Shown one piece after another: positions 1-64,000 of a DNA stretch of 64,000 nucleotides. The position numbers were made by a program, and so were the translations under genes. Location: assembly GCA_964016885.1 (NCBI GenBank), contig OZ024741.1, positions 144,522,001 to 144,586,000 of the forward strand, written 5' to 3'. This stretch comes from Eledone cirrhosa (taxonomy: Eukaryota). Position 1 is the stretch's first letter, and every line of letters starts with the position of its first letter. The notes beneath the pieces are model-generated. The model made no database searches. It was not told where the DNA came from and was given only the letters and a program-made list of their open reading frames with translations.

Positions 1-1810
1 AGGATCTGGTAGAGGAGGCCCAAACTTGCGCAATCCTGACCAGGTCTATACACGACAACCTCCAACTCATGTGATACATCATAGAGAGGATAGGGTATAA
101 ACCTGGCTTCGGTGGAGCTATGATCAATTTAGATCAATCGAAAGTTCTCCATAGGGTCGACCATCGATACCTGGAGGCTGTGCTCAAGGCAGTTGGCTTC
201 GGTTCCGTCTTCGGAGGCATGATCACTGTAATGCACAGCGCCATCTGCTCAGTGTTCAATGTAAATGGCCACCTTTTGGAATCATTTCAGATCACGCAAT
301 TAGTTTGTCAAGGGTGCCCCCTCTCTCATCCCTTCTATATGTATTGACTCGAGCCTATACAGCAGCAGTTGTAGCTGTTGCAGGGCATCCCGCTCGAACT
401 GACACGTGGAAGCGCTGCGTCGGCGTATGCGGACAACATCACCGTCATAGTGTGGAACACCTCGGAATATTCCTTCTTAGAGGAATATGAAAGGTTGACA
501 GGAACAAAACTGAACCCGGAAAATTCGGTGGGCTTGCAGCTCGGCACATAGAGAGGCAAATCTATGCCATTTAACAGAGTCGCTGGACGTTGGGCGGACA
601 TGTATTACCGCCTGACCATCGTGTCTTGCCTCCGTTCGCATCTCACCAAATTGGAATATCTGCTCTTCAACTTTTGTGTAAGTGACAGGTTCCATTGGCG
701 GTGTCATCCATCTGCTGCTAGCACCCTCTACTTGGAGGGATCGGCATGCCATGGCTGATGATACGCAAACATGCGCTGTGGTTACGGCATCTTTAGATAT
801 TCTTAAACGATGAACATGTATGGTTGCTGTTTATGAGACAGGTCTTTCCGCAGCTAATCTCTTTAACTGAGCTGCAGTTCTGGGTCAAGAGGAGACAGAG
901 ATTGGGCGTTTGGCATCTCGAATGTTGCTAGGCACTCACTGCCAGGTGGACAATGCGGTTAGTGGAAATTTCACTCACGAGTTCTATAGATGATTAGTGG
1001 TGGGAAAGTGCGACGACGCTCTCTGAGAGACTCTGGGAATCGACGAAATCGAACTGACCAGTCTGTTCCGGAAGACATTCTAGCCGGGAACTATGGATAA
1101 CTTCCAGAAACCGCTCGCTAGGCAGTGCTACTGGAAGGGGGGGATGCTGGTTCGAGATAAACTCTACATGTGGTCAAACGGACCTGTTGGAGATACACGC
1201 AGAGCGACAAAACTGTTCTGCATGCACTCGTCCAATGTAAGTGCATTACTGTCGAACAGCTGTTGGGGATGGATCCAGCTATCGTCCGAATCAGCCCACC
1301 GCTTTCTTTTGGCTGGGAAGGGTAGGCAGTATTCCTCTGCCTGGTGATTGTAGCGAAAGAGGTTGTGTAGTGGACGAGGCTGAAAGGACTGAAGACAGAC
1401 ACTTTTCTCTTCGGTCAATCTCTCATCAACTTTTCAAGTTTCACTTGGAAAGGAAGGTGAGGGTGGTGAGGGAAGTGTTGCCCTCCTCCAGTACATTTGT
1501 TAAAAGGTGGATGAATGTTGCAAGGATGGCCCATGTGAATGGGCCTACTCTGAGCATGCGCCTATAGGCTAGCTGATTAGGAGAAAAGAAGGGCACCCCC
1601 CTCGCGTGCTCTCGGAACTTCGGATCATTTAAGATTAGTGGAGTTCCTGAGTTACCCCCGAGTGGTTCTTCCCCTATTGGGGAATTTGTATTGTTACTCG
1701 ATTTGTTTCTGTAAAACCCCCACTGTCCCTGCCTTTTGTACGCCCTTGTGGCCAATAAACAACAATTATTATTATTATTATATCGCCACTTGTGGCCAAT
1801 AAAGAAATTA
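1..1810 (+). mobile_element. Decayed Tx1/L1-clade non-LTR retrotransposon (RT, C-terminal region and 3' UTR)
   Basis: Frameshifted RT motifs INLDQSKVLHRVDHRYLEAVLKAVGFG...VCQGCPLS and SAYADNITVIV. Ends in AATAAA plus a (TTA)n tail near 1753-1820. Confidence 0.8.
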
Positions 1811-1868
1811 TTATTATCATTATATATGTGTGTGTATATATATATATCCGTCCCTTGTTTCCTCTCTC

Positions 1869-1916
<48 letters not shown>

Positions 1917-2209
1917 TCTATCTATCTATCTATTTTTTTAATATTTGACCAATTCACCGTCCTTCAATCCCACAAACTCTTCTCTATCACCTTCTTCTAC
2001 CCACCCACCCCCTTTTTCCTCCCCTCTCTCTCCATCTATAACTGTCTCTAGTGATATATGACCAATAACACCTTCAACCTCATCCCCCCCCCACAGACAT
2101 GACACCATTAGTTACGTATCATTTAATATTTTATATTTTATTGATTCCTCTGTGTAATGAAATCTGTTTTCACTCCCACCTCGAGGAGGCAATGAACTGG
2201 AGAATTACT

Positions 2210-2561
2210 GGTGATGATGAGGGTTGTTGTTGTGGTGGTGCTGGTAGTAGTGGTGTTGGTGGAGGTGGAGTAGGTGGTTGCTGTGGGGGTGGTGGTGGTA
2301 GTGGTGGAGGTAGTTGAGGCGTCGGTTGTAATAGTGCGGTAGCAGTGACGTTGGCGATAGTAGTAGTAGTAGTAGTAGTAGTAGTAACTGCAATAACAAT
2401 TACAAATGCAATTACTGCAACCACAATAAATGCAAAAAATACAACTGCAACAACAAATGCAACCACTGCAAAAATAACAACAAAAACCAGAAGATGGCAA
2501 CTCAAGTTTGACATTTGATATTTTAAATCACAGACAAACACGCTCACACACACGCGCGCGC

Positions 2562-2608
<47 letters not shown>

Positions 2609-2700
2609 GAGATAGAGAGAGAGAGAGAGAAAAGAAAGGGGATGAGAGAGAGAGAGAGAGAGAGAGAGGTGGAGAGATAGATAGATAGATAGATAGAGAG
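2210..2700. repeat. Low-complexity block: (GGT/GTA)n, (CA)n, (GA)n, (GATA)n
   Basis: Simple repeats are directly visible; the overlapping ORFs are repeat artefacts. Confidence 0.9.
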
Positions 2701-3859
2701 ATTAAACTGATTTGGGGTTTCTATCTGTACAATGAAACTAAAATTTAGCCTCGAGTAAACTGACAACCACTTTGAGTATTTAGTAATTCTATCTGATGTC
2801 ATCATTACTCTCTGTCATCACCTCAACACTTGCCATCATTGACTTTGCTATATTTATTATTTACTTGTTTATCCAATACAGCGTGGGTTTATCGATTTAA
2901 AAGAAATATATAAGACAAAATAAATGTATGGTACATTGGTAGAGCTGTTAAAGCGCCAGAAAAAAATTAATTGCTGCCATGAACAATATAAGCTTGCATA
3001 GAGCCCCTAGTTGAAACGTTGATCGTAGTTCTTGCTACCATAAATAATATATTATTTATGGTAGCCCCCCCCCCCCCCCCCAAAAAAAAAAATAAAAAAA
3101 TTGGGGGCCATTTAAATAGTCAGGGCCCCTCGTTACAGCCCAATCAGTTCCCCCACTTAATCCGCCACTTTTATGGTCCTTTGCGCTCGGCGTTCATATC
3201 CTGTCGAGAACGACTTTGTATTAAGTCTTTTAAATAAAGTACCAATTTAGAGGCAGACAATTATTAAAGTATCGGGCGAGATGCTTTGTTGTATCTATTC
3301 TGGATCTGTGCGTTTCGAGTTCAAATCTCGTCTCCTGTTACCAGAAAAACGATGACACAATTAGGAAGTAGTGTACCTCTTCCGATAGGTTTGCCTTTCA
3401 TGGGAAGTAATTGGCCTAAAAATAGTGATCATGAGCATTCTCAAATACTAAATGAAATATTTTCATGGTGTTTCTTACTCTGTTGTATGCGGAAAAAAAA
3501 GGATTATAAAAAAATTCTGATAACCGAGAATCCCGAACATTACACGAAAGAAGATCCGCTCAAATTGCGCTTGATACTCGGAAGTGGATGTGGTGTGGAA
3601 TTAATGGGATTTTCGTCTTTGTCCGTTTCCTTTCTGCGACATTCTTGTTCAAACAGGTCTGCAGCAGTAGAAATGGCTTGGTGCCAGATTTGGGAATCTG
3701 GTTCTTGTTCTTTTCAAGTTTACATGTTGGCTTGATTCGTTATTTATTTAGACTAATCTTTGTAACGTTGTAGCAGACACCTCATCCCTTCTCTATTTAC
3801 ACAGTGGCCTTGTCTCTAGTTATATAAAAATTTCCTCACCACTACTTCGTCAATTGTGG

Positions 3860-4190
3860 ACGCAGCATGGACGAATTGTTAAGAGTTTCACTTTACGATA
3901 ATACGGTCTCGACTTCGATACCTGTACGTGACATCGTTGGCAAGTGTCATTTACCATAGTCTACATGCCTTGGGAGTACAGTTGAGTACACAGAAACTAT
4001 TTGAAAGTCCGTCGGACGGGCAGCACATGTAATTCAAAGAGTCAGTCTTGACATACATGTGTCACACTGAATTTCTTCGAGAATTACGTTAAGAATTCAT
4101 GAGTCTGTGGAATGTTCAACCACTTGCACGTTAATTTCAAAAGCAGGCTGTTCCATTGTTCGAACAATTGGAACACTGATTGCCGAAACC
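3860..4190 (+). mobile_element. Degenerate tRNA-derived SINE-like element (CORE-type head plus a second family segment)
   Basis: A/B-box-like head and ggcaagtgtc...ccatagt core. The 3' part resembles reverse-strand copies at about 56960-57120 and 57320-57480. Confidence 0.5.
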
Positions 4191-4931
4191 GACGGAAGTT
4201 TGTCGATCGATCACCTTCCGCGATTATAGTGAAAGTTATATATATAGTTATAACCTATATGGCGTTGTCTCATGTAGTCCTATGTAAAATAGTCCTATGT
4301 AAAATATGTCAAACATGTAAAATATTATTTTACTTCACTGCATAATTATTTCTGGTTAAATTTTTAATGATATGGGCATGCACGTATGTGTGTATGTATA
4401 AACAATTACTGATAACTAAGGTGGTTGGAACGTGATGTTTTCACTTTCATTATCAAGGTCACGGTTAATTCTATTTTAAGGTAGATAATTTAGAAATGTT
4501 TAAATAATTATCTGTCATTTAATAGGACGTTATAACAATAATAGCAGACGCCATAGAAGAGAAGAAAGCTATTGACGATGCGTTTTCAATTCCTGATGGT
4601 AACCTTTGTGATAGACGGACATCTTGTCCAGGAGAGTGTTTTGTACTCTCAGTCACTTAAAGCCACATTAATCGAGGATAAACTTAAAGGTTGAGGCTGG
4701 TTTGCCTTACGCTGTCCTGAGATGGCCTGGGCTGGCTGAGCTGAGGCTGGGTTGACTTGGTCGAGATTGACTGAAGCTATACAGGTCTGGCTATGGCTAG
4801 CTGTGGCTGGGTTGAACTGGGCTGGACTGGGCTTGCTAAGTAGTGTACAGAATAATATATTAACATAATTGTCACAGGTAATAATATTCTGTTTATCTCT
4901 TGGAGCAGAAAATAAAATGTTTATAATTTGA

Positions 4932-4968
4932 ATCTAGCGCTTTCGTCTTTCGTGAGACTTATCAAGAT
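4932..4968 (-). ncRNA. Degenerate minimal type I hammerhead motif
   Basis: Minus strand reads AUC-UUGAUAA-GUCU(cacgaa)AGAC-GAAA-GCGC-UA-GAU. The core has two substitutions relative to CUGAUGA. Confidence 0.45.
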
Positions 4969-5185
4969 GTAAATTTAGTTCCTATTAAAAGGGTGGTCAA
5001 ACCGGAAACTCCCCATGTGTGTTTTTCCACCTCTTCTCATAGAACTATTATTGTTTAGTTGTTGAGTGAATTTCTATATAAGATATTTCCTTATCTTACT
5101 CAGTACTTTATTGTTAGGGAATGGTTATTAATAAACATCTATAATTTAACAAATAGCTAATGTGATAAATGAAATTATATATATA

Positions 5186-5682
5186 TTCGTTTTGCTTTGT
5201 TTTCGTTTGTTGTCTTGTCCTCTCTTTCTTGATTTTCCTAAGTTTATCATTATTAATTTGTGACGAACCTTTTTGCTCTTCTCCCCTCATTAATCTCAAT
5301 GGCTCACATTTTAAACTCGATATCTTGCTTTCTTCTTCTTGCCTTTTTCTATTTTCTTTTTTTTTTTCTTCTTTGTTTTACTCCCAAGAGTTTCGTGAAA
5401 TTGTGTGTACTTGTTATAGTTGCTGTTTCGTCTCGTCTCTTACTCCATGGGACAGCACTTTGACTTGTACCATGCGCTGTGACTCCGGGTAGACCAGCAG
5501 TACTATTGGTATGAGTCGAAACTGCCAAGGTCTATCTCAACGGCTGATGACCCTGGAGTTTTGTGTCTCGTTTTCAAAAAAAGATAAATGTTTAAAGTTT
5601 CCCCCTTTAAAAATTTGTTTTTCGTTTTGCCTTGTTTTCGTTCGCTATCCTGTCATCTCTTTGTTGATTTTCCTAAGTTTAT
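5186..5682 (+). mobile_element. Small non-coding element with ~60-bp imperfect direct terminal repeats, carrying a permuted hammerhead
   Basis: ttcgttttgc...gattttcctaagtttat occurs at 5186-5248 and again at 5621-5682; both ends abut (TA)n. Confidence 0.6.
5442..5559 (+). ncRNA. Non-circularly permuted hammerhead ribozyme, copy A (predicted cleavage after GUA at 5502)
   Basis: Helices: ACTCCA-GGG/CCC-TGGAGT; hairpin ACAGC/GCTGT; stem II GACTC/GAGTC; stem III GCAGT/ACTGC plus GGGTAGACC/GGTCTATCT; stem I CTATTG/CAACGG. GAAA at 5518 and CTGATGA at 5544. Confidence 0.75.
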
Positions 5683-5904
5683 ATATATATAAATATGTTT
5701 TCAAGAAGCCTCTCGGCTCTCTAACCATTGTACAGCGCGTAACGAAGTACAAATTCGGGCAGCAGTGTCAAAATCCTTTTTATATCAATGGCCAACAAAG
5801 AATGGTTGGCTATAGAAAATGTAGTGACAATGGCGGGGCCACAACCTGGCCTCAACCAGTCGGCTGGAACAGGTAAATGACTGAAATAGTAAAAGTATAT
5901 ATAC

Positions 5905-6510
5905 ATACATACATGCATAAAATGCAGGCATAACAGACTAGATATAATGATATGGGACAGGGAAAAGAAGGCATGTACAGTAGTGGAAGTTAGCTGTCCA
6001 GCAGATGCCAATATAATATAAAAGATTAGTGAAAAGGAGAATATTTATGCAGAACTAATGAGAAATCTGCAGATACTCCACTCTGATTATACCTTCAGAT
6101 TTATGCCTGTGATTATTGGGGTCCTGGGATATGTTAGTAACTGCCTCAATACAAATCTTGAGAAACTGGGCTTCACAGGAACAGAAAGAACACAACTAGT
6201 TAGGAAACTACAAGTACAATCCATTAATGGAGCAGTAAAAATATGTAAAACATTCCAAAAATTTTGCATCTAATAACTGCATATACACATGTACAGATAC
6301 AAAGCATATACACATGCACACATACAATTCAAAACATCCACATCCACACATACAATAACATCCATACCTACACATCCATGCATGCAGACATGCATACATA
6401 TCTACCTAGTTGATGTTGTGTAAATTCCAATGAGAGAGTCTTGTGTCTATGTTAGAAACCGACTCTCTCTCTATTGGCAAACATTTGTGAAATTATAAAA
6501 CCAGAAGAAC
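5905..6510 (+). mobile_element. 3' end of an R4/Dong-type (restriction-like endonuclease) non-LTR retrotransposon
   Basis: Reads KCRHNRLDIMIWDREKKACTVVEVSCPADANI..KISEKENIYAELMRNLQILHSDYTFRFMPVIIGVLG..., a decayed PD-(D/E)xK RLE C-terminus. Stop at 6271-6273, followed by a structured 3' UTR. Confidence 0.8.
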
Positions 6511-6540
6511 ATACATACATACATACATGTATACACACAC

Positions 6541-6587
<47 letters not shown>

Positions 6588-6675
6588 CATACACACACAC
6601 ACATATATATATATGTATGTATATATATATATACATATATATATATGCGTGTATGTGTGTGTGTGTGTATGTATG

Positions 6676-6708
<33 letters not shown>

Positions 6709-7519
6709 ATGTGTGTGTATGTGTATGTATATATATAACACCTCTCACATTGCCACTGTTTCCTTACTACTAATTAACGTGTGTGAACTCATGTGCACTC
6801 TTACCGAAACTATATACTGACCTCACTACCTAGCGGGTTACGAGTAGCATTTCCTAATTTATTCTTTTGTCTCTAGTATTGACATAATTTAATACAAAGT
6901 TGAAAATGAATCAGGGAAAGGCAAATAAATAAATAAAAAGAATATTGCTTTCCAAATTTAATATCTGTATTACACATCACATACTTTGTTTTATTTTCAT
7001 TTATTTTTATTTATCTTAATTACTGAATGAAGTAATACAGTGAAAATCTTCACCATCATGATTTAACGCCCGTTTTTCCCTACTAGCAAGAGTTGGACAC
7101 AATTTACAAATTACCAGATCATATTTTAATGAAAATCTATTCCTTGAAGTTTTATTTTGTTATAAATGAAACCTCTACGAAGTGTGTAGTGAGAATGAAA
7201 TTTGAAAGTATGTTTTGCTTTACCAAAGCTACCACAACGCATAGTTTTAACTGTAAAATACTTGAATAAATTGGGGATATGACTACTTGAAAAATAAACC
7301 ATCTAAAGGGGTTTTATCTCCGGTTTATTCAACTGTTTTATTAAAATCATGCGTCGTCTTAGCTTTTCCAAATCATATTATTTTGTAATAATTTCTCCAT
7401 GTTTTTCATCATTTCTTTTGACTGAGGTAAGATGCAGAACTACAAACCACAAGATTGGGTTAATAAACTTCACAACATTTATTTTGTGCTATGTTCTGTA
7501 TTGTCTAAGCGATATATAA

Positions 7520-7738
7520 GGGTTTCTACTATAGGCACAAGGCCAGTAATTTGGGGGGAGGGAAAAGTCGATTAAATCGACCCCAGTGCATTACTGATGC
7601 TTTATTTTATCGACCCCGTAAGGACGAAAGGCAAATCTAACCTCGGCGGGATTTGAACTCAGAGCGTAAAGGGCCATAACTCTATGCCTCAAAGCAAAGT
7701 GTCCGACGTTCTACCGATACTGCCAATCCACCGCCCTT
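7520..7738 (-). mobile_element. tRNA-derived SINE with Meta-type core; 16-bp target-site duplication
   Basis: Minus strand has A-box tggcagtatcgg, B-box gagttcaaatcc and core gcctttc.tccttacggggtcgataaaataaag. TSD tctaagcgatatataa at 7504-7519 and 7739-7754. Confidence 0.9.
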
Positions 7739-8414
7739 TCTAAGCGATATATAATACCAGGTGATCCAGGTTAGTTAAACCTTGTAAATTATAATTTTTT
7801 TGGATTACCTCATCGATATAGGTTCAATATAGTCCAAGCAATATATTTTGCAGGCGACCCAAATTAGTTAAACCATGTTGTTCTTAGCCATATCACGTTG
7901 TTTCTTCGTGGTGTTAAGGTGGAGTTTTGCATGATGAGCAAAACATTTCTAAAACTATTGAAGTATAGGAAAATTCCACAACTATAAAATTGTGTTACTA
8001 TATTCAATGTCACGATGGTGTAAATATTAAGATGATTACATTGTAGATAGATGCTTTCACCCGAACTAACTACATTACGATAAAGCATATCTTTCACTTT
8101 AGATAAGGTGACTTTATTAACTCCAAAACAGTCACACGTAACAATTCCTAATTTAATAGCAACTACTATAACCGATGTAGACGTATTATTACACCGGATA
8201 ATAATACAGTAGTGGATTGACAGAGTGGTTAGATGGTCGGACAAATGCTTCGCAGTATTTGTCCTGGCTCTTTATATTATGATGTCAAATACTGCCGGGG
8301 CCAGCTTTCATTTCCTTCAGTTTGTTGTCAATAAAATAAAGTACTAGTCTTAACCCTACCCTTAAATTGCTGGCATTGTGCCTAAAATAAAAATCATTAT
8401 TATTCCAAATAATA

Positions 8415-8619
8415 GGGCGGTGGATTGGCGCTATCGGTTAAGTCGGACACCATGCTTTGCAGCATAGAGTTACGACTCTTTACGGTCTGAGTTCATATCC
8501 CGCCGAGGTTAACTTTGCCTTTCATCGATAAAATAAAGCAGCAGTAACGTACTGGGGTCGATTTAATCGACTTTCCCCTCCCCCCAAATTACTGGCCTTG
8601 TGCCTATGCTAGAAATCTT
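8415..8619 (+). mobile_element. Same SINE family; ~18-bp TSD
   Basis: Sequence matches the 7520 copy in the opposite orientation. TSD ttattat(t/a)ccaaataata at 8397-8414 and 8620-8637. An older SINE remnant lies just upstream (about 8210-8390). Confidence 0.85.
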
Positions 8620-8776
8620 TTATTATACCAAATAATAAATATTAACTCTTTTACGAGCCAGTAAGGGCTTTTTTATATGATAGAGGTGCATATGAAAGCG
8701 TATATGACATGTTTATGTATAATAAACATACAAGACTCTCGTTATGAATATTTTAGGTTGTGATCATGTCACAGAT

Positions 8777-8819
8777 TATCAGACACGTGTTTCTGGAATT
8801 TTATCCATCATCAGTGACA
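8777..8819 (-). ncRNA. Minimal type I hammerhead ribozyme (Penelope/retrozyme-like)
   Basis: Minus strand reads UGUCA-CUGAUGA-UGGA(uaaaau)UCCA-GAAAC-ACGU-GUC-UGAUA. Core is intact and stem III is palindromic. Confidence 0.75.
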
Positions 8820-9285
8820 TTTATTTACTCAGTCGATACTGCGACAAGAATAAGCTAAAGCCTATGTACGTTTTTGCATATTAAACTTTCATTTGGTCGC
8901 TCCGTCTGCTAGAAGTAGAAACAAAATCTTCGTCAGATCACATATTAGCAGATAAAGGATCACATGTTATATACAATGTTAAGAGACAGGATACAAATTT
9001 CACTGCAACATGACTTTGCTGCAAAGTTTGCCAGCCGGATCAGTATACTTCGTTGATTCTGCTGTGCCTGGTCTATTCTGCAGAGACTTTGCTACATTTC
9101 CCAAAATGAAATTGAAGCTGAAAGACCCGCCCCTCGCTTCCAGACAGTAGATTAAATTCAAGCAGAATTGTAAGTAGTACATGAGGGTTTTCACAGCTAG
9201 GACTTCCATAAGTTTGAGGTAATGAAGACAAGCTTGGATCACAGGATCACTGTGTATGATAACAAAGGGACTATTTCGAATGAAG

Positions 9286-11225
9286 TCTTCTTCTTCTTCT
9301 TCTTCTTCTTCTTGAAAGGGTCGTGGGGGCAGAGACCTCAAGCACGCCTTCCAGCGAGTCTTGTCAGAAGTAACCGCCTCCAATTGATCCGACTGAATTC
9401 CCAAGCCAGAACAGCCAAGCTCCTGGATGTTATCCGACCATCTTGCTCGGGATCTATCTCTGAATCTCCTGTCGGTAGGTGGAATCTATCCAGCGATTCT
9501 TTCATGTAACACTTTAACCACATGTTCGTTTTATCGGAGCAGTGATCTCTTAATTTGGAGAAGTAGTGGCTCTACCTGGAGTGATTCGCTGATCTCCAAA
9601 CCATGCACTCTATCGAGTGACGTTACTCCATGAACCCTTCGGAGGAACCTTATTTCGGCCGCTTGTATTCGCGATCGTATTCTTTTTGTTATTACCCAAA
9701 ATTCATGACCATAGGAAAGGGTTGGCATGAATACCGAATTGAATATAACGAGTTTGTCTTTTACACCTACCTCGCTTCTTCAGATGACCGAATAGTGAAG
9801 CTGGCGCATTACTTCACCAGCTCCTGCAATTTTTGCACTTAATTCAGCCTCCTGCCTTTCATATTCGTGAGCATAACCCCGCTTCAGTGAAACTCCATTC
9901 ACATGTAGAGTGTATTGCGCAGGCTTCCTTGCGAGGGCAAGTGTCTCAGTTTTCACAGCACTGACTTTTCATTCATGCCGTGCAGCACTCGGCAGAAAAC
10001 CTATCAGGGGCATGCTGAAGATCACCTTCTGACGAGTTAAGTAATACCAAGTAGTCTGCAAATTTCAGCCGACAGTTGTGATACCACTTTCAGCCTGGTT
10101 GCGTATTTTAATCCTGTCCATGAAGATTATAAGCAGGAGACCTGCCGCAGTGGTAATATTTGGTTAGCTGTACTGCGTCCGAGGCAAAAACTACAATGTT
10201 AATCATCTAGATTGGAGTCGACAACATCCCTACATCTCTTTGCCAGACATTAGCATAGACTTTACTGGGGAGTCTTAACAAGGAGAATCTATCTATAATA
10301 GGAACAAATTTCTTGTCTCCCTTTTTGGAAAATTAGGATTATCACTCCCGATTGCCATTGCTTAGGTGCCTTTCCAGAGATACAGGCCAACTGGCACATA
10401 CGATTCAGCCAGTGATTACCTTCTCTATTTAAGGCTTTTAACATCTCAGGCCGAATTTCATCTGCCTTGCTATATTTTAGCTCATTAATTGCTTTTGTGA
10501 CCTTAGCCTCCAGAGTCATTGCACCCATATGCACCTCGTGTAGATCAGAAGATGCTGTTGTGACCGCGTTTATAGGATCAGCAAAATATTCTCTCCACCT
10601 CACGAAGGTGCACCTCTCTGAAGAGTGGAAAACCTCAGATTCGTTCATGATACCATTTGTGGAGGAGGACTTTTTATTTTGCAGTCGGTGGATAGTCGTT
10701 CAGAATATTTTGTTTGCTTGTCTGAAGTCAGATTTACTGTCCCTGCTGCCCGATTTACTGTCCCTTACTGTCCCTGCTGCCAGATTTACTGTCCCTGCTT
10801 GCACCGAAAGTTCAAGGAGGACTTATTTCGAAGCCAAGCTTTGTAAACCTTCTTCTTTGCTCGGATGGAATCATTGATCACTTAATAGAACCAAACGGTC
10901 CTCCTGCCACGCGGTGCCCAACAAAGCCGCTTTTGCCCGTAGCATTTATTAGCTGAACTAGAAACTACCAAGCTGAACAGCATCCACCATGTTTCAACGT
11001 ACTCAATTTGCCCTGGGAGTTCTCTGAATTTGGATGCAATATTATCCGAATACCTCTTCCTACCTTCCATATCTGCCAGCACGTCCTGCTTTATCTTGTA
11101 GGTCGAACTGGACCTGCAGCCCACAAGTATGTTGGCGTTTACGAAATATGACTCAGTCTTACCTACACCCAACACTGCCGTGATATCAAGGAAGGATCTG
11201 TATTCGGATTCTCTGTTTGGCGAAG
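9286..11225 (-). mobile_element. RTE-clade LINE, internally deleted and frameshifted, with (GAA)n 3' tail
   Basis: PTLSYGHEFWVITKRIRSRIQAAEIRFLRRVHGVT, DEIRPEMLKAL...PKQWQSGVIILIFQKG and endonuclease remnants near 11200. Tail (TTC)n at 9286-9312. Confidence 0.9.
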
Positions 11226-11339
11226 GAGAACTGGCCGAAAATAAATAATAAAAGAAATACATCGTTTACTGGAGTATTAGTGCTGATGTACGTTTTAGGT
11301 ATGGTCAGACAACATTATGATTATATATCTATATATATT

Positions 11340-11396
<57 letters not shown>

Positions 11397-12000
11397 GCGT
11401 GTGTGTGTGCATGTGTGTATCTGTGTGTCTGTGTGTGTGTCTGTGTGTATTTGTGTGTGTGTGTGTGTGTGCATATATGCGTGTTACGTTAACTAGTTTC
11501 CGGTAAATTCCCAAGAAATTATAGTTTAAAGCTATTAAGAGCTCACTGTAATCACTACGTAGATTAGAGTAAATCACTAAATCTCTTGTTATTGTAATTA
11601 AGCAAAACTTTAAGTAAGTCTTAATCCACTGTTAGAGATTCGTACATATATAATGAAATGTGTGCATGTATTTGTATGCATATAACTGTGCATATCTATG
11701 CATGTGTGAATTTCTTTGTGAATTTAAAAAAAAAAAAAACAAGAGAGAAACTGAGAACCGAGAAAAACTAAAATGAAACAATTTTCTAAAAACCTATGCA
11801 GACACCCACATATAAATGTTCAAACTAGACATTAACCCCGTTGATCTGATCATTCTGGAAAGTCTTAGTGGCCGTGTTGAGTTCTAGCCGTAACGATGCT
11901 GACTTTTTAATCTCTAGAACCACAGTGATCAGTGTGTCCTATCTTTCTCAAGATGGCGGAAGGAGATTTGTTGACTGAGGCAGTTTGTACAATAATGACT

Positions 12001-12014
12001 GTTTCCATGGCAAC
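12001..12014. promoter_or_regulatory. RFX X-box motif GTTTCCATGGCAAC
   Basis: Exact match to the GTTNCCATGGNAAC consensus in apparently non-repetitive sequence. Confidence 0.4.
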
Positions 12015-13544
12015 GTGCCATTTTCATTAATTAACGTTCAATAACCATTAACTGTCGAGGTAATGAATATTAGCAGCAGCAGCAAAGCGTGTGTTTTAAC
12101 AAATTTAATTATCAAATGCAGTTATTTGATGTGATGTTCTGGGTAATATGATAATGAATATATGCATTGGCACGTGTAGTTTTATGGTAAATTGGTGAAC
12201 AGGTGCAGAGCTACGATGAAGATACCACCACTAAGCTGTTACGCTTCGTTTATTGAGTTTCTTTGCTGCAAAATCTTATCACTAAAAACGGGCTCATTCG
12301 CTGAAGGGGTAGTCAGTTTTCTAAATGTCGTTAGTCATTGGATGTTACCTGTCCACACGTGAAAGCGTGTGACTTCATTGACATAGTGTAGTAAAGAAGG
12401 ATGGAACTAAAAACTGTAAAGTATTTATTACAGTTGGTTACTTATCTTGCAAATTCAGCACTTGGTCCTCTCTAAATCAGCCGAAAATATTGCAACAAGA
12501 TTTTTGTTATTTTTCTTTCAAATAGAAATTAAATTTTACCCTCTGTTTCCGCTTCAGACTAAGATTTTTCCAACCTCAATGACATTATGAATTAGATATG
12601 TGTCATCATGATAGTGAAGAGAAGAGGTGTGGCGTAGGGTTTATAGTGTTCACTTTGCGTATTTGAGTAAGATGCTTTATTTTACCTTGTTCCAGTGTCC
12701 GCAGATGTCAAATTTTAACTTGTACTTATAATTCAAAGGACCAACCTTGTTATACACAATTTCCTACCGAATCTCGCTGAGAACTACTTCCTACCGTTAC
12801 GACAACAATCTCTATTCCACTGAAATAAGAGGTCATATAACCCCCTCGATGCTCACTTGACACATCTCTACATGGTTGCTCGATTTCTTAGAATATATCT
12901 CGCTCAAATCACAGCCTACCGCCTTAATGACGGAAATCTATATGGAATAATGTAGTCCTATATACAGAGTGGGCCATAATTAGCTTGCTAGCTTACTGTT
13001 AAGAAATGTTAATAAAAAAGAAACCACGGTGATACTAAACTTCAGTCCAAAAGAAATACTTGGACAATTCATGTAAATTTATATAATTATATTAGATATT
13101 TGAAAGCGCGCCTGCTATGGCCGGTCCTCTATGCGAGCCCAGAGAAAGACAGGAATATCGTGACTGGAATGCTTTTGAGGATATGTAGGTCTGCTGAATG
13201 AGTGGCTAAACAACATCAAAACTACAATAACGTTAGTCTAGTGGGAACTGAGGTTCATCGCTAGGCTTTGGACTTCAGTATATTCGGGGAGGGCATTCTT
13301 ATTCACAATAATTCTGAAGTGAAATTTCGGAATAGGGATTTCACCGTACGTTTGTCTAAATAGAAGAGTACACCATTGAAAGGTAGGGCTGGGGGAAGAG
13401 TAGTTCTATCAAGTATCCCACACGTCCCCGCCCTCGGCGACGGGCCTTTGTGAACTTGTCATAAGGCCATAAAGACAACACCGTGAAAAAAAGGTAGCCA
13501 TTACCTAATGAGCATCCCCGTTTAAATATATAACTAAGATAGTT

Positions 13545-13725
13545 GTTTCTACTTTTGGCACAAGGCCAGCAATCACCCAGTACATTACTGGTACTTTATT
13601 TTATCGACCTCGTAAGGATGAAAGGAAAAGTTAACCTCAACGGGATTTGAACTCAGACCGTAAAGGGACGTAACTATGCTGGAAAGCATGGCGTCCGACC
13701 CTCTACCGATACTGTCAATTCACCA
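13545..13725 (-). mobile_element. Meta-type SINE copy
   Basis: Same diagnostic core and tRNA head as the 7520 copy. Confidence 0.85.
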
Positions 13726-15241
13726 GTGATTGTCAATCTGTCAATCTGTTAACAAGATTATAAAATGCTGTTTGTCAAACTGCTACCTCCTGTGTCATCA
13801 TATCATAACAAAAACGAACAACTGGGGAGAAGTCCCAAAGTTTCTGAAGCTCAACTGAATTTATATTTAAATATGAAAGCCTTCCTTTCTTACTTTCGTG
13901 GACCCTGAAGTCCTGGTGAAGTCGCAAGGCCACCATTTTGACATACGGTGTATTTGGGCATTTTTTAAAACCTGCCAGAGCCTGTCCCTCTTCAGGCTTG
14001 AACACAGCCAATTTATTCGAGGTTAAAATATTCCTAAGACATCTACTGTACACCGTATCTCTGCATATCGTAAAAGACAGCTAAAATGGTTGGGTCAAGA
14101 TGGGCAACAAGCTGTAAAATATTTCTTCAAAAAGGACTCCACGTGGGCTCATAAAGCTAACCATTGCTCTAACAAAGGATTGGTCCTAAATGTCAAGACG
14201 AAGAGCCAACCTCTGTATTGGTACTTTATTTATCGAATAACAAAGGATGAAAGACAATTCCTGAAAATATGATCATCTGATCATATAGTTCAAATGCAAT
14301 CAAGATATTAACAAACATTAAAAATTAATTATAGTAGAAAAATAACAAATGATTTCAAAATAACTGATTTTTTTTTCAGTGGATAAAAAAATAAATTGAA
14401 TTTTGTTTTTATTAAATAGCTTCTGGATTTATTTATTTATCTTTATTATTTTTGTTTGCTTCATATTTGCTTTAAAATATATTAATTCCTAAAATTAACA
14501 CGGGACTACAAATTGACTTATTTTATCAACTCCAAAAAGATGAAAAGCAAACTTGACCCTCGGCATATTCGTTCCAGCTGAGTTCAAATCCCGCAAAGAT
14601 CAACTTTGCCGTTCATCTTCTAGAGGTTGATAAATCAAGTACCAGTCCAGTGCTGGGATCGATTTTTCCTCTATATCTCCCCCTCTCTCTTTCCCCCACA
14701 CACACTTTCCCTCTTTGTTTCCTTCCTTCTCTGGAAGAAATCAACTGTGTTCAAACATGGAGAAGGGATGAACTCTGCCAGGCTTAAAGTTCCGTGGATT
14801 CGCCATATGTCACAGTGGCACCCTTAAGACTCCATCAGGATTTATGGGTGCATACAGTCATACAAGATAACTTATATTCTTTTTTTAATGGCGTGTGTTT
14901 TGTCTTCGTGAACCGTGAGGGGAGGCAAGTTCGACTCTATCAAAATCATCAGATTTTATCTCTCCTCATAGTTTACAGACACTCATCATGGTGGACTTTA
15001 CTATTCATCTCTTGCAGGATATAAAAAAATATAAGTACCAAACAAATTACTGGCGTCAACTAAACCTTACTAGCTAGTCCTTGTGTGAGTTTAATGGAGT
15101 CCACTTTGCTAAAGACATTCACGCTGAGGATAACTTCCTCTTTTCCCTACCACTAACTATAGAGGCTCTAAAAATAATTATTGGGCCCTTTTCCTTCGGA
15201 ATAAGAAAAAAGAAATTGAAGACTGTAGTGTAAAGATCGAA

Positions 15242-15308
15242 ACCAATAAAAGGGCGTGGTGAAAAAAAAACAAACTATGCTGTCAAAATAGCAGGAGGCA
15301 TATAAATA
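15242..15308 (+). promoter_or_regulatory. Possible Pol II core promoter: CCAAT, GC-box GGGCGTGG, TATAAATA
   Basis: CCAAT at 15243, GGGCGTGG at 15252 and TATAAATA at 15301, in canonical order. No transcript evidence. Confidence 0.3.
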
Positions 15309-15811
15309 GCTGTGTACTATTTTCTAAACTCGTACTGTGTCTACATTTCAACTGTATTTCCCCACCTTCCAGTTTCCTACTCGTCTTTCAAATTGTTTGC
15401 ATTCTTTACATCAGATTTATTTTGAAAATTACATTACACCCTCTTGTGTTTCTTCAAGTCTTTATTTCAAAGTATTAAAGCTAAGAGCTGATTGTCCTAC
15501 GTAGATATATTTCAGACCTGTTTCTCAGATCTGCTAACCTTGCAAACAAGACAAGTTGTGCTTGTTTCTAGATTTATTTACTTCACCCCTCCTGCTAAAT
15601 AAACATCATTTTACTGATCATACTGATAATGATAACAAACTTATATTTTGATTTCCGATTGTTATTTTTTAAGTGATTGAGAAGAGAATGAAGAGATTGA
15701 AAGTGGGAGCTGGGGACGTTGGTGGTGGTGGGGATGGGTGGGGGGAATAAAATTCGTAAACAATCCTTGACATTAATACCTGATTGGTAGCGTTACTACT
15801 GCAGGACACTG

Positions 15812-16520
15812 GGGCTGGTAGCTTTGTTAATGGAGGACGTTTTAGTTGGTAGCTTTGTTAATGGAGGACGTTTTAGTTGGTAGCTTTGTTAATGGAGGAT
15901 GTTAGGGTTGGTTGCTTTGTTAATGAAGGATGTTAGGGTTGGTTGCTTTGTTAATGGAGGATGTTAGGGCTGGTAGCTTTGTTAATGGAGGACGTTTTAG
16001 TTGGTAGCTTTGTTAATGGAGGACGTTTTAGTTGGTAGCTTTGTTAATGGAGGATGTTAGGGTTGGTTGCTTTGTTAATGGAGGACTTTTTAGTTAGTAG
16101 CTTTGTTAATGGAGGACGTTTTAGTTGGTAGCTTTGTTAATGGAGGATGTTAGGGTTGGTTGCTTTGTTAATGGAGGATGTTAGGGTTGGTTGCTTTGTT
16201 AATGGAGGATGTTAGGGTTGGTTGCTTTGTTAATGGAGGACTTTTTAGTTAGTAGCTTTGTTAATGGAGGATGTTTTAGTTGGTAGCTTTGTTAATGGAG
16301 GATGTTAGGGTTGGTTGCTTTGTTAATGGAGGATGTTAGGGTTGGTTGCTTTGTTAATGGAGGACTTTTTAGTTAGTAGCTTTGTTAATGGAGGACTTTT
16401 TAGTTAGTAGGTTTGTTAATGGAGGACGTTTTAGTTGGTAGCTTTGTTAATGGAGTACATTAGAGTTGTTAATGGAGTACGATAGGATCGGTTGCTTTGT
16501 TAATGGAGGATTTGGGGATT
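15812..16520. repeat. 31-bp minisatellite, about 22 copies, with two to three unit variants
   Basis: Units gctttgttaatggaggacgttttagttggta and gctttgttaatggaggatgttagggttggtt. Confidence 0.95.
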
Positions 16521-16869
16521 TGTGACGATGTTATTGAAATATGTTGATAATTTTCTTACTGAAGCGTGTAAGCTGCATTGGTAACAGATTATCATGATAA
16601 AGTAAATTATAAGATATTATTCTCGATATAATCATCGTTCAACTCTTCAATCTGATTCATGACAGCCATCAAAGAATGTCATCATTGTCAAAGCACATTC
16701 CATACGACATGCTCTGAATGTTACAGAGTACTTGTAGTAAGGCGCTATACACAAGAGTTCTCGAGTGTTACAGCTTACTCCACAAAACAGTTGTAAATGT
16801 TAACAGCATTCACCAATAGATAAAATGTTATTCACTGACAATCCACCACCTATGGCCAACAGACGCACT

Positions 16870-17267
16870 GTTGGTCGTGAATAAAATAAAGAGTTTTAAT
16901 AGATATCCTTGCTACTAACTAGGTCGTGAATTAGATAAAATGTTTTACAGGAAGATATCCTTGCTACTTGGTTGTGAATTAGATAGAATATCTTAATATA
17001 TCATTTGTGCTAGGTTGTGAGTTAGATATAATATTTTAATAGATAGGAGGTAGTGAATTAGATAGAATGTTTTAAGAGATATCCTTGGTTCTAGGTCGAG
17101 AATTAGATAAAATGTTTTACAGGAAGATATCCTTGCTATTAGTTCGTGAATTATTGAGAATATTTTAACATATTGCTAATAGGTAATGAATTAGATAGAA
17201 TGTTTTAACAAATACATATCCTTGCTACAAGGTCGTAAATTACATAGTATATTTTAATAGATAGACA
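16870..17267. repeat. Degenerate ~45-55-bp tandem repeat
   Basis: Recurring ggtcgtgaattagata...atgtttta...gatatccttgcta, with a further copy at about 17818-17868. Confidence 0.75.
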
Positions 17268-17675
17268 TGTAGGGAAATAAATGTTTTCCGACGGTTTCTC
17301 TCGCAGACATGGCCAACAAAATGTGACCTGCGACCCCGTTCAGAGGACAACACATAAATTCTCCGGCAGCTAGATATTATGACACCATTCCTATGAGGGA
17401 CAACATATAATGAGACCATCTGTTATTTATCAAAAGTAACTAGCCGTCAACATAAATAGGCTGTCCAGTGATCCCGACACTCAGAGAGAATAATCTGCTA
17501 TTGAAGGAGACGACACAGTTCCTTATCACTGCGCTTTAACTACTATCTATGCTGATTATACTGATTGACTATAACTTGGCACCTTCTACTTCAGCATAGC
17601 ACATAAAACAAAGCATCCCCAACAAAACGAAAGAACTTCCCAAACTCCGTATTCATTTCTGAATGTTTCCATACA
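17268..17675 (+). mobile_element. Possible solo LTR
   Basis: TGTAGGGAAA...TTTCCATACA inverted ends and an internal TATA-like cataaata. A diverged relative lies at about 27708-27970. No TSD seen. Confidence 0.4.
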
Positions 17676-17878
17676 ACTTTGTATTTTTATGATTTGTAGT
17701 AATCACATTCTTTTTAACTTTTTTTTTTACTGATCTGAAGTAAATTTTATATCTCACCCAAATTACTTTATTTGTCGCGTTTATTGATCTTCAACAACAC
17801 CCACTAACGTCGCTTCAGATATCCATGCTATTAGGTCGTGAATTAGATAGTATGTTTTAATAGACATATAGATAATAT

Positions 17879-17970
<92 letters not shown>

Positions 17971-18033
17971 GGAACAAGTATGACCTCGACGGCAGAGCTC
18001 AAGCCGTTTCGACGACCTATAATATATATATGA

Positions 18034-18091
<58 letters not shown>

Positions 18092-18236
18092 ATATATATA
18101 TATGATATAATACACACACTTATCTTAATAGCCATTTGACACACATCCCTGCTAACCATTATCACAACATCGAACACCTTACTACTACTACACACACACA
18201 CACACACATATTTGTTGTGAAAGAGTCATTTCTCAA

Positions 18237-18481
18237 TCTTGGCGCAAAACCAATTTTTTATTCACATGACCTCTACCGACCAATCAAAATTGTTTTGATC
18301 ACAAGAATTTTTGCAAACACCAAGTAGCCCTGGAGCCACTTTTTTAACATGAAAACAGTCTTGGCGAAAAATCAATTTTTTACATTCACATGACCTCTAC
18401 CGACCAATCAAAATTGTTTGACCACAAGAATTTTTGCAACACCAAAGTAGCGCTGGGGCCACTTTTTTAACATAAAAACAG
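18237..18481. repeat. Tandem duplication of a ~121-bp unit
   Basis: cttggcg...attcacatgacctctaccgaccaatcaaaattg...ccacttttttaacat.aaaacag occurs twice. Confidence 0.85.
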
Positions 18482-18736
18482 GTAGAATTCCCAAAACTAA
18501 TCAGATCAGAGCAAACAACACGGACACTCTATCTCAAAATTATTTTTGAAAAGCATTTAGAAATGCGCAACCGGTAAAAACTTAAAAACTTAAAACCACA
18601 ACTGAATACTAACCCATACAATTACTAATACTCTTTTATTCCTAATTAAACCATTTTTCAACTGTGAACAATTTGTCAGCATTTTCTATTCCGTTTACCA
18701 ATATATAATAACTTGTGTGTTACACCTCTATTCTTT

Positions 18737-18781
<45 letters not shown>

Positions 18782-19253
18782 ATACTTGGGGAGGGTCATA
18801 TTGTTATAATATTGCCAGAAATAATAACAGAACACACTCACTGTTTGATTGGTTTTCGCTTCTGTATCTTTTATATCTCCATTGTTAATTTATTTGGCAG
18901 TCAATGTTTAAACCCTTTTTGGATTAACTCCCTTTCCCTTCTCCTCCCCCATTCTCTCTATCCCTCTTACTCATTCCCTCTGTAATCTACCCCCTCTCAC
19001 TTCCGGTTTCTCCCTCTTTCTCTCTCTCTACACTCACTTTACTGAGAATCGCCACGGAAAAACCTAGCTCCTCTGTTAATATGGCCACCGGGCTTATACC
19101 CATCGGCTTGGTATAACTTGATCTATTTTCTCTTCGGTTACTTACATACATGTGCCATTGTCATGTGTTCCCCCTTCTATCGGTATGTTTACTTCGTTTT
19201 TTTTCTTTTTCTTCTTCCCTTTTTCTTTCTTCCTCTCTCTTCACTATCACTTC

Positions 19254-19364
19254 TTTCCCTCGTGGCCTTTTGATAGATAAAAGGTTATGGGCGCGCTACG
19301 GATCGATGTTCTGTTTTAAGCGCCGAAACATCCGAGATCCGTAGTAAACAGTTGACGAAGGAAA
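19254..19364 (+). ncRNA. Non-circularly permuted hammerhead, copy B (core C3 mutated to U)
   Basis: TTTCC/GGAAA; hairpin 19261-19289; stem II GGCGC/GCGCC; CTACGGATC-GATGT/ACATC-GATCCGTAG; stem I CTGTTT/AAACAG. GAAA at 19325 and TTGACGA at 19352. Confidence 0.7.
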
Positions 19365-19449
19365 CTTTTCTTCGCTTGTTTGTGTTCCGATTTCCTTCTA
19401 ACACTTCGTTTTCAGTAACCACACAGCCTCGCCTCCTAACCCGCTTTTT

Positions 19450-19502
<53 letters not shown>

Positions 19503-19549
19503 ATTTATATATTATATATATATATATTATATATATTATATATAAAGGG

Positions 19550-19665
19550 CGGGGAGTTCAAATCCCGCCGAGGTTAACTTTGCCTTTCATCCTTACGGGG
19601 TCGATAAAATAAAGTACCAGTAATGTAGTGGGTAATTGCTGGCCTTGTGCCTAAAGTAGAAACAA
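19550..19665 (+). mobile_element. 5'-truncated Meta-type SINE
   Basis: B-box plus Meta core. Confidence 0.8.
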
Positions 19666-19682
19666 TTATATATATAATATTT

Positions 19683-20793
19683 GTTGTCACTGGTAGTTGC
19701 TGCAGTGGATTAAATGTTTCCCTTCAAACAGAGCCCAACATGTTGTAGTCAAAGGAGTACAATCCAGCCCTGCCAAAGTCAGTAATGGTGTCCTACATGG
19801 TATTGTGTTGGGTCCACTTCTTTTCATTATCTATATGAATGACATTACTGACATCATCAAGCACAGTGGCAGATGGTTCCAAGTTCCAGAAGGTCATCAA
19901 TGGAGGGGGTGACAGGATATGCCGCCAATCAGATCTACTGGCTGTTATCCAATGGGCAAAAATGAACAATATGCTGCTGAACGAGGATAAATTTGAGTTA
20001 ATACACTTTGGAAAAAAGGATGCCCTGAAACTCTCATACTCCCTTCCTTCAGGTGAAACTCTCATGGTATCCAACTTGGGAGTAATTGTGGACAACAACA
20101 TAAGCTGGGCCACTCATATAAACCGCAAAGTTGACATGGCCCGCAGAACGTGTTCCTGGATTCTCAGAACCTTCCAGTCGAGAGATACCCACACTATTAT
20201 CCTTCTCTTCTCTACTTTTGCCGGCCCTACCTTGAATACTGTTGTCCGCTGTGGTCTCCCCACACGAAACAAAGTATCATGAAAATTGAAGCTCCTCAAA
20301 GGTCAATCACGAAAAAGATAGCTAGCATGACAGGCCTTAACTATTGGGGTCGACTAGAAAAACTCAAACTTTATTCTCCCCAACGCTGCCGTGAGCGCTA
20401 CATTATCTGCAAGATGTGGAAAATATTCCATCGGCATTTCCCAAATGATGTTGGCATCACCTTTAAACTACACCCAAGGTTTGGGCCACGTGCTATCCGC
20501 CCATAACAAAAATCAAACCCTCATCTCATAACAACAATACGGCACAATTTTTTCACCTCAATTGACCCCTCTTTAACACTACACCAAAACACATTAAAAC
20601 AGAAACAGACCCCATAAAGTTCAAGAAGTCATTGGAGAAATTCCTTTAAAAAATCCTACACCTGCTACACCCGGATATGCCTCCGTAAACAATAACTCTC
20701 TACTTGAGTGGGCCATGGTGCCCAAATCCTGATCTGAAAGACTTCGCCAGGTGGTGGTATTAAGTTAGACATGGCCTGGGCCAATACTGGCCG

Positions 20794-20796
<3 letters not shown>
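19683..20796 (+). mobile_element. 5'-truncated CR1-clade LINE (RT and C-terminus) inserted in (TA)n
   Basis: LLQWIKCFPSNRAQHVVVKG..SNGVLHGIVLGPLLFIIYMND; NNMLLNEDKFELIHFG; RPYLEYCCPLWSP; NYWGRLEKLKLYS. Multiple frameshifts. Confidence 0.9.
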
Positions 20797-20878
<82 letters not shown>

Positions 20879-20885
<7 letters not shown>

Positions 20886-21380
20886 ATACTTGGGGAGGGT
20901 CATATTTGTGTAATATTGCCAGAATTAATAACAGAACACACTCACTGTTTGGTTGGTTTTCGCTTTTCGCTTCTGTGTCTTTTATATCGGTAATCTAATT
21001 TATTCGGTCCTCAATGTGGCCATTGATTGACCAACGATAGCGTAGAAAATACAATACAACGGGAGGAAACAATAGCACCACTGACGATGTTGCAGATGTG
21101 CAACGAAAGAACTTTGATAAACTATATATATGTGTTTGTGTCTATATTGTATCTGTATTATTTTTAACCGTTGGTCAGTCAATGGCAACATTGAGGACCG
21201 AATAAATTAGATTACCGATATAAAAGACACAGAAGCGAAAAGCGAAAACTAACCAAACAGTGAGTGTAGTCTGTTATTAATTCTGGCAATATTACACAAA
21301 TATGACCCTCCCCAAGTATAACAATATTTGTTTCGACACACGATTTCATATCAAAAACCTCGCAAAACTAATTCATCGCC
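20879..21380. mobile_element. Foldback fragment of a Penelope-like pLTR family (~157-bp inverted arms around a hammerhead)
   Basis: Arms at 20879-21036 and 21169-21326. Related copies at 18775-18915, 24040-24700 and 38640-39120. Shares the terminal motif atgaccctccc..a..ataacaa with the Penelope pLTR. Confidence 0.75.
21076..21119 (+). ncRNA. Minimal hammerhead motif in pLTR family (weak stem I)
   Basis: CTGACGA-T-GTTGCA(gatg)TGCAAC-GAAA-GAAC-TT. The same motif occurs at 24252-24295 and 38707-38758. Confidence 0.6.
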
Positions 21381-21617
21381 GTTATATATATATATATATA
21401 TATATATCGTTTCTGAATTTGTTTAGCAAAATTCTTTATCTGAAAACGTGTGTTGAAACCGATATTGTTATGCTTTGGGAGGGTCATGTTGCCAATAAGA
21501 AACACACGCACCAGTTACTTTCACTCCAATTTATTATAAATTAAATTTATAAATTTAAGAATTTATAAATTTCCGGTTGGTTGGTTGGTTCCATAACCGG
21601 ACGGTTGTTCATATATT

Positions 21618-21660
21618 GTCAAAATTCTTTCGTCACACATTCTGTGACCTCTTCAGTGTC
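21618..21660 (-). ncRNA. Hammerhead in the Penelope 3' pLTR (sense to the ORF)
   Basis: GACA-CUGAAGA-G-GUCACA(gaaug)UGUGAC-GAAA-GAAU-UU-UGAC. Confidence 0.6.
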
Positions 21661-21844
21661 TGGGGATTCTTTTCTTTGTTTTGTGCCGCTCCTTTGTTCT
21701 GTACTACGCCATCTTGTCTTTGTGTGTGTTGTGTGCTTAGTTTGCGCATGTGATACATCCGGGTGTCTGTGTGTGTTTTTATTTGTTTATTTACATGTTA
21801 CTAGTTAGTTGTTTGTTTTATGCGTGTGTTTTCATTTTGTCCTT

Positions 21845-22800
21845 AATTGTAAGTTGTGATGTTGCTATTCCATTCATGTTTTCTATTTAACTTTGGTTGG
21901 AGTTCATTTATGTTTATTGCCTCTGTGATTTGTCTAAACATTGCGTCTTTTCTGAGTGTAGATTCTATTTTTATTTCTATGTTCTCTAATTTGCCCTTAT
22001 GTTCTATTGGTGGAGTATTGATGATTCTTTTTTATCTTGAAGTTCTCACCAGTGATCATTTAACCGTTCTCCTATGCTACGAGCTGTCTCACCTACGTAC
22101 ACTATATTCTTATCTTTACATTGTCCTTCAGTACATCTTATGCTATATACTACATTTCTAGTTTTACAGTTAATATGGGGGCTTAGTTTACAGATTATGC
22201 ATTTCTTATCTATACAGGGAGGTCTTTGAAAAGGGTATGTATTGCTAATAAGTGTTATTATGGAGGTACCTGGTCTTTCTACTATCTTAATATTAAGTTT
22301 AAGTTTATGTTTATCTAGGGCCCTTCTAAATTTGTAAGCTAATTCACCTCTAGGGGTTGTATTGATGAACATTACACTCTGGTATTTATTGCTATCATAC
22401 CATGAGTTTATCCTATTAACCTTATTCCTAGTTCTTTCTATTCTATTCCAAAATTTGCTCCTATACAAGGGGCAGGTCCCATTTATATCATTATTTACCA
22501 TTTTTTCCCATTTGGTTCTGGCTCCTCTATATACTCTGATTTTATCTCTCTGATTGTAACCAGAGAACTGCATACGGTGGATGAAGTGTTGTATGTGTCT
22601 CTCTAGTTCTTTGGGGTTGCACATGCGGGACACGTTTCTCATCACCCGTACTAAATCCGCAATCAGTATGTTGATTTTGGTGTGATTCGAAACAGCTGAG
22701 TTTCGGTGGATCAGATGTTTGGAAGTCATGGGTTTGGCATAATGGGAATGGAGGATTTGTTTTTTGTTATTAATGGTTTCTAACCAGAGCTCTGTGTCTA
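21845..22800 (-). pseudogene. Penelope RT C-terminus and GIY-YIG endonuclease (disrupted)
   Basis: ORF 22046-22729: ...CIDKKCIICKLSPHINCKTRNVVYSIRCTEGQCKDKNIVYVGETARSIGERLNDHW, a GIY-YIG motif preceded by a Cys cluster. Remnants continue past the stop (RQITEAINI..LQPKLN). Confidence 0.85.
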
Positions 22801-23011
22801 GTACAGGTTATTGATGGTTGGGGTGAAAACACACACACACATAGAACAAACAACTAACTAGTAACATGTAAATAAACAAATAAATAAACAAATAAAAACA
22901 CACACAGACACCCGGATGTAACACATGCGCAAACTAAGCACACAACACACAAAAACAAGATGGCGTAGTACAGAACAAAGGAGAGGCACAAAACAAAGAA
23001 AATAATCCCCA

Positions 23012-23054
23012 GTCACTGAAGAGGTCACATAATGTGTGACGAAAGAACTCTGAC
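23012..23054 (+). ncRNA. Hammerhead in the inverted Penelope pLTR
   Basis: GUCA-CUGAAGA-G-GUCACA(uaaug)UGUGAC-GAAA-GAAC-UC-UGAC. Intact core and 4-bp stem I. Confidence 0.75.
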
Positions 23055-23629
23055 AATATATGAACAACCGTCCGGTTATGGAACCAACCAACCAACCGGA
23101 AACTTATAAATTCTTAAATTTATATATTTAATTTATAATAAATTGGAGTGAAAGTAACTGGTGCGTGTGTTTCTTATTGGCAACATGACCCTCCCAAAGC
23201 ATAACAATATATATATATATAAATTTACATATAGGGAAGTGAATATGTGAGCTAGCATGTCCCCCCACACTTCCCCTCCCAGACCAATATCAACAACACA
23301 TCTTTGACAAATGTTCCCAAACTATCCTTCTTTTCTCTTTTTCCTGTCATTCCATTCTTATCAAAAGACATGTATCTTAAACCTCATTAAAACCCAGACA
23401 AGCACCTAATTTCATCTTTGATATAGAAATTTGTAGAAGATATTCTTTATGGATTTGGAAGAGTTGATTCAGCTATGCCATTATATACTCATCAAAGGTC
23501 AGATAATGAAATAAAATCAGCAGGAGAGTAGGTTTACGACCACCTTCTCAAACACCCTTATCTTACAACCTCACAATTTTTTTAGTGTATATATATATAT
23601 ATGTGTGTGTATGTGTGTGTGTACGTGTG

Positions 23630-23710
<81 letters not shown>

Positions 23711-24469
23711 CCGGACCTTCATCAACAATCATTAACACCACACCCCAGACACATCCAAATATCTCTTATATATAGTCACACATTTCAACACAACCTGATC
23801 TCAGTTTGACAATCGCCATAGACAGACGAATTCGAGAAAGTTCTCCAACCCAAGTTAACCAGGAATCTCTAAAATTCTTCCCACCGAAGTTAACAAAGAA
23901 CTTACTGGATCTACCAACTCATAATATTATAATATTATATTATAACATTAAATCATAAAATTGTTAACACTACAAATGAAGTCATTCTTTTCCTCTTTTA
24001 CAAATATACCTAACTGTACCAAGGATCTCACACATTTTCTAATATATATAACAACAAACACATATAAACACACACTAGTAAACTAAGATAGAATACAATA
24101 ACCAAAACACAGTCACCCAAACGCGAACACACACCAAATACTATACACACACGCAAACGCATGCGCAGACAAGAAGACAAAAATAAATAAATAAACAGAT
24201 TAAATAAAGATGGCGTAGATATACAATACAACAGGAGGAACATAATAATAACACCACTGACGATGTTGCAGACGCGCAACGAAAGAACTTTGTTAGACTA
24301 TATATATGTGTTTGTGTCTATATTATATCTGTATTTTTTTACAGTTGGTCAATCAATGGTAAAAATTGAGGAACGAATAAATTAACTGATATAAAAGATA
24401 CAGAAGCGAAAACCAACCAAACAGTGAGTGTGTTCTGTTATTAATTCTGGCAATATTATTACAACAATA

Positions 24470-24659
24470 GAGGTTTAGTGAATTGGCAGTATCGGTAGAG
24501 GGTCGGACGCCATGCTTTGACGCATAGAGTTACGGCCCTTGCCATTCTGAGTTCAAATCCCGCCGAGGTTAACTTTGCCTTTCATCCTTACGGGGTCGAT
24601 AAAATAAAGTACCAGTAATACACTGGGAAATTGCTGGCCTTGTGCCAAAAGTAGAAACA
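24470..24659 (+). mobile_element. Meta-type SINE nested in a pLTR-family copy; 18-bp TSD
   Basis: TSD aatattattacaacaata at 24452-24469 and 24660-24677; the host element resumes after it. Confidence 0.9.
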
Positions 24660-24694
24660 AATATTATTACAACAATATGACCCTCCCCAAGTAT

Positions 24695-24732
<38 letters not shown>

Positions 24733-25402
24733 GGAAAAAATGAAACGAAATTTCATTTCCCACTCTTAGTACGGCTGTTACTTAAATATAAGTATGTACA
24801 CGTACATACATATATGTATACAGACGTACAGTAGTATGTATATATATACAGGCACACATATATATATGTACGTATGGATTCACCGAACATTTATTATAAT
24901 GCTCGGTGTGTTTGTAAACAAACATCCCGAATTTCAAACCACCAGCGCGAGGAGAATATAAGCTAATAGAGGCATAGGAAAAACATTAAAATTAAAAGTA
25001 TAAATTAAAATGAGAAACCAACCTCATACCTAGGTCACACGTGTACAAACTCACCAGGAGTATGTTTCGCCATTTAAATGGGTTCCAATTCGGCCCTGTG
25101 GGTCATCAGCATATGGAAGGCCGATATTGTCCGCACTACTAGAGAGAACTAAAGTAAACTACCTTACGCACGTGTAGATATAATGGAAATGCGTGCACGA
25201 GGCAGTAACCGGTGGCATGAACAGAACAAGCTGCTATTCAATTTAAGGTGCTCAACAGCAGAGAGAGAGCGCAAGGAGCAAATATCAAGTAAAATAACGG
25301 AGCAAAGGACTCACGTATAATCCTGTAATTAAATGAGCTCAAAGGAAAGAGTTTTCCTGAGCACTTTAAATATATATAATATATATATATATATATAATA
25401 TA

Positions 25403-25523
<121 letters not shown>

Positions 25524-25540
25524 CGTGCGTGCGCGCGCGC

Positions 25541-25577
<37 letters not shown>

Positions 25578-25667
25578 AAATAAAATTAGAATGTTATTTC
25601 TCGCCCTAGCCCAACTGATACATATAAATGTAAGTATGCACACGTACACACACATACGAATCGAACA

Positions 25668-25845
25668 TAGCAGTATCGATAGAGGGTCTGACGCCATGTT
25701 TTGCAGCAAATAGTTACGGCCCTTTATGATCTGAGTTCAAATCCCGCCGAGGTTAACTTTGTCTTTCATCCTTACGGGGTCGATAAAATAAAGTACCAGT
25801 AATACACTGAAATAATTGCTGGCCTTGTGCCAAAAGTAGAAACAA
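25668..25845 (+). mobile_element. Meta-type SINE copy
   Basis: tRNA head and core. Confidence 0.85.
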
Positions 25846-26099
25846 TTATTAATATTCGATATCGCCCATACGTACATATGTATGTGTATATGTGTGTGTG
25901 TATGTATATATATATATGTGTGTGTAAATATATATATATAAATATAAGTATGTATACGTACATACATATATGTATACAGACGTACAGTAGTATGTATATA
26001 TATATATACATACATGCACACATATATATATATGTACGTATGGATTCACGGAACATTTATTATAATGCTCGGTGTGTTTATAAACAAACATCCCGAATT

Positions 26100-26430
26100 A
26101 AGCCGTACAGTCTCTAGCAACCATCGTTACTCATTTGTTCAACACTGACAAAGGAACGCTGTACTAGTTTCAAGCTTATTAGCTATCGTCAGCAACGTAT
26201 ACCTTCCTGCCAGATGATTGAACGTCTGAAAGTATATACTTAGGTTGTTCAGCCGTTAATATGCATAAGGAAAGTATATACAGCCGTAGGTGTGAGCCCC
26301 GCGAGTTGGAGTGGCTTTTCCAGCGCGTCTCCCTTGCCGTCCTCCGGGGAAACGCCTTCTCCATTCTGTCCGCCGGGGCTGTGGGTGGGCCCCATCGCGT
26401 ACCATTACATTAGTTAAATACCATTCTTTC
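26100..26430 (+). mobile_element. 3' fragment of a CRE-like non-LTR retrotransposon
   Basis: CEPRELEWLFQRVSLAVLRGNAFSILSAG matches the QRxSxAxxRGNA C-terminal signature of CRE-clade RLE elements. Confidence 0.65.
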
Positions 26431-26779
26431 ATCTCATACGCATATATATATATGAACTAATAGCGGCAACGCAGTCAAGCTCTCTCTCTCTTTTGGCGCC
26501 TTCCTTCGAACTGACAACACTGAAGATAAGCATGTTAACTTTTCTCTAACTACTTATCATGGATCTGGACTATACCTTATTATGTACGAGAATATTTGTT
26601 TACAACAATTATAACATGAAGCTACAATAAAAATATACACACAATAATATATACATATATACACACACACACAGATAGCGATGTCATAATGTCGTAATGC
26701 AGACATACAGACAGATATTATAAGGGCGAAACGTTATATCTATGTATCTATCTAAAAAGAAAGACTAAGAATTATAGAA

Positions 26780-26973
26780 AGATATCGCTAAATCGTCTAA
26801 TGCGGTCCCTAGGGCATTGAAAATTTAAAATTTAAATTTGCTCAAAACACTCACAGGACCATAAGTATTACTTGTGTAAAGTTTGAAAACAATCGGTTGG
26901 GTGGTTCTCAAGTTTTAAGGGAGACAGACAGACAGACAGACAAACAGACACTCTCTGTTTTAGATATATAGAT
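26780..26973 (+). mobile_element. Helitron/Helentron-related non-autonomous element end
   Basis: gtaaagtttgaaaacaatcgg...(CAGA)n...tttagatatatagat resembles DINE-1/Lep1-type ends. A matching-type start, tatactagctgacgtaccc, is at 28175. Confidence 0.4.
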
Positions 26974-29224
26974 ATATATGTACGTGTGCATACTTACAAT
27001 TATATATATATATGTGTGTGTGTATATATATAATGTTTACCTGAAAATATATTGGAATTTTTTTTTCATAAGTCATCATTTAGAAAAAGAAAAGAAAGAT
27101 TTGATTGCTATTTCTAGCATTCTGAAAAGTAATACGATGTGTGATTTGAAGGAGATTTGGCTGCTGTATCTAGCATTTTCTTTTATATAAATTTCAATGT
27201 TTGGCTGCCGTTTCTAGCATTGTTGTTGACCATGTAGTTGTCCACAAACAGGGTCGAAAGTTTCATATTTATCTCCCTTCGACCGTAAAATTTACGTGGA
27301 TTTTCTGTAATAGTTACGCCATTGATTTTATTCATATCTTTCTTGATGAATTTTGTTGGGATACTTATTAAAGCGTGTAGATTACAGTTCTGAAAACTAA
27401 TATATAATTTTAAAATAGATGTTAACAAAGAAATATACGGTTAATCACATATGATTAACGGTATATTTCTTTGCTTATTTCTATCATTTTCTGACACATT
27501 AAATGTATCTATGGTTTGATGGAGATTTCGTTGCTACCACTAGCATTGCCTAGGCCTTAGGCAATTTTTTTCTGATGTCAGACCCTAAGACACCAGAAAA
27601 AAATTGTCTCACTGGTCTTCCCAGCATTTTATAAAACTAAGTGGTCTGAGGAAGATTTTGATGTTATTTTTAGTAGGTTTTATGAGATATTTATATATGT
27701 GTGTGTTTGTAGTAGTAATTTGATACTTCTTTCGCACTATCATACGACCACAAAATGAGTGACCTGCGACTTCGCTGGGAAGACAATAGATAAATGTCTC
27801 TAATGGAAGGACTTACAGCGTCAGTTGTATGGAGGGGAACATTTTCCAGGGTCATCGGCTATCTATCAGTAAAATAACTAGCGGGCATTATAAATAGCCA
27901 GCTTACAGAGTCAAAGTAAGGAGTTCCGGAAATGATTTCGACTAGTTAAGATGTAGTAAAAAATATTACACAGGCACCTGTGTGTTTCTCTCTCACTCTC
28001 TATCTCTCTCTCTCCTTCTCTCTACTTTATGCGTAACCACCCAGCTGTTAAAACGGCAAGAGCTCAGCCGTCGGGTTCCCAACTCTTTCATATAACCATA
28101 CTCTACTACCCCAAATATGGAGCAGTCTGGTGAGTAATGGTCTAACCAGTTTCTTACTATAACCATCTTCATTTATACTAGCTGACGTACCCAGCTTCGC
28201 TCGAGTAAACAGATAAAAGAAAATGACTATTAGATGTTTGTCTGGTTTATAGTATGAGGCGAGACCGTGGTGTGTGTGTGTTACAAAAAATAACTACCCA
28301 TGGGTAAAAGGCGATTCTCTTGTATACAATTCTACAACTTTGAAACTCTGAGTCTGACCTTTATTTATTGTCATAGCAAAACTGGCTCTAACAGGGAACT
28401 GAAGTCTTGAGAATTTGAATGGCTGCTCGGTAGAGGAAGGGATAAGAGGAATCTTGGGAATAAATGCATTTTCTCCTTGATGATTGCCTCCAAGAATAGT
28501 GACCTATAGGAGATGGTTTATCATCATCCTGACTGTAAAGTGTGCCATTGCATAGAATTAGTGGGTCCACGTTTCTCAAAAGGATGATGGAAGTTCCAGT
28601 ATTTTATATTATATGTAGATATAGATATAGATATATAGATATAGATAATTGTATATAAATGTGTGCGTGTGTGTGAAAACCAGCGTCCGAATCGTGTGTT
28701 TAATTCTCTGTGTATCTGATTAAGTATATATGGGAAGATGTGTGTGTATGTAACTTACCAAGTCGTAACATATGTAACGAACGCGCAAACACACACACAC
28801 TCACAGATACATACACATTCATATACAAAATGTGACGTGGTCGTCGTGTTTAAAAATGTTTGTCTAGAGTAGATTATTTTAGATAAAGTGTTATATTGAT
28901 TTGATTTGGTCGAGCCGTTTGGGAATGCATAAAGAAAATACAGACAGAGAGACAACCATTTGTATATATAGAGAGATATATATCAAAATTAACAAATCTT
29001 TTATCCAATGCCGTTTCGACGGAATTTTGCTGTTTTAACAGCTTCCTTAACGCCGAGTTTTTCCATTTTCCTACGAATTCTAATACACTCGCGTTTCAAA
29101 ACTCTCTCTATATATACTTTAGGGTGGCCGACCGGGGTAGAAGCTGCTAAATGCTCGGTCGCCCTCATGTCTCTGATTTTCAGCCCCATGGATTTTGTCT
29201 ATTATATTCCTTTGTTATATTCCG

Positions 29225-29284
29225 AATACCTGATGATGTCACCGGATTCATACAGAACCCGGTCATTGAAATGATCATAGTATT
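29225..29284 (+). ncRNA. Type I hammerhead motif
   Basis: AATAC-CTGATGA-tgtcACCGG...CCGGTcatt-GAAA-TGATCA-TA-GTATT. Perfect 5-bp stem I, palindromic stem III and an imperfect stem II base. Confidence 0.65.
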
Positions 29285-29309
29285 ACACCAGTCCAGCCTC
29301 CTGTTATTT

Positions 29310-29384
<75 letters not shown>

Positions 29385-29392
29385 TGTGTGTA

Positions 29393-29436
<44 letters not shown>

Positions 29437-29439
<3 letters not shown>

Positions 29440-29705
29440 TGTTTCTACTTTTGGCACAAGGCCAGCAATTACCCAGTGCGTTACTGGTACTTTATTTTAT
29501 CGACCCCGGGAATAATAATTGTTTCTACTTTTGGCACAAGGCCAGCAATTACCCAGTGTATTACTGGTACTTTATTTTTATCGACCCCGTAAGGATGAAA
29601 GGCAAATTTAACCTCGGCGGGATTTGAACTCAGATCATAAAGGGCCATAACTCTATGCGTCAAAGCATGCCGTCCGACCTTCTACCGATACTGTCAATCC
29701 ACCCC
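29437..29705 (-). mobile_element. Meta-type SINE with a tandemly duplicated 3' half and (TTA)n tail
   Basis: The segment ttgtttctacttttggcacaagg...atcgacccc occurs twice (29439 and 29519). Confidence 0.85.
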
Positions 29706-29813
29706 GGGAATAATAATAATAATAAATGTGAAGACTAAAATCCGAAGAGGGATCAATAAGGATTATATATATATATATCAAATACATGTATATAGATAAA
29801 CCCGTATAGCAAA

Positions 29814-29938
29814 TATAAGTACAGATTAAAGTTTAAGGAAAGTATCGCTGCAATCACCCCTAACGGGATCTTCTGATCTTTCAGAAGGATCCCTTAAGGG
29901 TGAAAACACCGATTCTTTGCTTAAACTTTAATCTGTAC

Positions 29939-29943
<5 letters not shown>
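29814..29943. repeat. Foldback/MITE-like inverted repeat
   Basis: tataagtacagattaaagtttaag...gatcttctga pairs with tcagaaggatc...cttaaactttaatctgtacttata. Confidence 0.8.
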
Positions 29944-30000
<57 letters not shown>

Positions 30001-30002
<2 letters not shown>

Positions 30003-30316
30003 AAATTAAATTAAGGGTGTCATGTCCGAAAGGCATGCGCCATACTCACTGTAGAAGATTAATCATTTTAAAAGGTATCTATATTTAAAGTTCTAGTTCA
30101 ACTTTAATTGGTTACCTACCTAGCTGTGTGTGCTTACACACTTTACAAATTATCCCCTGTGATTGTTTCATGTGTTTATTTTAGATATATATATATATTT
30201 AAATCAATTTCTAGTTGATATAAAATGCTCGGATCTATTCATTGGAATCTTTGAGCATATTCTACAGTGGATATGGCGTATGTCTTTCGGACATGACACT
30301 CTTAATTTAATTTTGG
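30001..30316. mobile_element. MITE-like element with ~56-bp terminal inverted repeats in (TA)n
   Basis: caaaattaaattaagggtgtcatgtccgaaagg...ctgtagaa is inverted at 30261-30316. The internal segment 30053-30218 is duplicated at 30593-30750. Confidence 0.7.
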
Positions 30317-30747
30317 ATATATATACGGCCCCTTAATTGTAGAGCTAACTCAGTTGAAAGGACTCGGCTGCTATTTCTAGCTGTCGATAATCCTATTCAC
30401 GCCACTGGGATGACGCTGGTACGATGTGTGTATTTTAAAAAAATGCAACACGTGCGACGGGTCATTCGCAGTTTTGCATTTGCTGTGTAAACACAGATAG
30501 TTAAATCTTCTCCCTTGTTGAAAATACGTGATTTGACTACTGTCATTTACGGATTAATGGTGAAATATATTTCTTTAATGAAATATATACAAGGAAGATT
30601 AATCATTTTAAAAGGTATCTATATTTGAAGTTCTAGTTCAACTTTAATTAGTTACTTACCTAGTTGTGTGTGCTTACACACTTTATAAATTATCCCCTGT
30701 GATTGTTTCATGTGTTTATTTTATATATATATGTCAATCAATTTCTA

Positions 30748-30795
<48 letters not shown>

Positions 30796-31446
30796 ACCAC
30801 CACAGAATCCACTAAACATCATAGGATTTTACCAACATTTCAACCATCCTCTTACGGAATCACCTATATAACTCACCCACACACACACCCAAAATTTTTT
30901 TTTCTCCCACACGTCACCTACACCCACAACACGCTTAACCCCCACACACACACGTGCTTTGCACCACATATTTACACCCTCAGCCTCCTGATTCCTCTCC
31001 CCCACCCCTCTATCCACACACGCACAGACACTCCGACCTACCCCCCATACACACCTCTTCCTGAACATGCAACCCCGTTCTTCCCCCAACCCTTACTTTC
31101 ACATACACACACACACACACACGTACACCTACACACACACACACACACGTACACCTACACACACACACCACCTTCAGCCCTCCCCGCTCGGACACCCCGT
31201 CTCCCTCTCCCCACTCCATCCGCCACCACCCCTACACATCCCATACCCTTCCACCACCTGTTTTACCCCTTTTTAATTTCAGTTTATTTTGATCATGCTT
31301 TTATATTTAATTTTATTTCATTCCTTGTATTTTGATCATGCTCTATTTTTACTTTTATTTTTAATTTCATTCGCACCGTTTCCTTTCGCTATATGTCTCT
31401 CCACCACTCCCCTACACACCCTTTGAACTCTGTTCCCACACACTTC

Positions 31447-31482
31447 TCACCTGAGGAAGGGCTTATGCCCGAAACGTCGTTC
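31447..31482 (+). ncRNA. Minimal hammerhead motif (CUGAGGA-A-GGGC uuau GCCC-GAAA-CG-UC)
   Basis: Intact core and stem II with an eroded stem I. Followed by AATAAA at 31517, inside a C-rich element at about 30795-31572. Confidence 0.65.
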
Positions 31483-31570
31483 CCCGCCACCACCCCACTC
31501 TCCAGAGCGTGAAATTAATAAACATTCGTTGTACTGCCTCTCTGTTTTGTTCCTGTTCAAATTTTTCCAT

Positions 31571-31594
<24 letters not shown>

Positions 31595-31603
<9 letters not shown>

Positions 31604-31822
31604 AAACGAAAAATCAGTGATGCATCTGAACTCAATTTATTGTGTGTTACAATTGTTTCGCCGGCGGACAGCTCGAGACGCGATCATTGTGTGGATCTGT
31701 CTGATTCTGGACCCGCAGACAGATCCACACAATGATCGTGTCTCGAGCTGTCCGCCGGCGAAACAATTGTAACACAATAAATTGAGTTCAGATGCATCAC
31801 TGATTTTTCGTTTTATATTATA
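31595..31822. repeat. Near-perfect ~108-bp inverted repeat with a ~12-nt loop
   Basis: tataatataaaacgaaaaatcagtgatgc...ggatctgtctg pairs with cagacagatcc...gcatcactgatttttcgttttatattata. Confidence 0.95.
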
Positions 31823-31895
31823 TCATACTCTGTTCTGTAAGAGCATAGAGTGCTCAACCGGCATACCGCCTATGGAATCATCTAAGCTACCTCCC

Positions 31896-31950
<55 letters not shown>

Positions 31951-31959
31951 GCACGCGCA

Positions 31960-32018
<59 letters not shown>

Positions 32019-32191
32019 ACACACATATATATATATATATATCATTACAAAATAGGAATGATATACATACATACATATCAACTTTAACTGGTGGTATTCT
32101 TATGGGATAAGGCGCATGTTTGAGATTATCTCAAACATGACATTTTAAATTTTAAATGTAATATATCTATCTATATACATATATATACATA

Positions 32192-32255
<64 letters not shown>

Positions 32256-32631
32256 CACACACATATATATATATATATAGATGTTCTCTCTTTCTCCCTA
32301 TCTATTTTGTTTGTATCAACTCTTCCCCCTTCTTTCTCTCCTTTCTCCATCTCACTTTTACTCTCCCTCTCTGCTAGCCACCTCGCTGTTTCTCTCGCCT
32401 TTCCCCATCTCTTTCTCACATACTCTTGCGGAGGTCAGACGTGTTTTTTTTTCTCGTCCACACAGCCTCGGACTTAAGTTCAGTAGTTGATGTCGACTTT
32501 AATTTTTTCTCACACACATGTAATTCGGATTTCTCTCTTCGTTTTTGTTGTTTTCCGGTTTTTTTCGCTGTTTTTCCCCCTTTTACTTCCCTTTTCTCTT
32601 CTGTTATATATATTTTTTCTCTCTCTCCCTT

Positions 32632-32737
32632 TTTTTCCCAATAACTTCCTTTAGTTATTGACACACTGGGGCTAGATATCTTGTCTTTAATGCGTAGAAA
32701 TATCCATGATCCCCAGCAGACAACTGATGAAGGAAAG
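32632..32737 (+). ncRNA. Non-circularly permuted hammerhead, copy C (AUC at 32678-32680)
   Basis: TTTCC/GGAAA; hairpin CAATAACT/AGTTATTG; ACACA/TGCGT; CTGGGG..GATAT/ATATC..CCCCAG; TTGTCT/AGACAA. GAAA at 32697 and CTGATGA at 32724. Confidence 0.7.
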
Positions 32738-32806
32738 TTTTCTCCCGTTCGTGCTTTCCTCTTATTTATAAATACACCTTATCCAGCAACTACACAGCCC
32801 CTGTTT

Positions 32807-32876
<70 letters not shown>

Positions 32877-33374
32877 CATTACGTAAATTTCTGAAACAGT
32901 AGCCAGTCGGGTGACAGCATTATGATGACGCGTAGGGATTGCAGCTGCTAATGTTTTACTGTGTTGGCCGTCACATTGACTGTCATAGCTGACACGGACT
33001 GGAGTCGAATTCTGTCAATCGAATTGGTTATTGATTAGGCGAAAACCACTGATGAAGTCATATGCGCCGATTGTACATTGCTGCATAATAAATGCAGACG
33101 GTAGATGCTGTGTCCTCTATTGTTGCATCAAGTATGGCCGAACACGATTACGGGCATAGGTTGAAGGAACACATTTACGTGTTTTGTATTGCGAATAACT
33201 ATGTGTCTACTCTTGGATTTTGCATAACATTTCCTATTAAGTGCGGTGAGATGCAACTGGTACTAGCAGAGAAATCCATGCTAGCCCCGTCAACTTTTTA
33301 TGTATATATATATATATAAATACACACACGCACACGCACTCACACACACACTCAGACACACACATACACACACT

Positions 33375-33412
<38 letters not shown>

Positions 33413-33654
33413 CTGTATATATATATAGAGAACATCTTATACGAAAATTACTATAGAATAAATCCCAATACAGTACTTTAAAAAGTATTGTTTATTTTAG
33501 AATATAATATTAGGATCTATTAAAATATATTTACAAGGGAGACAATTCTGTTTATTATACGTATTGTTTCTCTCCCTTAGTGGTTGTGTGTGTGTTGTAT
33601 ATGTCTTGAAATTTAGACAATCAGCCATACAAACAGATTATTAACCATACACAC

Positions 33655-35890
33655 TATAAGACAGACAGACACATCTAAATAAGCCTAGTCTCCTCGGGTT
33701 TGACAAAGTACCAGATTGGTGACTGGCGCGAATAAGACCGAAACTGAAACTGCAATATGATGAGGAAAACAAAGAAAAATCATACTGCATCTTCCTTCGC
33801 GGTTTTAGGTAGAGGGGCCTGTTTGAAAAATATATTGCAGTCTCAATTTCATGCGACAAAAATGGGCGAAGGGCCTGCAACCTCTCCTAGGGTCGTGGAA
33901 TCGACGCACAAAGGTTGCGTGTCCCGAGAACCCCAAAGTGGGTCCGGAAGGTAGTAAACTTTGACAGTTGGAACCGGAACTTGGAAAATCACAACATACA
34001 GGCAAGGAGCAAGAAGTAGTGGAGGCGACTAGACGCTACCGGCTACATATAGTTGGAGTTTCCTCTACAAGATCTGTGGCTCTGATACTGTAGATTTGGC
34101 TGGAGGATGGGAACTTCATTATTTAGATGTGGGGCCAGAAATGACTGCACAGGCGGGAGTGGGGATACTCACAAGCCCCCGACTGTCAGAATGTATTATG
34201 GACTGGATTCCGTTCGGAGGGAAGATTTGCCTCTTGAAGCTTAAGCTGAAAGATAGGTCTCTGTGTGTGGTACAAGTTTATGCACCAAACAAGGAGTCTG
34301 AATACAGGTCTATCCGTGATGAAGTCACTGCAGCGTTAGATGTAGTTAAGACTGAGTCATATTTATGTGCTGGATGCCTGTGTTAAGAGAGGGGTTGAGC
34401 TGTCAACTAATCACCATCTAGTTATCTACAACTTGAGACTACCTAAAGCCAACGAAGCTCACAAAACTGACAGGTCCAGGGCGACTTACAGGATAAAGTG
34501 GGAAGCATTGGTGGATAAAGAAGTCAGGACCAGGTATGCAGATAGTATTGCATTCAAATTCAGAGACCAAATTGAGGACATTTAGACGGCGTGGCGATTG
34601 TTCAGCGCAACAGTTTCTGATTCATCTGTTAAATGCTGCGGGCAAATGAGGCTTGGTGTAGCAGGAAGACCCCATGGTTCAATCAAGAGGTCAAAGATGC
34701 CATCCAAGCAAAGGAGGAGGTTTAAAAAGCTTGGCTTGGAAATAAGTCCTCCTTCTTGCACTTTTAGTACAAGCAGACACGAAAAATCGCAGCAGAGACA
34801 GTAAAAGCATCCAAAGTTAAGACATGAAAGGACTTTGGGGTTAAGCTGAAATCTAACTTCAGATCAGCAAATAAAGCGTTCTGGCTAATCATCCACCGAC
34901 TTTGTAATAAGAAACCCTCCTCCACACCTGCTATCAAGAACGCGTCTGCGGTTCTCTTTTCAGAGAAGTGCATACTCATGCGTTGGAGAGATATCTTTGC
35001 TGAACTCCTAAACCCTGATGTCTTTATACGAATACCTGAGTATTTGTGTTTGGAAAAATGGTGTTAGATCGAAACCATTCAATGTGGGAGTCGGACTCCG
35101 CCAAGGGTGCGTTCTGTCACCTCTCCTGTTTATTATTTACATGAATTGGATTGATATGCGCAGCTGGGTTGGAAGTAGGATCATGACTGGCGCGAGTAAA
35201 ATCAATCGGCTGGAATTTGCAGACATGGTGTCACTTAACTCGACAGAAGGTGATCTCCAACTTACACTTGATAGGTTTGATGCAGAGTGTTGCATAGCTG
35301 GAATGAAAATCAGTGCAGCGAAAACTGAGACACTCGTCCTCTTAAGGAAGCCTGTGAAGTGCACTCTACGTGTGAATGGAATTCTACTGAAGCAGGTGGA
35401 AAGGTTCAAGTATCTCCGGGCTGTGTTCACGAGTGATGGAAGGCGGGAAGCTGAATTAAGTGCAAGAATTGCAAAAGCTGGTGCAGTAATGCGCCGGCTT
35501 CAGCATTCAGTAATCAGAAGGGAGGTAGGTGTAAAAGCCAAACTCGCTATCTTCAATTCAGTATTCATTCGAACGCTTACCTATGGTTATGAATCTCGGA
35601 TAATGACCGAAAGAATACGATCGCGAATACAAGCGGCAGAAATGAGATTTCTCCGAAGGGTATATGGAGTAATATTACTCGATAGAGTGCGTAACTTAGA
35701 GATCAGAGAGTCACTCCAGGTAGAGCCACTATTTCTCCGAATTGAGAGATCACAGCTCCGATTCACATGTGGTTAGAATGTACCAGGAAAGAATCGCTGG
35801 ACAGATTTTACGGACAAAACTAACCAGCAAGAGACCCTGGGGTAGACCCCGAACAAGATGGTTGGATAATATCCATGAATTTTGCTCCAG
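33655..35890 (+). mobile_element. RTE-clade LINE with 5' UTR, APE endonuclease and RT remnants; internally deleted
   Basis: AQAGVGILTSPRL...VVQVYAPN (APE) and SKPFNVGVGLRQGCVLSPLLFIIYM..LEFAD..YGYESRIMTERIRSRIQAAEMRFLRR (RT). Same family as 9286-11225. Confidence 0.9.
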
Positions 35891-36960
35891 AGAATATTTC
35901 CTGAATTATTCTAACCATATGCCCATATTATCGGAGCTGTAGTGACTATTCGGAGAAGTAGTGACTATTCGGAGAAGTAGTGACTCTACATGGAGTGACT
36001 CTCTGATCCCTGAGCTATGCACTCTATCAAGTAACGTTACTCCAAGGACACCTCGGGGGAACACCATTTCGGCTACTTGTATTCACGATTGTATTTTTTC
36101 AGTCATTACCCAAGATTCATGACCATATGTTAGCGTGAATACCGAATTGATGATAGCGAGTTTAACTTTTACACCTACCTCCTTTCTGATTGCACCATCT
36201 CATGCAATTCGTGGACTTAATTCAGCTTCCAGCCTTCACTCATGAACATGACCCTGAGATACGTGAACTTCTCCACCTGCTTCAGTAGAACTCCACTCAA
36301 ATGTAGAGTGCATTGCACAGGCTTACTTGAGAGGATGGTGTCTCAGTCTTCATAGCACTAATTTTCATTCATGCTGTGCAGCACCTTCTGATGAATTAAA
36401 ACCATGTCCTCTTCAAATTCCAGCTAACTGATCTTACAACTGCCAGTCATGATACCCCCCCCCCCCCTTGCGCAGTCATTTCTGGCGCCACATCTGAATA
36501 GTGGTGTTTCCATCCTCCACCCAAATCTACAATACCTGAGCCACAGAACTTTGAGAAAACCCCAACTATATATAGCCAGTAACATCTAGTCTCCCCCACT
36601 AGCTCCTGTTCCTTACCTGTAAGGGTTGTGGTGTTCCAGGTTTCAATTGTTCAGGTTAGTCCCTTCCAAACCCTCTTTCGGGCCTCAGGATATGTAATCT
36701 TTGTTCATCCATCCCATGCCTCCCAGGAGAGGTTGCAGGCTCATCGCCAGTATTCACAGCATGAGTTGGAAACTGCAATATATTTTTCGAACAGGCCTCT
36801 CTACCCAAAACCTTAATGTGTCCCTTGTTAACTTGTACGAAGGACTCTGTGGTATGATTGTCTTTTTGTTGAGTCTAACCATATTGCAGTATTTTTGGCA
36901 GTCTTATTTGTGCCAGTCACCAATCTGGTACTTTTCTCAGACCATGCTTGGATCATTTCT
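35891..36960 (-). mobile_element. Second heavily deleted RTE copy, tail-to-tail with the previous one
   Basis: 36700-36945 is the reverse complement of the 33700-33900 5' UTR; 35900-36440 matches the RT C-terminus. Confidence 0.85.
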
Positions 36961-37238
36961 TAAGTATGTGTTGCAACGGTATCCAATTCTATTGAATGGT
37001 ACAACAATGCATAAATGACAGTGAAAATATATATACTTAAAACAGTATTTATCGATACTAACAAAACCATGACATGACATATGTCAACAAACTGTAATAC
37101 ACACCATATAGAGAAAGTTTCTGTGTACGGAAAATAGTTTTAAAATGCTTGTTGTTGGACACTAAAATGAAAATAAATATTCTTAAAACAATATAAATCA
37201 ATGCCCACTAAAATGATTCTTATAACAATGACATTGAC

Positions 37239-37301
<63 letters not shown>

Positions 37302-37777
37302 CACCCCCCCCCCCCCCGTTTTGCTTTCTTCGTATTCCAACTACATTTTAAGTTACTTTAAATAGCAACTACACACTCATTTCTATTCTCCATATATTTC
37401 ATCATGTTTTTCGCTGTGACCATTATTATCTCCCCTTCTACCTACCTACTTTGCCACTTTCTACTCTCACCCCTCTTTCTTCACCTCCCTTTCTCCCTAT
37501 CTACTCTTGCCCCATTTTCTTCCTCTCCCTTTCTCCTTCTCACCTCCACCCCTCGCCTGACCGTTTAGCAGTTCTCTTCTCTCTCACAACTGCGGCGATC
37601 GGACGTGTGTCTTGTTCCTCTCGACCACTCAGTCTTGAACTTAAGTTCTCTTATCGAGTGGTCTTGAATTTCTTACCTTAGGTTGCTCGCACATTGCTCG
37701 GTTTGTAGTTTTTTTTTCGCTGTTTTGTTATTGTTTTCTCTTTTCTTCCCCTTTGCCCCTCCCCCTTCCTTCCTTCG

Positions 37778-37878
37778 TTTCTCCAATAACTTATCCAGTT
37801 ATTGAAGCCCTGGGCGGTAGATATCTTGTCTTTAAAGCGTAGAAATATCCGAGACCCCAGTAGACAACTGATGAGGAT
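37778..37878 (+). ncRNA. Non-circularly permuted hammerhead, copy D (AUC at 37823-37825)
   Basis: Hairpin CAATAACT/AGTTATTG; CTGGG..GATAT/ATATC..CCCAG; TTGTCT/AGACAA. GAAA at 37842 and CTGATGA at 37868. Same family as copy C (host elements about 32280-32810 and 37400-37975). Confidence 0.65.

Positions 37879-64000: not shown

Follow-up and report, generated by a model that had tools for sequence, protein, structure and literature searches.

Rearranged hammerhead ribozymes that cleave are known as types SGC and CSG. According to the available text of Eckert et al. 2023 (PMC10085705), type SGC comprises HRIMA-1 and a variant, and type CSG is known in print from two metagenomic sequences. In the PK hammerhead, as described in the available text of Zhan et al. 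2024 (PMC11300833), the substitute for helix II is capped by A:A and G:A pairs. Among mobile elements, Naiads are characterized in the available parts of Craig et al. 2021 (PMC8557442) by (TA)n targets, partial tandems, inverted 5'-truncated copies and a one-ended tail. Naiads were reported there to be without canonical hammerheads, with 10 'HHR_core' and eight 'HHR_half_core' cases falling off the descriptor. In the portions available, non-LTR retrozymes have units of about 170-400 nt (Cervera and de la Pena 2020, PMC7229834) or 51-972 bp (Li et al., bioRxiv 10.64898/2026.07.22.740005).

We analyzed a window of 64,000 nt (the whole stretch of Eledone cirrhosa DNA introduced above), in which an initial annotation had placed a permuted hammerhead with four stems and an intact core at 32632-32737. 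All of these elements were found at the positions given. TTGTCT (32681-86) pairs with AGACAA (32718-23) at 6/6 positions to form stem I, GATAT (32675-79) with ATATC (32700-04) at 5/5 to form stem III, and CTGGGG (32666-71) with CCCCAG (32711-16) at 6/6 to form helix IV. ACACA (32661-65) and TGCGT (32691-95) pair at only 4/5 positions, leaving an A.C mismatch at a position where G is the majority base of the family. The window copy differs from the majority sequence of its repeat family (family A) at three positions, of which the change at 32663 breaks this central pair of helix IIb. The core is complete (CUGAUGA at 32724-30, GAAA at 32697-700 and AUC at 32678-80, with C17 at 32680). Its blocks occur in the order S (32675-86), G (32697-700) and C (32718-30), a non-circular permutation that is none of types I, II or III. 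The features of the motif are listed below, from 5' to 3'.

32633..32638 (+): U1 strand, partner 32732-32737 (helix IIa); 6/6 pairs, 76% of cells paired, present in the MFE fold
32639..32660 (+): hairpin IIc, 7 bp, between U1 and U2; 96% paired, with other stem sequences in families C, D, E and F
32661..32665 (+): U2 strand, partner 32691-32695 (helix IIb, the predicted stand-in for stem II); 87% paired, A at 32663 breaking the central pair
32666..32671 (+): 5' strand of helix IV, partner 32711-32716; 5/6 pairs double-changed between families A and B
32675..32686 (+): block S, with the stem III strand, AUC (C17 = 32680, predicted cut 32680/32681) and the stem I strand; descriptor and alignment
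32691..32704 (+): block G, with the IIb strand, A11.1 (32696), G12-A13-A14-A15.1 (32697-700) and the stem III strand; descriptor and alignment
32718..32737 (+): block C, with the stem I strand, CUGAUGA (32724-30), A at 32731 and the IIa strand; descriptor and alignment

The strict S-G-C descriptor matched the window twice (at 32680 and 37825) and had no match in 60 dinucleotide shuffles, and the loose descriptor gave three matches (adding 5502) compared with a shuffled mean of 0.28. Rfam covariance models gave no hammerhead match for the window sequence at gathering or at E<=10, and only microsatellite-driven matches were returned. The Rfam hammerhead models are not known to accommodate the S-G-C strand order. 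The nested MFE fold (z -2.2) recovers IIa, the hairpin, IV and III; stems I and IIb are missing from it, and crossing helices are beyond a nested fold. HDV-like/theta, pistol and twister readings were rejected on the basis of strand order.

The motif shares with type SGC its block order, the full core, an extra helix joining the distal ends of stems I and II (an equivalence inferred from the available text of PMC10085705) and a short linker between these stems (4 nt here, typically 3 there). In the published type, block C is assumed to be uninterrupted and to have a direct stem II, whereas the present motif is opened between A9 and 10.1, with a predicted four-way junction inserted there. Moreover, the published examples come from environmental sequence rather than from the genomes of known organisms, whereas the motif here belongs to an abundant animal repeat. 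Because block C is interrupted, we do not assign the motif to type SGC or CSG, despite its working like one of them in the predicted structure. With type CSG it shares a cyclic C-S-G order if U2 is taken as the 10.x strand; it differs by an extra helix, inserted between A9 and 10.1, in which its 5' and 3' ends are located. The PK hammerhead resembles it in that helix II is replaced by a helix with another part of the RNA and in its purine-purine capping pairs, but that ribozyme forms a loop-loop pseudoknot in the usual block order (available text of PMC11300833), whereas the present motif has a junction with two separate partner strands. No single strand joins A9 and G12 here, and the strand between them that pairs with the loop of a stem-loop in PK hammerheads has no counterpart. 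The annotation as a permuted hammerhead was right about the core. The motif is not a plain permutation, however: stem II is absent and a predicted four-way junction takes its place.

The predicted structure in place of stem II

The model of 35 pairs was evaluated on 58 of 212 eligible copies (31/74 of family A and 27/138 of family B), which were chosen on relaxed sequence anchors, with truncated copies dropped. In these copies 91.0% of cells were paired, compared with 81.4% after shuffling and 26-53% when the strands were slid. Double changes were observed in 17/35 pairs. About 10 of them, distributed among IIa, IIb, IV, III and I, are clean swaps between A and B; the double changes come mostly from one evolutionary split (A versus B), and two terminal pairs break in B. 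Stems I and III were paired in 95.7% and 97.6% of cells, respectively, both with double changes, and helix IV in 92.7%, with double changes in five of its six pairs. Helix IIa is the weakest, two of its six pairs being often broken, and it carries a U-A/G-C double change between A and B. The A15.1-U16.1 position is a U-A pair in 55 of the 58 aligned copies, and CTGATGA is present in 74/90 family-A copies. The site predicted initially after 32680, the permuted core and the stems are backed by covariation across families.

A direct stem II, in which the strand following CUGAUGA would pair with the one preceding GAAA, was ruled out: only 32.8% of its cells are paired, no better than in shuffled alignments, and each of the seven family majorities offers one or two of five pairs. 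Instead, the strand before GAAA pairs with U2 and the strand after the core with U1 (TTTTCC). U1 and U2 flank the 7-bp hairpin, giving a predicted four-way junction where stem II would stand. We regard this fold, a hammerhead core whose stem II is replaced by a four-way junction, as highly probable.

The initial annotation had offered another partner for the post-core strand, namely the hairpin loop, as in a PK hammerhead. In the window copy, TTCCTT (32646-51) and AAGGAA (32730-35) can indeed form 6/6 pairs, with a duplex energy similar to that of IIa, and PK hammerheads exist (available text of PMC11300833). Across the alignment, however, this pairing shows no covariation above shuffles (252/500 column shuffles score as high), and it would consume A9. 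It fails in family B, whose loop (TTTATTTA) has no CCT and whose post-core strand is AGGAC, while the other families and the Naiad consensi pair this strand with the one directly 5' of the hairpin. A pseudoknot with the loop is therefore very improbable compared with pairing to U1.

In the predicted four-way junction, IIb, or in families A, B, D and F one residual 10.1/11.1 pair, would stack on the sheared G12.A9 pair. The U2 strand, which would play the 10.x role, would be tethered by helix IIa and the hairpin, and helix IV would hold stems I and II together at their distal ends, apparently like the 'I' helix of SGC/CSG ribozymes.

Repeat families sharing the layout and their probable relation to Naiads

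The motif had been described as embedded in a pyrimidine-rich non-coding element of about 530 bp between (TA)n tracts, and the measured element is 529 bp long and 71% pyrimidine. This element and its relatives in the window are as follows.

32161..32279 (no strand): upstream (TA)n tract, the insertion target
32280..32808 (+): non-coding, 5'-truncated Penelope-like repeat of family A, 529 bp, about one unit (555-591 bp in tandem copies)
32786..32798 (+): 3' tail motif, a candidate RT-recognition signal, common to families A, B, D, E and F
32809..32876 (no strand): downstream (TA)n tract, where the element's 3' end is fixed in most relatives
37302..37975 (+): sister-subfamily copy with a partial tandem repeat, predicted site after 37825; descriptor
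5187..5680 (+): family C copy with the same layout and unrelated stems, predicted site after 5502; descriptor

The longest ATG-started frame of the element encodes 69 aa, no ORF with an N-terminal GIY-YIG and RT was found in it, and the ribozyme lies about 130 nt from the fixed 3' end. Its relatives are 5'-truncated and often partially tandem, with units of 555 and 591 bp (A), 512 bp (B) and about 620 bp (D), and they are often accompanied by an inverted truncated copy that misses the last 50 bases or so. The 13-nt tail motif occurs in 65/92 (A), 188/276 (B), 10/18 (D), 4/9 (E), 3/9 (F) and 0/13 (C) copies, standing 30-57 nt after the core in the families that have it. A similar 9-mer was seen by eye near the 3' end of Acropora Naiad consensi in the available part of the PMC8557442 supplement. 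The genome contains 98 exact matches to a 25-mer taken from the site. Family B copies are 99-100% alike and have therefore been active recently. Sampling of 400 kb regardless of motif revealed six ribozyme loci (four in 200 kb beside the window and two in 200 kb dispersed), from which a number of the order of 10^4 copies is estimated for the 3.0-Gb genome. The repeat landscape appears similar to that of an octopod. Among contigs from three runs of unknown kind, which as contigs are unable to reveal starts or expression, the family was present in two runs of one organism and absent from the third. In run X4, window positions 32740-32806 were covered by one 91-nt contig (depth 610) that contains the 3' tail only, with (TA)n before it.

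In this genome the layout recurs in six or more repeat families. In a homology-free test, the pattern CGAAA-N23-CTGATGA had 2,088 genome matches compared with 89 for its reverse, a 23-fold excess, and families D, E and F, whose stems are new, were recognized from the matching loci. In the seven family majorities, stem III has 5-6 bp, helix IV 5-8 bp and the hairpin 5-9 bp, all with differing sequences. The four core-proximal pairs of these three helices form in 7/7 families and those of stem I in 6/7, and cross-family strand swaps are perfect in only 2-13 of 42 cases. The automated parse gave just 1-2 bp for IIa in C, D and E2 and 0-1 bp for IIb in F and E2, these being majorities of two to seven copies. 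In families C and E, U2 begins with a G that forms the canonical closing pair with C11.1, which makes it likely that U2 serves as the 10.x strand. The 10.1/11.1 position is A-U or G-C in families B, D and F, and A.A in family A. The copy at 37825 belongs to a sister subfamily of A and not to an unrelated family. Among family C copies (loci L171-L200), the core reads CCGATGA in 8/29 and CTGATGA in 9/29, and the ancestral family may have been U4C and be decaying by CpG loss.

Chance complementarity in a pyrimidine-rich repeat would agree with the missing Rfam hammerhead match and the weak folding z-score. That account is refuted by covariation and the genome-wide excess, with the shuffle-tested descriptor and the seven family majorities also standing against it, and its probability is negligible; Rfam models, moreover, are not known to accommodate the strand order. 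The motif is a real variation on the hammerhead class.

The layout U1-hairpin-U2-IV-S-G-IV'-C-U1' was also recognized by eye in the Naiad_Bfor, Amil, Aacu, Anas, Obim and Ovul consensi (from Beroe, three Acropora and two Octopus species) and in three further supplement records of PMC8557442, and each of these consensi has a G-C pair at U2/11.1. Three Nippostrongylus Naiad consensi showed, again by eye, a plain type CSG arrangement with a direct stem II. This reading covers the motif matches displayed in the available supplement and is not a census of the 54 consensi, as line breaks hide others. In addition, the repeat displays (TA)n targeting, 5' truncation, partial tandems, inverted copies and a one-ended tail, as Naiads do, although none of these is Naiad-specific among PLEs. 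It differs from Naiads in having no ORF, and the fold itself was left as HHR_core or HHR_half_core in the available text of PMC8557442. On balance, a Naiad ancestry of the repeat is probable.

No autonomous Naiad was found in this genome by indirect searches covering the best 150 of 10,597 GIY-YIG candidates. Of 30 GIY-YIG loci, 28 could be parsed and all had a C-terminal EN, as did 20 long-frame loci, and a Naiad-type motif after EN was present in 0/150 protein representatives. A motif from the published Octopus Naiad ribozyme had no genome match, two back-translated RT motifs had zero and four (control 8), none in an RT frame, and motif scans of 1.19 Mb for Naiad returned LINE only. A triple with 5.2-kb spacing at C1:111.9 Mb turned out to be a segmental repeat and no element. 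Open Neptune-like PLE frames of 1,096 aa (L151:1775-5062, + strand) and 938 aa (L152:2379-5192, - strand count) were observed, both with no CUGANGA within 900 nt downstream.

Whatever the origin of the ribozyme, the repeat might now be mobilized by such PLEs with a C-terminal endonuclease instead of by Naiads, which would be compatible with the ribozyme itself. Young, near-identical copies (family B), open frames for these PLEs and none for a Naiad, and the description of cephalopod Naiads as long inactivated (Craig et al., available text of PMC8557442) point that way; on the other hand, no permuted core lies within 900 nt downstream of 10 such frames, and the Naiad searches were indirect and limited to the best 150 candidates. 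We consider mobilization by Neptune-like PLEs possible, though the less probable option. Non-LTR retrozymes are likewise non-coding, hammerhead-bearing, tandem-prone and proposed to be PLE-derived, but in the available text of PMC7229834 and bioRxiv 10.64898/2026.07.22.740005 they carry type I hammerheads, whereas the repeat described here has a permuted ribozyme and 510-620-nt units that are mostly dispersed.

In the literature covered, neither this layout nor a resolved Naiad ribozyme was found to be described, and nothing on the layout was found in the available text of PMC13725137, PMC10162972 and PMC12192606. We lean somewhat towards a broader interpretation, in which the motif represents a new hammerhead topology beyond the six block permutations, with A9/10.1 opened and a four-way junction; is the missing Naiad ribozyme from ctenophores to cephalopods, with a plain type CSG relative in nematode Naiads; and drives a large class of circular-RNA, retrozyme-like repeats (of the order of 10^4 copies here), so that non-circularly permuted hammerheads would be common in animals and not metagenomic rarities. 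If true, this would overturn both the statement that Naiads lack hammerheads (available text of PMC8557442) and the working assumption that the CUGAnGA block and the stem II strand are contiguous (available text of PMC10085705). The layout explains why standard descriptors and Rfam miss such motifs, and it suggests that many ribozymes in the genomes of invertebrates have gone uncounted.

Predicted cleavage and the form of the template

Of the 92 long copies in family B, 39 continue upstream of the predicted site through a second ribozyme and one starts on the site, with a smooth drop-off. In 285 pooled copies, four start on the predicted site compared with 1.47 expected (P=0.06). A targeted junction search from -4 to +8 of the site produced 800 matches, of which 70 were fetched, representing 69 distinct copies; two lie at the site, 1-4 non-TA junctions occur at every offset, and peaks appear only at TA microhomology. 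The pooled excess was therefore not upheld, and cleavage-defined 5' ends were rejected. The absence of a pile-up of cleaved 5' ends in these three sets of inserted copies indicates that the usual template is something other than a linear RNA with its 5' end at the cut. This leaves two explanations: a circular or multimeric template, or slow or absent cleavage. A circular or multimeric PLE template was proposed by Cervera and de la Pena 2014 (PMC4209133, available text), and read-through of the predicted site fits their circular-template model. We consider the chances of a circular template to be even. The read-through makes the template form of PLEs, linear or circular, testable in a young and abundant family.

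A further explanation of the missing pile-up is that the fold is real but serves chiefly as a handle to which the retrotransposon RT protein binds, the hammerhead being vestigial or very slow and cleaving little or not at all. The lack of a G-C closing pair in family A would agree with this, and PLE minimal hammerheads cleave poorly in vitro, other roles not being excluded (available text of PMC4209133). Circular or multimeric templates would read through the site too, however. Moreover, the NUH triplet (H not G, with A15.1-U16.1) is AUC in the window copy and conforms in 7/7 family majorities, and the catalytic residues are kept in all seven despite complete turnover of the stems. A handle with little or no cleavage is thus unlikely, and cleavage is favored because the catalytic residues and the H-not-G rule persist across unrelated stems. 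At the level of the family, we predict self-cleavage with considerable confidence. Activity of the particular copy at 32680 is a more doubtful prediction, as this copy may be impaired: A.A rather than G-C at 10.1/11.1 (a trait of family A) and the A.C mismatch in IIb both count against it.

Taken together, the explanation that we find likely is a four-way-junction hammerhead that would self-cleave after 32680 and process the RNA of a non-coding Penelope-like repeat, itself likely derived from Naiads. Read-through transcripts of tandem copies would be cut at successive ribozymes by slow self-cleavage, releasing unit RNAs of about 510-620 nt, which would probably be circularized. A Penelope-type RT/GIY-YIG enzyme would then copy the unit RNAs at (TA)n, producing more-than-unit, tandem and inverted insertions. 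The 105 nt from 32633 to 32737 are a directly testable construct.

Several other hammerhead-like features and repeats were observed in the window. Minimal type I hammerheads at 21081, 21656(-), 23016, 24257 and 38715 belong to one repeat family that ends at (TA)n; they have a long stem II and a stem III of 1-2 bp, the 38715 copy has an inverted partner, and the family is typical of PLE-derived min-HHR elements. Three more type I minimal hammerheads with a palindromic stem III, at 26192(-), 29230 and 31451, lie in other repeat families. At 25109(-), CUGAUGA is followed by a branched region and then GAAA, with CATATG/CATAC flanks, which may represent a further variant of the hammerhead in which stem II is elaborated. 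A near-perfect inverted repeat at 31596-31826, with arms of about 110 bp, adjoins a (TA)n tract and is probably an inverted PLE-type insertion. Finally, a tandem array of 31 units of 99 bp (96% matches) occupies 47542-50636, and a 3.5-kb (TA)n tract at 51018-54493 adjoins it.
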